Part shown: in pieces, positions 1 through 64,000 of the stretch
Position numbering within the stretch: the stretch's first letter is position 1
How the letters are laid out: every line of letters begins with the position of its first letter
From: an uncultured Chloroflexia bacterium
GTDB taxonomy: Bacteria > Chloroflexota > Limnocylindria > Limnocylindrales > CSP1-4
DNA: 64,000 nt
Reading direction: 5' to 3'
Assembly: GCA_963748625.1 (NCBI GenBank)
Contig: CAVVJT010000004.1
Span: 448,001-512,000, forward strand
Notes under the pieces: model-generated
The model's input: only the letters and a program-made list of their open reading frames with translations
Database searches by the model: none
Told to the model about the DNA's origin: nothing
Translations under genes and position numbers: made by a program

Positions 1-683
1 TTCCGCGTCACCACCTCGGCCCAGCCGGCGAGGCGCGGGACCCCCGCGAATGCCGCGTCCTCGGAGAGGTAGGCGGTCAGCTCGAGGTCCGGGTTCAGGC
101 CCGGCTGCAGGCGCCGGTACGCCTTCAGGAGCATCCGCCCGCCGATGACGGTCGATGTGTTCGACTGGTCACGACCCAGCGGCTCCTCGTCGGCCGTGGC
201 CGCGGTGGACGGATCGTCGCCCCAGACATCCTCGAAGCCTGGGGAACGGCGGCAGACCAGCGCGGCCTCGGACTGGACGTTGGCGACGGGGGCCATCGGA
301 TCCAGCCCGTCCCGGCCCATCGCCGGCAGCGTGCGTTCCTCGGCGATCGCGGCAGCCAGGGCGCGCCAGGCGCCGTGCCCCTCGCCCGCCTCCAGGACAG
401 CGCCGTCCCGCTCGACGAAGGGGATCGCGTACCGGTCGGTCCGCTCGAGGCGGCCAGGGCCTTCGCCGCCGGCGAGTCCGCCGCCGCGGTCGCCATCTCC
501 GCCCCGCTCGCCGAAGCGCAGGTCGACCAGGGCCAGGACCACGTCCGGCGCCAGCGCGAACGCATGGGCGAGCCGGGCCGACGAGGGGACATCGCCCTTC
601 GCGGTGAACCACCGGCGAGCGGCGAGGTCGACCAGGTCGAGGCTTCGGACGGCCGCAGCGACGGCCGCCCGCTCGAGTGTCAG
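1..683 (-). CDS. Maltokinase/Pep2-like (aminoglycoside phosphotransferase fold) protein, runs off the window start
   Basis: Not in the ORF track. Manual translation gives LTLERAAVAAAVRSLDLVDLAARRWFTAKG...GRDQSNTSTVIGGRMLLKAYRRLQPGLNPDLELTAYL, matching the maltokinase RWFxxKG, QSNTS and LKxYRRLxPGxNPD motifs. Start uncertain (CTG at 683). Confidence 0.7.
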   Translation of the reverse strand, partial: MTLERAAVAAAVRSLDLVDLAARRWFTAKGDVPSSARLAHAFALAPDVVLALVDLRFGERGGDGDRGGGLAGGEGPGRLERTDRYAIPFVERDGAVLEAGEGHGAWRALAAAIAEERTLPAMGRDGLDPMAPVANVQSEAALVCRRSPGFEDVWGDDPSTAATADEEPLGRDQSNTSTVIGGRMLLKAYRRLQPGLNPDLELTAYLSEDAAFAGVPRLAGWAEVVTR

Positions 684-692
684 AGCGACCGC

Positions 693-2139
693 CTAGATCG
701 CCGTGTTGACGGTGACGTGCTTGACGACCGTGTAGTCATCGAGCGCGTACTTGGACCCGTCCTTGCCCCAGCCGGACTCCTTCACGCCGCCGTGCGGTGT
801 CTCGGAGGTCAGTGTGAAGTGGTCGTTGATCCAGACCGTGCCGTACTGGAGGCGGCGGGCGGTGCGCATGCCCTTGGCGAAGGAGCCGGAGAAGACGGAG
901 CTCGCGAGGCCGTACTTGACGTCGTTCGCCCAGGTGATGGCCTGCTCCTCGTCCGTGAAGCGCTGGACCGTGACGACCGGGCCGAAGACCTCCTCCTGGA
1001 TGATCTCCGAACGCTGGTCGGGGTTGGCGATCACGGTCGGCTCGAAGTAGGCGCCGTGGTCCGCCGGTCGCCTGCCGCCGACCACGAGCTCCGCCTTGTT
1101 CTCGAGCGCGGTGTTGACCATCTGCTCGACCTTGTCGGCCTGGGCCCGCCCGATGAGCGAGCCGACGTCGAGGTCGTCCGCGCTCTGCGGGTCGCCCCAC
1201 TTGATGGTCTTGACCTGGTCGGCAAGCTCGGCCAGGAGGTTGTCGTAGATCGCCGGGGCCTGCGATCACGCGGCACGCCGCGGTGCAGTCCTGGCCGTTG
1301 TTCCAGTAGCCGGCGAAGCGCAGGGTGCTCGCGACGAGCTCGAGGTCCGCATCGTCATACACGATCACGGGGGCCTTGCCGCCCAACTCGAGGTGCAGGC
1401 GCTTGACGCCCTGCGCGGCGATCTCGGCGATGTGCTTGCCGGTGGCCGTGTCGCCCGTGATCGAGATCATCCGGACCTTCGGATGGCCGACCAGGAGGTC
1501 GCCCATCACGCTGCCGGAGCCCGTGATGACGTTCAGGGTGCCGGCCGGAAGGGCCTCCTGGACGATCTCCGCGAAGCGGAGGGCGGACAGCGGCGTGCGG
1601 CTGGCGGGCTTGAGGACGCAGGTGTTGCCGGCGGCCAGGGCCGGGGCCAGCTTCCAGGCGGCCATGTACATCGGGTAGTTCCAGGGTGCGATCGAGGCGA
1701 CCACGCCCACCGGGTCCCGCCGGATCATCGACGTCCGGCCTTCCACGTACTCGGTCACCGCGAGCCCCTCGGGCACGCGGCAGGCGCCTGCGAAGAAGCG
1801 GAACAGGTCGCTGGCCACGCCCATCTCGTCGATGGCGGCCCCGACCGGCTTGCCGGTCTGCAGGGACTCGAGACGGCCGATCTCGTCGGCGTTCGCGTCG
1901 AGCAGGTCCGCGACCTTGAGGAGCGCGAGGCTGCGGGTCTGCGGGGTGGTATGGCTCCAGCTCTCGAACGCCTCGGCGGCGGCGTCCACCGCGCGGTTCA
2001 CATCCTCCTGGCCCGAGGCCGGGACGTGCGCAATGGTCTCGTAGACGGCGGGGTTCTCGACGGCTTGCGTCTCACCGGACGCGGCGTCGACCCACTGGCC
2101 GCCGATGAACTGCTGGTACGTCTTCACGTGGTCACGCAT
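693..2139 (-). CDS. NAD-dependent aldehyde dehydrogenase (aminobutyraldehyde dehydrogenase-like), split by a +1 frameshift near 1250-1260
   Basis: ORF 736..2139 has PWNYP, LKPAS, ITGDTATG, LELGGKAP and NGQDCTA. The C-terminus (EEVFGPV, YGLASSV, PHGGVKESGWG) is in the frame of ORF 693..1121. One extra base in GGCCCCGGCGATC joins them. Confidence 0.9.
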
Positions 2140-2345
2140 CTCCCTGCGGTCTCATGGTCGCGCCACCTGGACTGCTGGCGGGGACGCCGCTCCCCGCGAC
2201 GCCGCGCGGCGGCTGCCGGTGCAGATTGTGCGGCAACCCGGCGCGGGCACGCCACGAGCAATACCGCCACGTGCGACGGACGCATGCACCTCGGCCCCCG
2301 CCTTGGCACGAACGGACCGCCAGACGACCAGTGGCCGCCCCGTGC

Positions 2346-2825
2346 CTACGCCTCCTGCGCCTCCTCGGCCACCGCCTTCGCGATCGCGTCGTACGGAATT
2401 GGAGGCCAGGGCGCGCCGCGCTTGCGCAGGTAGGCATTCGCCGCTCCCCGGCCAACGCGCAGGAACTGGATCATGTGGAGCGGTGCCCCGGCATGGGGCA
2501 TCTCGTCCGTGTCGGAGCGGCCGTTGGCCGTGATCACGTCGCCGACCACGAACACCGTGTCGCCGGCCCGAACCTCGATGGCCCCCTTGAGGACCATCTG
2601 TGCGAGGCCCTCGAGGCGCTCGTCGTGGCGGTGGAACAGGAGCGTTGCGCCACCACGCCAGGCAACGGCGTACGGCGGCACGTCCAGCAGCACGACGTCC
2701 CTCGTCCCCGGCACCCACCGAACGGCAACACGGACGCTGGCGGGGAACCCGTCGTCCTCCAGGTGGCTCAAGACGGCACCCGCGGGGTATCCACCGAGGC
2801 GTGCCAGCAGCGCGTCACTTGCCAT
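2346..2825 (-). CDS. Hypothetical protein, possibly a degenerate FMN-binding split-barrel (PPOX-like)
   Basis: 159-aa ORF with AVLSHLEDDGFPASV and ATLLFHRHDE; overlaps the stop of the upstream PPOX gene. Confidence 0.6.
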   Translation of the reverse strand: MASDALLARLGGYPAGAVLSHLEDDGFPASVRVAVRWVPGTRDVVLLDVPPYAVAWRGGATLLFHRHDERLEGLAQMVLKGAIEVRAGDTVFVVGDVITANGRSDTDEMPHAGAPLHMIQFLRVGRGAANAYLRKRGAPWPPIPYDAIAKAVAEEAQEA

Positions 2826-3339
2826 GGCGCACCTCGAAGACCTGCGGCGAGGCCGAGAAGTCCCCTCCCGGCCAGACGGTGAACCGCTCCGGCGTCACGC
2901 GCAGCGCGATCCGCTGGAAGAGGTACCACGTGAAGATGCGACGGACGAACCGGTTCGCGGTGAACCTGACGCTGTCGGGCTGGCGCCTGGACACGGTGCG
3001 GAACAGGCCGATCACATCGGGCGGGTAGTCGAGCACCTCGGCCACGGCGGCCCTGCCCTGGACCAGCACGGCGGGCGCATCCGCCAGACCGGAGCCGGTG
3101 GGCTCCGAGAACAGGAGCGCGACCTGCGGATGGCGTCTGGCGTTGTACGCCTTCACGGGGAAGGCGATGGAGACGGCGCACGTGATGTGGCCGTCGACGG
3201 GATCGACGAACGGGACAGCCGGCCACGCGATGGCCTCGCCACGCCGGTTGACGGTGGCGAACTCGCAGGTCAGGTACCCGGCGAGCACGGCCCGCACGTC
3301 GGACGGGAGGTTCGCGGGTGACACGATGATCTCAGGCAT
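2815..3339 (-). CDS. Pyridoxamine 5'-phosphate oxidase-family (split-barrel) protein
   Basis: CEFATVNRRGEAIAWP...KAYNARRHPQVALLFS...VLVQGRA pattern; TAGACT -10 lies 7 nt before ATG 3339. Confidence 0.75.
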   Translation of the reverse strand: MPEIIVSPANLPSDVRAVLAGYLTCEFATVNRRGEAIAWPAVPFVDPVDGHITCAVSIAFPVKAYNARRHPQVALLFSEPTGSGLADAPAVLVQGRAAVAEVLDYPPDVIGLFRTVSRRQPDSVRFTANRFVRRIFTWYLFQRIALRVTPERFTVWPGGDFSASPQVFEVRHGK

Positions 3340-3362
3340 GGGCGCCAGTCTACGGGCCATGG

Positions 3363-4022
3363 CTATCCCTCTCGCGATGCCCGACCCACCAGCTCAGCGA
3401 GCAGGGCGGAGGCCGCGTTGATGACCGGGCCGCCGCGGGAGTCGTTCGAGAGGGCGTAGACCGAGCCCGCTCCCACGTGGATCCCGCCCGGCGTGAGGAT
3501 GCTGATCATCGCGCCCCCGTGGCCGGGCGGGCCGGGGCGCTCACCGTCGAGCGGACCGGTCACCGCGACCACCTCCTCGGCGCGGAACAGCAGGTCATCA
3601 ACGAGCCGGCCGATCTCCGCATCCGGGGCCTCCCACACGACGCCTGCGCCCGAGTAGTTCAGGTAGCGCGCCGAGCCGTCGCGGAAGCCGGCGAGCGTGT
3701 CGAGGCCGTCGTCGGTGTGCATATCGACGACAACGCCCAGCGCGCGGCGACCGCTCAAGCCCGGGTCGATCCCGGCGAGGCGGGCCAGGTGCCAGGCCTG
3801 CAGGAAGAGGCGGGTCTCGCGCTCCGGGGCCGGGGCGGCGGCGATGGTGCGCAGGGCCGCAGGCGCATCGCCGGCCTCGGCGGCCGCCGCCAGCTCCACG
3901 ATGTACCGCGTCGCCTCCCCTCCCCGCGTGAACACCTCACGCGCGCGGGCCGGCGCCAGATCGGCGAAGAGGAGATTGCGCAAGGCCTCGGACGGGGACG
4001 GCGCGGCGAAGGTGTCGGTCAT
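3363..4022 (-). CDS. Hypothetical protein (219 aa)
   Basis: C-terminal part of ORF 3363..4730 from MTDTFAAP; TGATG overlap with the upstream gene; GLDTLAGFRDGSARYLNYSGAGVVWE looks conserved. Confidence 0.7.
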   Translation of the reverse strand: MTDTFAAPSPSEALRNLLFADLAPARAREVFTRGGEATRYIVELAAAAEAGDAPAALRTIAAAPAPERETRLFLQAWHLARLAGIDPGLSGRRALGVVVDMHTDDGLDTLAGFRDGSARYLNYSGAGVVWEAPDAEIGRLVDDLLFRAEEVVAVTGPLDGERPGPPGHGGAMISILTPGGIHVGAGSVYALSNDSRGGPVINAASALLAELVGRASREG

Positions 4023-4891
4023 CAGGACGCCTCCACGGACCGACGGACCGGCGCCTCGCGCTGCCAGGCGAGGATCGCGATCGTGCCCACGAGGGACCCG
4101 CCCAGCACGATCCAGGCGGCGGCCACCGAGATGGCGGGTCCAGAGAGATCCTCGGCCCGGATCACGAGGGCGCCGAGCATCAGGGCCAGCGCCGCGCACT
4201 GGGCGATGAGCGGCTGCCGTAGCGACGAGCGGCGCCGGTCGAGCGCGATGCCGATCGCGATCACGCCGGGCAGGCACAGCATCGGCGCCTGGATCCGGGC
4301 CGACAGCGGCGTCATCTTCCACGGCCAGACGTCGATGAACAGCGTGGGCACCAGGTACAGCAGCACGGCGAAGCCCATCGTGCCGAGGCCGATGATCAGC
4401 ATGACCCGCACGAGCCGATGATCGGTCAGCGCATCTTCGGGCTGCGGGCCGGGGTCCAGCCGCCGGTTGCGCAGGAAGGCCAGGACCACGAGCGGCGGCG
4501 CGACGATGTACACGATCGTCCACACCCACGCCGTGACCCGCTCGAACAGGAACAGGTCCCGGTGGAGGAAGGTCGTCACCAGGAGCAGCGACGCGAACGT
4601 CGCCACGGCCGGCACCCCGAGGTGCACCCGGTGCCACTGGCGCGCGGCGAGGAGCGAGGTGAAGAAGACGGCGCCGCCGGTGTACGCGGACCCGAGCAGC
4701 ATGGCCGTGAGCCGCGGCTTGATGTCCCACGCGAACACGAGCGACGCGGCGGCGTTGTTGACATACAGGATGCCGAACGCGACCAACAGCACCGGGCTGA
4801 CGACGAACGCGACGACCCGCGTCAGCCGCTGGATCCGGTCGGTGCGTCCCGCGGGCGCGGGGGTCGGCGGGGGCGTGGGCTGGGACGTCAC
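4022..4891 (-). CDS. Multi-pass membrane protein with an internal duplication
   Basis: 289 aa, about 8 hydrophobic segments; the two halves contain FAWDIKPRLTAMLLG and WPWKMTPLSAR. Confidence 0.75.
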   Translation of the reverse strand: MTSQPTPPPTPAPAGRTDRIQRLTRVVAFVVSPVLLVAFGILYVNNAAASLVFAWDIKPRLTAMLLGSAYTGGAVFFTSLLAARQWHRVHLGVPAVATFASLLLVTTFLHRDLFLFERVTAWVWTIVYIVAPPLVVLAFLRNRRLDPGPQPEDALTDHRLVRVMLIIGLGTMGFAVLLYLVPTLFIDVWPWKMTPLSARIQAPMLCLPGVIAIGIALDRRRSSLRQPLIAQCAALALMLGALVIRAEDLSGPAISVAAAWIVLGGSLVGTIAILAWQREAPVRRSVEAS

Positions 4892-6201
4892 CGCGTCACC
4901 GCCTGCTGCGAGACCGCGAGGCGCTCGATGAGGTCGGCGGCGCGGGTCGTGCCGTCGGTTGCCTGCATGCGGGCGCTGACCCCGGCCAGTCGCGCCTTGA
5001 GCGCCGCGTCGCCCAGGAGCCGGTCCACCGCACCCGTGAGCTCGTCGTCCTCGAAGTCGTAGGTCGCCAGGCGCACCCCGAAACCCGTCTCGTCGACGCG
5101 TTGGGCATTGTCCACCTGGTCCCAGAACAGCGGCAGGACGACCATCGGCTTGCCGTGATGGAAGGACTCCACGACGGTGTTGTTGCCGCCGTGGGTGATC
5201 ACGAGATCCACCTGCGGCAGGATCGCGGGCTGCGGCAGGAAACCCTCGCCGGTCATGTTGTCGCGGAGCGTGATCTCGTCCGCGAGCGGGCCTTTCGACA
5301 CGATCACACGGTGCTCCGTCCGGCCGAGCACGTCCACCAGCCGTTGCATGAGGCCCACGTCAGCGGAGCCCAGTGAGCCCAGGGAGAGGTAGATCAGTCC
5401 GCCGTCGCGCGTCGCCAGGTCCTCCGGGAGCGACCAGGTCGTGTCGGCCGCGCGCACCGTCGAATTGAGCTGGTGCCAGGTGGGGCCAAGTGGTGCAGCG
5501 CGCTCGTAGTCAGCCTCGCGTGGGTAGCTGTAGATGTTGAGGAACGGGGACTCGTGCATGAAGTCGGGGCCGTTCGCGCCCCAGGCAAGCCCACCCGCAC
5601 CGGCCTCACGACAGAAGGCGTCGAAGTCGGCCCACATGTCGGCGTGCGTGCGGCGCACTTCCTCGAGGAATGCAGGCCACTGGCTCCTGTCCGCCGCGGG
5701 GTAGCCGGACGAGAACGGCGCCACGAGCGGGTCCTTGATCTCGGCGGGGTTGCATGAGAGGAGCCGGGCCCACGGGTGGCGCGTGGCCATGATCGTCGGG
5801 AACGAGACGACGTTGTCCTCGACGATGGCGTCGGGGGCGAGCTCGTCGATGATCTCCGCCAGCCGCGGGGCCACGTACTTGGCCCCGTCGATAAGCGCCT
5901 GGAACGTCGGGGCGATGAACTCGCCCAACTGCTCGATGGTTGGCTTGCGGAAGACGGGCGCGGTGTCGCGGATGAAGTCGATCCAGAACTGGCCGGGCAC
6001 TTCCGGCTCGGCGGGCGGCGGGCCGAGGCGCATGAGGCGTTCCTCGAAGCCCTTGGCCTCCAGGCTGCCCGCGAACGACTCCTCCACGATGAAGACGACG
6101 CGGTGCCCGCGCGCCCGCAGCACATTGCCGATTCCGACGCAGTTGTTCGTCGGGCCGTAGGCGCCCTCGGGAAAGAAGACGATCGTCCTACCGTCGGTCA
6201 C
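4888..6201 (-). CDS. GT1/MGT-family (UDP-glucuronosyltransferase-like) glycosyltransferase
   Basis: IYLSLGSLGS and the signature FLPQPAILPQVDLVITHGGNNTVVESFHHGKPMVVLPLFWDQVDNA; GTG start at 6201. Confidence 0.9.
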   Translation of the reverse strand: MTDGRTIVFFPEGAYGPTNNCVGIGNVLRARGHRVVFIVEESFAGSLEAKGFEERLMRLGPPPAEPEVPGQFWIDFIRDTAPVFRKPTIEQLGEFIAPTFQALIDGAKYVAPRLAEIIDELAPDAIVEDNVVSFPTIMATRHPWARLLSCNPAEIKDPLVAPFSSGYPAADRSQWPAFLEEVRRTHADMWADFDAFCREAGAGGLAWGANGPDFMHESPFLNIYSYPREADYERAAPLGPTWHQLNSTVRAADTTWSLPEDLATRDGGLIYLSLGSLGSADVGLMQRLVDVLGRTEHRVIVSKGPLADEITLRDNMTGEGFLPQPAILPQVDLVITHGGNNTVVESFHHGKPMVVLPLFWDQVDNAQRVDETGFGVRLATYDFEDDELTGAVDRLLGDAALKARLAGVSARMQATDGTTRAADLIERLAVSQQAVTR

Positions 6202-6320
6202 CGGTGCCCACCTCCCTGGTCCATGGATCGCGGGATGATCGCATGCGGACCGCCCGGAGTTGCCGCCGTCCCGCGCTCCGCGGCGGTATCGTCGAAGGAG
6301 ACACGGGGAGGACACCAGCC

Positions 6321-7277
6321 ATGACCTTGCGCATCGACTCGCTCAGCAAGCGGTTCGGCGCCGTCCAGGCGCTCGACGGCATCTCGTTCACCGTGCAGCC
6401 CGGCGAGGTCTTCGGGTTCCTGGGCGCCAACGGCGCGGGCAAGACCACCACCATGCGCATCGTCCTGGGCCTCATGAAGCCCGATGCAGGCACGGTCACC
6501 TGGCAGGGCCAGCCCACCGACGCGTGGCCCCGGCGGACGTGGGGCTACATGCCTGAGGACCGCGGCCTGTACCTGCGGATGAAGGTGATCGACCAGCTCG
6601 TCCACTTCGCCGCGCTCTACGGGGTCCCGCGCCGCACCGCCCGCGCCGAGGCACTCCACTGGCTGACCCGCTTCCGCATCGCGGACCTCGCAGAACGCCG
6701 TGCCGAGACGCTGTCCAAGGGCAACCAGCAAAAGGTCCAGTTCATCGCCACGGTGCTGCAGCAGCCGGACGTGCTCCTGATGGACGAGCCGTTCGTGGGC
6801 CTGGACCCCGTCAACGTCTCGCTCCTGCGGGCCGCCTTCCTGGAGCTTCGCGACTCGGGCCGGACGATCGTGTTCTCCACGCACCAGCTCGACCAGGCGC
6901 AGGCGCTGTGCGACTCGGTCGCGATCATCGACCACGGACGGATGGTGACGACTGGCTCGACGCTGGAGGTGCGCCGTTCCACGGGCCGGCGGGCCGTTCG
7001 CATTGCGACCTCGTCCACGGCGGGCGATGGTGCCGGCTGGCTGGCCGGGCTGAAGGGCGTGACCGTGACGGCGGACTCGAACGACCTCACCGAACTGCGC
7101 GTGGACGTCGGCACGGACCCCCAGGCGATCCTGCGCGCAGCCCTTGAGCGCGGCGAGGAGGTGCTCACGTTCGAGGTGGGTGACCCGTCGCTGGAGGATG
7201 TCTTCGTGGAGCGGGTGGGCACGCGCATGGTCGACGAGGAGCGCACGCTCGCCGCGGGCGCAGGAACCGCCCGATGA
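6321..7277 (+). CDS. ABC-2 exporter ATP-binding protein (NatA/YhaQ-like)
   Basis: GANGAGKTT, LSKGNQQK, LLMDEPF, STH; GGAGG RBS before ATG 6321. Confidence 0.92.
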   Translation: MTLRIDSLSKRFGAVQALDGISFTVQPGEVFGFLGANGAGKTTTMRIVLGLMKPDAGTVTWQGQPTDAWPRRTWGYMPEDRGLYLRMKVIDQLVHFAALYGVPRRTARAEALHWLTRFRIADLAERRAETLSKGNQQKVQFIATVLQQPDVLLMDEPFVGLDPVNVSLLRAAFLELRDSGRTIVFSTHQLDQAQALCDSVAIIDHGRMVTTGSTLEVRRSTGRRAVRIATSSTAGDGAGWLAGLKGVTVTADSNDLTELRVDVGTDPQAILRAALERGEEVLTFEVGDPSLEDVFVERVGTRMVDEERTLAAGAGTAR

Positions 7278-8596
7278 GCCGGGTCGCCAACGTCACCACC
7301 ATCGCCCGCCGCGAGTACGTCGTCCGGACGCGGTCCCGCAGCTTCGTCATCGCCACGCTCCTGCTCCTGGTGGGCGTGATCGCCATCTCCTTTACGCCGG
7401 CGCTCATCGAGCGGCTGGGGCGGACGAACCCCACCCGTATCGCCGTCACCTCGGTGGAGCCCGGGGTTGCCGCCACCGCGAGCGCGGCGCTGGCCCCGCT
7501 GCTCAACGGCTCCGCCGGCCCCGAGGGTGGCGGGGTGGAGGCGGGGGGCTATGAACTGACGGTTGGCGGATCGCTCGACGGGGAGCGCGCCCGCGTGACC
7601 GGTGGCGAGCTCGACGGCGTCCTCGCCGTCAGCCGCGGCGCCGACGGCGAGCTCGCGTTCACCTACTACACGGAGGACAGCTCGGACGGGCGCACCGCCA
7701 CGCTCGTCCGCCAGGGCGCCAACGCCTTCGCCATCGCCGACCGCCTCGACCGCCTCGGCATCGCCCCGGACGATCGTGCGGCACTGTTCGCGCCCGCCTC
7801 GATGGAGGTGGCCTGGCCCGATCCCGACCAGCCCGGGCCGACCAAGGACGGGACCGCGCTCGTCGGCGAGAGCCTGCTGGGCTTCGGCATGACGATCCTC
7901 ATCTTCATGATGGTGATCATCTATGGGAACTGGATCGCCCAGAGCGTGGTGGAGGAGAAGTCCTCGCGCGTGATGGAGGTGGTGCTCAACGCGGCAACGC
8001 CGTTCGAGCTGCTCAGCGGCAAGGTGTTCGGCGTGGGGGCCGTGGCCCTCACGCAGTACGCCGCGCTGATGGCGGGAGGCATCATCTCGCTCGCGCTCCA
8101 GGGGCCGGTGACCGGGCTCATCCTCGGCGGGACGAGCGGATCGATGGATGTGCCCCTCGGCCTGACGCCCGGACTGCTGGTTGCGCTCGCGGTGTACGGG
8201 GTGCTGGGGTTCCTGCTGTACGCGACGCTGTTCGCGGCCGCCGGGTCCCTGGTCAGCCGGAGCGAGGACGTCAACAGCGCCGTGACGCCGCTCACGATGC
8301 TGTGCACGCTGGGGTACATCATCGGGACGTACGGGTCCACGGGGCTGCTGGACTTCGGCGACGCCTGGATGGTCGGCTTGACGATGGTCCCGTTCCTGAG
8401 CCCGTTCATGATGCTGAGCCGTGTCGCGGTGGGCGCGGTGGAGCCGTGGCAGCTGGGCGTGTCGATCTCGCTGCTCGCGGTGTCGGTGGTGATCGCCCTA
8501 TGGGTTGCCGCACGGATCTACGCCGTGGGCGTGCTGCTCTACGGCTCGTGGCCGGGCTGGAAGGGCGCCTGGAAGCTGATGCGCACAGGGATGTGA
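7274..8596 (+). CDS. ABC-2 exporter permease (NatB/YhaP-like)
   Basis: IARREYVVR, SVVEEKSSRVMEVVL, LLSGKVFG; ATGA overlap with the ATPase gene. Confidence 0.9.
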   Translation: MSRVANVTTIARREYVVRTRSRSFVIATLLLLVGVIAISFTPALIERLGRTNPTRIAVTSVEPGVAATASAALAPLLNGSAGPEGGGVEAGGYELTVGGSLDGERARVTGGELDGVLAVSRGADGELAFTYYTEDSSDGRTATLVRQGANAFAIADRLDRLGIAPDDRAALFAPASMEVAWPDPDQPGPTKDGTALVGESLLGFGMTILIFMMVIIYGNWIAQSVVEEKSSRVMEVVLNAATPFELLSGKVFGVGAVALTQYAALMAGGIISLALQGPVTGLILGGTSGSMDVPLGLTPGLLVALAVYGVLGFLLYATLFAAAGSLVSRSEDVNSAVTPLTMLCTLGYIIGTYGSTGLLDFGDAWMVGLTMVPFLSPFMMLSRVAVGAVEPWQLGVSISLLAVSVVIALWVAARIYAVGVLLYGSWPGWKGAWKLMRTGM

Positions 8597-8668
8597 CGGT
8601 ACGGCGGCCGGGCGGTATCGGTGGGCCGAGCAGGCGGGCTGGCCCGGGCGAACCGCACTGGCTGGGAC

Positions 8669-9445
8669 TCAGAAGGGGCGGTCCTCGATGTCCACCTCGC
8701 GGCGCACCCCTGGCGCCCACGGGATCGTCGCGCGACGCACCACGCCCACCAGCGCGTAGAGCGTCAGCGACAGCATGCTGGTGACCAGGATCGCGGCGAA
8801 GACGAGGTCCGTCCGGAACGACTTGGCCGAGAGCTGCATCCAGATGCCCAGGCCGTCCTTGGCACCCACGTACTCCCCGAAGACCGCGCCGATCACCGCG
8901 TACACCACGGAGATGCGCAGGCCGGTGAAGAACGACGGCAGCGCCGACGGCCAGCGCAGCTTCCGGAACGTCTGCCCGTCGCCTGCGCCGTAGGAGCGCA
9001 TCAGGTCCTCAGCGTCGGACGGGACGGAGCGGAAGCCGTCGAGGAGGGCGATGCAGACCGGGAAGAAGGTGACGAGCACGACGACGATGACCTTGGGGAA
9101 CAGGCCGAAGCCGAACCAGAGCAGCAGGAGCGGCGCGAGGGCGATTACCGGGATCGTCTGCGAGGCGACGAGAAGCGGCTCCACTGCGCGGCGCACGGCC
9201 GGCGTCCGGTCCATCGCCACTGCCGCCCCGATCGCGAGCAGCACCGCCGCCGCAAACCCGATCACCGTCTCCAGCAGCGTCGGGACCGCATGCCGGGCGG
9301 CGTCACCCTTGAACTGCCAGAGCGCGCCCGCGATGCGAGAAGGCGAGGGCAGCACCACCGGATCCACCGCGGCCAGCCGGACGTAGGCCTCCCACAGGGC
9401 GAGGAGGCCGACCACCAGCAGGATCGACGGGAGGCGGCTTCTCAC
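8669..9445 (-). CDS. NitT/TauT-type ABC permease, ThiX-like (thiamine precursor uptake)
   Basis: QTIPVIALAPLLLLWFGFG and LRWPSALPSFFTGLRI; downstream of a ThiY-like gene and a TPP riboswitch. Confidence 0.88.
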   Translation of the reverse strand: MRSRLPSILLVVGLLALWEAYVRLAAVDPVVLPSPSRIAGALWQFKGDAARHAVPTLLETVIGFAAAVLLAIGAAVAMDRTPAVRRAVEPLLVASQTIPVIALAPLLLLWFGFGLFPKVIVVVLVTFFPVCIALLDGFRSVPSDAEDLMRSYGAGDGQTFRKLRWPSALPSFFTGLRISVVYAVIGAVFGEYVGAKDGLGIWMQLSAKSFRTDLVFAAILVTSMLSLTLYALVGVVRRATIPWAPGVRREVDIEDRPF

Positions 9446-9492
9446 CCTGTTACCGCATCACCATGCCACTCCATCACCACGTCACCATGCGA

Positions 9493-10590
9493 TCACGGCA
9501 GGAAGTCGTTCGTGAAGAGCGACGCGTAGTCAGGGGCCGCTGCGAGGGGCTGGCCGTCGGCACCGGTGAGGAGTCCCTGCTCGAACAGGAATGCCGAGTA
9601 GCCGGTCCACTGCTCGAGCGTCTGGGTGCCCACCCTGCCGTCCGCGTCGACCAGCAGGCCTTCACCCGCCATGAACACGGCCGACGCCGTGGGCAGGTCC
9701 GGGTTGGCCTCGAAGACCCCCGGGTTCTGGTCCACCAACATCTGCGCCGCTTCCTCCGGGCTTGCGGCGGCAAACTCGAAGCCCTTGACCGTCGCGCCGA
9801 CGAAGGCCTTCGCGGCCGCCGGGTTGGCGTCCAGCCACTGGGTGTCACACGCGAGGACGACCTGGTAGAAGTCCGGGAAGCCGTAGTCCGTGAATGTGAA
9901 GCTCCGCAGGGCGATCCCGCGCTGGGCAGCCTCGATGCCCTCCCAGGCGGCGAAGGTGATGACGAAATCGGCGCGCTTCGCGTACAGGGCCTCGTAGGCG
10001 GCGGTGTCGAGCGTCACGGTCTCGAACTCGCCCGTGCCGCCGTCGGCCTTGATGACCGCCTGCAGGGTGGGCACCTCGTTGGGGTAGCCGAAGCCGGCGT
10101 AGGTCGTGCCGTCGAGGTCCCTGGGCCGCCCGATCGCCGACTCGTCGAGGACGGCGATCTCCTGCGCCGTGTGCTGCAGGATGGCCATGACGCTCCGGAT
10201 CGGGGCGCCAGCGGCGACGGCGAAGGTCAGCGAGTCCTGGAAGCTGATGCCGCATTCGGCCTGGTGGGCGGCGAGGATCGCCTCGGGGGTGGTGCCGCCG
10301 TACGGGAGGACCTCGAGCTCGACGCCGGCGTCGGCGTACCAGCCCTTCGCCTGGGCGACGTAGAAGCCGGTGTGGTTGGTGTTCGGCGTCCAGTCGAGCG
10401 CGAGGCGGACCTTCGCAGGCTCGACGCGGTCGGGGATGTCGGTGGGAGCCGGGGTGGCCGGGGCGGCCGTCGGGGCGGTCGAAGCCGGCGGGGTGGTCGA
10501 AGCCGCCGAGCCCGATGAGCCAGAGCCACATCCGGCGAGCAGCAGAACGAGCAGGGCGGCGGCGAGGGGGCGGCGGGAGGAGGTGTCCAC
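9493..10590 (-). CDS. thiY: NMT1/THI5-family ABC substrate-binding lipoprotein (ThiY-like)
   Basis: Lipobox LLAGC and LALDWTPNTNHTGFYVA; GTG start at 10590; under a TPP riboswitch. Confidence 0.88.
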   Translation of the reverse strand: MDTSSRRPLAAALLVLLLAGCGSGSSGSAASTTPPASTAPTAAPATPAPTDIPDRVEPAKVRLALDWTPNTNHTGFYVAQAKGWYADAGVELEVLPYGGTTPEAILAAHQAECGISFQDSLTFAVAAGAPIRSVMAILQHTAQEIAVLDESAIGRPRDLDGTTYAGFGYPNEVPTLQAVIKADGGTGEFETVTLDTAAYEALYAKRADFVITFAAWEGIEAAQRGIALRSFTFTDYGFPDFYQVVLACDTQWLDANPAAAKAFVGATVKGFEFAAASPEEAAQMLVDQNPGVFEANPDLPTASAVFMAGEGLLVDADGRVGTQTLEQWTGYSAFLFEQGLLTGADGQPLAAAPDYASLFTNDFLP

Positions 10591-10663
10591 GTTCGCTTCG
10601 GTTCCTTGTCGCAGAGACGATGACGCCGCCCCCGGAGCCGGGGACGGCATCGAACCGAGCGGG

Positions 10664-10756
10664 CCTGCTTCCTACACCGGTACGAGCCGGATCAGGTTCC
10701 GCGGGTCTGTGGCTTTGGGCCACACTCTCAGCGCTCGAAGCGCTCCCCGGAGGCGG
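10664..10756 (-). promoter_or_regulatory. TPP riboswitch
   Basis: Minus strand reads GGGGAGCGC..GCTGAGAG..GACCCGCGGAACCTGATCCGGCTCGTACCGGTGTAGGAAG, the THI-box consensus; a downstream GC hairpin lies at about 10621-10650. Confidence 0.95.
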
Positions 10757-10809
10757 ATATGCGGTTGTCCGCGGAGTCTACACCCCGGCAGCGGCCTCGA
10801 CCCTCGCGG

Positions 10810-10918
10810 CCCCAGATGTGGGGCGTTTCCGGCGTTAGCCCTCAGTGCTGAGCCCCCAACTTGTCGATTCTGCAGGTGAGCCCTGTACCGAAACTGACGA
10901 AACGCCCCCACGCTGGGG
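10810..10918. repeat. 109-nt intergenic inverted-repeat element, copy A (REPIN/MITE-like)
   Basis: Ends CCCCAGATGTGGGGCGTTTC and GAAACGCCCCCACGCTGGGG; same length and termini as copies at 21713 and 30114. Confidence 0.7.
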
Positions 10919-10989
10919 CGGCCGCGACGCTCGACGCGCTCACCGCGCTCCCGGGAGCGTCGCGCGCAGCCCGTGGTGGCCCTGTCCGA

Positions 10990-11910
10990 TCAGGCCTCGG
11001 GCGCCCCCGACAGGGTCGCGCGGAGCCAGGCGACGACCCCCGCGAGCACCTCGTCCTTCTCGGGCTCGTGGTGGCACTCGTGGCGCAGGCCCTCATGGAC
11101 CTGGAGCGTGACGTTCTCCTTCCCCTCGAGGCGGGCGGACGCCGACGGCGGCACGAGGGGATCGGCGGACCCGTGGAGGACATACGTCGGGACCGGCATC
11201 GAGTCGATGGCAGCAATGGCCGCCTGGACCCGGTCCTGCTCGGCGAACGCGAGCGCCCCGAACTTGACGGTGGATGAGGCCGACGTCAGCGGATCGGCCA
11301 GGGAGGCGGCGTCGATGGCCGGGTCCCGCGACACCGCGCCCATCGGCACGCCGTTCGCCATCTTGAGGCCCGGCACGATCGAGGCCAGCACCGGGGCGAC
11401 CTTGTGCTTCCAGGGCGCCAGGTTGTCCTCGAGTCCGGGGGCGGAGAGCACGAGGGCGTCCGGCAGCGGCCGCTCCCGCCCCGACAGCACGTAGCCCGCG
11501 GCGACGAGCCCACCCATCGAGTGGGCGTAGAGCACCAGCGGCAGGCCCGGGTACAGCTCACGCAGCGCCGTCAGACGTGCCCCGAGGTCGTCATGAAGGG
11601 TCGGCCACTCGTCAACCCAGCCGCGTCGCCCGCCCGAGCCGCCGTTCCCCCGGTGGTCGTATGACCAGACCTCGAGGCCGGCCGCCGTGAGGGCATCGGC
11701 CACCGTCTGGTAGCGCCCCCCGTGCTCACCGAGACCGTGCACGACCTCGACGACGCCCCAGGGCTCGCCTGCCGCCTGCCAGCGCAGCGTCCGCAGCTGG
11801 GTGCCGTCCGCCATCTGTGCCGCCCCGATCGACGGCGAGGACGACGATGGCGAAGCGGACGATGGCGAAGCCGACGGTGACGAAGCCGACGGCGTGCTGA
11901 TCCCGGTCAT
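10990..11910 (-). CDS. Alpha/beta hydrolase (lysophospholipase / Hydrolase_4)
   Basis: VHGLGEHGGRY, DHRGNGGS, HSMGG nucleophile, LHGSADPLV, RHECHHE. Confidence 0.9.
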   Translation of the reverse strand: MTGISTPSASSPSASPSSASPSSSSPSIGAAQMADGTQLRTLRWQAAGEPWGVVEVVHGLGEHGGRYQTVADALTAAGLEVWSYDHRGNGGSGGRRGWVDEWPTLHDDLGARLTALRELYPGLPLVLYAHSMGGLVAAGYVLSGRERPLPDALVLSAPGLEDNLAPWKHKVAPVLASIVPGLKMANGVPMGAVSRDPAIDAASLADPLTSASSTVKFGALAFAEQDRVQAAIAAIDSMPVPTYVLHGSADPLVPPSASARLEGKENVTLQVHEGLRHECHHEPEKDEVLAGVVAWLRATLSGAPEA

Positions 11911-11984
11911 GCGTGGCTCCCTGATGGCGGACCCCCGCCCGTGAGCGTACCCCTGCGGGGTCTGCTCCGGTTACGATCGGGCGC

Positions 11985-12803
11985 ATGACCGCCATATGGA
12001 CCGAGATCGGCGACCGGGTGCTCGTCCGTCGCTACCCCTTCTACGACCAGAACATCGTCGTGGTGCTCGGGCGGGGCGAGGCGCTGGTCGTGGACACCCG
12101 CAGCACCCCCGCTCAGGCCCGCGAGATCCTCGACGATCTGCGTGACCTCGGCTCGCCCAAGGTCGGCGTTGTCGTCAACACCCACGGCCACTACGACCAC
12201 GCCTTCGGCAACAGCGTCTTCCGGCCCGCGGTGATCTGGGGCCACGAGCGGTGTGCCGTGATGCTCGAGGAGACAGGCGAGCGCCAGCGGACCCGGACCG
12301 CAGAGGCGGAGCCGCGGCTGGCCGCCGAGCTGGCCGAGGTGGAGATCGATCCGCCCGACCGGACCTTCAGCCTCGGCGCCACGCTCGAGGTCGGCGGACG
12401 GCGGGTGGAGCTGGCGCACCTGGGCCGGGGTCACACCGACAACGACATCGTGGTGGTCGTGCCCGATACGGCGGTGCTCTGCGCAGGCGACCTGCTCGAG
12501 AACGGCGCCGTCCCCTTCTTCGGCGACGGCTACCCGATGGACTGGCCCGAGACCGCCCAGCGTCTGCTTGCGATGACCGACGAGACGACTGTGGTGGTCC
12601 CCGGGCATGGCGCGCACTCGGACCGCACGTTCGCCGCGGCGCAGATGGTGGCGTTCCGCGAGCTTGCGGCGCTCGCCGCCAAGGTCCACGGGGGAGAGAT
12701 GGACATGGAGGCGGCGCTCGAGCGGGCGCCGTGGCCCACCGAGGCAGCTCGCGCGCCGCTCACGCGGGCGCTGGCCCAGCTGCGGGGCGAGCTGGACCGG
12801 TAG
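11985..12803 (+). CDS. Metallo-beta-lactamase-fold hydrolase
   Basis: NTHGHYDHAFGN, GHTDND, AGDL, VPGHG. Confidence 0.9.
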   Translation: MTAIWTEIGDRVLVRRYPFYDQNIVVVLGRGEALVVDTRSTPAQAREILDDLRDLGSPKVGVVVNTHGHYDHAFGNSVFRPAVIWGHERCAVMLEETGERQRTRTAEAEPRLAAELAEVEIDPPDRTFSLGATLEVGGRRVELAHLGRGHTDNDIVVVVPDTAVLCAGDLLENGAVPFFGDGYPMDWPETAQRLLAMTDETTVVVPGHGAHSDRTFAAAQMVAFRELAALAAKVHGGEMDMEAALERAPWPTEAARAPLTRALAQLRGELDR

Positions 12804-12936
12804 GCCCGGGCACTCTGGGGGGTGCACGGCCCACGGACAGAGCGTGCCGTCCGGCCCTTCACCCGCCCGCGCCCGGTCCGCAACCATCACCGGAACCGGC
12901 GATGCATGGGCCGGTCCACGTGAGGGGGACGCAGGC

Positions 12937-13923
12937 ATGAGCGACGCCGGGCCGGACCACGAGGCGATGCCAGACCAGATCGTGCCAGGCCAGGTGACGG
13001 CGGAGCAGGTGGCGATCGGAGACGCGCCCGACGACGGCCCTGTCGGCCTGTGGGCCACCCGAACGGCGCGCTACCAGCAGCCGGGCTACAGCGAGCCCCT
13101 GTTCCACCCCGCTCAACCTGTGGTGGCCGGGGCAGCACCGCAGCTGCAGGGCACCTGGCGGTCGGCGGGCCACCGGTCCTCGAACGTCCGGGCCATGGTC
13201 CTCATGGCGTGCCTCGCCGGCACGATGCTCATCAACGCCGCGTACTCGGCGATGTCCCTCGCGAGCCTCGGGATGCTGGATCCGGCGGCCGAGGAGATCT
13301 CGCTCGATGCCCTGGGCCTCCTCCTCGCCGCGGGGACGGTGTCCCTGGTTGGCGCGGTCGGCTACTACACCACGGCCGTCGCACTCATGGCCTGGCTCTC
13401 GCGGGTGGTTGACAACGTGCCGCCACTCACCGGGTGGACCCCGCGGCGGAGTCCCCGCGAGGCAATCGGCTGGTGGTTCGTCCCGCTTGCCTCCTACGTC
13501 GTGCCCTACCAGATCGTGCGCGACACGGTGGACTTCCTCGAGCGTCCGCAGCGGGTGTCACAGGGGCTCGTCAACGCCTGGTGGGCGTGCTTCCTGGTCA
13601 GCATCTTCGGAACGATCCTGGCCAACGCCATCACGGGCGCCTCGGTGACCGTGGGTGATTTCAGGACCGCGATCCTGTTCGAACTGGTGCCCGACGTCGC
13701 CCTGCTCGTGTCGGGCGTGCTGCTGTTCGCCATCGTGCGGCGCGTCGAGCGGGCCAGCGTGGGGCACGCGACCCAGGTCGCCATGCGGCCCGCGGAGGGC
13801 GATGCCAGCATGGCGCCCGTCGCGCCACCGGTGGACGAGCCGGCCCGCGAGCGGGTGATCGTGACCGCATCGGCCGACGGGCCCGCAGCTCCCCCGCCGC
13901 CTCCGGGGCAGCCTCCGTCCTGA
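12937..13923 (+). CDS. DUF4328-like membrane protein
   Basis: WLSRVVDNVP..AIGWWFVPLASYVVPYQIVRD..NAWWACF pattern; four TM segments; ATG 12937 after GAGGGGG. Confidence 0.7.
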   Translation: MSDAGPDHEAMPDQIVPGQVTAEQVAIGDAPDDGPVGLWATRTARYQQPGYSEPLFHPAQPVVAGAAPQLQGTWRSAGHRSSNVRAMVLMACLAGTMLINAAYSAMSLASLGMLDPAAEEISLDALGLLLAAGTVSLVGAVGYYTTAVALMAWLSRVVDNVPPLTGWTPRRSPREAIGWWFVPLASYVVPYQIVRDTVDFLERPQRVSQGLVNAWWACFLVSIFGTILANAITGASVTVGDFRTAILFELVPDVALLVSGVLLFAIVRRVERASVGHATQVAMRPAEGDASMAPVAPPVDEPARERVIVTASADGPAAPPPPPGQPPS

Positions 13924-13954
13924 CCGGGCGAACGCCTGCCCGACGGAGCGAGCG

Positions 13955-14959
13955 TCAGCCTGCGACCCGCACCACCCAGCGGCCGCGGGCCTGGCCGGCG
14001 TGGATTCCGTCCAAGGCGCCCTCAAGCGAGTCGAGGCCCACCTCGGTGATGCCGTCGGTGATGCCCCGCGGCAGCAGGTCGTCACCCAAGCGGGCCCAGA
14101 GCGCACGACGGGGTCCGATCGCCATGTTGGCCGAGTCCATCCCCAGCAGCGCACAGCCACGCAGGATGAAGGGGAAGACGGTGGTGGCAAGCTCGGCCCC
14201 CGACGCGTTCCCTGATGACGCCACCGCGGCACCGATCCGCAGGGTCCGCAGCACGTAGGGCAGCGTCGCCGCGCCCACGGTGTCCACAGCGCCCGCCCAG
14301 CGCTCGCGCTCCAGCGGCTTGCCTGGCCCGGTGACCTCCTCGCGGGCCAGGATTCCGACCGCCCCCAGGTCGCGAAGCCGGTCGGCCTCGTCGGCCTTGC
14401 CAGTGGCCGCCCAGACCTCGTGGCCGCGCGCCGCCAGGATGGCGATGGCATTCGAGCCCACCCCGCCCGACGCCCCGGTGACCAGGACCGGTCCGTCGCC
14501 CGCGCGCAGGCCGCGATCCTCGAGCGCCTGGACGCTCATGCCTGCGGTGAACCCGGCCGTGCCGATGGCCATCGCGTCACGCGCGGTGAGGCCCGCCGGC
14601 AGCGCGACCGCATACCCCGACGGGATGCGGGCGTACTCCGCGAACCCGCCGTGGCGCCCGACCCCGATGTCGTACCCGTTCGCCAATACCCTTGCGCCCA
14701 CCGGGAAGGCGTCGTCGTCCGACGCCGCGACGGTGCCGGCCAAGTCGATGCCGGGGACCAGCGGGTACGAGCGGGCCACCCTGCCGTCCTCGCGCGCCGC
14801 AAGGCCGTCCTTGAAGTTCACCCCCGACCACTCGACGTGGACGGTGACCTCGCCCGGCGGCAGGTCCGCGGGCCCTAGGTCACGGAGGCCCCGGGAGAAG
14901 GTGCCGCCATCGGGGCGGTCGACGACGTAGGCGCGGAAGGCGGCAGGCAGGTCGGACAT
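13955..14959 (-). CDS. acuI: MDR-family oxidoreductase, YhdH/AcuI (acrylyl-CoA reductase-like)
   Basis: SGVNFKDGLA, PGIDLAG, AMAIGTAGFTA, VTGASGGVGS, TVFPFILRG. Confidence 0.85.
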   Translation of the reverse strand: MSDLPAAFRAYVVDRPDGGTFSRGLRDLGPADLPPGEVTVHVEWSGVNFKDGLAAREDGRVARSYPLVPGIDLAGTVAASDDDAFPVGARVLANGYDIGVGRHGGFAEYARIPSGYAVALPAGLTARDAMAIGTAGFTAGMSVQALEDRGLRAGDGPVLVTGASGGVGSNAIAILAARGHEVWAATGKADEADRLRDLGAVGILAREEVTGPGKPLERERWAGAVDTVGAATLPYVLRTLRIGAAVASSGNASGAELATTVFPFILRGCALLGMDSANMAIGPRRALWARLGDDLLPRGITDGITEVGLDSLEGALDGIHAGQARGRWVVRVAG

Positions 14960-15015
14960 GCGCGGATGATGCATGGTCCAGGCAGACGCGTCACCCGCCG
15001 TCGCACGCCACGCGT

Positions 15016-15059
15016 TCACGGCAACCTCACAGGAACCTCTCAGGAAGCACGCGCACAAT
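15016..15059 (+). promoter_or_regulatory. Three 11-bp-period direct repeats (OmpR/PhoP-type box) plus -10 CACAAT
   Basis: TCACGGC-aacc-TCACAGG-aacc-TCTCAGG at 15016, 15027 and 15038, directly upstream of the response regulator. Confidence 0.6.
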
Positions 15060-15066
15060 CCCCAGC

Positions 15067-15804
15067 ATGGCCACAGCACCCGACCCGGGCACCGCGCCCA
15101 CGCCCGCGCGGATCCTCGTCGTGGACGACGAGCCCGCGATCACCGAGCTGCTCGCCACCGCCCTGCGCTACATGGGCTACGAGGTCACGGTGGCCGCATC
15201 CGGGATTGCGGCGCTCGAGGCTGCGGCGACCACGGCGCCCGCCCTCGTCGTCCTCGATGTGATGCTGCCCGACATCGATGGCTTCGAGGTCTGCCGCCGC
15301 CTTCGGGACCAGCGCGACTTCGTTCCCGTGATCTTCCTCTCGGCCCGCGATGCTGAGGATGACCGCGTCACCGGCTTCGTTCGCGGCGGGGACGACTACG
15401 TGACCAAGCCCTTCAGCCTCGAGGAGCTCACCCTGCGCATCCGCGCGCTCCTGCGGCGCACCGGTGCGGCGGCGGGTGGCGGCGAGGCCGACAGCGCGCG
15501 CCTGCGCTACCGCGACCTCGAGATGGACGAGGACCGCCACCAGGTGTGGAAGGCCGGCCGCGAGGTGGAGCTCTCCCCCACCGAGTTCCGCCTCCTGCGC
15601 TACTTGCTTCTCAACCCCGAACGGGTGCTGTCCAAGCAGCAAATTCTCGACCACGTCTGGCAGTACGACTTCAACGGCGAGGACAACGTCGTGGAGACGT
15701 ACGTGAGCTACCTGCGGCGCAAGCTCGATGACGCGGATCCACGCCTCATCCGCACGGTGCGCGGCTTCGGCTACGTGCTGCGGACCGATCCGTCGCGGCC
15801 ATGA
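15067..15804 (+). CDS. OmpR/PhoP-family response regulator
   Basis: LVVDDE, LDVMLP, DDYVTKPF, and winged-helix VETYVSYLRRK..TVRGFGY. Confidence 0.95.
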   Translation: MATAPDPGTAPTPARILVVDDEPAITELLATALRYMGYEVTVAASGIAALEAAATTAPALVVLDVMLPDIDGFEVCRRLRDQRDFVPVIFLSARDAEDDRVTGFVRGGDDYVTKPFSLEELTLRIRALLRRTGAAAGGGEADSARLRYRDLEMDEDRHQVWKAGREVELSPTEFRLLRYLLLNPERVLSKQQILDHVWQYDFNGEDNVVETYVSYLRRKLDDADPRLIRTVRGFGYVLRTDPSRP

Positions 15805-15828
15805 GCCCCAGCGCATGAGCGTCCCGCC

Positions 15829-17247
15829 GTGAGCCTCCGGGCGAGGCTGGTACTCGCGGTGGCCGTCATCGTCGGCGGCGCGCTCCTCGTGAGCGGCGTG
15901 CTCCTTGCGCACTTCACGCGCGCCGCCCTCGTGGACCGCATCGACCAGGAACTGGTCACCGTTGCCACCACCAGCAACCGCGTCCAGCGCCTCGGCGAGC
16001 TCACCTCCAGCGATTCCGATGCCGGCCGGCGGCTGGCCGTCCTGCGTCTCGACGAGCAGGGCAACGTGCTGACCGCGCTCGAGTCCGGGTTCGCGTCAGA
16101 CCCCGACCCCCTCCCGGTCCTGCCCGTGTACGAGGAAGGCATCCCGTCCGACGCGTACGGCCGGATCGAGACCCGCACATCCATCGATGGCACCACGGAG
16201 TACCGCGTCATCACCGCCGAGATGCGCGCCGGCGAGGGCCGGCGACGCGGCGTGGTTGCCATCGCCGCGCCGTTGTCCACCGTGGATGCCGCCCAGCGCG
16301 CCCTCGTGCGCACGATGGCGGTGGTGGGCGTGGTCGCCATGCTGATGACGATGGGCCTCGCCTGGCTCGTGATCCGGCGCGGTCTGCTGCCACTCGAGCG
16401 CATGACCCGGACGGCCGAGGAGATCAGCGCCGGCGACCTCTCGCATCGCGCGGGCATCCCCCGCGACGACACCGAGGTGGGGCGCCTGGGCGCCGCGTTC
16501 GACACCATGCTCGACACCGTCGAGGACGCCTTCGCCGAGCAGCACGCGGCCCTCGGTGCGAAGGCCCGATCGGAGGACCAGCTGCGGCGCTTCGTCGCGG
16601 ACGCCTCGCACGAGCTGCGCACGCCGCTGACCGCGGTCCGGGGCTATGCCGACCTCTACGCGGCGGGCGGCCTGGAGGACCCCGAGGCGCTCGCGCGGGC
16701 GATGGACCGGATCGGCACGGAGAGCCGGCGCATGGGCGGCCTCGTGGAGGACCTCCTGCTCCTCGCCCGGCTTGACCAAGGGCGGCCGGTGCGCCGGGAC
16801 CACGTGGACATCTCCCGGATCGCCGCCGACGCGGTCGCGGATGCGCAGGCCCTGGAGCCCGGGAGGCCGACGGTGGGCGCCATCGACCCCGGGATCCTCG
16901 TCGCCGGTGACGAGGACCGGCTCCGCCAGGTCGTGGGCAACCTGCTGGCCAACGTGCGCGTGCACACACCGGCCGGCAGCCCCGCGGAGGTGGTCCTGCA
17001 CCAGGACGGCGACTGGGCCGAGCTGCGGGTGATCGACCACGGGCCGGGCATCGACCCCGAACATGGCGCCCTCGTGTTCGACCGGTTCTTCCGCGCCGAC
17101 AAGGGCCGGAGCCGGGAGCACGGCGGCACGGGACTCGGCCTCTCCATCGTGGCCTCGCTCGTGCACGCCCATGGGGGCCAGGTGGGCCACGAGCCGACCC
17201 CCGGCGGGGGCGCGACCTTCGTCGTCCGCATCCCGCTGGCCTCATAG
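15829..17247 (+). CDS. HAMP-domain sensor histidine kinase (PhoR-like)
   Basis: Two TMs, HAMP, DASHELRTPL H-box, NLLANV, DHGPGI, GTGLGL. Confidence 0.95.
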   Translation: MSLRARLVLAVAVIVGGALLVSGVLLAHFTRAALVDRIDQELVTVATTSNRVQRLGELTSSDSDAGRRLAVLRLDEQGNVLTALESGFASDPDPLPVLPVYEEGIPSDAYGRIETRTSIDGTTEYRVITAEMRAGEGRRRGVVAIAAPLSTVDAAQRALVRTMAVVGVVAMLMTMGLAWLVIRRGLLPLERMTRTAEEISAGDLSHRAGIPRDDTEVGRLGAAFDTMLDTVEDAFAEQHAALGAKARSEDQLRRFVADASHELRTPLTAVRGYADLYAAGGLEDPEALARAMDRIGTESRRMGGLVEDLLLLARLDQGRPVRRDHVDISRIAADAVADAQALEPGRPTVGAIDPGILVAGDEDRLRQVVGNLLANVRVHTPAGSPAEVVLHQDGDWAELRVIDHGPGIDPEHGALVFDRFFRADKGRSREHGGTGLGLSIVASLVHAHGGQVGHEPTPGGGATFVVRIPLAS

Positions 17248-17266
17248 GCAGCCCTGGGCGCCCGGT

Positions 17267-17306
17267 TCACAGCCAGTTCCCAGCCGCCGCCCGGCGACAA
17301 CACAAT
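17267..17306 (+). promoter_or_regulatory. Second PhoP-type box TCACAGC-N4-TCCCAGC plus CACAAT
   Basis: Same repeat unit and the same -10 hexamer as 15016-15059. Confidence 0.55.
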
Positions 17307-17359
17307 CCCGACGCGGGAGAATGGCGACATCGACCTTCCAGCACCCGGGGATCGAAGCC

Positions 17360-17941
17360 GTGAAACTGCACCCGTCCCTCGTCATCCTCCCGCTCGTCGG
17401 ACTCCTCGTCGTTGCCGGAGCCGGCGCCGTCCTGGCGACGGCGGCCGACGCCCCCGCCGCAGCACCGGCCGCACCCGCGGCCGCCACGCCGACCCCCGAC
17501 CCCGCGGCATCGGCCAAACCCAGGCTCGAGCGCACGGACACCGTCCTCGAGGATGCGCTGACCGGCCTCGTCACGGACGGCACCATCACCGCCGACCAGA
17601 AGTCGAAGATCCTCGACGCTGTGACCGCGGAGCGGACCGCCCGCCACGAGCAGCGCCAGGCCGACCGCCAGGTCCTCAAGGACGCGCTGGCCGACGGTGA
17701 GATCACGCAGGCCGAGCTGGACAAGCTCTCCGTGGACCACTGGCTCCGCCAGGCAACCGACCTCATGGCCGACGGCAAGATCACCACCGACGAGCTGCGC
17801 GGCCTCGGCCGCGGCTTCAAAGGCGGCAATGGAATGGGCGGCATGCGCGGCCACGGGATGGGGGGCCACGGGATGTGGGGCAAGGGCCCGGCGGCCTCAC
17901 CCGCAGCGAGCCCGGCGGCGACCTCCGGCACGAGCGGCTGA
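17360..17941 (+). CDS. Secreted helical protein, probable target of the adjacent two-component system
   Basis: Signal peptide, Ala/Pro linker, three DGxIT repeats, Gly/Met/His-rich tail; start GTG 17360 or ATG 17321. Confidence 0.75.
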   Translation: MKLHPSLVILPLVGLLVVAGAGAVLATAADAPAAAPAAPAAATPTPDPAASAKPRLERTDTVLEDALTGLVTDGTITADQKSKILDAVTAERTARHEQRQADRQVLKDALADGEITQAELDKLSVDHWLRQATDLMADGKITTDELRGLGRGFKGGNGMGGMRGHGMGGHGMWGKGPAASPAASPAATSGTSG

Positions 17942-18050
17942 CCGGACCCGTCTCCCTGCGCCCGCCGGGGAACCCGAGAGTTGCATTTCGGTTCCGATCG
18001 GCGGGTCGGGGTTGACGGAACCGCGCCCCATCCCCCATTCTCCGCCACCA

Positions 18051-18137
18051 ATGACTCACACGACTGTCTCCTGGTTGATGCGCATGCGTGGGCGGCCCCG
18101 TCGTTCGGAGGACGGGCGCCGGGTCTCCGCGCGCTGA
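18051..18137 (+). CDS. Putative leaderless leader peptide MTHTTVSWLMRMRGRPRRSEDGRRVSAR
   Basis: TTGACG (18012) and CATTCT (18036) promoter-like hexamers, with the -10 ending 9 nt before the ATG; followed by a terminator, upstream of metY. Confidence 0.5.
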   Translation: MTHTTVSWLMRMRGRPRRSEDGRRVSAR

Positions 18138-20843
<2,706 letters not shown>

Positions 20844-20916
20844 CGGCGGGCATACTGGGGCCGACCGCGTCCCCGGCCGGGATGTCGTCTCCACGCCACA
20901 TCCGGACGAGGGCCCG

Positions 20917-21651
20917 ATGACCACCAACCGCACCGCCTCCCGCCGCGCCATCGCGGGCGCCCGTCGCGCCGTCCCTGCCCTTGCGCTGGCCGCGACCCTG
21001 GTCATCGCCGGCTGCGGCGGATCAGCCGGCACGCCCGCACCAACGCCTGTCCCGACGATCGCCGTCGTGGCCACCACGGCGCCGACGCCCGTGTCGACGG
21101 CCGCGCCCACGGCCGAGCCGACCATCGCCCCGACCGAGGCCCCCACCGAACCTGCCGAGTCGCCCGCCGAGCCCGCGATCACGACCGCACCCGCAGGCAC
21201 CTTCCTCTTCGGCTACCAGGACATGCTCGCCTATTACCAGGCGTCCGGGTACACGTGCCAGGAGCCCGGCCCGAGTGCGGTCGCCGCGGGCTACACCACG
21301 CACATCTGTGCCATCGAGAACGAGGGTGGGACGACCGACATGGTCGGCTTCCTGGTGGCCGACGACGGCACGCTGGGCGATGTGTTCGCAGGTTCCCTCA
21401 ACCCGGCGGGAGGTGAGATGCCCACCGCGATGGACATGATCGCGCCGCTCGCGTTCATCCTGGGCGCGACGTTGGGCGAGACCGAGGGGGCCGCCGCCGC
21501 GGAGTGGCTGGCCACCAACCTGGGCAAGGAGATGGCCCAGGCCGAGTTCAACGGGAACACCGTGTACACGTACACGGTCAACGATGACTCGGGCGTGGGT
21601 GCGTTCACGGAGGTGGCGACGCCTGAGTACCTCGCGGCGCCGGCGCCCTGA
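20917..21651 (+). CDS. Lipoprotein with Pro/Thr-rich linker
   Basis: Arg-rich N-terminus, lipobox IAGC, PT repeats, acidic C-terminal domain. Confidence 0.8.
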   Translation: MTTNRTASRRAIAGARRAVPALALAATLVIAGCGGSAGTPAPTPVPTIAVVATTAPTPVSTAAPTAEPTIAPTEAPTEPAESPAEPAITTAPAGTFLFGYQDMLAYYQASGYTCQEPGPSAVAAGYTTHICAIENEGGTTDMVGFLVADDGTLGDVFAGSLNPAGGEMPTAMDMIAPLAFILGATLGETEGAAAAEWLATNLGKEMAQAEFNGNTVYTYTVNDDSGVGAFTEVATPEYLAAPAP

Positions 21652-21712
21652 CGCTCCGGTCGGCGGCCCTCGTACTCCGGGTCCTCGCGGCCCCCTTGCC
21701 CACCGGATTCCG

Positions 21713-21821
21713 GCCCACGTGGGGGGCGAATCGCGCGGCCGCACGCACGAGCCGGGCGTGAAACCCCGGGTTTCGCACGCAGACCACGCTCAGCACGTCC
21801 CGATTTGGCCCCCAGCTGGGG
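21713..21821. repeat. 109-nt intergenic inverted-repeat element, copy C
   Basis: Ends GCCCACGTGGGGGGCGAATCG and CGATTTGGCCCCCAGCTGGGG; the interior has diverged from copies A and B. Confidence 0.6.
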
Positions 21822-21945
21822 CAGCACGCGGGAATGGGGCGGAACGTAGGGATGGGGCGCCGCGCGGGGATGGCGCAGCTGGGGCAATGGCCCGACCGCG
21901 CGATGGCCCGATCTCGCGGACTTGCGCTACACTCGCGCGTGCCGC

Positions 21946-22020
21946 TGGCGCGTGGCCTAATGGTATGGCACCTGACTCTGGATCAGGGGGTTCTAGGTTC
22001 AAATCCTAGCGCGCCAGCCA
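21946..22020 (+). tRNA. tRNA-Gln (anticodon CTG)
   Basis: Acceptor TGGCGCG/CGCGCCA, anticodon arm CCTGA-CTCTGGA-TCAGG, T arm CTAGG-TTCAAAT-CCTAG, G73, encoded CCA; TACACT -10 upstream. Confidence 0.97.
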
Positions 22021-22259
22021 ACTCCCCTTTCGTCGGGTCGAGTCCTTCCGGCATCACCAACCGTCCCTGACCCGGGGCGCATTGTGCTCCCGGCACGCGC
22101 TTTCCGGGACAACCGGCCTTTGCCGCACGTCCCCGCTCCCCGTCTACTGCGCAGCAGAGGAGCCGTGCGGCCCTGCCGCGACGCCCCGGGGGTCCGGCCG
22201 CCTCTGACGCCCGCCGTCACAGGGAAGCTGCAGCCGCGCACAGCCGCACGAGGAGGACC

Positions 22260-23876
22260 ATGCACGCCCGACCGTCGTTCCTGCGCGCCGCGCTCACCGC
22301 CGTGCTCGCTGTGGTCCTGCTCGCGCCGTCGACGCAGGCAGCCGCCGGCGCCGGGGCCACCATCAGCGGCACCGTCATCGACCGCACCGGGATCGAACTC
22401 AACGACCGCACGGTCTACCTCATGGGGTGGGATGGCAGCAACCCGGCCGCGCCCTACCTCGATGCGACGACGGCAGCCGACGGCTCATTCTCCTTCGCGG
22501 GGCTGGCGCCGGGCAGCTACGTGCTCGCCGTCCAGGGCGTCGAGCGCTGGCTGTCGGGCTGGTGGGATGCCGGCGCGCCCGGCCACTTCCGTGAGGTCCT
22601 CTCGGCTACGTCCGTCATCGACGCCACGGCCGGCGACGTCACGCTTGCCCCACTCGCGGAGGCACGCACCGCGGCCGCCGTCCACGGCATCGTCATCGAC
22701 AGGACAACGGGGCTGCCCGCGACCCGGGTCCGGGTGGATGCGGACGAAGCGGGCGAGTTCTACCCCAACGCCGACGGCGAGTTCATCCTGGCGCGCGAGC
22801 CCGGGAAGACGACCATCGGCTTCTGGGGCGACCCTGATGGCCCATACCCGTCACTCAGCGCCGTCTACACGACCGGAACTGCGTCGCACATCACCTCCAA
22901 CCTCAACGCCGGGACGATGGTCACCTGGACGGACGCCGACCAGGATCTTGGCGTCATCGGGATTGCCGATCCTGCTGTGATCCGCGTGACCCTGCCCGCC
23001 TCGCGCGCTGGTGCCACCGTCTGCGCGCAATCGACCTCCTCACCCTTCGCAGACATCTCCTGCGACACCGTCGGCGCTGGCGGCGTCGCGAGGATTGGCG
23101 GGCTCGACCCGGACACCTACAACGTCAGCATGGGTCATGATCGCGAGAGCCCGGCCATCCCGGGGATGCTCTACAACGAGGACGCTCCCGGGAACGTCTC
23201 CATGGACACGTACACGCCCGTCGCGGTGAGCACGACCACGTCGATCTCGGCCTGGCCCCCCACCGCCAGGCACCTGCGCGGCACCGTCCGCGTCGGGGCA
23301 TCGCGGGCGGACATCTACCTCTACCACGGCGCCCGGACATCCCTGTACGCCTACCGGCTGGTCCAGGGGGGCCTGAACCAGTTCGACCTGCTCGTGCCGC
23401 CCAACGTCGACGTGCGGCTCAAGGTCACGACCCGCAATGCCCGGCTCAACAGCCCGGCCTGGTGGAACCGCGCCTACGCGGGAGACCTCGGCCGGGTCGC
23501 CGCCACGATCCACATCGGCACGAGGTCGGTCAGCCTGGGCACGCTGACACCGCCGGCGGCGGCCAACCCACGGGTGCTCCGGTTCTCACCGGTGCCGGGC
23601 AGGACCGGCGTGAGTCGCAACGTGACGGTCAAGATCGTGTTCAGCGAGGTCGTGAGGAACGTCACGACCACGACGCTGCGCCTTGTCGACCTCACGACCG
23701 GCAAGACCGTGCCCGCAACGGTCAGGGCCGCCGACCCGTACGGGGCTTGGCTGATCGACCCGGTCGATCCCCTGCCTGCGACCCACAGCTTCAGGGTCAA
23801 GCCCTCATCTGCGATCACGGATACAAAGGGCCACGCCCTGAGGGTGTCGACGGCGACGTTCAAGACAGGGACCTGA
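22260..23876 (+). CDS. Secreted beta-sandwich protein (carboxypeptidase-regulatory-like domains, C-terminal Big_5-like Ig domain)
   Basis: Signal peptide, ISGTVID..TTAADGSFSFAGLAPGSY, C-terminal PRVLRFSP..VKIVFSE..AITDTKGHAL..TFKT; GGAGG RBS. Confidence 0.75.
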   Translation: MHARPSFLRAALTAVLAVVLLAPSTQAAAGAGATISGTVIDRTGIELNDRTVYLMGWDGSNPAAPYLDATTAADGSFSFAGLAPGSYVLAVQGVERWLSGWWDAGAPGHFREVLSATSVIDATAGDVTLAPLAEARTAAAVHGIVIDRTTGLPATRVRVDADEAGEFYPNADGEFILAREPGKTTIGFWGDPDGPYPSLSAVYTTGTASHITSNLNAGTMVTWTDADQDLGVIGIADPAVIRVTLPASRAGATVCAQSTSSPFADISCDTVGAGGVARIGGLDPDTYNVSMGHDRESPAIPGMLYNEDAPGNVSMDTYTPVAVSTTTSISAWPPTARHLRGTVRVGASRADIYLYHGARTSLYAYRLVQGGLNQFDLLVPPNVDVRLKVTTRNARLNSPAWWNRAYAGDLGRVAATIHIGTRSVSLGTLTPPAAANPRVLRFSPVPGRTGVSRNVTVKIVFSEVVRNVTTTTLRLVDLTTGKTVPATVRAADPYGAWLIDPVDPLPATHSFRVKPSSAITDTKGHALRVSTATFKTGT

Positions 23877-23880
23877 CCCC

Positions 23881-23930
23881 GCGCGCGGGAGCGCGGCTGT
23901 GGCGCGCGGAGCGCGGCTGTGCGCGGGAGC
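23881..23930. repeat. Short imperfect tandem repeat (about 20-nt unit, GCGCGGGAGCGCGGCTGT) between convergent genes
   Basis: About 2.5 copies seen directly. Confidence 0.55.
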
Positions 23931-23956
23931 CCGGCCGGACCCGCCGGCAGCGGGCC

Positions 23957-25483
23957 CTACCGCAGGAACAGGTCGTAGGCCGCGCTGCCGTCCTCGGCGG
24001 CCCAGGGCAGCCCGAGCGAGTCGATGAAGGCGCGGAAGTCGCCCATCTCGGCCTCCGGGACCTCGAAGCCGGCCAGCACACGCCCGAAGTCCGCCCCGTG
24101 GTTGCGGTAGTGGAAGAGGGAGATGTTCCAGCGCCCGGCGAGCGCGTCGAGGAACCCCATCAAGGCCCCCGGGCGCTCCGGGAACTCCACGCGCAGCACC
24201 CGTTCGTCGCGGACAGCCGCCGAGCGTCCGCCCACCATGTGGCGCACGTGGACCTTCGCCGTATCGTCGCTTGAGAGGTCGGTGACGGCCAGGCCAGCCG
24301 CGCGGAGCCGCGAGACCAGGTCGGTCGCGTCGGCCTGGTCGCGCACGGCCACGCCGGCGAACACGTGGGCTGCCGCCCGATCCGCGAGGCGGTAGTTGAA
24401 CTCGGTGATGACGCGCCCATCGCCGAGCAGGGAGCAGAACTCGCGGAACGCGCCCGGCCGCTCGGGGATCGTGGCCGCCAGCAGCGCCTCGCGGTGCTCG
24501 CCCAGGGCCGCCCGCTCCACGATGAAGCCAAGCCGGTCGAAGTCGATGTTCGCGCCCGAGAGCACCGCAGCCAGGCGCAGGCCCTGCCGGCCGCTCTCGG
24601 CCGCCCACCGCCGCAGGCCAGCGACCGCCAGCGCGCCTGCCGGCTCCACCACCGCACGGGTGTCCTCAAAGACCTCCTTGGTGGCAGCGGCGATCTCGTC
24701 GTTGGTGACCCGGACCACGCCCGCGCAGTGGCGGCGGGCGATCTCGAAGGGCAGCGCACCCACCTGGGCAACAGCCACGCCATCGGCGAAGATGCCCACC
24801 GTCGGCAGGACGACCCGCTCCCCCGCCTCGAGGCTTCGCGCCATCGAGTCGGCGTCGTCGGGCTCCACCCCGATCACCAGCACCGACGGCCGGACCGCGG
24901 CCACGTACGCGGCGATCCCCGCGAGCAGCCCGCCACCGCCCACGGGCACGAAGATCGCGTCCACATCGCCCAGCGCGTGGTGGAGGATCTCGGGCGCGAC
25001 GGTCCCGGCCCCCGCGATCACATCGGGGTCGTCGAACGGGTGGATGAAGACCCGCCCGGTCTCGGCGGCCAGTGCATCGGCCCGGTCCTTGGCATCGGCG
25101 AAGACAATCCCGGCGAGCACGATCTCGGCACCCAGGTCGCGCACCGCATCCACCTTGATGGCCGGGGTGGTCGCCGGCATCACGATGACCGCACTGATGC
25201 CCAGCTCGCGGGCAGCCCACGCGACACCCTGCGCGTGGTTGCCGGCCGAGGCAGCGATGACGCCCCGCGCGCGCTCGGCGGCCGACAGGCGCGCGATCCG
25301 GTTGTAGGCACCCCGGAGCTTGAAGGAGTGGACGGGCGAGAGGTCTTCACGCTTGAGCAGCACGTGGCAACCGAGGCGTGCGGACAGGCGCCGGGCGGAC
25401 TCGAGCGGGGTCTCGCGGGCGGCGGCTGGAACGCGCGCCTCGAGGATCGCGCGGAGCAGATTGTCCAGGCTGGGGTCGGGCAT
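23957..25483 (-). CDS. ilvA: Threonine ammonia-lyase, biosynthetic
   Basis: LKREDL..SFKLRGAYN, ASAGNHAQG, PVGGGGL, two ACT-like domains (PERPGA, ISLFHYRNHGAD). Confidence 0.96.
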   Translation of the reverse strand: MPDPSLDNLLRAILEARVPAAARETPLESARRLSARLGCHVLLKREDLSPVHSFKLRGAYNRIARLSAAERARGVIAASAGNHAQGVAWAARELGISAVIVMPATTPAIKVDAVRDLGAEIVLAGIVFADAKDRADALAAETGRVFIHPFDDPDVIAGAGTVAPEILHHALGDVDAIFVPVGGGGLLAGIAAYVAAVRPSVLVIGVEPDDADSMARSLEAGERVVLPTVGIFADGVAVAQVGALPFEIARRHCAGVVRVTNDEIAAATKEVFEDTRAVVEPAGALAVAGLRRWAAESGRQGLRLAAVLSGANIDFDRLGFIVERAALGEHREALLAATIPERPGAFREFCSLLGDGRVITEFNYRLADRAAAHVFAGVAVRDQADATDLVSRLRAAGLAVTDLSSDDTAKVHVRHMVGGRSAAVRDERVLRVEFPERPGALMGFLDALAGRWNISLFHYRNHGADFGRVLAGFEVPEAEMGDFRAFIDSLGLPWAAEDGSAAYDLFLR

Positions 25484-25492
25484 GGGTGGACG

Positions 25493-25774
25493 CTACGCCT
25501 GCCGGCGGATCGCGCTCCAGATGACCCAGGCGCCGGCCACGATGCCCCCGATGTTGAGCGCCTGGCCGGCTGGCCCACTGAGCAGCGACGTGTCCGCGCC
25601 CGCCGGCGCCGTCGCCTGCGCGACCAGCAGGAACAGCGACACCAGGAGGATCACGATCCCGGCGACAAGGCGCTGCCAGTCCAGGCGCGCGGGCTTTGGC
25701 TCAGCATCCGCGGCAGGCGCCGGCTTGGACTCGTCCGGCTTCGGCTTGTCGGTCTGCTCATTTCGGTCGGGCAT
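25493..25774 (-). CDS. Small two-TM membrane protein
   Basis: 93 aa from MPDRNEQ; TAGGCT -10 lies 7 nt before the ATG. Confidence 0.65.
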   Translation of the reverse strand: MPDRNEQTDKPKPDESKPAPAADAEPKPARLDWQRLVAGIVILLVSLFLLVAQATAPAGADTSLLSGPAGQALNIGGIVAGAWVIWSAIRRQA

Positions 25775-25840
25775 GGCTGCAAGCCTACCCGACACTGGTG
25801 GGCCGGTCGTCCGCGCGCGGTATGATCGGCCGCAGGTCGC

Positions 25841-25912
25841 TGATGCGTGGCTCACGGTGAGCGTCCGGCGCTGAGCCGGAAGGTGCGGGTTCGACTCCCG
25901 GAGCGTCAGCCA
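25841..25912 (+). ncRNA. Non-canonical tRNA-Gln(CUG)-like cloverleaf in the glnS 5' leader
   Basis: TGATGCG-TG-GCTC-ACGGT-GAGC-G-TCCGG-CGCTGAG-CCGGA-AGGT-GCGGG-TTCGACT-CCCGG-AGCGTCA-G-CCA; TATGAT -10 at 25821. Confidence 0.8.
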
Positions 25913-25986
25913 ACTCCCCTGGGAGTGTGGTGCGCCGGTCCGCGAGTCACCTCTCCTCCCCGTGCACGCAGGTCGAAGGAGACGCG

Positions 25987-27672
<1,686 letters not shown>

Positions 27673-27758
27673 GAGCCGAGTCCATGCGGCACTAGGCGCG
27701 TGTCGCTCCGGGGCGCAGGCTGCGGCTTGTCGAGGCGTGATCGGGCACGAGGCGACAC

Positions 27759-28469
27759 GTGGACGGACGGCGGTTGCTCCTCCGGCTCAGCGGCGCGGCA
27801 TGGCTCCTGCTTGCGATCGCGTCCATCCCTGCCCTTGCTGCGCTCGTCGACCCCACAGACCTCGCAAGCACGTCAGGCACGATTTCGGCCGTCCTGCTCG
27901 CGCTCCTCCTCGTGGCCCTGGAGCTCTGCGCGGCAATCCTGACCGGGGTCCGCCGGCTGGCTCCGGCTGCGATGGTGGCCGGACCCGTGGCACTCGTGAT
28001 CGCCGCTGTCGTCTACACCGTGTCGCTCTACGAGTGTGTCGGCGGGACGTCTCTCGGCTGCGGCCGACCAGTGGCGGCGGCCTTTGCGATCACCGGGGTC
28101 TTCGGGATCCTTGCGGGGTACTGGCCGGCGTCACTGCCTGATCGCGTGTGGGTCGCGATCGGCGTCGTGACGCAGTTCTATGCCGTTGCGGCCCTCCTGC
28201 TCCTTGGATCCCTGCTCGTCCTCGGCGTATCCGCGGGCGTGCCGGAGGACCGATCGCTGGTCGACTTCGCCGGCCCGATCCCACTCATGATCGGTGTTGC
28301 AGTGGTGGCATTCGTTGCAGGTCGGCATGCGCAAGCATCATGGGCGCGGTTCGGACTGCTGCTCGGCTGGATCCTTCCGACGCTGCTGACGCTTGGCGTG
28401 GCCCTCGCTCCCGTCGTAGCGGTCTACATCCTGATGGGCGATCGGCCGATCCGGCAGCCCACCGCCTGA
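27759..28469 (+). CDS. Multi-pass membrane protein, unknown function
   Basis: 236 aa with about 7 hydrophobic segments. Confidence 0.65.
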   Translation: MDGRRLLLRLSGAAWLLLAIASIPALAALVDPTDLASTSGTISAVLLALLLVALELCAAILTGVRRLAPAAMVAGPVALVIAAVVYTVSLYECVGGTSLGCGRPVAAAFAITGVFGILAGYWPASLPDRVWVAIGVVTQFYAVAALLLLGSLLVLGVSAGVPEDRSLVDFAGPIPLMIGVAVVAFVAGRHAQASWARFGLLLGWILPTLLTLGVALAPVVAVYILMGDRPIRQPTA

Positions 28470-28517
28470 GTCTCCTGGGGTTCGTCGATCTGCTCCGGCG
28501 GCTATGCTCGCGGCGCG

Positions 28518-29375
28518 ATGACCGGGTTCCCGTTCGACTTCCGGATCCGCACGCCCGACAGGCCGCTCGGCCGCGCCGTGGCGTCGGTCTGGTATGCGCG
28601 CGGCACGATCCCGTATCGCCGGGAGAAGGTCGCGCCCACCGGGTCCACCGTGGCGGTCATCGTCCTGGGTGACCCGATCATCGAGACCGCCGGCGGTCCC
28701 AGGGCCGTCCCGCTGCACGCCGCCGAGGGGTTCCTGATCGGGCCGCACGACCGGCCGGTCACGAACGAGCCGACGGGCGAGACGTTCGCCGTGGGGATCG
28801 TGACGACGCCGGTGGGCTGCCGGGCTGCGCTGGGCCTGGACCCGGCGCCGGTCGCCGGGCACGTGGTGGAACTGGCCGACGCGTGGGCACCGGCGGCCGA
28901 CCTGCGCGAGCGCCTGCTGAGTCTGGACGACCCGGAGGCGATGCTGGACCAGGTGGTCGACGTCCTGGGCGAGGGCCTCGATCTCGACATCGTCGGCCTC
29001 GACCGGTGCGAGCGGGCGGTCGCACGACTGGGCGAGGACCCGGCCCGTCCGATCGCCGACATCGCCGCGGCGGTGGGCATCTCGCACGGCCACCTTGACC
29101 GCGAGTTCACGCGGATCGTGGGCCTGTCGCCGCGCCGGCTGGCCCGGCTGCTGCGCGTGGAGCGGCTGCTCGAGGCGATCGACGTGGCCGGCGCGCCGGC
29201 GTGGGCGGACCTCGCCGCGGACCTGGGCTGGGCGGACCAGTCGCACATGATCCGTGACGTGAAGCGACATACCGGCTCATCGCCGTCGGCCTACCTGGCG
29301 GCCAGGCGGGCGTTCGAGGCGGGAGCACCGGCGCAGGGCGACGAGTCGGCGAGGTTCGTGCCCGAGGTCGTGTGA
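28518..29375 (+). CDS. AraC-family transcriptional regulator
   Basis: C-terminal double HTH: ISHGHLDREF..GLSPRRLARLLR..WADLAADLGWADQSHMIRD. Confidence 0.9.
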   Translation: MTGFPFDFRIRTPDRPLGRAVASVWYARGTIPYRREKVAPTGSTVAVIVLGDPIIETAGGPRAVPLHAAEGFLIGPHDRPVTNEPTGETFAVGIVTTPVGCRAALGLDPAPVAGHVVELADAWAPAADLRERLLSLDDPEAMLDQVVDVLGEGLDLDIVGLDRCERAVARLGEDPARPIADIAAAVGISHGHLDREFTRIVGLSPRRLARLLRVERLLEAIDVAGAPAWADLAADLGWADQSHMIRDVKRHTGSSPSAYLAARRAFEAGAPAQGDESARFVPEVV

Positions 29376-29466
29376 AGTCCGTCCAAGACCCGGCATCGTG
29401 CTTGGACCGACCATCCGCCCGTCCGCCCCCGCGTCCCCGTCCCCTGTCACCGGAGAGCCAGCCGCC

Positions 29467-30027
29467 ATGCCCGATCCTTCCGCCGCCACCGAGACCCAGC
29501 TCCGCAACATCGAGGCCTCGACCGGCATGAGCATGGCGGCCTTCGCGGCCGCCGTGGCCGAGCACGGGATCGAGGGGCACGCGAAGACGCTCGCGTTCCT
29601 CAAGGAGGAGTACGGCCTCAGCCACGGCAACGCCAACGCCGTCGCGCTGCGGGTGCGCGAGCTCGCCGCCGGCGGCCCCGCGGGTGCCGAAGCCCTGCTC
29701 GACGCCCAGTACGCGGGCGGCAAGGCGGCCCTGCGCCCCGTCTGCGACACGTTGGTCGACCTGGCCCGCAGTCTCGGACCGGACGTGGAGGTCCTCGTCC
29801 AGAAGACCGGCGTGGCTCTCCGGCGCCGCAAGCAGTTCGCCGTGGTCCAGGCGGCGTCGGCGAAGCGCGTGGCGCTGGGGCTCAACCTGTCGGCAGCCCC
29901 GGATGACCCTCGCGTGGTCGCGACGCCGGGCGCGATGTGCGGCTACCGGGTTGACCTTCCCGACGTGGAGGCCGTGGACGCGGACGTGGCCGACTGGCTC
30001 CGGCAGGCCTACGAGCGGGCGGGCTGA
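29467..30027 (+). CDS. DUF4287/DUF5655-like protein
   Basis: NIEASTG..FLKEEYGLSHGNANAV and RRRKQFA..WLRQAYERA patterns. Confidence 0.75.
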   Translation: MPDPSAATETQLRNIEASTGMSMAAFAAAVAEHGIEGHAKTLAFLKEEYGLSHGNANAVALRVRELAAGGPAGAEALLDAQYAGGKAALRPVCDTLVDLARSLGPDVEVLVQKTGVALRRRKQFAVVQAASAKRVALGLNLSAAPDDPRVVATPGAMCGYRVDLPDVEAVDADVADWLRQAYERAG

Positions 30028-30113
30028 CGGCAGACGGCGAGCGGACCCGTGCGCGACCGGCCGGCCGGTGCCGGTGCGGGCGGGCTCCGTGCGCGGGTGG
30101 CGCCGGGCTCCCC

Positions 30114-30222
30114 CCCCAAGCATGGGGCGTTTCGCCGCCGGACCCTCGTGGCTCAAGGCCCAGGATGTCGATGTGCCGGGTGAGCCGTGCAGGCAGGCAG
30201 GCGATTTGCCCCAACCTTGGGG
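30114..30222. repeat. 109-nt intergenic inverted-repeat element, copy B
   Basis: Ends CCCCAAGCATGGGGCGTTTCG and CGATTTGCCCCAACCTTGGGG; colinear with copy A (CCCTC, TGTCGAT, GGTGAGCC). Confidence 0.7.
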
Positions 30223-30294
30223 GAAGGCCCTGACGGGCCGGAGCCGCGCAACAGCCGGGCGGCGGGGCGAAGCAGCCAGGCTGTCACGCCCTTG

Positions 30295-33200
30295 CTACCA
30301 GCGCTTGCGGCCCTGGAGGCGCCAGACGGACTGGCGGATGGCGTCGTCGATGCGCGGGCCGCGGCGCTTGAAGCCGAGGTAGCCGGTGACCTCGGCGAGC
30401 AGCTGGTCCTCGGTCTTGGGATGCGGGTCCGACAGCGTCCAGAGGACCACGCGGTCGAGCTCGTAGAGCGAGACCTTGTCGATCGAGTCGGCCTGGTGCA
30501 GGCGGGGGCGCGGGCCGCGGGTGTCCGGCGGAGGCGGCGGGGCCACGGAGCCGGCGCCTCCCCCACCCCGCACGCGGGCGATGGATGCCTCGATGCCGGC
30601 GACGATCTTCGTTCCCTTGCGGGCGAACCCAAGCTCCTTCATGACCTCGGCGACGAGCTCGTCCTGGGTCCGGAGCTGGTGGTCGGACTCCACCCAGCGG
30701 ACGAGGTTGTCGAGCTCCGCCTGCGGCACGTCGTCGATGCCGGCGTGGCGCCCGAGCTTCGGCTTCGGTCCACGCAGGGCGGCCTCTGGGGCGGCGTCGG
30801 GCTGGGCCGGTGCCGGCTGGGCCGGTGCCGGCTGGGCGGGCGCCGGCTCGGCCGGTGCGGGCAACGGGGTCTGGGTCGGCGGGGTATGGGTCGACGGGGC
30901 TGCCGACGCTGCCGCGGTCGCACCCCAGGCCGTCCACGGTGACGGCGGCCCTGCGGGCGCCGGCGGGACGGTCGGGCCAGGGGGATCCGTGGGTTCGGGC
31001 GGATCGGGGGGACCTGCAGCCTGCGCGGCCTCGGCAGCCAGCCGGTCGGCTTCGGCAGTCGCCAGCGCTGCGGCGTCGGCTTCGGCGCCGTGTCGCGGCC
31101 TCGGCTTCGGCCTTCGCCGCGGCCTCGGCCTCGTCAACGGCGGCAACCGCGCGGTCGTACGCGACCTTGAGCCGCAGGATCTCCCCTGCCCGATCGCGGT
31201 ACCAGTCTGCCGACCAGATCCGGTGGAACTGCCAGCCGATCACCTCGAGATGCTGCTGGCGCAGGCGGTCACGCTCGCGGGCCGTCGGGGCGGAGTGGTA
31301 CGTGGGCCCGTCGCACTCGACGGCGAGGACGAACCGGCCTGCCTTGGTCGGATGCTCCAGGGCGATGTCGAGCGCATAGCTCGACGTCCCCACCTGCGGG
31401 ACCGCACGCACGCCCATCGCCCCCAGCGCCGCGAGCACGTCGCGCTCCAGGCCGTTGAGCGGCGGCCGCGGCGGGACCGCGTTCCCCAGGTCCGCGCCAC
31501 CGCTCTCGGCGTAGCGCAGGTAGGCCGCCATCAGGCGCACGCCCTCGGCGCTGGTCCGCGACGGGTCGACGTCCTCGGAGCCGAACGACGAGACCACCGT
31601 GACGCGCCGCTTGGCCCGCGTGATGGCGACGTTGAGCCGGCGCTCGCCGCCCTGCTGGTTCAGTGGCCCGAAGTTCTGGCGCAGCCGCCCGTCGGACGTC
31701 CGCCCGTAGCCGATGGTGAGGATGATCGCGTCCCGTTCGTCGCCCTGGACGCGCTCGAGGTTCTTCACGAAGAAGGGCTCGCGTCCGGTCTCGGCGAAGA
31801 ACGCGTCCAACTCTGGCACCGACGGCCGCCGGAGGCGCAGGGCCTCGTTGATGTGCTCGGCGTGCTGGATGCCCATCGCGATCACGCCCAGGCTCTCGTT
31901 GGGGCGGGTCCGCGCATGCTCGAGCACGAGGTCCACGACCGCCGCGACCTCCTCGGACGAGGAGACCCCATCGGAACCATCAGGTCGCGGCGCCACCCGC
32001 ACGTGCCGGACGCAGGAATCGTCCTCCACGGCCGGAAACGTCGTGAGGTCGCGGTGGGCCGGCGTGTAGATGTGCAGGTTCGAGAACGCGATGAGGCGCT
32101 CGTCGCGGCTGCGGTAGTGCCAGCGCAGCGGGTCCGACCGGACGAGCGAGTCGGCCACGTCGAGCAGCGAGGCGAACCCGGCGATCAGCGCATCGCCCTC
32201 GCCCTCTAGGGGCTCGCCCGCCGTCTCGCGGTCAACCGTGGTCTGCGAGGCGAAGAAGGTGGTCGGCGGAAGCTGGAGGCCGTCGCCCGCCACCACGGCC
32301 CGCTTGCCGCGCATCAGCGACGGGATCGCGTCGGCGGGCAAGATCTGTGACGCCTCGTCGAAGATGACGAGATCGAAATACTGCTTGTCGCCCGGCAGGA
32401 TCTGGCTCACGAGCAGCGGGCTCATCGCCCAGCACGGCTTCACCGCGGTGAGCACGTCGGGCGCGCGCGTGAACAGCTCACGCACGGAGAGGTGGCGGCT
32501 CTTCTTGCGGGCCTCGGCGGCGAGGACGAGGTCCTGCTCGGGGTAGGCGTCGCGGGCGCGCACCGCCCGCTCGGCCCAGGCGCGTTTGACGCGGGTCGTG
32601 GTCACGCTGATGTGCTCACGGTCGAGCTGCCGGTACGACGCCGCCTCCGCATCGAGGCGCTCGGCGTCGATCCCGCCCACGGCCGGGTCACGCGCGATCA
32701 CCCGCTCCACGACAGCCGCGGCCCACGCACGGTCGAGGGCCTTGCGGGCCGCATCGGCGGCGAGGGGGGTGGCCGCGACCTCACGAACCACCTCGTCCAG
32801 CCCGGCGGCGGCGAGCGTCGCCTGGCGGGCGCGCATCTCGGGCAGCTTGCGCAACGTGGGCAGGTCCGCCTCAAGGGCTGCCGCCCACGCGGCGAGCTCG
32901 TCGAGCGTGGCCTCCGGGCCCGGCGCCTGCACCACCGCGCCCAGGTTCGCGACCAGCCCCGACACCCGGTCCCATGCTGCTTCAAGCTCTAGGGCTCCGG
33001 CTACGCGGGGCGTGGGGCGGGCAGGGTCGATGGCGGCCCATCGGGCAGCCAGGTTGGCAGCGTCGGCCAGGAGCGCCGCAGCCCGCGCGGGCGTCACCGA
33101 CGCCTCGAGGACAAGGGACTTCGACTCGGCGAGGGCCGACTTGTAGGCGCCGTTGAAGAGGCCTGCGAGCAGCGCGGCCAGGCCACCCTTGCGGGCGGGT

Positions 33201-34948
33201 TCCAGCGCAGCCGAGAGCGCGGCGGCACGGGCGAAGGCCGCGTCGTCGAGCAGCGCCGCCTGCCGCTCGCGCGCGGCGAGCACCCCCGCCAGGGCCCCAG
33301 TCGCCGCCACGGTTGCGGGCATCGGGATACCGGCCGCAGCCGCGGCCGCCGACGCCTTCGCCCGCAGCGTCGGCAGGGCGTCCCGCGCGAGGTCCAGCGT
33401 CGCGTCGGACAGACCCTCGACAGCCGCGGCGTCCACGGGACCGGCCCATGCCCAGGGGTTCGCCTCACGCCTGAGCCGCGTGCCACCGAGCGCCATGTAC
33501 CCCCGCAGCTCCTCCTGGAGCTCCGCCAGCCGCGCGTCCGAGATGGCGTCAACGGCAGCCGGCGCAAGGCGCGTCGCGAGAACCGGGGCCTGGGCGTCCG
33601 ACGCGCGACCCAACGCGGCATACAGGCTGACACCCCACGGCGCGCGGACCTCGTTGCTCGCACGATCGTGGGTGACGAGGAGCTCACGCCGGGACGCCAG
33701 GGTCGCCTGCAGGCTGGTGGCGTCCGCAGGCATCGCGCTCCGGGCGGCCGCCAGCGCCTGGTCGAGGTTCTCGGCGAGGCGCCGCCGGGAGGACACGCCG
33801 CCGTGGAGGTCGAGCACGAGGTCGGACAGGCCGATCCGGTCGAGCCGGCCGATGACGGCGTCGATGGCGGCGCGCTTCTCCGCGACGAAGAGGACGCGCA
33901 GGCCCTTGGCGGCGCACGACGCGATGAGGTTGGAGATGGTCTGGCTCTTGCCGGTCCCAGGCGGCCCCTGGATGACCGCGTCAGACCCGCGGATGATGCT
34001 CTCGATCGCCGCCTGCTGGCTGCCGTCCGCGTCGAGCACGAGGAACTCCGCCGACGGCATGAGGCCGTCGAGGCTGCGCGGGTCCACGGTCTGCTTGCGC
34101 CCGCGCACGAGCTGCTGGGCGGCGGCATCACCCGCGATCGCGGCGACCATGTCGTGGGCGACGAGGGCGTCAGCATGGCCGGCGAGGTCCACGACCATCG
34201 GCAGCTTGAGGTAGCTGAAGTTGCCGATCACGTGCCGGTCCAGGATCGCGAAGCCCGGGACTGCGGCGGCGGTCCGCGCGACGGCCGCGACGAGTTGGGC
34301 GGTGTCGGTGGCGACATCATCCTCGTCGGCGGTGATCTCGTCGCGGATCGCGTCGAGGTCCGCCTTGACCCCGAACTGGGCCTCGAGCGCGTAGAACAGG
34401 GTCGGATTGATCTCTGGCGCGGATGCGAGGGTGAGCTCGAAGTCCTCACCGGCGGCACCCGTTGGGACGAGGGCCAGGTGGTTGAGCACGACGGGTGCCT
34501 GCGGGACGGCGACCTGGCCCGCCGGCTGCGTCCAGGTGGCCATCGCCGACGCGAGGAACAGTGTCTCGACGCCACGCTCCTCGAGGTTCTCCTTCGCCTT
34601 GTCGCGGATCTTGCGGCAGCGTCGGGCGGCGTCCCTGAGGACCGCCGGGTCCGGGTAGAGCGCGCTCAGGCGGGTCCTGGAGCCCACGAGCAGGGCGGCC
34701 ACCGCAGCGGGATCCGCGATGCCGAGATCGAGCGTGCCGACGGTCAGGTCGCGGTAGTAGAGGAGGCCGTTGCGGCCGGACAGGTCGATGAGCTGGTCGG
34801 TCCACAAGCGTGCCGCCCGCTCCACGAGGGTGCCCCGTGTGGCGGCCGGGTCCGCAACCGCCGCCCCCGCGGCTGGGAGGGTCGGCGCGGTCGGCCCCGT
34901 GGTCATGGGCGCCGGCGGCTGCGGGCTCGGCTCCTGCGGTGCGGTCAT
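30295..34948 (-). CDS. DUF4011 + SF1 (DNA2/NAM7-like) helicase + Vsr/REase-like nuclease + DUF3320-like tail; +1 frameshift near 31095
   Basis: WTDQLIDLSGRNGLL (DUF4011), QGPPGTGKSQTISN, FDLVIFDEASQ, WHYRSRDE, ERVQGDERD, RRLNVAITRA, AVECDGPTYHS..RDRLRQ..GWQFHRIWSADW. The tail continues in ORF 30295..31146. Confidence 0.88.
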
Positions 34949-34961
34949 GGGGTCGCCATCC

Positions 34962-36812
34962 TCAATCGAGGCTGGCGGTGCGGACGTGGGCGTGCGCACC
35001 GATGAAGCCCACGTGGATCTTGCCCGTGGCCCCCTTCACATCGTCATGGAAGTACAGCCGCGGCGTGAGGCGGCCCCCGCTCTCCGCGATCTTGCAGTGG
35101 GCGAGCATCTCGATCTCGCCCGACGGGTCCACCGCGGTGTCCACCTTGAACACGCGGTCCGCCCGGTACTCCCGCAGCACCGTGTCGCTCTCGTACATCG
35201 CGAGGTTGCGCGTGGTGGCGGGCCAGGCGAAGGGATGGCCGGAGTTCTCGCACCACTCCCAGAACCCGCCGTGGCCGTTGGCGGCGTGGGCGTAGGCCTC
35301 GAGCGCCCGCAGCGCCCGCCACGTTGCGCGGCCCCACGCGATGTGGCTCGGGGTGTGGTCGATCTCGTCGATGAGCTCGGTGGCGCTCGGCGGAACCACG
35401 ACGTGGCAGAGGTGCTCGCGCGCGACCCGCACGGCGTCGCTTGGCTTCTCGATCGCGTCGATCGCGTCGTCGCCAACACCCTCGTCGGGGGTGGCGAGCT
35501 CCTGCTCGGCCTGCGCGCGGGCGATCCGGACAAGGTGGGCGTCCAGCTCCTCGATCACCTTGGCATACGTCGCCGGCCGGCCCGCCGCTGCTGGCAGGCG
35601 TGCAGCGACCGGCTCGAGGACCTCGCGCAGCTTGAGGCTGCTGGGCGGGAGTCCACCCACCACCAGGGCGTCGATCGTCTCGACCAGCTTGTCGGCGTCC
35701 CGCGCGGAGCTCCTGCCCTCGCGCAGCTGGCGGACGAGGTAGTTCAGCTGCTGGTACCGCTTGCGCAGGGCGGCATCACGAGCCGCTCGGTCCTTGAGGC
35801 GGGCCAGGCCGCGATGGACGGGCTCCATAACCTCCGCGAGGTGCCCGGGATCCAGCGGATCGTCGAGGCGCATGTGCCGCGGCACGAAGATCCTCTCGCC
35901 CTTGGTGACGGTGTTGAGCCATGCGAAGGCCGCCGCCTGCTCATCATCGGGCATGGTACGCAGGGCTCCGGTCGCGATCCGCAGGGCGGACTGGACGGCC
36001 GCGAGATCCTTCACGGCCTCGGCGCGCCGGAGGCGGTCCGCCGGCTCGTAGTGGTGCAGCAGGACGATCATCTCGCAGCAGTCCGCGAGCGCATCGAGGC
36101 ACTCGGCGAAGGTGGTGACGGCATCCGCGTCCGGGTGCAGGAGGTCGGTCATCCACACCGCGGCCCCCTCCGAGCGCGCACGGTGGACGTGGCTCTCGTC
36201 AAGCGGACGCCCGGACCGGGCACGCTCCGCCACATCCCGGGCGACGCTGGCGCGCAGGCGGGCGCGGGTGACGATGCCGGGCAGGACGGCATCGGGATCA
36301 CCGGGCTCGTCGATGCGCCCGGGCGGCTGCTCGAGCGCGGCGATCGCCTCCGCGCCGGTCCCGCCGAACAAGGCTTCGACCATGGAGCCGCGCTCGGAGG
36401 CCTGGATCTCGCGCATCGCCCCCTCGACGAGCGAGAGGAACGTGGAGCGGTCCATCGGCACCGACTCGCGATCGGTCCGGCGGCGCATGGGCGCCTCGTC
36501 GGGCTGGCCGTCGGGCTGGCGGTCCGGCTCCGCGGGTGTGGCCTCGGCCCCGAGAACGTCGACCGTCCCCTCGCCCTCCTCGGGCGTGAGCAAACCCAGG
36601 ACCTGGTTCTCGGGCAGCGGGACGATCGCCTGGGCGACCTCCTGGGCGACCTCGAGCACAAGCTCGGCAGCCGCGGACTGGCGGTCGAGCGCCTCCACGA
36701 TGCCGCGGGCCAGCACCTCGAGGCCGGGCCGGAGTGCCTCATCCGCGAGGGCGAGCTCCACCAGGCGCTCGAGGGCACGGCCGATCGCCACCTGGCGCTC
36801 GAGCTCGCTCAT
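34962..36812 (-). CDS. 616-aa hypothetical protein with a helical core and a C-terminal RelE/ParE-like region
   Basis: Intact ORF ending 13 nt before the helicase start; C-terminal HCKI..PRLYFHDD..GKIHVGFIGAH motif. The domain call is inference. Confidence 0.75.
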   Translation of the reverse strand: MSELERQVAIGRALERLVELALADEALRPGLEVLARGIVEALDRQSAAAELVLEVAQEVAQAIVPLPENQVLGLLTPEEGEGTVDVLGAEATPAEPDRQPDGQPDEAPMRRRTDRESVPMDRSTFLSLVEGAMREIQASERGSMVEALFGGTGAEAIAALEQPPGRIDEPGDPDAVLPGIVTRARLRASVARDVAERARSGRPLDESHVHRARSEGAAVWMTDLLHPDADAVTTFAECLDALADCCEMIVLLHHYEPADRLRRAEAVKDLAAVQSALRIATGALRTMPDDEQAAAFAWLNTVTKGERIFVPRHMRLDDPLDPGHLAEVMEPVHRGLARLKDRAARDAALRKRYQQLNYLVRQLREGRSSARDADKLVETIDALVVGGLPPSSLKLREVLEPVAARLPAAAGRPATYAKVIEELDAHLVRIARAQAEQELATPDEGVGDDAIDAIEKPSDAVRVAREHLCHVVVPPSATELIDEIDHTPSHIAWGRATWRALRALEAYAHAANGHGGFWEWCENSGHPFAWPATTRNLAMYESDTVLREYRADRVFKVDTAVDPSGEIEMLAHCKIAESGGRLTPRLYFHDDVKGATGKIHVGFIGAHAHVRTASLD

Positions 36813-36976
36813 CGGTCACCCCCTGTGTCATCGGCCGCTGGGTGCAAGTGTGCCGGGGTCGACGGATGCGTGCAGCCCCGTCCGACCGCAATGGGTTGCG
36901 CAAACTGCCTGAACGGGCAGCCGCTCACGAAGTAGAGTCCTCGGCACCCGAGCGAGCGTGAGGTGAGGAGGCGTCC

Positions 36977-38050
36977 ATGTTCTGGCCCTGCCGTGAGATC
37001 GGTCCGAACGGGGAGCTTTGCGCCCTGGATGCCGGGCACGAGGGCCAGCACATGCCGAGACCCGCGGCGGTCGCCCCGCCGCCGGTCGCCCCAGCGCCGG
37101 TCGCCCCGCCGCCATCGGTTGCCCCTCCGCCGGCGGCCCCGCCGCCGCCTGCGTACCAGGCGCCCCAGCCCCCCGCGTTCCCCGTGGCCGGTGCCGTGAC
37201 GGGCACGCCATGGAGCGGCCCGGCCCCAGCAGGCCGCGGCAAGGGTCCCATCGTGGCGATCGGCCTCGGACTCGTCGCTGTGCTCGTGATCGGTGTCGTC
37301 GGCTTCGCGATGCTGGGCGACAGCGCAGCAGGTGACGGGGATGCGTCGGCAGACCCATCCCGGCCCGCGGTGGCCCTGCCCGGGGCGTCGGCCCTGCCCG
37401 GCGCGTCGGCCCAGGCCGGGGCCAGCGAGGATCCCGGTACACCCGGCCCGGCGCCGTCCACCGCCGTCCGCCCTATCGGCCTGCCGGGGGCCACGGGCGC
37501 GCCGACCTCGACCGCCGCGCCCTCGACGCCGGCGCCTCTGTCGACCACGTCACCGGTGCTGGGCGCCACGGCGCCGCCGACGCCCGCCCCAACCCCCAAG
37601 CCCCTCGGGTTCGGCACGCTGTCCTACTCGGGCTCGGCCTGCTTCGAGGTGGACTGGAAGGATGCGAAGGGCCGCCAGATCTCCGGTGCCGAGGCACGCT
37701 ACGCGATCACCGTCAAGAACAAGACCGGCGCCCGGACCCGCAACATCTGGATCGGCGTCCAGACGACGGACCAGTTCACCACCGACCCGCTCATCTCGTC
37801 GGCAAGCTGGAGCAAGCGGCCCAAGACGCTGGCGGACCAGACGACCCTCATCATCGCCGGGCCGCGGCTCGACACTGGCTCGACCCGGCTCAAGTGGCGC
37901 GTCTTCTACCAGACCCCGATCGACGTCCACACGCAGATCTGGATCGCACAGGGCCCCAATCCCTCGAAGGGCACCATGACCCTCGAGGAGATCAAGGCTG
38001 CCTCACCATTCGTGTGGGACGTCAAGACCAACGTGAAGGTCTGCTACTGA
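36977..38050 (+). CDS. Single-pass membrane protein with an N-terminal Cys2His2 motif and Pro-rich linkers
   Basis: CREIGPNGELCALDAGHEGQH, Pro-rich region, TM, beta-rich external domain; GAGGAGG RBS. Confidence 0.75.
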   Translation: MFWPCREIGPNGELCALDAGHEGQHMPRPAAVAPPPVAPAPVAPPPSVAPPPAAPPPPAYQAPQPPAFPVAGAVTGTPWSGPAPAGRGKGPIVAIGLGLVAVLVIGVVGFAMLGDSAAGDGDASADPSRPAVALPGASALPGASAQAGASEDPGTPGPAPSTAVRPIGLPGATGAPTSTAAPSTPAPLSTTSPVLGATAPPTPAPTPKPLGFGTLSYSGSACFEVDWKDAKGRQISGAEARYAITVKNKTGARTRNIWIGVQTTDQFTTDPLISSASWSKRPKTLADQTTLIIAGPRLDTGSTRLKWRVFYQTPIDVHTQIWIAQGPNPSKGTMTLEEIKAASPFVWDVKTNVKVCY

Positions 38051-38081
38051 GCGTGCCGGTCCCGGAGACCTCCATCCGCGT

Positions 38082-38199
38082 TGCCACTCCGGGCATCGCC
38101 AACCCGCGATATGCCCGGAGTGGCATACGAACCGCCAGAGCGCGGGAGACCGCGGAGCGGCAGAGCGCGGGAGACCGCGGAGCGGCGGCGCGGGAGACC
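38082..38199. repeat. 15-bp perfect inverted repeat followed by a 25-nt tandem repeat (about 2.5 copies)
   Basis: TGCCACTCCGGGCAT/ATGCCCGGAGTGGCA (38082-38125); CAGAGCGCGGGAGACCGCGGAGCGG at 38136 and 38161. Confidence 0.75.
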
Positions 38200-38216
38200 C
38201 GCCCCTGGCAAGGAGC

Positions 38217-38825
38217 ATGACAATGTCGGAGCACCCCGTCCACGCCTCCCCGGGCGACGGCCACCAGCACGTCGGGTCGTACGCCGATGCCGTCCGGGCC
38301 TACCGCGACAGCAAGGACGAGGCATTCCGCTCACGCCGCGACAGCCCGATCCCCGAGCCCCAGCGCGCATCGTTCACCGGACTCGCCTACTACCCGGTGG
38401 ATGAGGACCTGGTGTTCGAGGACCTGGTGCTGGAGCCATACCCGGACCCCGACACCGCCCACTTCGAGATCCTCACGACGGATGGCCGCACCCGGCTCGC
38501 CGAGCGGGCCGGACGCTTCCGCTTCCAGCTCGATGGTGGTGAGCGCGTGCTCACCGCCTACCGCCTGGCCGACGCCTCAGGCGCGCTGGCAGAGGACCTG
38601 TTCGTCCCGTTCCAGGACGCCACGACGGGTGTCGAGACGTACGGCGCAGGCCGGTACCTCGACGTGCAGGCCGAGGACGACGGGGCCTGGACGATCGACT
38701 TCAACATGGCGTACCACCCGCTGTGCGTGTACGACATGCGGTACTCGTGCCCGATCACGCCGGCCGAGAACCGGCTGCCAGTGCGGGTCGAGGCAGGCGA
38801 GCGCCTGGGTGACGTCGGCCACTGA
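38217..38825 (+). CDS. DUF1684-family protein
   Basis: LFVPFQDATTGVETYGAGRYLD..IDFNMAYHPLCVY..SCPITPAENRL..VEAGE. Confidence 0.88.
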   Translation: MTMSEHPVHASPGDGHQHVGSYADAVRAYRDSKDEAFRSRRDSPIPEPQRASFTGLAYYPVDEDLVFEDLVLEPYPDPDTAHFEILTTDGRTRLAERAGRFRFQLDGGERVLTAYRLADASGALAEDLFVPFQDATTGVETYGAGRYLDVQAEDDGAWTIDFNMAYHPLCVYDMRYSCPITPAENRLPVRVEAGERLGDVGH

Positions 38826-38837
38826 GGCCGCTGCCAC

Positions 38838-39494
38838 TCAGATCCGGGTGTGGATGAAGGTGGTGAACGGATCACCGAGTGCGTGCAGGCGGGTGATGCG
38901 GATGTCCTGGCGCGGGTTGAGGGCGCTGATGACGTAGCCCCTGCCGATGTAGATGGCGGCGTGGCGGCCGTTCCCGTAGATCACGACATCGCCGATCTGC
39001 GGGTTGCGCCGGCTGGTCAGCCCGTGCAGGCGGCCCCAGTACAGCATCCCGCGGGCGCTGTGCCCGCCGCCGATCCTCCTGCCGACGCCAGCCTTGTTGT
39101 ATGCGTAGCGGACGAGTCCGGAGCAGTCGAAGGCATTCGGGCCCACCGCACCGCTCACGTACCGGTCCCACCGCTGGCGCAGGGCGATCTTCTTGACGAT
39201 GCTGCCGCGGTCGACCGGCCTGGGGGCGACGACGGCTGAAGTGGACAGGGCCGTCGTGGCGCTGGGCGCCGGGGTCGCGCTGGGCGCGGGTGTGGCCGTG
39301 GCTGCCGGACTCGCCGACGGATCAGCGGTCGGGGCAGGCGACTCGGACGGGGCCGGAGTCTGCGACGGCGACGGCGACTCGGACGGGGCTGGAGTCGGGT
39401 CGGTTGCTGTGACAGGTGCAGCGCCGGCACCGATGCCGGCGAGCGCGATGGTGGTGGCGAGGCCAATGGCCACAATGCCGTTTGTTACCCGCAA
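38838..39494 (-). CDS. Secreted NlpC/P60 (C40) cell-wall peptidase
   Basis: Signal peptide from TTG 39494 (GAGAGG RBS), Pro/Ser/Thr linker, GPNAFDCSGLV, GDVVIY..HAAIYIG. Confidence 0.88.
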   Translation of the reverse strand: MRVTNGIVAIGLATTIALAGIGAGAAPVTATDPTPAPSESPSPSQTPAPSESPAPTADPSASPAATATPAPSATPAPSATTALSTSAVVAPRPVDRGSIVKKIALRQRWDRYVSGAVGPNAFDCSGLVRYAYNKAGVGRRIGGGHSARGMLYWGRLHGLTSRRNPQIGDVVIYGNGRHAAIYIGRGYVISALNPRQDIRITRLHALGDPFTTFIHTRI

Positions 39495-39788
39495 GTTGTT
39501 CCTCTCTACCCGGACATGGCGAGATGACGGCCATGGCGATGGGACAGGCCGGCCCGGACAGGAGGTGGGAAGCACGTCCAGTCCCCCGACGGAGACGCGC
39601 AGGAACGATCGACAGCTTGGCCGACCGCACGGCAGGAAGCCCTGCCGGGCTGGCGATATGAAGCTGGAATCCCTGACGTGTGCTTGGTTGCGGCGCGTAC
39701 CGTACCAGCGATCCGCGGATCGTGCGAGGTCGGTGCAGACCCGGGTCACCGCGATCCGCAGATCCGGTGACCGCCAGACCTGCGGCTC

Positions 39789-40123
39789 CTAGTGTCCCGA
39801 TTCGCTGGTCGCTGGCGGCGTGCGGACCGCCGCTCCGGGTCCTGTCTCCGTCCGGGTCCTGGCGCCGTCCGGCGGCGCGCCGGACGGCCACACCGTGCGG
39901 CCGGAGCGCTCGATGCGCGGCTGGTGCGCAGGTCGTGCCCTCGGGACCCTGGCGGAGCGCACGGGCGGAGCCCGGGGCGCACATCCCGCGACGTCACCGC
40001 TCCGTGTGCGCGCCGGGCGCGCACGGCAGCAGCCGTCGTGGGCGACGCCCGGTGATGCCGCTTCCGATCAGCGGCACGGGAACGGAGGGGTATCCGCCAG
40101 CCATTGGCGGCACGCGACACTAG
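39789..40123. mobile_element. Possible non-autonomous MITE-like element bounded by CTAG
   Basis: CTAGTGTCCCG...CGCGACACTAG with imperfect longer terminal inverted repeats; no plausible coding frame inside. Confidence 0.35.
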
Positions 40124-41091
40124 TCGACCTGGATCGACTCGACGATCCCGCCCAAGGCCTCCACGTTCGCGTCGTACTCGTCTCCGGCCACGCCGACCGT
40201 CTCGAGCACCAGCGTGCCCTGGTCGCCGCGGTCGATCACCACGACGACCTGGAGGACGCCCTTCTCGTAGAACCCCTCGCCCGTGTTCTCCAGCTCCCAG
40301 ACCGACGCATTCCGGTCGCCAAACGTGCCCGACTCGCTCTGCAGGACCGTGTACACCGTGGCCGTCTCGAAGTCGCCAGCCACCTCGGAGAACGGGCGTG
40401 GGTCCTCGTAGACGAGCACTGCGACAGGGGGCAGCTCGGTCTGCGGCTCGATGACGATCGGGTCGGGATCGAACAGCATGCAGGCGAAGGCAGGGTCGTC
40501 CTCGACAGTGTGCCAACCCTGGGGGTAGGTCACCGTGATGCCTGCCAGGTCCGAACGGCACACCTGGCCTGCGGGCGCGTCCGACGGGGCCTCGGTCGGC
40601 ACCTCGAACGCCGTGGGAGTCGGGGTCGGAACGATGGGCGCGAACGTGACGATGGCGGTTGTCGGCGCCGTGGTCGGCGAGGCCCCGGGCGTCGTGGCCG
40701 GGCCATCCGTCGCCCGGGCGGATGCCACCGCGACCGCGCTGGGTGACGCCGGACCACCGCCTCGGAACGGGTTGGCAACCACGAACGCCAGGGCGACGAC
40801 CGCGACGACGGCCACGATGAGCCCGACAACGACGAGCGGGCCACGGCCCCGACCATCGGCGGGCTGCGGAGGAGGACTCCACCCCTGCGCCGGGACATGC
40901 ACCGGCGGAGGAGCAGGTTGGAGTGACACCGGAGGCGGACCCCAGCCCGGGCCGCCGACCGGAGGTGCAGGCGGTGGGGCGGCCGGTGCAGGCGCGATGG
41001 GTCCCACCGGCGCCCCGCAGACCTCGCAGAACCGCTGGCCCGCGATCGTGGCGGAGTGGCCGTTGGCACAGGCGTAGCCGGGTCCTGTCAT
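40120..41091 (-). CDS. Zinc-ribbon single-pass membrane protein
   Basis: CANGH..FCEVCG, Pro-rich region, TM, external domain starting GITVTYPQGW (PsbP-like pattern). Confidence 0.75.
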   Translation of the reverse strand: MTGPGYACANGHSATIAGQRFCEVCGAPVGPIAPAPAAPPPAPPVGGPGWGPPPVSLQPAPPPVHVPAQGWSPPPQPADGRGRGPLVVVGLIVAVVAVVALAFVVANPFRGGGPASPSAVAVASARATDGPATTPGASPTTAPTTAIVTFAPIVPTPTPTAFEVPTEAPSDAPAGQVCRSDLAGITVTYPQGWHTVEDDPAFACMLFDPDPIVIEPQTELPPVAVLVYEDPRPFSEVAGDFETATVYTVLQSESGTFGDRNASVWELENTGEGFYEKGVLQVVVVIDRGDQGTLVLETVGVAGDEYDANVEALGGIVESIQVD

Positions 41092-41113
41092 CTGGATCTC
41101 CAGCGGACTGGCG

Positions 41114-43414
41114 TCATGGCTCGATCACGTGGGTGCAGAGCGTCCAGTCCAAACTCTGCTCCTTGTAGACCGGCAGAACCATCTCGGCGCGTCCAAGCTC
41201 GACCGGGCTCGCGCCACCGGTGTCCGAGACGATCACGGTGATCCTCGCGTTCCGTTCCGCATCCCATGCATGCGCCGCCGACGACTGCAACGGAGCCGTG
41301 AACGGGGCCGCGTACGACTCAGCACGCCCTGGCCCCTCGCCGAAGTCCCATGCGAACCCAACCTGCTTGACCGTGGGCGGCACTCCGGACGCAATCGCCC
41401 GGTAGGTGTACTCGATGTCCACGAGCGGGCAGGCTTCGGTCACCGGCTCGAAAGTCAGCTTCACGCCCCCGCGGGTGACGCTGATGCGCACGAAGTCCAC
41501 GTAGGCCCACGTGTTGCCCTTCTTGCCGTACACGAGGAACCCAAGGGCGTTCTCACCGGGCTCGAGGTCGACCGTCTGCTGCCAGGCCCAACCCCCGAGC
41601 GGCCGGGTGCCGGTCCCCCGGAAGACCAGGATCTGCGTCGCGCCGCCATCGGCCAGCTTGGTCACCTGGACCTTCAGCTTCGCGTCGGGGGTCACGTGGC
41701 CGTCCTTCAGCTCGACCCATGTGTCATTGCCCGCCTCGTCCTTGCCCGCCACGGTCCAGAGCTCGAAGTACGGGTAGGCCCTGGTGCCGGCCTCGTTCCG
41801 CTCGAACTCGGCCCAGCGGTCTGCCACCCAGGCCTCGGTCTTGGACGCAACCCACGGAACGTAGGCGAAGCGCGTGTAGGACTTCGTGCCGGCCTGCCCG
41901 ATGGAGGTCGCGCTGTCGCCCGAGCTGTACGGGGCGAGCTTGCCCGTGGCACCGTCGTACGGGATCGAGCGCAGCCTGCCCGGGTAGTTGGGATCCGCGA
42001 CGTACAGGCGGGTGGGCGTGACCCGGTACACGATCATCGTGTGACCGCCATCACCAGGGGCTGGGCTGATCCGGATCATCTGGGGCGAGCCGCCCAGCGC
42101 GATGGCCGCCCGGAAGCCGGCGATCGTCGCGCGCGCGTCAGCCGCGTCCCACTGCGGATCGCGGATGGCGAGATAGGCGGTCGTGTCGGCAATCCCGGCG
42201 GCGTGCACGCTTCCGACATAGCGGTAGCCGTCGGAGTCGTCCTGCCAGAACGTCGGCGTCTTCGCCGGAGCGCCGTTGTTGTCGTACAGCCCGTACAGGG
42301 GCGACGCCCCCGCCCCCAGCCGCTGGCGCAGGTAGTACCAGATCTCGGTGATCGACTGGCCCTCGCACTGGCCGTCGGGCGCCACATACGAGCCATAGTT
42401 CGCGAACTGCCAGTCGTCCCGTCCCGGCCGGAAGCCCGAGTCGACGGTGGCCGGGATCCGCGTGAAGTCGACAAGCGCCCCGAAGATGTCCGAGAAGTGG
42501 GGCGCGAGGACAGTGAGCGTTCCATCGGCGGCCGCCACCGTCGTCAGGGGGGAGAGGTCGCCCGTGGCCGGATCGCGGGAGAAGGCCATCGGCAGCGTCT
42601 CAGCAGGCAGCGGGTCCGGCATGGGCATGGCAAGCACCACGCGCGCGGGTGACGCGAGATCGGCATCGCCTGTCGAGACCGAGAACAGCGGCGTCATCGG
42701 TGTGATCGCACCGCCGTAGGCGTCGGGTGCCGCGAGGCCGTCGATGGGAACGGGTGTCACGGTGAAGGTCGTATCCCCTGTGACAGCGCCCGGCCCCAGC
42801 GTGATCGAGATCCCGGGAGCCTCGACGACGCCCCCTCCCGGGCCCACCGCCACCGACGTGGGACTGCCGGGCGGGCCCAGCGCGACGTTGCCGCGCAGTG
42901 GTTCCGTGGTCTCGGGGGCTGGAACAAGCTCGTCCTCCGGGGCGGGCAGCTCGCCGGGCAGGGGCCCCGGTGTCCCCTCGGCGTCATCGCCTGGTCCCGG
43001 CGTCCGTTCTCCGGTCCAGAGCGGACCTGCGGCCTGGGGTGTGGCGACCGGCGGCGTTGGCGCGGCGGCCTGGCCCGAGGCACCGGGGCCGCCAGACGGC
43101 GTGGCCTGCGCCACGCCCTGTCCAGCGTCGCTCCCAACACCGGACCGGTCCAGCAGGAGGTACGCGCCGCCAATGCCGCCGGCGAGCAGGACGACGATGG
43201 CGAGCAGGATGGCCAGACGGCCACCCCGACCACCGGCTGGGGAGACCGGTGCCACGGCTGGTCCCGGTGCCACGGCTGGTCCCGGTGCCACGGCTGGTCC
43301 CGGTGCCGCTGCCGGCCGCTGGGGCAGGGCTTGGCCGCAGGAGCCGCAGTAGGCCGCCGACGGTCCGACGCGGCCGCCGCACCACGGACAGAACGTCCGG
43401 CCCCCGCCACCCAT
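41114..43414 (-). CDS. Zinc-ribbon membrane protein with ZU5-like, putative papain-like and PKD-like external domains
   Basis: FCPWCG..YCGSCG, TM, VGPGGGVV..PGAV..APHFS, GQCEGQS..GHTMIVY..ADPNYP, FAWDFGEG. Confidence 0.75.
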   Translation of the reverse strand: MGGGGRTFCPWCGGRVGPSAAYCGSCGQALPQRPAAAPGPAVAPGPAVAPGPAVAPVSPAGGRGGRLAILLAIVVLLAGGIGGAYLLLDRSGVGSDAGQGVAQATPSGGPGASGQAAAPTPPVATPQAAGPLWTGERTPGPGDDAEGTPGPLPGELPAPEDELVPAPETTEPLRGNVALGPPGSPTSVAVGPGGGVVEAPGISITLGPGAVTGDTTFTVTPVPIDGLAAPDAYGGAITPMTPLFSVSTGDADLASPARVVLAMPMPDPLPAETLPMAFSRDPATGDLSPLTTVAAADGTLTVLAPHFSDIFGALVDFTRIPATVDSGFRPGRDDWQFANYGSYVAPDGQCEGQSITEIWYYLRQRLGAGASPLYGLYDNNGAPAKTPTFWQDDSDGYRYVGSVHAAGIADTTAYLAIRDPQWDAADARATIAGFRAAIALGGSPQMIRISPAPGDGGHTMIVYRVTPTRLYVADPNYPGRLRSIPYDGATGKLAPYSSGDSATSIGQAGTKSYTRFAYVPWVASKTEAWVADRWAEFERNEAGTRAYPYFELWTVAGKDEAGNDTWVELKDGHVTPDAKLKVQVTKLADGGATQILVFRGTGTRPLGGWAWQQTVDLEPGENALGFLVYGKKGNTWAYVDFVRISVTRGGVKLTFEPVTEACPLVDIEYTYRAIASGVPPTVKQVGFAWDFGEGPGRAESYAAPFTAPLQSSAAHAWDAERNARITVIVSDTGGASPVELGRAEMVLPVYKEQSLDWTLCTHVIEP
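43246..43307. repeat. Coding 18-nt tandem repeat (APGPAV x3)
   Basis: CCGGTGCCACGGCTGGTC, three exact copies plus a partial one. Confidence 0.85.
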
Positions 43415-43583
43415 CGATCGCCCTCCGGTGCAACTCCCAGGCTCCGCCGACGGGCGAACCGGCGGCGTGACGAGTCTCGGCGGCTGCCACCCTTCGCGAC
43501 AGGGCCGGTCCGCACATCCGTGAGGGCCGAGCGTGACGTCCCGGCAGGCAGACATGACGGCAGACCCGCGCTACGGTACGCGC

Positions 43584-44372
43584 ATGACCGCCGTCCCCCA
43601 CCCCGGGACCCGAGCCGCCACCCCCGCCCACCGGACCTGGATCCCACGCCAGCACGGTGCGTGGGCGATGCTCCTGCTGCCCGTGGTGCTCGGCGTGGCG
43701 GCCTCGGAGCCGGACCCGTGGCAGCTCGTCGTGGCCGGCGTGGCCCTCGCGGCCTACCTCGCCTCGGCCACGGTCCAGACCTGGTCCCGGTCCCGCCGCC
43801 AGCCCGCCTACCGGGCGCCGATCATCGTCTACTCCGTCACAGCGGTCGTGCTCGGCGCCCTGCTCCTCGTGGCGTTCCCGCCGCTCGCCCTGTGCGGGCT
43901 CGTGGTGGTCCCGGCCGGGATCCTCGTCTTCCGCGGCGCCCAGCCCGGCACCCGCCGCGACCTTGTCAACAGCTTCGCCCAGGTCGCCCAGTCACTCGTC
44001 CTGGTGCCGGCCACCGCGTACGTCTCGGGTGCGTTCACCACAGGTGACGTGGTTGCCTACACGCTGGTCGCGGCCGCCTACCAGGTGGGTGTCGTGCTGG
44101 TCGTCAGGAGCGTCCTGCGCGAGCGGGGCAACGCCTCGTTCCGCAGGCTGTCGGCCGGATTCCACGCCGGAGTCGTCGTGGCGGCCGCCATCGCCCTCCC
44201 GCCCGCGTACGTCCTCGTGGCCCTTGGGCTGCTCGCCCGCGCCGTCGTGCTTCCCATCGAGCAGCGGCGCCTCGCGCATGGGCCCACGCCGCTCAAGCCC
44301 GTGCATGTCGGGGTCGTGGAGATCGCGGCCTCGCTGTCGGTGGCGATCGTGTCGCTCGGGGTGCCGCTATGA
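43584..44372 (+). CDS. YwiC-like membrane protein
   Basis: WIPRQHGAWAMLLLP N-terminal signature and a VGVVEI C-terminus. Confidence 0.8.
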   Translation: MTAVPHPGTRAATPAHRTWIPRQHGAWAMLLLPVVLGVAASEPDPWQLVVAGVALAAYLASATVQTWSRSRRQPAYRAPIIVYSVTAVVLGALLLVAFPPLALCGLVVVPAGILVFRGAQPGTRRDLVNSFAQVAQSLVLVPATAYVSGAFTTGDVVAYTLVAAAYQVGVVLVVRSVLRERGNASFRRLSAGFHAGVVVAAAIALPPAYVLVALGLLARAVVLPIEQRRLAHGPTPLKPVHVGVVEIAASLSVAIVSLGVPL

Positions 44373-46660
44373 CGTCCGTCGACCCAGAGCCCCTCGCCGA
44401 CGTCGCCGGCACCCGCGCCCAGGCCGACGTCGCCGCCACCGTCCGTTCGCTCGTCGCCGGGGCCCGCGCCGACGGACGCCGCACCCTCTCCGAGCCCGAA
44501 GGCCTCGCACTGCTTGAGGCGGCAGGGATCGCCGTGCCCCGCTGGCTGGAGGTCGCCAACGAGCACGATGTGACCGACACGCTCCTCGAGCGGCTGTCGG
44601 GCGACCGGGTTGTCGTCAAGGTCGTCGCGCCTGCGATCGCCCACAAGACCGACGTCGGCGGTGTCGCCATCGTCCCGCGCACGCGGGCCGCCGTTGCGGA
44701 GGCCGTCGCGCGGATGCGCCATCGTCTGGACGACGCCACCGGCTTCACCGTGGCCGAGTTCGTCCGCCACGAGACCGGCCCAGCGGGTGAGCTGCTGCTC
44801 TCTCTGCGCTGGACCGACGATGCCGGCCCCGTCGTGAGCGTCGGGGCTGGCGGCATCCTCACGGAGGCGCTGTCGGCCGACCTGCGTCCCGGTCGCGAGA
44901 TCGCCGTGGTGTCCCCGTCACTGACGCGGGGCCCGGCGGCCATCGCCGCGGCCATTGCACCCGCCACCGCTGTCCGGCTCGCCACGACCTCCCAGCGCGG
45001 CCAGCCACCTGCGACGTCGGAGGCGGCCGTCGCGAGCACCGTGCAGCGCCTCCTCGCGCTCGCGCCGCTGGTCCCCGAGGACCTGCTCGAGGTCGAAGTC
45101 AACCCCGCGGCGGTCACCGCCGACGGCCTCGTCGCCCTCGACGTGCTGGTCACCATCGGCGACGGCCCCCTCCCTGTGCGTCCGCCGCGGCCCGTGGCCG
45201 CCATCGCCCGGCTCCTCGAGCCCCGCTCGATCGGCGTGGTAGGGGTGTCGTCCGGCATGAATGCCGGGCGGGTGATCCTGCGCAACATCCTGCGCGAAGG
45301 CTTCGACCCGGCACAGGTGGTGGTCGTGAAGCCCGGGATCGACATGATCGACGGGGTGCGCTGCGTGCCGGACCTCGCAGCGCTGCGGGAGAAGGTGGAC
45401 CTCCTCGTGGTCGTCCTCCCGGCAGCCCACACGCCCGGCTTCGTCGCGGAGGCCGTGGAGCGGGACCTTGCCGCGAGCCTCATCGTCATCCCGGGCGGGC
45501 TCGAGGAGAAGGAGGGCGGGGGCGAGCTCGCGGCCCGGATGCGAACCGCCCTGTGGGCGAGCCGGAGCCGGCCTGATGGCGGACCCGTGGTCAATGGCGG
45601 CAACTGCCTCGGGATCCGGTCACGACCTGGCCGCTACGACACCCTCTTCATCCCCCAGGTCAAGCTGCCGCCGGGCTCCATACCGTCGTCCATCGCGCTG
45701 GTCACCGGCAGCGGTGCCTTCGCGATCACCCGCCTCTCGCGCCTTGCCCCGCTCGACCCCCGGTACGTGATCACCATCGGCAACCAGACCGACCTCACCG
45801 CGGGCGACTTCCTGGCCCACCTCGCGGACGATGCGTCGGTCCGCACCATCGGTGTCTACGTGGAGGGATTCACCCGCCTCGACGGCCTGCGCTTCATGGA
45901 GGCCGCCGCGCGGATCACCGCGGAGGGCCGGACGGTGATCCTGTACCGGGCAGGTCGTACCGCGGCCGGAGCGAGCGCGTCGGCAGGTCACACCGCGGCG
46001 ATCGCCGGCGATGCCACCGTCACCCGCGAGCTCGCGAGGGCCGCGGGCGTGACCGTTGCCACCACGCCCGGCGACTTCGACGACCTGCTGCGCACGTTCG
46101 CGCTGCTTGACGGGCGGCCCGCGCGAGGATGGGGGCTGGGCGCCCTCTCCAACGCCGGCTCGGAGTGTGTGACCATCGCCGATCATGCTGGCAGGCTGGA
46201 GCTCCCGCGCTTCGCGCCGGCCACGGAGGCGGCCTTGGCCGGAATCCTCTCCCCAGCCGGGATCGGCGCGGTCGTGGACATCCACAACCCGCTGGACCTC
46301 ACCCCCATCGCCGACGCCGAGGTCACCACGGCGGCGGCCCGCGCCGTCCTGGAGGCCGCCGAGGTGGACGTGGGCATCCTCGGCCTCGTGCCGATGACCG
46401 ACACGCTCGAGACGCTCCCCGCCGGCCCGGGACACAACGAGGACATGGACCGGGCCGATGCGATCGCAGCACGCCTGGCCGATCTCTGGCGGACCACGAC
46501 GAAGCCGTGGGTGGTGGTCGTGGACGCGGGATCCGTCTACGCTCCATGGGTCGCGCGACTCCGCGAGCACGGACTGCCGGTCCTCGACACGGCCGACGCG
46601 GCCACCCGCGTGCTCGAGGCCTGGTGCGCGGCCACCGTGCCCCAGCCCCCGCCCAGCTGA
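44369..46660 (+). CDS. ADP-forming acetate/acyl-CoA ligase (ACD family), beta-alpha domain order
   Basis: N-terminal ATP-grasp (LSEPEG, VVKVVAP..HKTDVGGV, EVNP), then CoA-binding (LLEPRSIGVVGVS, GGNCLG) and phospho-His (SAGHTAAIAG), NPLDLT. Confidence 0.85.
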   Translation: MTSVDPEPLADVAGTRAQADVAATVRSLVAGARADGRRTLSEPEGLALLEAAGIAVPRWLEVANEHDVTDTLLERLSGDRVVVKVVAPAIAHKTDVGGVAIVPRTRAAVAEAVARMRHRLDDATGFTVAEFVRHETGPAGELLLSLRWTDDAGPVVSVGAGGILTEALSADLRPGREIAVVSPSLTRGPAAIAAAIAPATAVRLATTSQRGQPPATSEAAVASTVQRLLALAPLVPEDLLEVEVNPAAVTADGLVALDVLVTIGDGPLPVRPPRPVAAIARLLEPRSIGVVGVSSGMNAGRVILRNILREGFDPAQVVVVKPGIDMIDGVRCVPDLAALREKVDLLVVVLPAAHTPGFVAEAVERDLAASLIVIPGGLEEKEGGGELAARMRTALWASRSRPDGGPVVNGGNCLGIRSRPGRYDTLFIPQVKLPPGSIPSSIALVTGSGAFAITRLSRLAPLDPRYVITIGNQTDLTAGDFLAHLADDASVRTIGVYVEGFTRLDGLRFMEAAARITAEGRTVILYRAGRTAAGASASAGHTAAIAGDATVTRELARAAGVTVATTPGDFDDLLRTFALLDGRPARGWGLGALSNAGSECVTIADHAGRLELPRFAPATEAALAGILSPAGIGAVVDIHNPLDLTPIADAEVTTAAARAVLEAAEVDVGILGLVPMTDTLETLPAGPGHNEDMDRADAIAARLADLWRTTTKPWVVVVDAGSVYAPWVARLREHGLPVLDTADAATRVLEAWCAATVPQPPPS

Positions 46661-46698
46661 CGCCCATCCGACGCCGACACGAACGAGGTCACCAACCC

Positions 46699-47010
46699 AT
46701 GGCGCACGTCTACCTCGCCAGCCTCCGCGACGAGATCGAGGTGCCGTCCAACGGCATCCTCTCGCGAACCGTGCACGAGGACGACCGGATCACGCTGGTC
46801 CTGTTCGGCTTCGACACCGGCCAGGAGCTCTCCGAGCACACCTCGAGCCGGGCCGCGCTCATCGAGGTCCTCGACGGCACCGCCACCATCACGCTCGATG
46901 GCGAGCTCCGTGAGGCCGGTCCCGGGACCTGGATCGCGATGCCGCCGGGCATGCGCCACGCGATCCGGGCGACCACGCCCCTGGTGATGGCGCTCACTCT
47001 TCTCAAGTAG
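46699..47010 (+). CDS. Cupin-domain protein
   Basis: LVLFGFDTGQELSEHT..MPPGMRHAIRA. Confidence 0.85.
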   Translation: MAHVYLASLRDEIEVPSNGILSRTVHEDDRITLVLFGFDTGQELSEHTSSRAALIEVLDGTATITLDGELREAGPGTWIAMPPGMRHAIRATTPLVMALTLLK

Positions 47011-47014
47011 GCCG

Positions 47015-47350
47015 TCAGCGATCCAGGGCCGCCTGTGCCAGGACCGCGGTCCGCGCATCCCCTGTCGCACCGAGACGGGCGACGATCCGCATCCGCATCA
47101 GCATCTGCTGCATGGGCGGCCCCATGTGGCCCGCGACGACGACCTCCACGCCGTGGTCCTTGAGGAAGGTCGCGACCCGGGCATGGTGGCCACCCTCGGC
47201 GCTGACGTCGTGGAGGGCGTCCCAGCGCACGTCGTGCTCCGTCCATGCCGTGATTGCACCGTTGTGCAGGTCGGCCACGGCCACCCGCTCCGCCCGACCC
47301 CAGCCATCGCCCACCTGGCCGTCGGGGCTCACGGGCACGCACACGATCAT
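47015..47350 (-). CDS. NifB/NifX-family small metal-cluster-binding protein
   Basis: MIVCVPV..GWGRA..HGVEVVVAGHMGPPM; AGGAGG RBS. Confidence 0.75.
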   Translation of the reverse strand: MIVCVPVSPDGQVGDGWGRAERVAVADLHNGAITAWTEHDVRWDALHDVSAEGGHHARVATFLKDHGVEVVVAGHMGPPMQQMLMRMRIVARLGATGDARTAVLAQAALDR

Positions 47351-47453
47351 CAACCGGCCTCCTGCAAATCGAGCTTTTGTCACCGGCCACGAGCGTAGAA
47401 CGTCCGACCCTGTCGCGTGGTCCCGGCCTTCGAACGCCATCCGGCCCCTATGC

Positions 47454-47519
47454 AGGGCCGGTCGGGCCTGCACTAGGGGTCCCTCCGGCCGCGTCGGGTT
47501 GTTCCCTGGGGGCGACAAT
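47454..47519 (+). promoter_or_regulatory. Putative NarL/DevR-type operator plus -10 upstream of PFOR
   Basis: Near-palindrome AGGGCCGGTCGGGCCT (47454-47469), a weaker site 22 nt downstream, and GACAAT at 47514. Confidence 0.4.
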
Positions 47520-47618
47520 GGCGGGGAACAGCGCGGACGCCTGGCGTTCGTGCGCGTCCCGAACCGCCACCCCCACGGAGGGGTGGCCCGGCTTGGCCCG
47601 AAAGGAAGCAGCACGCCG

Positions 47619-50600
47619 ATGGATCAGCACTGGGAGTGCCTCGACGGCAACGAGGCCGCAGCGCGCGTCGCGTACGCGTACAGCGAGGTCATCTCGATCT
47701 ACCCGATCACGCCGGCCTCGCCGATGGCCGAGTATTGCGACGACTGGTCGGCCGCGAGCAAGCCGAACCTGTTCGGCACCGTACCGTCCGTGGTCGAGAT
47801 GCAGTCCGAGGCAGGCGCCGCGGGCGCCGTCCACGGATCGTTGCAGAAGGGTGCCTTCACGACGACGTTCACCGCGTCGCAGGGCCTCCTCCTGATGATC
47901 CCGAACATGTTCAAGATCGCGGGCGAGCTCACGCCGGCGGTCATCCACGTCGCGGCACGCACGCTCGCGACCCATGCCCTCTCGATCTTCGGCGACCACA
48001 GCGACGTCATGCACGCCCGGGCAACCGGCTGGGCGATGCTCGCCGCCGGGTCGGTCCAGGAGTCCCACGACTTCGCCGCGGTCGCCCATGCGGCCACGCT
48101 GCGCGCCCGCGTTCCGTTCCTCCACTTCTTCGACGGCTTCCGGACCAGCCACGAGGTCAACAAGATCTCGACGCTGCCGGCGTCCACGCTGAAGGCCCTG
48201 ATCCGCGAGGACGACATCCTCGCCTTCCGCAACCGCGGCCTCACGTCCGAGGCGCCCGTGGTCCGCGGCACCGCCCAGAACCCCGATGTCTTCTTCCAGG
48301 CCCGTGAGGCCTGCAACCTGTACCACGACGCCGTCCCGGGCATCGTGCAGGAGGTCTTCGACGAGTTCGCCGAGCTCACCGGCCGCAAGTACGCGCTGGT
48401 GGAGTACCAGGGCGCGCCCGACGCCGACCGCGTGGTCGTCGTCATGGGCTCCGGCGTCGGCGCCGTCGAGGAGTCGGTCGAGACGATGACGGCCGCCGGC
48501 GAGAAGGTCGGCATGATCGTCATCCGGCTCTTCCAGCCGTTCCCCGCCGCACAGCTCATCGCGGCCCTGCCGAAGACCACCAAGGCGATCGCGGTCCTCG
48601 ATCGGACCAAGGAGCCGGGCGCCGTCGGCGAGCCGATGTACCAGGCCGTCGTCACCGCGCTGACGGAGGCGATGGACGCCGACGACGCGCCGTTCGCGGC
48701 GATGCCGAAGATCACCGGCGGCCGCTACGGCCTCTCCTCGAAGGAGTTCACGCCGGCGATGGTCAAGCCGGTGTTCGACGAGCTCCTGGCCGCCAGGCCG
48801 AAGCGCCACTTCACCGTCGGCATCTACGACGACGTGACACACCTCTCACTGCCGATCAGCTCCACGTTCCGCTTCCCCCGCCCGCAGGGCGAGGTCCAGG
48901 CGCTGTTCTACGGCCTCGGCTCGGACGGCACCGTCGGCGCGAACAAGAGCTCGGTCAAGATCATCGGCGAGGACACCGACCTCTTCGCCCAGGGCTACTT
49001 CGTCTACGACAGCAAGAAGTCGGGCTCGGTCACGTCCTCACATCTGCGCTTCGGCCCCAAGCCGATCCGGTCCACGTACCTGATCGACGAGGCGGACTTC
49101 GTCGCCTGCCACCAGTTCGGGCTGCTGCAGAGCGTCAAGGTCCTCGACCACGCGAAGCGCGGCGCCACGTTCCTCCTCAACAGCCCCTACGGGCCCGATG
49201 AGGTCTGGGAGGCGCTGCCCCCCGAGATCCAGCAGAAGCTTGTCGAGAAGCAGATCGACTTCTGGGTGATCGACGCGATGGCGGTCGCCGCCGAGACCGG
49301 CATGGGCAACCGCATCAACACGATCATGCAGCCGGCGTTCTTCCACCTCTCGGGTGTGCTGCCCGCCGAGGAGGCGATCCCGGCGATCAAGAAGTTCGTC
49401 AAGAAGACCTACGGCAAGCGCGGCGACGCCGTCGTCGAGCGCAACAACGCCGCCATCGACGCCTCGATCGCGCGGCTCCGGAAGGTGGAGCTGCGGCCGG
49501 TGGGCGAGGGCGTCGCCCTGCGTGCGATCGTCCCGGATCATGCGCCGGACTTCGTGCAGACCGTCACCGCCCGCCTGATGGCCGGCGATGGCGACCTGCT
49601 CCCGGTGAGCGCGCTGCCGGTCGATGGCACCTTCCCGACCGGGACCACCAAGTGGGAGAAGCGGGCCATCGCCCCGTCGATCCCCGTGTGGGACGAGGCG
49701 ATCTGCATCGACTGTGGCAAGTGCGCCATGGTCTGCCCGCATGCCTCGATCCGCATGAAGGTCTACCCGGACGCGCAGGTGGTGGACGGGCTGCCCTCCA
49801 AGGAGTTCAAGTCCCGCGACCTGCCCGGGCACAAGATCACGATCCAGGTCTCGCCCGACGACTGCACCGGGTGCGGCGTGTGCGTGGACGTCTGCCCCGC
49901 CAAGAGCAAGACCGACGTCGGCCACAAGGCCATCAACATGGTCCCGTACCTCGACCACCGCGATGTCGAGCGCGAGCGCTGGGCGGCCTTCGAGACCGTC
50001 CCGCAGCTCGACCGGAGCGCCCTCCCGCACGACACCGTCAAGGGCGCAGCAAGCCTCGAGCCCCTGTTCGAGTACAGCGGCGCGTGTGCGGGCTGCGGCG
50101 AGACGCCATACATCCGCCTGGTCACCCAGCTCTTCGGCGACCGCATGGTCGTGGCCAACGCCACCGGGTGCTCCAGCATCTACGGCGCCAACCTGCCGAC
50201 CACCCCGTACACGACCAACGCCGCGGGCCGCGGGCCGGCCTGGGCGAACAGCCTCTTCGAGGACAACGCCGAGTTCGGACTCGGGATGCGGCTCGCGCTC
50301 GACGCGCAGACGTCGTACGCCCGGGTCCTCCTCGACCGCCTCGCCGACACCGTCGGCAAGGACCTCGCCGACGGGATCCTCGCCAACGAGCAGGAGACCG
50401 AGCCCGCGATCGAGGCCCAGAAGGCCCTCGTCGCCCGGCTCCGGGAGAAGCTCGCCGGCGTGGACAGTGAGGACGCCCGCCAGCTCCTCGCGCTTTCCAC
50501 GGACCTCGTCAAGCAGGGCGTCTGGATCTTCGGCGGTGACGGCTGGGCCTACGACATCGGCTACGGCGGTCTGGACCAGGTCCTCTCGTCCGGGCGCAAC

Positions 50601-51248
50601 GTCAACATCCTCGTCCTCGACACCGAGGTCTACTCCAACACCGGCGGCCAGGCCTCAAAGGCCACCCCGCGCGGCGCGGTCGCGAAGTTCGCGGCGGCCG
50701 GCAAGCCGACCGGCAAGAAGGATCTCGGCGCCGTCGCACGGGCGTACGGCAACGTGTTCGTCGCCCAGATCAGCCTCGGCGCCAACGACGCTCAGACGAT
50801 CAAGGCCCTCCTCGAGGCCGAGGCGTGGCCGGGGCCGAGTCTCGTGATCGCCTACGCGACCTGCATCGCGCACGGCATCGACATGAGCCGCTCGATGAGC
50901 CACCAGAAGGACGCGGTGAAGTCCGGCTACTGGCCGCTCTACCGCTTCCAGCCCACGGAGGTGGAGTCCGGACAGCCGTTCAAGCTGGACTCGGCCAAAC
51001 CCAGCATCCCGATCAAGGACTTCGTGTCGACCGAGACGCGGTTCGCGATCCTCGAGCGGACGAACCCGGAGAAGGCGGCCGAGCTGGCCGAGCTCATCCA
51101 GGCCGACGCCGACGAGAAGTGGCGCTACTACGAGCAGCTGGCCGGCATGCACCGCGCCGTGCCGCACCTGCATGCGGCCGAGTCGGAGGCTGTCGAGGCG
51201 GCAACGGCCGGCGCGAACGGCAACGGCACGCAGGGAGGTGAGGCATGA
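47619..51248 (+). CDS. nifJ: Pyruvate:ferredoxin (flavodoxin) oxidoreductase, single-chain
   Basis: IYPITPAS, EMQSEAGAAG, GLGSDGTVGANK, CIDCGKC..CP, CTGCGVC..CP, GACAGCGE, GGDGWAYDIG. Confidence 0.96.
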   Translation: MDQHWECLDGNEAAARVAYAYSEVISIYPITPASPMAEYCDDWSAASKPNLFGTVPSVVEMQSEAGAAGAVHGSLQKGAFTTTFTASQGLLLMIPNMFKIAGELTPAVIHVAARTLATHALSIFGDHSDVMHARATGWAMLAAGSVQESHDFAAVAHAATLRARVPFLHFFDGFRTSHEVNKISTLPASTLKALIREDDILAFRNRGLTSEAPVVRGTAQNPDVFFQAREACNLYHDAVPGIVQEVFDEFAELTGRKYALVEYQGAPDADRVVVVMGSGVGAVEESVETMTAAGEKVGMIVIRLFQPFPAAQLIAALPKTTKAIAVLDRTKEPGAVGEPMYQAVVTALTEAMDADDAPFAAMPKITGGRYGLSSKEFTPAMVKPVFDELLAARPKRHFTVGIYDDVTHLSLPISSTFRFPRPQGEVQALFYGLGSDGTVGANKSSVKIIGEDTDLFAQGYFVYDSKKSGSVTSSHLRFGPKPIRSTYLIDEADFVACHQFGLLQSVKVLDHAKRGATFLLNSPYGPDEVWEALPPEIQQKLVEKQIDFWVIDAMAVAAETGMGNRINTIMQPAFFHLSGVLPAEEAIPAIKKFVKKTYGKRGDAVVERNNAAIDASIARLRKVELRPVGEGVALRAIVPDHAPDFVQTVTARLMAGDGDLLPVSALPVDGTFPTGTTKWEKRAIAPSIPVWDEAICIDCGKCAMVCPHASIRMKVYPDAQVVDGLPSKEFKSRDLPGHKITIQVSPDDCTGCGVCVDVCPAKSKTDVGHKAINMVPYLDHRDVERERWAAFETVPQLDRSALPHDTVKGAASLEPLFEYSGACAGCGETPYIRLVTQLFGDRMVVANATGCSSIYGANLPTTPYTTNAAGRGPAWANSLFEDNAEFGLGMRLALDAQTSYARVLLDRLADTVGKDLADGILANEQETEPAIEAQKALVARLREKLAGVDSEDARQLLALSTDLVKQGVWIFGGDGWAYDIGYGGLDQVLSSGRNVNILVLDTEVYSNTGGQASKATPRGAVAKFAAAGKPTGKKDLGAVARAYGNVFVAQISLGANDAQTIKALLEAEAWPGPSLVIAYATCIAHGIDMSRSMSHQKDAVKSGYWPLYRFQPTEVESGQPFKLDSAKPSIPIKDFVSTETRFAILERTNPEKAAELAELIQADADEKWRYYEQLAGMHRAVPHLHAAESEAVEAATAGANGNGTQGGEA

Positions 51249-52270
51249 CCCCGGACCTGCGGACCCGCTACCTGGGCCTGGAGCTCAGCTCCCCCATCGT
51301 GGCCTCCGCCCAACCGCACACGAATGATCCGGCGTACGCCCAGCGGCTCGAGGCCGCCGGGGCGGGCGCGATCGTGCTCCCGTCGCTCTTCGAGGAGGAG
51401 ATCCTCAACGAGGAGCTGGAGATGGACCGTTCCCTCAACCAGGGGACGAACCAGTTCGGCGAGGCGCTCGACTACTTCCCGAACATCGAGAACTTCAGCA
51501 ATGCCGGCGACCGCTACCTCGCCCGCCTCGAGCGGACGAGGAAGGCGGTAACCATCCCGGTGTTCGCCAGCCTCAACGCGGCGACCACCGGCGGCTGGAT
51601 CCGCTACGCGAAGCTGATGCAGGACGCCGGGGCCGACGGCCTCGAGCTCAACCTGTACCACCTCGTGGCGGATCCGCAGGTGACGGCGCAGCACCGCGAG
51701 GAGATGGATCTCGAGCTCATCGCGGCCGTCCGATCGGCGGTCACGATCCCGCTCGCGGTCAAGCTCTCGCCGTACTACTCGGCGCTCGCGTCGTTCGCGG
51801 CGAGGACCGTCACTGCCGGCGCCGACGGGCTCGTCCTGTTCAACCGGTTCTACCAGCCCGACCTGGACCTCGAGACGTTCGACGTCATCAACAAGGTAGC
51901 GCTGTCGCACCCCTCGGAGCTGCGCCAGCCGCTCCGGTGGATCGCGATCCTGCGGCCGCAGCTGGGCTCCTTCGTGGGCCTCGCGGCGACCTCGGGCGTG
52001 CACAGTGGCGAGGATGTGCTCAAGGCGCTGCTGGTGGGTGCGGACGTCGCGATGACCGCCTCGGCCGTCCTGCGGCACGGGCCGGAGCACATCGCCACGC
52101 TCCTGCGTGACATCACCGCCTGGATGACCGAACGGGAGTACGAGTCCGTGGCCCAGCTGCGCGGCTCCGCCAGCGCGGCCACCGTCGCCGACCCGACGGC
52201 ATTCGAGCGGGCCAACTACCTGGCCACCCTGCACTCCTGGTCGACGCCGAACGATCTCGCAACCGCATAG
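51245..52270 (+). CDS. Dihydroorotate dehydrogenase-like flavoprotein (PFOR-associated type)
   Basis: YLGLELSSPIVAS, PSLFEEEI, ELNLY, AVKLSPY, LFNRFYQPD, FERANY; ATGA overlap with nifJ. Confidence 0.88.
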   Translation: MTPDLRTRYLGLELSSPIVASAQPHTNDPAYAQRLEAAGAGAIVLPSLFEEEILNEELEMDRSLNQGTNQFGEALDYFPNIENFSNAGDRYLARLERTRKAVTIPVFASLNAATTGGWIRYAKLMQDAGADGLELNLYHLVADPQVTAQHREEMDLELIAAVRSAVTIPLAVKLSPYYSALASFAARTVTAGADGLVLFNRFYQPDLDLETFDVINKVALSHPSELRQPLRWIAILRPQLGSFVGLAATSGVHSGEDVLKALLVGADVAMTASAVLRHGPEHIATLLRDITAWMTEREYESVAQLRGSASAATVADPTAFERANYLATLHSWSTPNDLATA

Positions 52271-52288
52271 ACCTGCGCACCAACGCAT

Positions 52289-52324
52289 ACGGGCGTCGGC
52301 TCCGGCCGGCGCCCGTCTCGTTTG
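52289..52324 (+). terminator. Intrinsic terminator after the PFOR operon
   Basis: Stem ACGGGCGTCGGC/GCCGGCGCCCGT followed by CTCGTTTG, between convergent genes. Confidence 0.6.
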
Positions 52325-52331
52325 CCCTCCG

Positions 52332-54119
52332 TCAGGTCGGCGCGGGCGTCGGGTCCGGGGTCGGCTCGGGCGTGGGCTCGGGCGTGGGCTCCGGGGTCGG
52401 TTCGGGTGTGGGCTCTGACGTCGGCGCCGACGAGGGCGTGGGCTGCGCGGTCGGCTTGGGCTTCGGCGTGGGCTTGGGTGTGGGGCGCGGTGTGGCCACC
52501 GGCCTCGGATAGGTCGAGCGGGCCGGCTTCGGCGTCCCAGGCAGCAGGGCGGCGATGTCCTTGCGGACCTGGGTGATCCAGACGGCCGTCATGAAGGAGG
52601 GGTAGGCCGGCGGGACGATGCGCAGGTGCTTGACCTTCGCGTCCGCCGCCTTGCCGAACAGCTCGATGAGCGAGGGGATGCTCTCGCGCGGCAGGTCGGT
52701 CCAGGCCGTGCCGCGCGCGGCGCCGAACAGCGCGGGAGCGTTGAGGATCACCGACGGCCCGAGCTGCTCGCGGATCGCCATGAGCAGCACCTGCTGGCGC
52801 TCCATGCGCCCGTAGTCGGAATCCATGTGCCGGCTGCGCGCGTAGGCGAGCGCCTTGTGGCCGTCGAAGTGCTGCTTCCCGGCCTTGATCCTGAGGTTGA
52901 TGGAGCCGTGGCCAGGATCAGGGTAGTGGTCGTCCACCACCGCCTCTGGGACGTCGATGTCCACGCCGCCCATCGCGTCCACCACGCGGATGACCCCCAC
53001 GAGGTCCACGATCAGCACGGCGTCGATCGGGCGGCCCGTGATCTCGGTGACCACGGAGCGCACGGCCCCGATGCCCTTGACGGCGCCCTTGCCAGGCCAC
53101 AGGCCCGGATTGCGGGCGGTGGCCTCCACGTACATCTCGTTGAGGAGGCCCGGCTGGCACCCGCAGGCCGACGCCTCGCGGGCGGGGCCCTTGGGATATG
53201 GCGCGTTCTGCAGGTTCCGGGGCAGGCCCACCATGGCCGTCTTGCCCGTCTCGACGTCCACCTCAACGAGGAGCATCACGTCGTTGCGCCGGGACCACCG
53301 GCTGTTGCCTGCATCGGAGCCGATCAGCAGGAGGTCGAACCGGCCGTCATCACCCCACGGGACGGCACCCGGCCGATCCCACGGCACCTTGGCGTCGAAG
53401 TCCGGGAGGCTGCCATTGCCGCCGTCCTCGGGGAACGGGGCGATCTCGAGGCTCGGCTCCGGCGTGGGTGTGGGAGGTGGCGGCGTGGCGCCGGGGGCAA
53501 GGGTGGGTCCGGGTGTCGGCGCAGGCGTGAGCGCCGGGGTGGGCTCGGGGGTTGGCTCAGCGGTCGCCCCCTCGTCCCCCGTGGTGGATGTCATTGCGAA
53601 GGTCTCGTCGAGGAACTCGGAGGTCGCGAGGATCACCGAACCTGCGAACGCATGCGGGATCAGCACCGCCGCCGCGACGATCACAAGGCTCGCGCCCACC
53701 GCCAGGCGCCCGGCATGGGCGCGTGCGAGTGCCCCGACTGCCGCAGTGGTCCGCCATGCGGCGAACACGATGTTCAGGACGAAGAGGGTCGTCAGGGCGC
53801 CGGGGGTGATGAGCACCGCGGCGACGCCGTAGACACCCGCCGAGAGGACCCACAGGCCGATCACCGCGAGCACGACGACGGTTGGCACCAGGAAGAAGAG
53901 TGCGGCGCGCCTGGCCCCCACCACCAGGTGGCCGGTGCCCGGCAGGATGAGGCTGGCAACCGTGGCCACGATGGCGCGCACGCCTCGCCGCCGCCCGGTC
54001 TCTGCCGGCGTCGCTGTGTCGGCCGGCACCGGCGTGTCGGCCGGCACCGGCGTGTCTGCCGGCACCGGGTTGTCGGTCATTCCCGTGGTGCCCAGACCGT
54101 GTCCGGGTTCGTCGTTCAT
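52332..54119 (-). CDS. LCP (LytR-CpsA-Psr) family protein with N-terminal TM segments and a PTPE-repeat tail
   Basis: [36 protein letters not shown]; PVPADT repeats near the N-terminus. Confidence 0.88.
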
Positions 54120-54160
54120 GCGGCGGTGCCCCTCCCTCTTCCGGCGAATCCTTGCACGGA

Positions 54161-55114
54161 TCACAGGATTGGGACGGGCTCCTCGCGAGCGGGCGCAGAC
54201 CGTGCCACCTGGACGCCCTGGGCAACGAGTCCCGCCAGCACCAACACCACGCCAAGCGCCGCGAGTGGCGCCAGTGCCTCGCCAAGCACCAGCACCCCGA
54301 GCATCGTCGCCACCACCGGATCGACCAGCATCAGCGTGGCCGCCGGACCGGGGAGCAGGCCGTGGATACCACGTGTCAGCAAGACGTTCGCCAGGGCCAT
54401 GGTGGCGATGCCCAGGTACAGCACCAGCGCGAGGCCCTCGGGCGTCACCGCCCATCCAAGCGGCTGGCCTGCGAGCAGGGGCAGCAGGAGCACCCCACCG
54501 AGCACGAAGCTGCCGGTGGTGATCTCCATGGCGGTGGCCCCGCGTTCGAGCTGCAGCTTCGCGGATACCGAGTACAGCGCCGCGCACAACCCCGCGCCGA
54601 GCGCCATCAGGAGACCTACGCCAACCTCGGATCCGATCTCCGAGGCGCCGCTCCCGGCCGACCGGAAGACCAGGCCCACCACGCACAGGGCCGTCGCGGC
54701 GAGCCAGCCGCGCGTCGGACGGTGCCCCAGCACCGCCCAGCCGAGCAGGCCGGCAAAGACCGGCTCCGAGCCCATCGCCATGAGGGTCCCCAACGCCACC
54801 CCCGCCCGGTCCACCCCGCCGAAGAAGAGCGGCTGGAAGACTGCGGCTCCCAGCGCGGACACCAGCATGGCCCGCGTGCGCCAGAGGCGGAACAGGCTGC
54901 GGGGCGAGCGGCCAAGCAGGGGCATCGCGACCAGCAGGGAGAGCGCACCCACGATGATGCGCAGCACGCCCACGGCGACCGGCGTGCTGCCCTCGGGGCC
55001 GAGCGCCTGAGCGGTTCCCGCCGTGCCGAAGAGCACGCCCGCGAGGATCACCAGCAGGGTGGCCGAACGCGGGCTGGGCATGCCGACGAGGCTACCGGCA
55101 ACCGGAAGCGTCAC
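54161..55114 (-). CDS. DMT/EamA-family transporter
   Basis: About 10 TMs, [28 protein letters not shown]; GTGA overlap with the AAA gene. Confidence 0.88.
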
Positions 55115-56385
55115 GAGGGGCGGTCGTGCACCCCGAATCCGATCCGATGCGTCCGGCCGCCGCTTGGGGTCTCAGCATCGGGGATGTCGGCCGGCACCAT
55201 CAGGTCCAGCTCCCCCGGGTCGATGTGGTCGTCGGCGACGGCCCGTGCGGCCATGTTCGCGTACGCCTGCTCGAACAGCGTACGCACGTAGCGGGCGTTG
55301 CCGAAGTCCTCGATCTCCCGGGCGGCGCCGAGGACCACGAGGACGCGCTCCCGGACTGCAGGATCGGTGCGGACCTTGGCCTGGCCCGCCATCGACCCGA
55401 AGATCTCGGCGAGCTCGTCGGTGGAGTAGTTGGGGAACTCGATGTAGCGGGTGAACCGGCTGCGCAGGCCAGGGTTCGAGCGGATGAACGCCCACATCGG
55501 CTCGCCGTAACCGGCCACGATCACGGCGAGGTTGTCCCGGTGGTCCTCCATCATCTTGACCAGCGTCGCGACCGCCTCCCCGCCGAAGTCCTGGCTGTCG
55601 CCGGTGGACAGGGCGTAGGCCTCGTCGATGAACAGGACGCCGCCGATCGCGGAGCGCACCACCTCCTGGACCTTGAGCGCCGTCTGGCCGACGTATCCCG
55701 CGACGAGGTCCGCGCGCGAGGCCTCCACGAGGTGGCCCTTGGTGACGAGGCCCAGCGCCCCGTAGATCCGGCCGACGATCCTTGCCACCGTGGTCTTGCC
55801 CGTCCCGGGATCGCCGGTGAAGACCAGGTGGGCGGAACCCGTGACCTCCGGCAGGCCCTGCGCCCGACGCTCGGCGTTGAGGCGCTGGACCGCGACCAGC
55901 TTGCGGATCTCCTTCTTCACCGACCCGAGGCCCACGAGCGCATCGAGCTCAGCGAGCAGCTCGGCCACGGTGACGGCATTGACGACGGCAGCAGCAGCAG
56001 GGCTGAGCTCCTTGTCGGTGGCCGGCGTTCGGTCCCCGGTGCCCGCCGCCTTCACGTCCGACGACGCCACGGCGCTCGACGTGCCGCCGACGGGGCCCGT
56101 CGAGCGAAGCCACGCCAGGATCTGCCTGGCCTCGTCCGCCGCAGCCTCCACCGACGTGCAGCCGTCGATCGCCTTCTGCGCGGTCGCGGTCACGGTGGGC
56201 GTCATCGCTGCATCGCCAACCGGCTCCAGCCAGGTCCGGACGGCGTCGGGCGTGAGCCCGTCGGGCGCCTTCGCGCCAAGTGCACGCACGATGCCCATCA
56301 GCACGTGCCGCGGCTCCACTTCGGCGTGGGACCACGCCTTCGCGGTGGCGAGCGCCTCGTCGAGGACCTGGTCGCGCAAGGCCAT
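55111..56385 (-). CDS. CbbX/SpoVK-type AAA+ ATPase with an N-terminal Clp-N-like motif
   Basis: HAEVEPRHVLMGIV (Clp-N like), LDALVGL, GDPGTGKTT, LVAGYVGQTA, LFIDEAY, NPGLRSRF, FGNARYVR. Confidence 0.9.
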   Translation of the reverse strand: MALRDQVLDEALATAKAWSHAEVEPRHVLMGIVRALGAKAPDGLTPDAVRTWLEPVGDAAMTPTVTATAQKAIDGCTSVEAAADEARQILAWLRSTGPVGGTSSAVASSDVKAAGTGDRTPATDKELSPAAAAVVNAVTVAELLAELDALVGLGSVKKEIRKLVAVQRLNAERRAQGLPEVTGSAHLVFTGDPGTGKTTVARIVGRIYGALGLVTKGHLVEASRADLVAGYVGQTALKVQEVVRSAIGGVLFIDEAYALSTGDSQDFGGEAVATLVKMMEDHRDNLAVIVAGYGEPMWAFIRSNPGLRSRFTRYIEFPNYSTDELAEIFGSMAGQAKVRTDPAVRERVLVVLGAAREIEDFGNARYVRTLFEQAYANMAARAVADDHIDPGELDLMVPADIPDAETPSGGRTHRIGFGVHDRPS

Positions 56386-56856
56386 CTAGCCGGCGCCTCC
56401 GGGGTCCGGATCCGTGTAGCGCAGGCCTCCGAACTTGTCGTGCACCGTGTCGTCCAGGTCGTCCGCGGTCACCGCGATGGCCACGACCGCCTGGACGAGC
56501 TCATCAGGATCGAGGTAGTCCGCGAGGAGCGTGTGGTCGAACGCGACGAAGCACTCGGATCCGTCCTCGTTGTCCACGACGGTCACTGTCCCGAACAGGA
56601 ACTTCTGACCCTCGGTGGCAGCCCAGCGATAGAACTCGGGTGTGGGCTTGAGGCTGCGCACCAGCGGCGCCCAGAGCCGCACGATCGAGGATGGGTCGCC
56701 CTTGGGATCCTTGCCCCACTCGCGCACCTCGATGGTCACCCGCGTGCTGCCGCGCTCGAGCGCGAAGCCGTCCTTGGCGAGCATCACGTTGTCAAAGGCG
56801 CCCGCGAGGATCCGCTGGACCTTCTGCTGTGCCGCGTCAACCGTTGCCATGGGCAT
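56386..56856 (-). CDS. YbjN / type III chaperone-like domain protein
   Basis: LERGSTRVTI..FGTVT..HTLLADYLDPDEL..TADDLDDTVHDKFGG; its stop abuts the AAA start. Confidence 0.75.
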   Translation of the reverse strand: MPMATVDAAQQKVQRILAGAFDNVMLAKDGFALERGSTRVTIEVREWGKDPKGDPSSIVRLWAPLVRSLKPTPEFYRWAATEGQKFLFGTVTVVDNEDGSECFVAFDHTLLADYLDPDELVQAVVAIAVTADDLDDTVHDKFGGLRYTDPDPGGAG

Positions 56857-56938
56857 CCCTCCGAGTCGCGCTCTACGTGCGCAGCGTCATGGTGCCCCCT
56901 GCGCGTGCCACCTGCATGGCACACCGGCATGCGGAAGA

Positions 56939-57802
56939 TCAGGTCACGAGCTCTCCGAACGCACCGTCGGACGCGAGCAGCAGGTCGAGCCCGTCGAGGA
57001 GGCGGGTCGCGGCGTCCGGCAGCGTGCCGTCCATGGATGCCGCGGCCGCGAGCACCGCACGCACGTCGTCGTCGAAAGCGGTGGGACGCACGGGGCAGCG
57101 CTGGGCGACGGCGTCCAGGAGGCGCTTCTCGCCCGGATGCGGCACCCGGTTCACGGCGAACAGGATGTCGAAGCAGCTCGCGAGCAGACCTGCCACCCGG
57201 TGGCTGGCGGCGACCGGGTCGGCACGGCCGGATGCCTTGGCGACCTGGACCTCCCACGCCGACGGGAACCCGCGCAGGGCCGCCCGGTTGTGGGCCACGA
57301 TCGCGACCCGGAGGGGCTCCGGGTACGGGACGCAGGCCCTCGCCTGCAGGCCGGCCAGCCAGCCATCCGGGTCGTGGAGCGCGGTCGCACCCAGGATCGT
57401 GTGCCAGAAGCAGGTGCTGTAGCCGAGGGATGGCTCGTGGCGCACCAGCACGCGGTCGAGCTGGTCCTCCATCCAGGCGGCGTCGAAGTAGGTGGCGTCC
57501 ACGACGATCCCGCTCGCCGGATCGGGCCATTCGTCGGCGGCACCCCAGAAGGCGTGGTCCACCGGCAGTGGCAGCGCGGCTCCCGCCTCGAGCATCACGC
57601 GCTCCCGGACCTCCCGCGCGATCGTGCCGCGGGTGTAGACCTCGATGTCCACGTCGGAGCCCGCATCGCTCGCGATACCACCGGCTCCACGCGACCCGCC
57701 TAGCGCGACGGCGACCACCTCGGACACGCTCGCGAAGGTGCTGGCGACGCGTGCGGCAAGCTCGGCGGCGGGATCGGGTGCGGCTGCACGGGAAGGGGGC
57801 AT
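56939..57802 (-). CDS. Nucleotidyltransferase-domain protein (DUF4037-like)
   Basis: ALGGSRGAG..SDVDIEVY, LHDPDG, FAVNRVPHPGEKR. Confidence 0.82.
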   Translation of the reverse strand: MPPSRAAAPDPAAELAARVASTFASVSEVVAVALGGSRGAGGIASDAGSDVDIEVYTRGTIAREVRERVMLEAGAALPLPVDHAFWGAADEWPDPASGIVVDATYFDAAWMEDQLDRVLVRHEPSLGYSTCFWHTILGATALHDPDGWLAGLQARACVPYPEPLRVAIVAHNRAALRGFPSAWEVQVAKASGRADPVAASHRVAGLLASCFDILFAVNRVPHPGEKRLLDAVAQRCPVRPTAFDDDVRAVLAAAASMDGTLPDAATRLLDGLDLLLASDGAFGELVT

Positions 57803-57905
57803 GGCCGCGGGAGTGTAGCCTCCGGCGGCGCGAAACGGCGCTCCGGCGGGCGGGCGGCGCTCGTACGATGCCAACACACATCTGAACCCGATCTTGGAGC
57901 CGCTC

Positions 57906-59216
57906 ATGACCACGCCGCAGGCGACGACGCTGCGTGGCGAAGCCCGCCTCGCCGACGGCCCCGCCGAACCCGCCGTCATCACCCTCGGACCCGACACGCT
58001 CTGGCTCATCGCCGGATCGCGACCGCCCATCACGGCTGCCTACCGGGACATCACCCACGTCGGCGTGGACCAGGGGACCGTCCGCCTCCATCTCGGCTCG
58101 GGTCCGCTCGCGGAGCGCTGGCACCTCGAGCGGTTCGGCCAGCAGACGGGTGCCCTGGTCAAGGGCCTGCGGAACGGGCGCCTGCTCCAACGCCTGGGTG
58201 ACGGCCTGGTCGAGGTGGCGCCCGACACCGAGATCGACCTCGTCGAATACGAGGCACCCGGCGAGACCGGCATCGCCCAGCTGCTCTACCACGATCGCGG
58301 TGTGGTCCTCGCCCCCGTCGACGACCGGCACAGCTGGCGGCGGATCCGGCGTGCGGACATCGGCGCGGTCGAGATGGAGTCCGCCGTGGGCGGCATCCGG
58401 GTCACCGGCACCGGGCGATCCCTGCTCGGCTCGCCGGCGCTCCGCCTCGTCCGCCTCGGCGCCGTTGCCAAGGCCCACGCCGATCGCTGGGCGGCCCTGC
58501 GCGACGGTGCGGCCCAGGACGCGGGGTCGATCGTGGGTGCCCTGCTCCCCGACGCGGACTTCGGCGCCCGACGCCTGGGCTCCACCCTCCTCGTCGACGG
58601 ACGGCCCGCCACGCCGGCGCAGCTTGGCGAGGCCTGGGTGCCGCTCGAGCGGGCGGTCCTCGGACATGCCCCGTTCGACGAGTCCTACGAGGCGCTGCGT
58701 GCAGCGGCAGGCGGCGCTGCGGCCCCGCGCTGGCTGGCAGCCGCCCCTGAGCGGCCGGGCGCCCCGGACACGCCAAAGCTGTGGTTCTTCATCGGCCTGC
58801 CGGGTAACCTGGTCGCGATGGAGCTGGTGAGCGAGGGAGCACACGCCACCTACCTGTTCCGGGTCGTGCCGCGCGCGACGTTCGCCGGGTCGCTGCCCTC
58901 GGGTGCGCTCGAGGCCGCGGTGGCCGACGTGTCCGAGGCGCTGATCGACGCGCGCTTCCTGCGTGAACCGATGGCCCTGCCCGCCGCACGCCTTGCCGAG
59001 GCCGAGTTCCTGCGCTACCGCCTGGCGCTCGCCGCCCTGCCGACGCTCGCCGCGGCGCGGGCGCGGTTCGTCGCCCGTCTCGTGCATTCCGACACGGCCT
59101 CGTGGCAGGCGGCGCTGAACGACGTGATCGCATGGCACGGCGCCGCCCGCGACGACGTGGCGGAGTGGCCCGGTCGAACCGCCCAGGAAGGCCAGATCGC
59201 CGGCTTCGGCGGCTGA
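57906..59216 (+). CDS. Hypothetical protein, possibly with two N-terminal PH-like repeats
   Basis: 436-aa ORF with typical codon usage; AYRDITHV..ERFG and RRADIGAV..VRLG segments; HATYLFR and FLREP motifs. Confidence 0.7.
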   Translation: MTTPQATTLRGEARLADGPAEPAVITLGPDTLWLIAGSRPPITAAYRDITHVGVDQGTVRLHLGSGPLAERWHLERFGQQTGALVKGLRNGRLLQRLGDGLVEVAPDTEIDLVEYEAPGETGIAQLLYHDRGVVLAPVDDRHSWRRIRRADIGAVEMESAVGGIRVTGTGRSLLGSPALRLVRLGAVAKAHADRWAALRDGAAQDAGSIVGALLPDADFGARRLGSTLLVDGRPATPAQLGEAWVPLERAVLGHAPFDESYEALRAAAGGAAAPRWLAAAPERPGAPDTPKLWFFIGLPGNLVAMELVSEGAHATYLFRVVPRATFAGSLPSGALEAAVADVSEALIDARFLREPMALPAARLAEAEFLRYRLALAALPTLAAARARFVARLVHSDTASWQAALNDVIAWHGAARDDVAEWPGRTAQEGQIAGFGG

Positions 59217-59231
59217 GGCAGGGAGCGCACG

Positions 59232-59723
59232 ATGCCCACGTTCAAGCACCCGTGTCCTCACTGCGGGACCTACGTCCATCGTGACGTGGTGGCCTGTCCC
59301 AAGTGCGGGACCCGCGATCCGTTCGCGCCGGCGCGCTGCGGCGGCTGCGGCGCGGTGGTCGAGGATCCGTCCTACGTGGCATGTCCTCGCTGCGGGAAGC
59401 CGGTGGGTGCCGCGGCGGTCGCGGCAGCCGAAGCCGAGGCCCGTGCGAAGGCCGAGGCCCAGGAGGGCCAGGCTGGAGGGGCCGCACTGGCACCCGGGTC
59501 GACACCGGAGGCGAATGGCGCGATCCCCGGCTGGGGGCAGCCGCCCGTCGCGCCGGCACCGGCGCCCGTGGCACCGTCCCCCGTGGTCGCGCCGGCCGAA
59601 CCCGAGCCGGTCGAGCCAGCACCGACAGCGCCTCTCGCAGCCGTCTGCGTCGCGTGCGGGTCCGCGCTGGCGCCGGGCGCCAACTTCTGCCGCGACTGCG
59701 GGACGCCGCTCAGCGCCCGATAG
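59232..59723 (+). CDS. Multi-zinc-ribbon protein
   Basis: Six CxxC pairs: four N-terminal and two C-terminal, separated by an Ala/Pro linker. Confidence 0.8.
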   Translation: MPTFKHPCPHCGTYVHRDVVACPKCGTRDPFAPARCGGCGAVVEDPSYVACPRCGKPVGAAAVAAAEAEARAKAEAQEGQAGGAALAPGSTPEANGAIPGWGQPPVAPAPAPVAPSPVVAPAEPEPVEPAPTAPLAAVCVACGSALAPGANFCRDCGTPLSAR

Positions 59724-59838
59724 CCCGCTGTCGCCGTGCTACCGGGGATCCGCGGAGAGCGCGTGCCTGGCTGGAAGTCGCGGCGCTGGCCTGCCTCTTC
59801 GCAAGGCTCCGCGTGGAGGCTGCCTGACCTGAGCCGTA

Positions 59839-60199
59839 TCAGCTCGGGCAGGGTGGGCCAGGCGGACCCTCGACCGCGGTTGCGTTGAGGCGTGCCGCCC
59901 ACAACCTCGTCGCCGATCTGCACGAACCAGCGCGGCAGTCGGGTGACCTCCTCGGTCAGCACCAGGGCCCCGTCGGCGGCCCGTCGCACGTCGAGATGCC
60001 AGGGCAGACCGGGCATGCCAGCAGCGCCAGGAGTGAGCGCCGCCCCTTCGTTGCACTGCACGCTCACCTCCGGCGCTCCGGTCACCTGGAACACGAGGTC
60101 CGGTCCGCCGCGGTTCTCAGCGTGGAGCGTCCCCGGCTGCGAAGGCATGGAGCAGCCGCCCAGCAGGATCGCTGCAAGCAGGACCGACCGGACGCGCAC
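59839..60199 (-). CDS. Small lipoprotein with a probable +1 frameshift near 59893
   Basis: Lipobox LLGGC. The protein-like sequence continues in another frame as LNATAVEGPPGPPCPS-stop. Confidence 0.45.
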
Positions 60200-60285
60200 C
60201 AGCCGACTACCCCTGCGCGACCACCTGGCGGCCACCGGCATGCATTGCCAGGGTGTAGCTCCAAGCGCGGTACATGCACAGGCCC

Positions 60286-60909
60286 TCAGAACGCCTTCGT
60301 GCCGCAATTGCCGCAGAACCGCATGCCCGCCGCGAGGTCATTGCCGCACTGGGCGCACTTGTTCTGGCCGGTGGGGGTGCCGCAGTTCGCGCAGAACTTC
60401 TCCGAGCCGACCGGCTTCTCGCAGTTCGTGCACACCGTCTGCCGGGCCGACAGGTCGCCCGAGAAGACCGTCTCACCCTGCATCGCCTGGCGCATCTGGT
60501 TGATCTCGACGCTGGAGCGCTCGGCCTCCATCTCGGCGGCAAGGTTCGGGGCGCAGTTGACACACAGCCCGCGGGCGCTGTTCCAGCAGGTCTCGTCCAC
60601 CCAGCGGTTGTCACGAGGGCAGCGCTGGAAGTAGCCCATCAGCTCGGCCGAGGCCTTCTGGAGGGCCTCATCGCGTGCGCCGCGGTCCGTGAAGTCCTTC
60701 ACCCGGTCAGCGGCGCTCGACGCGCTGTTGAGGAAGCCGCCGAGCAGGCTCGACGCGCCCGACAGCAGGGTGTTCGCGGTGCCCATGCCCGACCGGATGA
60801 ACTCGCTGCGGTAGCCGGACCCGCAGATGTCGCACTTGAACTCGAACTGGTAGCCGTTCTCGTCCGACAGGTCGCTGTAGTTGTTGGTGAACGGCGTGAA
60901 GCCGGCCAT
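60286..60909 (-). CDS. Double-zinc-ribbon protein
   Basis: FEFKCDICG, FQRCPR..CW..LCVNC, and four C-terminal CxxC pairs; GGAGAGG RBS. Confidence 0.85.
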   Translation of the reverse strand: MAGFTPFTNNYSDLSDENGYQFEFKCDICGSGYRSEFIRSGMGTANTLLSGASSLLGGFLNSASSAADRVKDFTDRGARDEALQKASAELMGYFQRCPRDNRWVDETCWNSARGLCVNCAPNLAAEMEAERSSVEINQMRQAMQGETVFSGDLSARQTVCTNCEKPVGSEKFCANCGTPTGQNKCAQCGNDLAAGMRFCGNCGTKAF

Positions 60910-61043
60910 CGCACCCTCTCCTGGTCAATCGGCCCGCAGCCTTCGCCGCGACGGACGTCGATGCCGTGAGGATACGGAAGGCCCGGCCCACGGCGCGGGC
61001 CGTTGCGGCACCTCCATGAGGACCGGTCGGCCCTTTGCGCCCC

Positions 61044-62000
61044 TCAGGTGGCCCGGATGGCCTCCAGGACGGGTGCGAACCGCTCCAGCATGGATGACGT
61101 GAGCGCCGGAAGCCTGCTCGGGTCATCGGGGGCGCCCACGTGAAACGTCATGTGGCGGAGACCCGCCGCAGCGAACCCGTGCACCGTGGCGGCGACCTCC
61201 TCGGGGCTGCCGCCGAGACAGCCCGGCCGCTCGACGGCGGTCCCATCGGGTTCGAGGGTCACCCTCCCCCACCCCGTGAGCACCAGCGTCGCCGGGTCGC
61301 GCCCGGCGGACTCGCAGGCGCGGCGGGCGATGTCGGCCAGGCGGGCCATGTCCTCGGGGCCGGTGAGCGCCAGGTTGACGTTGATCGCGTCACCGAAGGC
61401 CGCCGCGATACGCGCCGTCCGATCGCCCAGGCCCGCGACCCAGACCGGCGGACCGTCGGGCCGCGGGCCGCGCGGGATGATCTCGGCATCGTCGGTGTGG
61501 TAATGCTCGCCCTCGAAGGTGACCGATCGCTCGCGGAGCATGCGCACCACGATCTCCACCGCTTCGGCGTAGCGGGCGATCGGGCGGTCCGCCGGGTAGC
61601 CGAAGGTGCGCCACGAGGGGTCGCGCTCGGGCACTCCCGAGCCGAGGCCCAGCACCAGCCGTCCACCGCTGACCTCGTCGAGCGTCATCGCCATCTTGGC
61701 CAGGAGCGCCGGGTTCCGGAAGCCCGTGCAGGCGATGTACGGCCCGATGCCGATGGTTGTGGTGGCTTCGGCGGCCGCGGTCAGGACCGTCCAGCACTCC
61801 CAGAAGCCGATCCGCTCACCGTCGGGCAGCTCCCGGCGCAGGTGGTCGGGCGCCCAGAGCGTGTCGATGCCCATCGCCTCCGCCTCGCGCGCGAGGGCGC
61901 GCATCTGCGGCCAGGTCGCATACGTGCGGTCCCGGAGCGGCCAGGTGGGCAGGTTGAGGCCGATCTGGAGGGGCGGGGCGGGGTCGTCGGCTCCGTTCAT
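61044..62000 (-). CDS. LLM-class flavin-dependent oxidoreductase
   Basis: LWAPDH, FRNPALLAKMAMTLDEVSGGRLVLGLGSG, PPVWVAG. Confidence 0.9.
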   Translation of the reverse strand: MNGADDPAPPLQIGLNLPTWPLRDRTYATWPQMRALAREAEAMGIDTLWAPDHLRRELPDGERIGFWECWTVLTAAAEATTTIGIGPYIACTGFRNPALLAKMAMTLDEVSGGRLVLGLGSGVPERDPSWRTFGYPADRPIARYAEAVEIVVRMLRERSVTFEGEHYHTDDAEIIPRGPRPDGPPVWVAGLGDRTARIAAAFGDAINVNLALTGPEDMARLADIARRACESAGRDPATLVLTGWGRVTLEPDGTAVERPGCLGGSPEEVAATVHGFAAAGLRHMTFHVGAPDDPSRLPALTSSMLERFAPVLEAIRAT

Positions 62001-62055
62001 GCGTGGATGATGGCACGCGGCGACCGGATTCCATCCCTGCGCAGCCGATCTCGCG

Positions 62056-62637
62056 TCACGCGCCCCCACCATCGCCCGCGCCGGTGTCGACGGGCGCATC
62101 CGCTACGTCTCCCGCGCGCGGCACCCCCCACGCGGCGAACCCGACGCGGAAGACCGCCATGAGCAGGAGCAGCGCCGCAAGCACCAGGAAGAGCGCAGCA
62201 GCAAGGAAGTAGAGTGCCGCCTCCTGCTCCGGGAGCACGCCGAGGATCACGAGCCCCAGTGCCACCGTCGCAGGGATCCAGCTGACGACCCCGCCGGCCA
62301 GCTCGCCCTTCCAGCGCCGCCGGATCGGCGCCTCGGCGATGAACGCCCGCCGCTCCCGCGATACCCGCGTGACCACCTCGTCACCGGCGTAGAACACCAG
62401 CAGGGCGATCACGCTGCAGACAAGCCAGAACACGTGGCCGGTGATGCCGAAGAGGCTGACGACGACGGGCGCGAGCGAGATGATCATCACGGCAATCGCG
62501 ACCCAGACGACCATCCCGATCATCAAGAGGTCGTACATGTCGCTCGGGCCGCTGCTCCGCAGGGCGATGAGGGCACCGAACCCGACGAACACGCCGGCGA
62601 TCTCGGCCAGCGAGAGGAACAGCTCCGTGTCCGGCAT
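62056..62637 (-). CDS. Membrane protein, unknown function
   Basis: LSLAEIAGVFVGFGALI N-terminus, about 5 TMs, GGAGG RBS. Confidence 0.7.
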   Translation of the reverse strand: MPDTELFLSLAEIAGVFVGFGALIALRSSGPSDMYDLLMIGMVVWVAIAVMIISLAPVVVSLFGITGHVFWLVCSVIALLVFYAGDEVVTRVSRERRAFIAEAPIRRRWKGELAGGVVSWIPATVALGLVILGVLPEQEAALYFLAAALFLVLAALLLLMAVFRVGFAAWGVPRAGDVADAPVDTGAGDGGGA

Positions 62638-62809
62638 GTCCTGTGACCTCCGCGCGAGGCAGGCAGCAAGACGGGGCGCAGCCCGCTCGGTCGGTCCGGC
62701 GCGCCGGGTCCCGCCGCCCGTCAGCGTGCGCGTACCCACCTGCACGCGCCAGATGCAGACGGCCCGGTGTCGCGCGGGACCGCGCCACCCCGCATGTGAT
62801 CGGTGGGGA

Positions 62810-63625
62810 TCAGGTGGGCGCGGCAAGGTCCCGGCGCGGGAAGCGCCACAGCCCATAGACCGTGGCCACCGCCAGGATCGCGACCAGGACCATCGAGTCG
62901 CGTAGGTCGCCCCGCCCGCCGAGGATCTCGATCGGCTGCAGGTAGTGGAACGGCGACCAGGGCTGGAGGAAGGCGGCATCGGGCCACATCGTGCCCAGCA
63001 CGTCGAACAGGTAGCCCGCCAGGAGCACGGCCAGCCCGATGCCGAGCGGTGCGCTCACCCGGTCGAACGACGCCGACGCGGCCAAGGTCACGCCACCGAG
63101 CGCCCCGAGGAGCGCGACCGTGTTGAGCGCCAGCAGCGGCAGCCGGCCCAGGTCGAGATCGGCGGTCACGCCGTACGCGGCGGCGCCCAGGAGGGTCCCG
63201 GCAGTCGCCGCAAGCGTGGTGACCAGCGCGAATCCCAGCACCGAGACGAGCATCGAGAGGTAGAGGGCGCGGCGCGAGACCGGCCGCGAGAGCAGGACCT
63301 CGAGCGTGCCCCGCTGCCGCTCGCCGGCGATCGCCAATGCCCCGAACCCGATCGGCAGCAGGACCTGGAGGCCGATCCCGATGGGGTGGATCCACCCGAG
63401 CGACACGGCGCCGCCGAGGCTGAACGGGTCCGCCCCGAGAAGGCTGAGGAACTGCTTGGGGATGATCTCGGCGTCCAGAAGCGCGGCCATCTGGCGCCCG
63501 AAGGTGGCGAACACCACCGGCATCAGGAAGGCCCAGACGACGAGGGCGAGGCTCACGATCGCGAGCCGGGAGCGCTGGGCGCGCCAGGTCCGGCGCAGCA
63601 GCGGGGTGCTGATGAGCGGGCTCAC
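62810..63625 (-). CDS. ABC-2 permease
   Basis: IAGERQRGTLEVLLSRPVSR, WSPFHY, FPRRDL. Confidence 0.88.
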   Translation of the reverse strand: MSPLISTPLLRRTWRAQRSRLAIVSLALVVWAFLMPVVFATFGRQMAALLDAEIIPKQFLSLLGADPFSLGGAVSLGWIHPIGIGLQVLLPIGFGALAIAGERQRGTLEVLLSRPVSRRALYLSMLVSVLGFALVTTLAATAGTLLGAAAYGVTADLDLGRLPLLALNTVALLGALGGVTLAASASFDRVSAPLGIGLAVLLAGYLFDVLGTMWPDAAFLQPWSPFHYLQPIEILGGRGDLRDSMVLVAILAVATVYGLWRFPRRDLAAPT

Positions 63626-64000
63626 GACGCGGACCTGCCTGAAGCAGCGAGGGCTCCAGCTTCAGCATCAGCGTCGGCCTCGGCGGCGGCCTCGCCCTGG
63701 TACAGCTCCAGGAACGCATCCTCCAGGCGCGTGGGCTCGATGACCAGGTCCAGCACCTCGGCTCCTGCGATCGCCGCCAGGAACGGGCGCGGATCGCCCT
63801 CCAGCTCGCACTCGAGGCGCCCGGCGACAGCAACCACGCCGGTCACGCCCGCCACGCCGTCGAGCGCGGGAGCCTCGCCGCCCAGCCGCATCACCACCCG
63901 ACGCCGTCGACGTTCCAGCAGCGCGCCGACGTCGTCCACCTCGACCAGGCGCCCGGCGCGCACGATCGCCACGCGGTCGCACACCCGCTCCACCTCGGAC
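63622..64000 (-). CDS. ABC transporter ATP-binding protein, 3' part (5' end outside window)
   Basis: SEVERVCDRVAIVRAGRLV..LEDAFLELY. Confidence 0.85.
   Translation of the reverse strand, partial: SEVERVCDRVAIVRAGRLVEVDDVGALLERRRRRVVMRLGGEAPALDGVAGVTGVVAVAGRLECELEGDPRPFLAAIAGAEVLDLVIEPTRLEDAFLELYQGEAAAEADADAEAGALAASGRSAS

Follow-up and report, generated by a model that had tools for sequence, protein, structure and literature searches.

What does a tRNA-like sequence do when it stands directly ahead of the gene for the enzyme that charges that very tRNA? The window, a stretch of 64,000 nucleotides from an uncultured bacterium of the Chloroflexota, raises this question: a diverged cloverleaf of the tRNA-Gln(CUG) type precedes its glnS gene. 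A preliminary description of this DNA had proposed that a tRNA gene was co-opted there as a cis operator for GlnRS. Known control of bacterial synthetases relies either on partial tRNA mimics, as in thrS, or on leaders that bind free tRNA, as in T-boxes. Our literature search found no description of this glnS arrangement and no control element for bacterial glnS.

Structure of the glnS locus

The 72-nt Gln-type cloverleaf with a CTG anticodon, which the preliminary description had placed 74 nt ahead of the glnS ATG, is borne out by the sequence and by ARAGORN (Table 1). The element retains U1-A72, G2-C71, G10, G73 and the CCA end, and its T loop reads TTCGACT. Its supposed breaches of tRNA rules are likewise all present: G33 replaces U33, G7/A66 and G49/G65 are mismatched, and the D loop has 5 nt; the non-standard pairs are flagged in the cmscan alignment. 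With the Rfam tRNA model (RF00005) the element scores 29.2 bits, for a gathering score of 29, and the ordinary tRNA-Gln(CUG) found upstream scores 67.5 bits. The R2 model, which describes the diverged cloverleaf, gives the element 90.4 bits. RNAfold closes the stem of its anticodon arm to 6 bp and leaves a loop of 5 nt, with positions 32 and 38 paired.

Table 1. Features of the glnS locus, in coordinates of the window.
Feature	Position	Strand	Evidence or remark
Ordinary tRNA-Gln(CUG)	21946..22020	+	ARAGORN; Rfam tRNA 67.5 bits; 3.9 kb upstream of the element, same strand
-10-like hexamer TATGAT	25821..25826	+	14 nt ahead of the element 5' end
GGTCGC immediately 5' of the element	25835..25840	+	Seen in almost every aligned upstream region
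Diverged tRNA-Gln(CUG)-like cloverleaf, 72 nt	25841..25912	+	ARAGORN, Rfam tRNA, R2 model, covariation in relatives
C32, G33 and G38 of the element (C32 pairable with G38)	25869, 25870, 25875	+	
Anticodon CTG	25871-25873	+	ARAGORN call tRNA-Gln, ctg at position 31 of the element
G73-CCA of the element	25909-25912	+	
Helix H1	25909..25931	+	RNAalifold consensus; MFE fold of the window
Invariant block GUGGUGCGCC	25927..25936	+	Invariant columns of alignments A1 and A2
Sequestrator hairpin	25936..25993	+	MFE fold; anti-SD UCUCCU (25952-25957) : SD AGGAGA (25977-25982)
glnS, glutamine--tRNA ligase, 561 aa	25987..27672	+	TIGR00440 724 bits, cut-off 425.8

The -10 hexamer TATGAT that had been pointed out is found at its place. 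In 57 of 60 related sequences, a TANNNT hexamer precedes the tRNA by 11-15 nt, and a -10-like box occurs nowhere else in the unit. A strict two-hexamer promoter scan of positions 25600-26100 returned no full sigma-70 site. No terminator-like site was found in the same interval, the part between the element and glnS included, in agreement with the earlier reading. The GGTCGC motif is probably a short 5' leader, removable by RNase P. Downstream, the glnS product carries the Pfam domain tRNA-synt_1c and two anticodon-binding domains. From the sequence of the locus, we infer that the element, the leader and glnS are co-transcribed.

The ordinary tRNA-Gln(CUG) of the window is, to judge by its sequence, the working paralogue. 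All four stems differ between the two copies, and GCCA is followed in both by ACTCCCCT, two observations of the preliminary description that stand. Behind the ordinary tRNA, ACTCCCCT is a leader remnant: the two copies share this 3' flank through a duplication that took along the tRNA together with its promoter and the opening bases of the leader.

Selection and covariation in the diverged cloverleaf

A diverged glnS-linked copy occurs in 26 of the 70 genomes of the window's genus, with 27 matches to the R2 model of 80.9-100 bits, all of them full-length; R2 gives ordinary tRNA-Gln 51-67.5 bits. R2 contained the tRNA-like part only and no leader sequence. All 26 loci retrieved for its matches have the leader, and a GlnRS motif within 500 nt, with glnS directly downstream; the element is never found away from glnS. 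When nine diverged relatives were compared with the Rfam tRNA model, none gave a match at E<=0.1 in a 56-kb search, and the ordinary copies there reached 66-71 bits.

Among 23 distinct diverged copies, pairing is kept in 95.9% of the pair cells, and double-sided changes are seen at 6 of 21 pairs. On each of five measures of cloverleaf pairing, none of 500 shuffles reaches the observed value. The covariation that the preliminary description had suggested looking for is present: compensatory changes occur, and the same diverged cloverleaf precedes glnS in the 26 genomes. Folding energy was rejected as evidence, both for the element (z = -0.36; 70 of 200 shuffles of this 70% G+C sequence fold equally well) and for the leader (z = -0.01). 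The proof that the element exceeds chance is comparative, not energetic, and on this comparison selection maintains its RNA fold.

All 23 distinct copies share G33-C34-U35-G36-A37-G38, U1-A72, G2-C71, G10, G73-CCA and the T-loop bases TTCGA. Position 32 is C or U and can always pair with G38 (CG in 14 copies, UG in 9), and positions 33 and 37 are always G and A. The six-base loop invariance is modest evidence, since 42 of the 75 alignment columns do not vary in a clade this young; the naive chance of six invariant loop bases is about 0.04. The GG of the D loop is kept. In about half of the diverged copies, the T stem is interrupted by a single bulged base (alignment column 49); like G33 and the pairable 32-38, this bulge is at odds with normal decoding. 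At like GlnRS divergence, the element has diverged at about four times the rate of the ordinary tRNA linked to glnS (84.7% versus 96.5% identity).

Distribution among relatives

In the family (Ca. Limnocylindrales), the commonest state is an ordinary tRNA-Gln(CUG), followed by a leader of about 75 nt and by glnS. The leader is present in 21 of the 151 genomes searched and in 12 of the 49 genera sampled, and 68 further stretches also carry it. Relatives hold an ordinary tRNA-Gln at exactly the element's place, which supports the origin from a tRNA gene that had been suggested. Because the ordinary tRNA is the ancestral and commonest state there, the mimic is a specialised form that arose later, within a tRNA-leader-glnS unit that already existed.

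Other states exist. G33 is shared by L015, an intermediate form, and by L045 and G073, which belong to another genus. At L064, L110, L103 and L045 the 5' half of the tRNA is lost and the leader is kept; ARAGORN finds no tRNA there. As leaders outlast the loss of the tRNA 5' half, they would have a role without an intact tRNA. The close relative L119 carries an ordinary tRNA, and L006, L007, L009 and L016 have no leader; with close relatives that reverted or do without the leader, the tRNA-leader module seems dispensable.

The history of these states was followed in a quick GlnRS tree of 60 rows, with rows shorter than 480 aa left out; L063 and L047 sit there on very long branches, probably through frame errors. 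The label 'diverged' changes five times along this tree, and at least four of the changes are forced by starred branches. With five label changes, the tree does not establish a single origin of the diverged class. L119, with its ordinary tRNA, nests by the diverged L005, and their leaders are nearly identical. We infer that L119 owes its state to recombination with a nearby ordinary copy.

All 26 genomes with a diverged copy also have a separate full-length match of the tRNA-Gln(CUG) type; in G211 the copy is known solely from an 85%-identity match and the anticodon-loop motif at its locus. Where the glnS-linked copy is degenerate or truncated, an ordinary tRNA-Gln(CUG) was found elsewhere in one of four cases (G223). 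None was found beside the truncated or degenerate copy of G073 (80% complete), G222 and G224. The rule that a degenerate copy is always accompanied by an ordinary tRNA-Gln(CUG) was abandoned: it holds for all traced diverged genomes and fails in three of the four truncated or degenerate ones.

Altogether, natural variation within a single family is graded: it runs from an ordinary tRNA with its leader, through an intermediate that has only G33 and few further changes, to a fully remodelled decoy, truncated forms, and loci where the leader is lost.

The conserved leader

Several features of this unit lie beyond the preliminary description: a conserved 75-nt leader with CCA:UGGU pairing and an SD-sequestering hairpin, the ordinary ancestral state, and the truncated and leaderless lineages.

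In the predicted helix H1, G73-C-C-A of the element pairs with UGGU (25928-25931), with a G-U pair at position 73 and a bulged G at 25927. H1 stacks on a hairpin formed by ACUCC (25913-25917) and GGAGU (25922-25926). Over 70 distinct leaders, H1 is paired in 99.8% of cells, and UGGU, complementary to the tRNA 3' end G73-CCA, is invariant in 70 of 70. No covariation is possible for a helix that lacks variation in these 70 leaders. Its invariance is partly built in for the 68 loci, which were collected by an exact pattern spanning H1. The 21 leaders from the model search have identical H1 letters, the model itself having been built from such sequences. As a separate observation, the GUGGUGCGCC block resembles the T-box motifs GGUGGUACC and GGUGGCACC of the same genome.

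Further downstream, the SD is taken up in the sequestrator hairpin, whose outer pairs extend to the glnS start codon in the predicted fold. The probability that the SD is unpaired is 0.01 in the window, and the median over 57 leaders is also 0.01. Among relatives, 4 of the 10 sequestrator pairs show double-sided changes. In the minimal leaders L102, L115 and L116, glnS begins right after the UGGUGCGCCG block and the sole SD-like GGAG lies within H1; this fits a closed H1 that would mean 'off'.

A candidate antisequestrator would join GGGAGU to ACUCCU. It can pair in 90.3% of cells, has no pair with a double-sided change, and its paired fraction is reached by 496 of 500 shuffles. By partition-function folding of 57 leaders, the median accessibility of the SD is 0.01 from G73, 0.01 from A77 and 0.04 without the first H1 strand. 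In silico deletion of this strand raises SD accessibility by at least 0.2 in just four of the 57. A relay in which the opening of H1 leads to GGGAGU:ACUCCU pairing and then to SD release was consequently set aside, lacking covariation and freeing the SD in 4 of 57 leaders; it survives only within the T-box-like alternative considered below.

Two further candidates were rejected. An alternative helix between the leader UGGUGCG and the 3' acceptor strand shows 7-8 pairs by eye in ordinary copies, and L073 has C-G at 3-70 with an unaltered leader. A kissing interaction of the anticodon with a CAG beside the SD was considered by eye, and this CAG is not universal.

Identity nucleotides and proposed mechanism

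For a tRNA that lies 3'-extended within a transcript, A76 cannot enter a class I active site, so binding of GlnRS to the element, if any, would be partial. Direct occlusion of the ribosome site in the manner of thrS is unlikely, the element being 74 nt from the ATG.

The E. coli GlnRS identity set comprises U1-A72, G2-C71, G3-C70, G10, Y34, U35, G36, A37, U38 and G73, and the enzyme extends the anticodon stem via the 32-38 and 33-37 pairs, according to the sections of PMC1483225 that treat them. Eight of these ten elements are invariant in the diverged copies (U1-A72, G2-C71, G10, C34, U35, G36, A37 and G73), the set being that of E. coli and perhaps not that of this lineage. G3-C70 and U38 are not retained: 3-70 is A-U in 20 of 23 copies, and 38 is G.

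We hold with high confidence that the element is a diverged tRNA-Gln(CUG) paralogue that no longer decodes and that forms the first module of a conserved unit of -10 box, tRNA, leader and glnS. On the comparative evidence, a tRNA gene was probably co-opted here as a cis-regulatory module of glnS, with GlnRS as its probable reader. For the full mechanism, in which GlnRS would read the tRNA-like module and control the hidden SD, we estimate a probability of roughly 0.4-0.45.

The high confidence in the identity of the element covers its history too. In the ancestral unit the tRNA was ordinary; duplication provided a separate working tRNA-Gln(CUG), and the glnS-linked copy then altered. This copy changed U33 to G and 37/38 to A/G, which makes 32-38 pairable, reduced its D loop and variable region, and often gained the T-stem bulge. 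The L-shape, the CUG triplet, U1-A72, G2-C71, G10 and the G73-CCA tail were preserved throughout.

As to its operation, G73-CCA and the next five bases would form H1 with the leader GGAGU-G-UGGU. With the SD and the start codon locked in the proposed hairpin, the primary transcript would be translationally off by default. Free GlnRS may recognise the tRNA-like module via the retained identity nucleotides. The anticodon arm appears pre-shaped like the GlnRS-bound form, with its stem extended by 32-38 and 33-37 and with C34-U35-G36 presented. Bound GlnRS might keep the transcript closed, for example by shielding the acceptor end from processing; uncharged tRNA-Gln would titrate the enzyme off, the tail would be processed or released, and glnS would be translated. 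Both the binding of GlnRS and the direction of the switch are predictions of this scheme.

Alternative explanations

The fold could serve processing only, as a handle for RNase P and tRNA 3'-end nucleases; the cut would define where the mature glnS mRNA begins, and thereby its stability or translatability, with GlnRS uninvolved. A tRNA-like handle cut by tRNA enzymes is known in mascRNA, as part of PMC9976931 relates. In its favour, the ancestral unit does contain a real tRNA that needs excision from the same transcript, the CCA tail and trailer are buried in H1, the leaders of L064, L110 and L103 survive with just the tRNA 3' half, and neither a terminator nor a second -10 box is seen. Processing enzymes, however, do not read the anticodon, and CUG with its neighbours is invariant in 23 of 23 copies, above a stem that covaries. 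Nor would processing need positions 32, 33, 37 and 38 remodelled to a pairable set, and leaving out the tail, or the first strand of H1, in folding predictions barely opens the SD (from a median of 0.01 to 0.04, with a gain of at least 0.2 in 4 of 57). We regard this account as rather improbable, and as the likeliest of the alternatives.

A T-box-like riboswitch acting in trans is the next candidate, and an unlikely one. Its UGGU bulge would sense the 3' end of uncharged tRNA-Gln and stabilise the antisequestrator (GGGAGU:ACUCCU plus a CGCG hairpin), turning glnS on; the cis tRNA or decoy would compete for UGGU or be incidental. Helix strand, UGGU bulge, small hairpin and SD-pairing return strand do follow one another in the order of a T-box discriminator, UGGU is invariant and complements G73-CCA, and 90.3% of cells allow the antisequestrator to pair. 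The sequestrator is the stabler of the two folds, as in T-boxes that require tRNA, and valS and two trpE-like genes of this genome are preceded by T-box-like leaders bearing the motifs GGUGGUACC and GGUGGCACC. Yet Stem I and the specifier are absent from the glnS leader. The Rfam T-box model gives no match in 25700-26050 even at E<=10, and its whole-genome search finds three other leaders only; on these results membership of the T-box class was rejected. In addition, the antisequestrator shows no double-sided change and its paired fraction is reached by 496 of 500 shuffles, and a free tRNA tail would favour the 'off' helix H1, once nicked, as much as the 'on' helix.

Could the element still be a working tRNA, whether it decodes CAG as a minor isoacceptor or donates Gln to a non-ribosomal reaction, and have no more than a promoter in common with glnS? 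ARAGORN does call tRNA-Gln, the CCA, G73, T loop, D-loop GG and cloverleaf are retained, and co-transcription of tRNA and translation genes is ordinary, as in the tufB operon. A Bacillus cereus pseudo-tRNA has a role outside translation, according to the portion of PMC3399842 devoted to it. Such a tRNA would nevertheless have to work with G33 in 23 of 23 copies, an always pairable 32-38, an anticodon stem predicted to reach 6 bp around a loop of 5 nt, a bulged T stem in roughly half of them and Rfam tRNA scores far under those of ordinary copies. The element moreover evolves about four times faster, never leaves glnS and is accompanied by an ordinary tRNA-Gln(CUG) in every traced diverged genome, and we consider this reading decidedly doubtful.

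Finally, a functionless tRNA pseudogene decaying after the duplication, for which the low tRNA score, the window's mismatches G7/A66 and G49/G65, the intact paralogue nearby and the loss or truncation of the element in some lineages would speak, is highly improbable against 95.9% paired cells, compensatory changes in 6 of 21 pairs over 23 distinct copies, full length in 27 of 27 matches (26 genomes), and an invariant loop and tail.

Comparison with known systems

The preferred reading, in which GlnRS reads the module and controls the hidden SD, recalls several systems. ThrRS of E. coli binds anticodon-arm mimics in the leader of its own thrS mRNA, and the yeast AspRS mRNA is comparable, in the account given by part of PMC9976931. 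In these cases, as here, a tRNA-like element with the cognate anticodon lies in the leader of the cognate synthetase and keeps identity nucleotides, in the glnS element most of those that E. coli GlnRS reads; the proposed feedback logic, mRNA and tRNA competing for the enzyme (the same part of PMC9976931), is also alike. Unlike both, the glnS element is a whole cloverleaf with CCA, visibly derived from a tRNA gene that is still in place in relatives. It also differs in lying 74 nt from the ATG and in its coupling to a separate SD-sequestering hairpin, and its binding of GlnRS is only predicted.

With translational T-boxes (RF00230) the unit shares its position in a synthetase leader, pairing between UGGN and a tRNA's terminal NCCA, and an SD sequestrator whose 5' strand could instead close a helix round the UGGN region. 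In contrast to them, the glnS leader has no Stem I, specifier or other contact with the tRNA body, and the tRNA that pairs with UGGU is encoded in cis, covalently continuous with it.

Co-transcription of tRNA genes with a protein gene is known from the E. coli tufB operon. As in that operon, a tRNA precedes a gene for translation; in the glnS unit no terminator-like site was found between the two, and the sole candidate promoter stands before the tRNA. The glnS-linked tRNA differs in being cognate to the encoded enzyme and in having a tail that pairs with the mRNA leader; its form in one clade no longer resembles a decoding tRNA. Other non-decoding tRNA shapes that act via tRNA-binding proteins are mascRNA, which binds GlnRS in mammals (part of PMC9976931), and tRNAOther of Bacillus cereus (part of PMC3399842).

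Implications for synthetase control

As these organisms are uncultured, sequences are the only entry point. The element with its leader looks like a new mode of synthetase control by a relative of the enzyme's own tRNA. In the most specific form that we would tentatively put forward, a whole cis tRNA, or its decoy, would be fused to a module like the T-box discriminator, with its own CCA tail as the 'ligand' strand for UGGU. Binding of GlnRS to the tRNA body, or excision of the tRNA, would decide whether the hidden SD opens, and the decoy would be clade-specific, arising after duplication, with its arm pre-folded to the enzyme-bound form.

Such a compact, RNA-only handle, made of CCA:UGGU pairing and an SD lock, could tie tRNA processing or synthetase occupancy to translation. 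Through its graded series, the family would make it both visible and testable how a working tRNA gene gives rise to a regulatory mimic.

A tRNA-Gln-like element ahead of glnS

The features singled out in the preliminary description are all found in the element upstream of glnS, both in its sequence and in the cmscan alignment: the U1-A72 and G2-C71 pairs, G10, G73-CCA and the TTCGACT T loop, together with G33 replacing U33, the G7/A66 and G49/G65 mismatches and a D loop of five bases. The variable region has four bases, and the general Rfam tRNA model gives the element 29.2 bits (threshold 29). The TATGAT box and the 74-nt gap before the glnS ATG are likewise seen in the sequence, and a scan of window positions 25600-26100 gave no terminator-like site, in line with the claim that no terminator separates element and gene. 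The product of glnS is GlnRS (TIGR00440, 724 bits, cut-off 425.8; Pfam domains in agreement). The folding-energy z-score of the element is -0.36 and that of the leader, the stretch of about 75 nt between element and start codon, -0.01; fold stability carries no evidential weight in DNA of 70% G+C. Divergent from the element lie a threonine dehydratase gene and a short open reading frame, and the window also contains a TPP riboswitch.

Features of the window and of its genome (G000; C, contig)
Feature	Position	Strand	Remarks
TPP riboswitch (RF00059)	window 10651-10759	-	62.4 bits; gathering score 54.3
Ordinary tRNA-Gln(CUG)	window 21946-22020		Rfam tRNA, 67.5 bits
Threonine dehydratase	window 23957-25483	-	PALP and Thr_dehydrat_C
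94-aa open reading frame	window 25493-25777	-	hydrophobic stretch; no Pfam match
TATGAT, -10-like	window 25821-25826	+	
GGTCGC	window 25835-25840		directly 5' of element
Element, tRNA-Gln(ctg)-like cloverleaf	window 25841-25912	+	72 nt; ARAGORN
glnS ATG	window 25987		74 nt 3' of A76 of element
GatB	G000:C10:110420-111283	-	374 bits
T-box-like leader L120	G000:C10:740252-740346	-	59 bits
T-box-like leader L121	G000:C6:98322-98416	+	55.2 bits
T-box-like leader L122	G000:C4:205000-205106	-	37.7 bits

The genome itself (4.6 Mb, 10 contigs, G+C about 71%) yields 59 tRNA calls with ARAGORN, three of them tRNA-Gln: UUG, the ordinary CUG copy and the element. Some calls are over-long or odd, for instance tRNA-Asp(atc) at 91 nt, tRNA-Ala(cgc) at 98 nt and tRNA-Pro(ggg) at 93 nt, and may either be false or come from genes with introns.

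glnS-linked tRNAs in relatives

ARAGORN finds tRNA-Gln(ctg) directly upstream of glnS in 12 of 17 loci of the same genus, seven of the calls being of the window's short form (72-74 nt) and the rest ordinary 75-nt tRNAs. At a thirteenth locus (L013) the contig ends inside the tRNA, and four loci (L006, L007, L009 and L016) have no tRNA-Gln-like unit upstream of glnS. L011 has an ordinary tRNA-Gln, but an unrelated spacer before the gene.

The leader of about 75 nt is conserved in relatives. R1, a covariance model built on it, found one copy each in 21 of 151 genomes and 12 of 49 sampled genera in a family-wide search; an exact-pattern scan, with each prokaryote species represented by one genome, added 68 stretches, and the pooled finds make 72 distinct tRNA-plus-leader sequences. 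Their carriers are Chloroflexota, many of them Candidatus Limnocylindrales (class Ca. Limnocylindria in NCBI taxonomy), and all are metagenome-assembled genomes. Forty of the 72 have an ordinary tRNA-Gln(CUG), one of these cut by a contig end, and 26 the diverged form of the window. Two have G33 and are otherwise different (L015, nearly ordinary, and L045, without a D arm); in three (L064, L110 and L103), where ARAGORN calls no tRNA, its 5' part is replaced or missing; one (L100) is cut by a contig end. By these counts a real tRNA-Gln(CUG) fused to the conserved glnS leader is the ancestral as well as the commonest state, and the window's element is a later derivative of it.

L064, L110, L103 and L045 retain the leader and a tRNA 3' half identical, letter for letter, to the ordinary one, with the 5' half replaced or the D arm lost; in three of their four genomes no second tRNA-Gln(CUG) was found. 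L119 has an ordinary tRNA-Gln and a leader nearly identical to that of L005, where the diverged form is accompanied 1.1 kb upstream by an ordinary copy; in the same GlnRS clade, L006 and L007 lack the leader wholly. The pattern suggests that the two tRNA copies have recombined and that loss has happened repeatedly. The genome G008 carries two glnS copies on two contigs (L014 and L136; contig C18), each with a diverged element and a nearby ordinary tRNA-Gln and one with an in-frame TGA, which may mean that the bin is mixed or that a duplication took place recently.

Constraint on the diverged form

In 23 distinct diverged copies cloverleaf pairing holds for 95.9% of the pair cells, with changes on both sides in 6 of 21 pairs. 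None of 500 column shuffles matches any of five cloverleaf measures, and slid registers pair only 36-44%. R2, a model of the element alone run on all 70 genomes of the genus, gave 27 matches of 80.9-100 bits in 26 genomes, G008 contributing two on two contigs; ordinary tRNA-Gln(CUG) scores 51-67.5 bits and other tRNAs below 49. All 26 loci retrieved for these matches have the leader, as well as a GlnRS motif no more than 500 nt away. At 75-90% GlnRS identity, ordinary glnS-linked tRNAs are 96.5% identical as against 84.7% for diverged copies: the diverged form evolves faster than a working tRNA. The Rfam tRNA model recovers none of nine diverged relatives at E<=0.1; in that search it gives ordinary copies 66-71 bits and the intermediate L015 44.8.

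Invariant in all 23 copies are U1-A72, G2-C71, G10, the T-loop core and G73-CCA, and, in the anticodon loop, G33, C34, U35, G36, A37 and G38; no distinct copy departs from G/A at 33/37. Position 32 is C (14 copies) or U (nine), either pairable with G38, and RNAfold gives the window's anticodon arm a six-pair stem and a five-base loop. The family's ordinary tRNA-Gln(CUG) reads C32-U33-C-U-G-G37-A38. According to PMC1483225, the E. coli identity set comprises U1-A72, G2-C71, G3-C70, G10, a pyrimidine at 34, U35, G36, A37, U38 and G73. Eight of these ten are invariant in the diverged form, A37 being a gain relative to the ordinary G37; G3-C70 and U38 are not retained. We infer that G33/A37 and the changes at 32-38 pre-form the anticodon-arm shape bound by GlnRS and abolish the U-turn needed for decoding. 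G33 also occurs in L015, whose genome carries an ordinary copy at a distance of 11 kb, and in L045, of a different genus, which points to repeated or early selection of G33. Of the 75 columns in the alignment of the young diverged clade 42 do not vary, so that six invariant loop bases would arise by chance with p ~0.04 on a naive count. We put at roughly 0.9 the probability that the element derives from tRNA-Gln and is constrained, specific to glnS and no longer decoding.

Working copies, duplication and promoter

In the match lists, each of the 26 genomes with a diverged copy has a further full-length match of the tRNA-Gln(CUG) type at a separate site; for G211 it is known only from an 85%-identity match and from the loop motif at the locus. 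The separate ordinary copy often stands on the same strand, 1-35 kb upstream (3.9 kb in the window). For L005 and L006 it retains an identical -10 box and GGTCGC 5' flank, and for the window, L084 and L108 a leader remnant, ACTCC; the duplicated segment thus included promoter, tRNA and first leader bases, and the separate working copies come from this duplication. Its reach into the leader explains the 3' flank which, as noticed earlier, the element shares with the ordinary tRNA-Gln. In G003, G007 and G118 no tRNA-Gln(CUG)-type match was found other than the ordinary glnS-linked copy.

A TANNNT hexamer stands 11-15 nt 5' of the tRNA start in 57 of 60 sequences; a strict two-hexamer promoter scan found no site within window 25600-26100. 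Element and glnS are probably co-transcribed. GGTCGC is kept in nearly all glnS-linked copies of relatives, occurs also 5' of some unlinked ordinary tRNA-Gln copies, and may mark where transcription starts or serve as an RNase P leader.

The glnS leader

RNAalifold predicts a helix, H1, formed between G73-C-C-A and UGGU with a single G bulged out, and stacked on a hairpin ACUCC/GGAGU. Its letters are the same in 70 of 70 distinct leaders, so that covariation cannot appear; for loci found by exact pattern this invariance is in part a product of the pattern itself. Downstream, the Shine-Dalgarno (SD) AGGAG pairs with an anti-SD CUCCU in a sequestrator lengthened by flanking pairs, 4 of whose 10 pairs have changed on both sides across relatives; in the window its outer pairs extend to the start codon. 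The SD has a median unpaired probability of 0.01 over 57 leaders; the window's own value is also 0.01. As a test of a relay by which opening of H1 would release the SD, the CCA tail or the first H1 strand was taken away in silico; the SD became accessible in only 4 of the 57. Some factor would be required for its opening. The minimal leaders L102, L115 and L116 have no sequestrator, and glnS starts directly after UGGUGCGCCG, which places their sole GGAG inside H1. In these models a closed H1 accompanies a hidden SD in both kinds of leader.

Possible functions

That GlnRS feeds back on glnS through the element is our best reading, at somewhat less than even odds. Counting against it are the two absent identity elements, the 74 nt between element and ATG, leaders that persist beside truncated tRNAs, and close relatives that have reverted (L119) or lost everything (L006, L007, L009 and L016). 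Nor is GlnRS the sole candidate partner, since GatB, which also reads U1-A72 (PMC9976931), is encoded in the same genome; the tRNA-dependent amidotransferase thus coexists with direct glutaminylation.

A pure processing handle is unlikely. Less likely still is a leader that senses free tRNA-Gln as a T-box does. In the order of its parts it resembles a T-box discriminator (GGGAG strand, UGGU stretch, CGCG hairpin and a CUCCU strand that alternatively pairs the SD), and H1 is like the T-box helix as if A76 of the bound tRNA were joined to the return strand. T-boxes have a Stem I, which the glnS leader lacks; neither the Rfam T-box model nor any other Rfam family matches it, and the antisequestrator, pairable in 90.3% of cells, is without compensatory change and not above shuffles. 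On the T-box non-match and the missing Stem I we rejected its assignment as a T-box. This genome does contain T-box-like leaders, L120-L122, whose motifs are GGUGGUACC and GGUGGCACC. Two of the three, nearly identical, precede trpE-like genes and the third a valS-like gene (T-box motifs GGGUGGCACCGCGG and AGGUGGUACCACG); all score lower than the Rfam cut-off of 93 bits, and are probably translational-type T-boxes.

A still-working tRNA, to which the intact cloverleaf would be suited, is improbable beside the loss of U33 and the separate copies. A dead pseudogene hardly deserves consideration given the pairs changed on both sides.

Among the titles and abstract openings returned by a full-text literature search, we found no description of a tRNA, or of an element like one, in the leader of a bacterial glnS; the nearest known systems comprise the thrS and AspRS mimics, T-boxes, tRNA-mRNA co-transcripts and look-alikes of the mascRNA or tRNAOther type. 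Under GlnRS feedback, the element would be a tRNA-derived candidate operator read by the synthetase, and H1 would couple it to a default-off ribosome-binding site of glnS.
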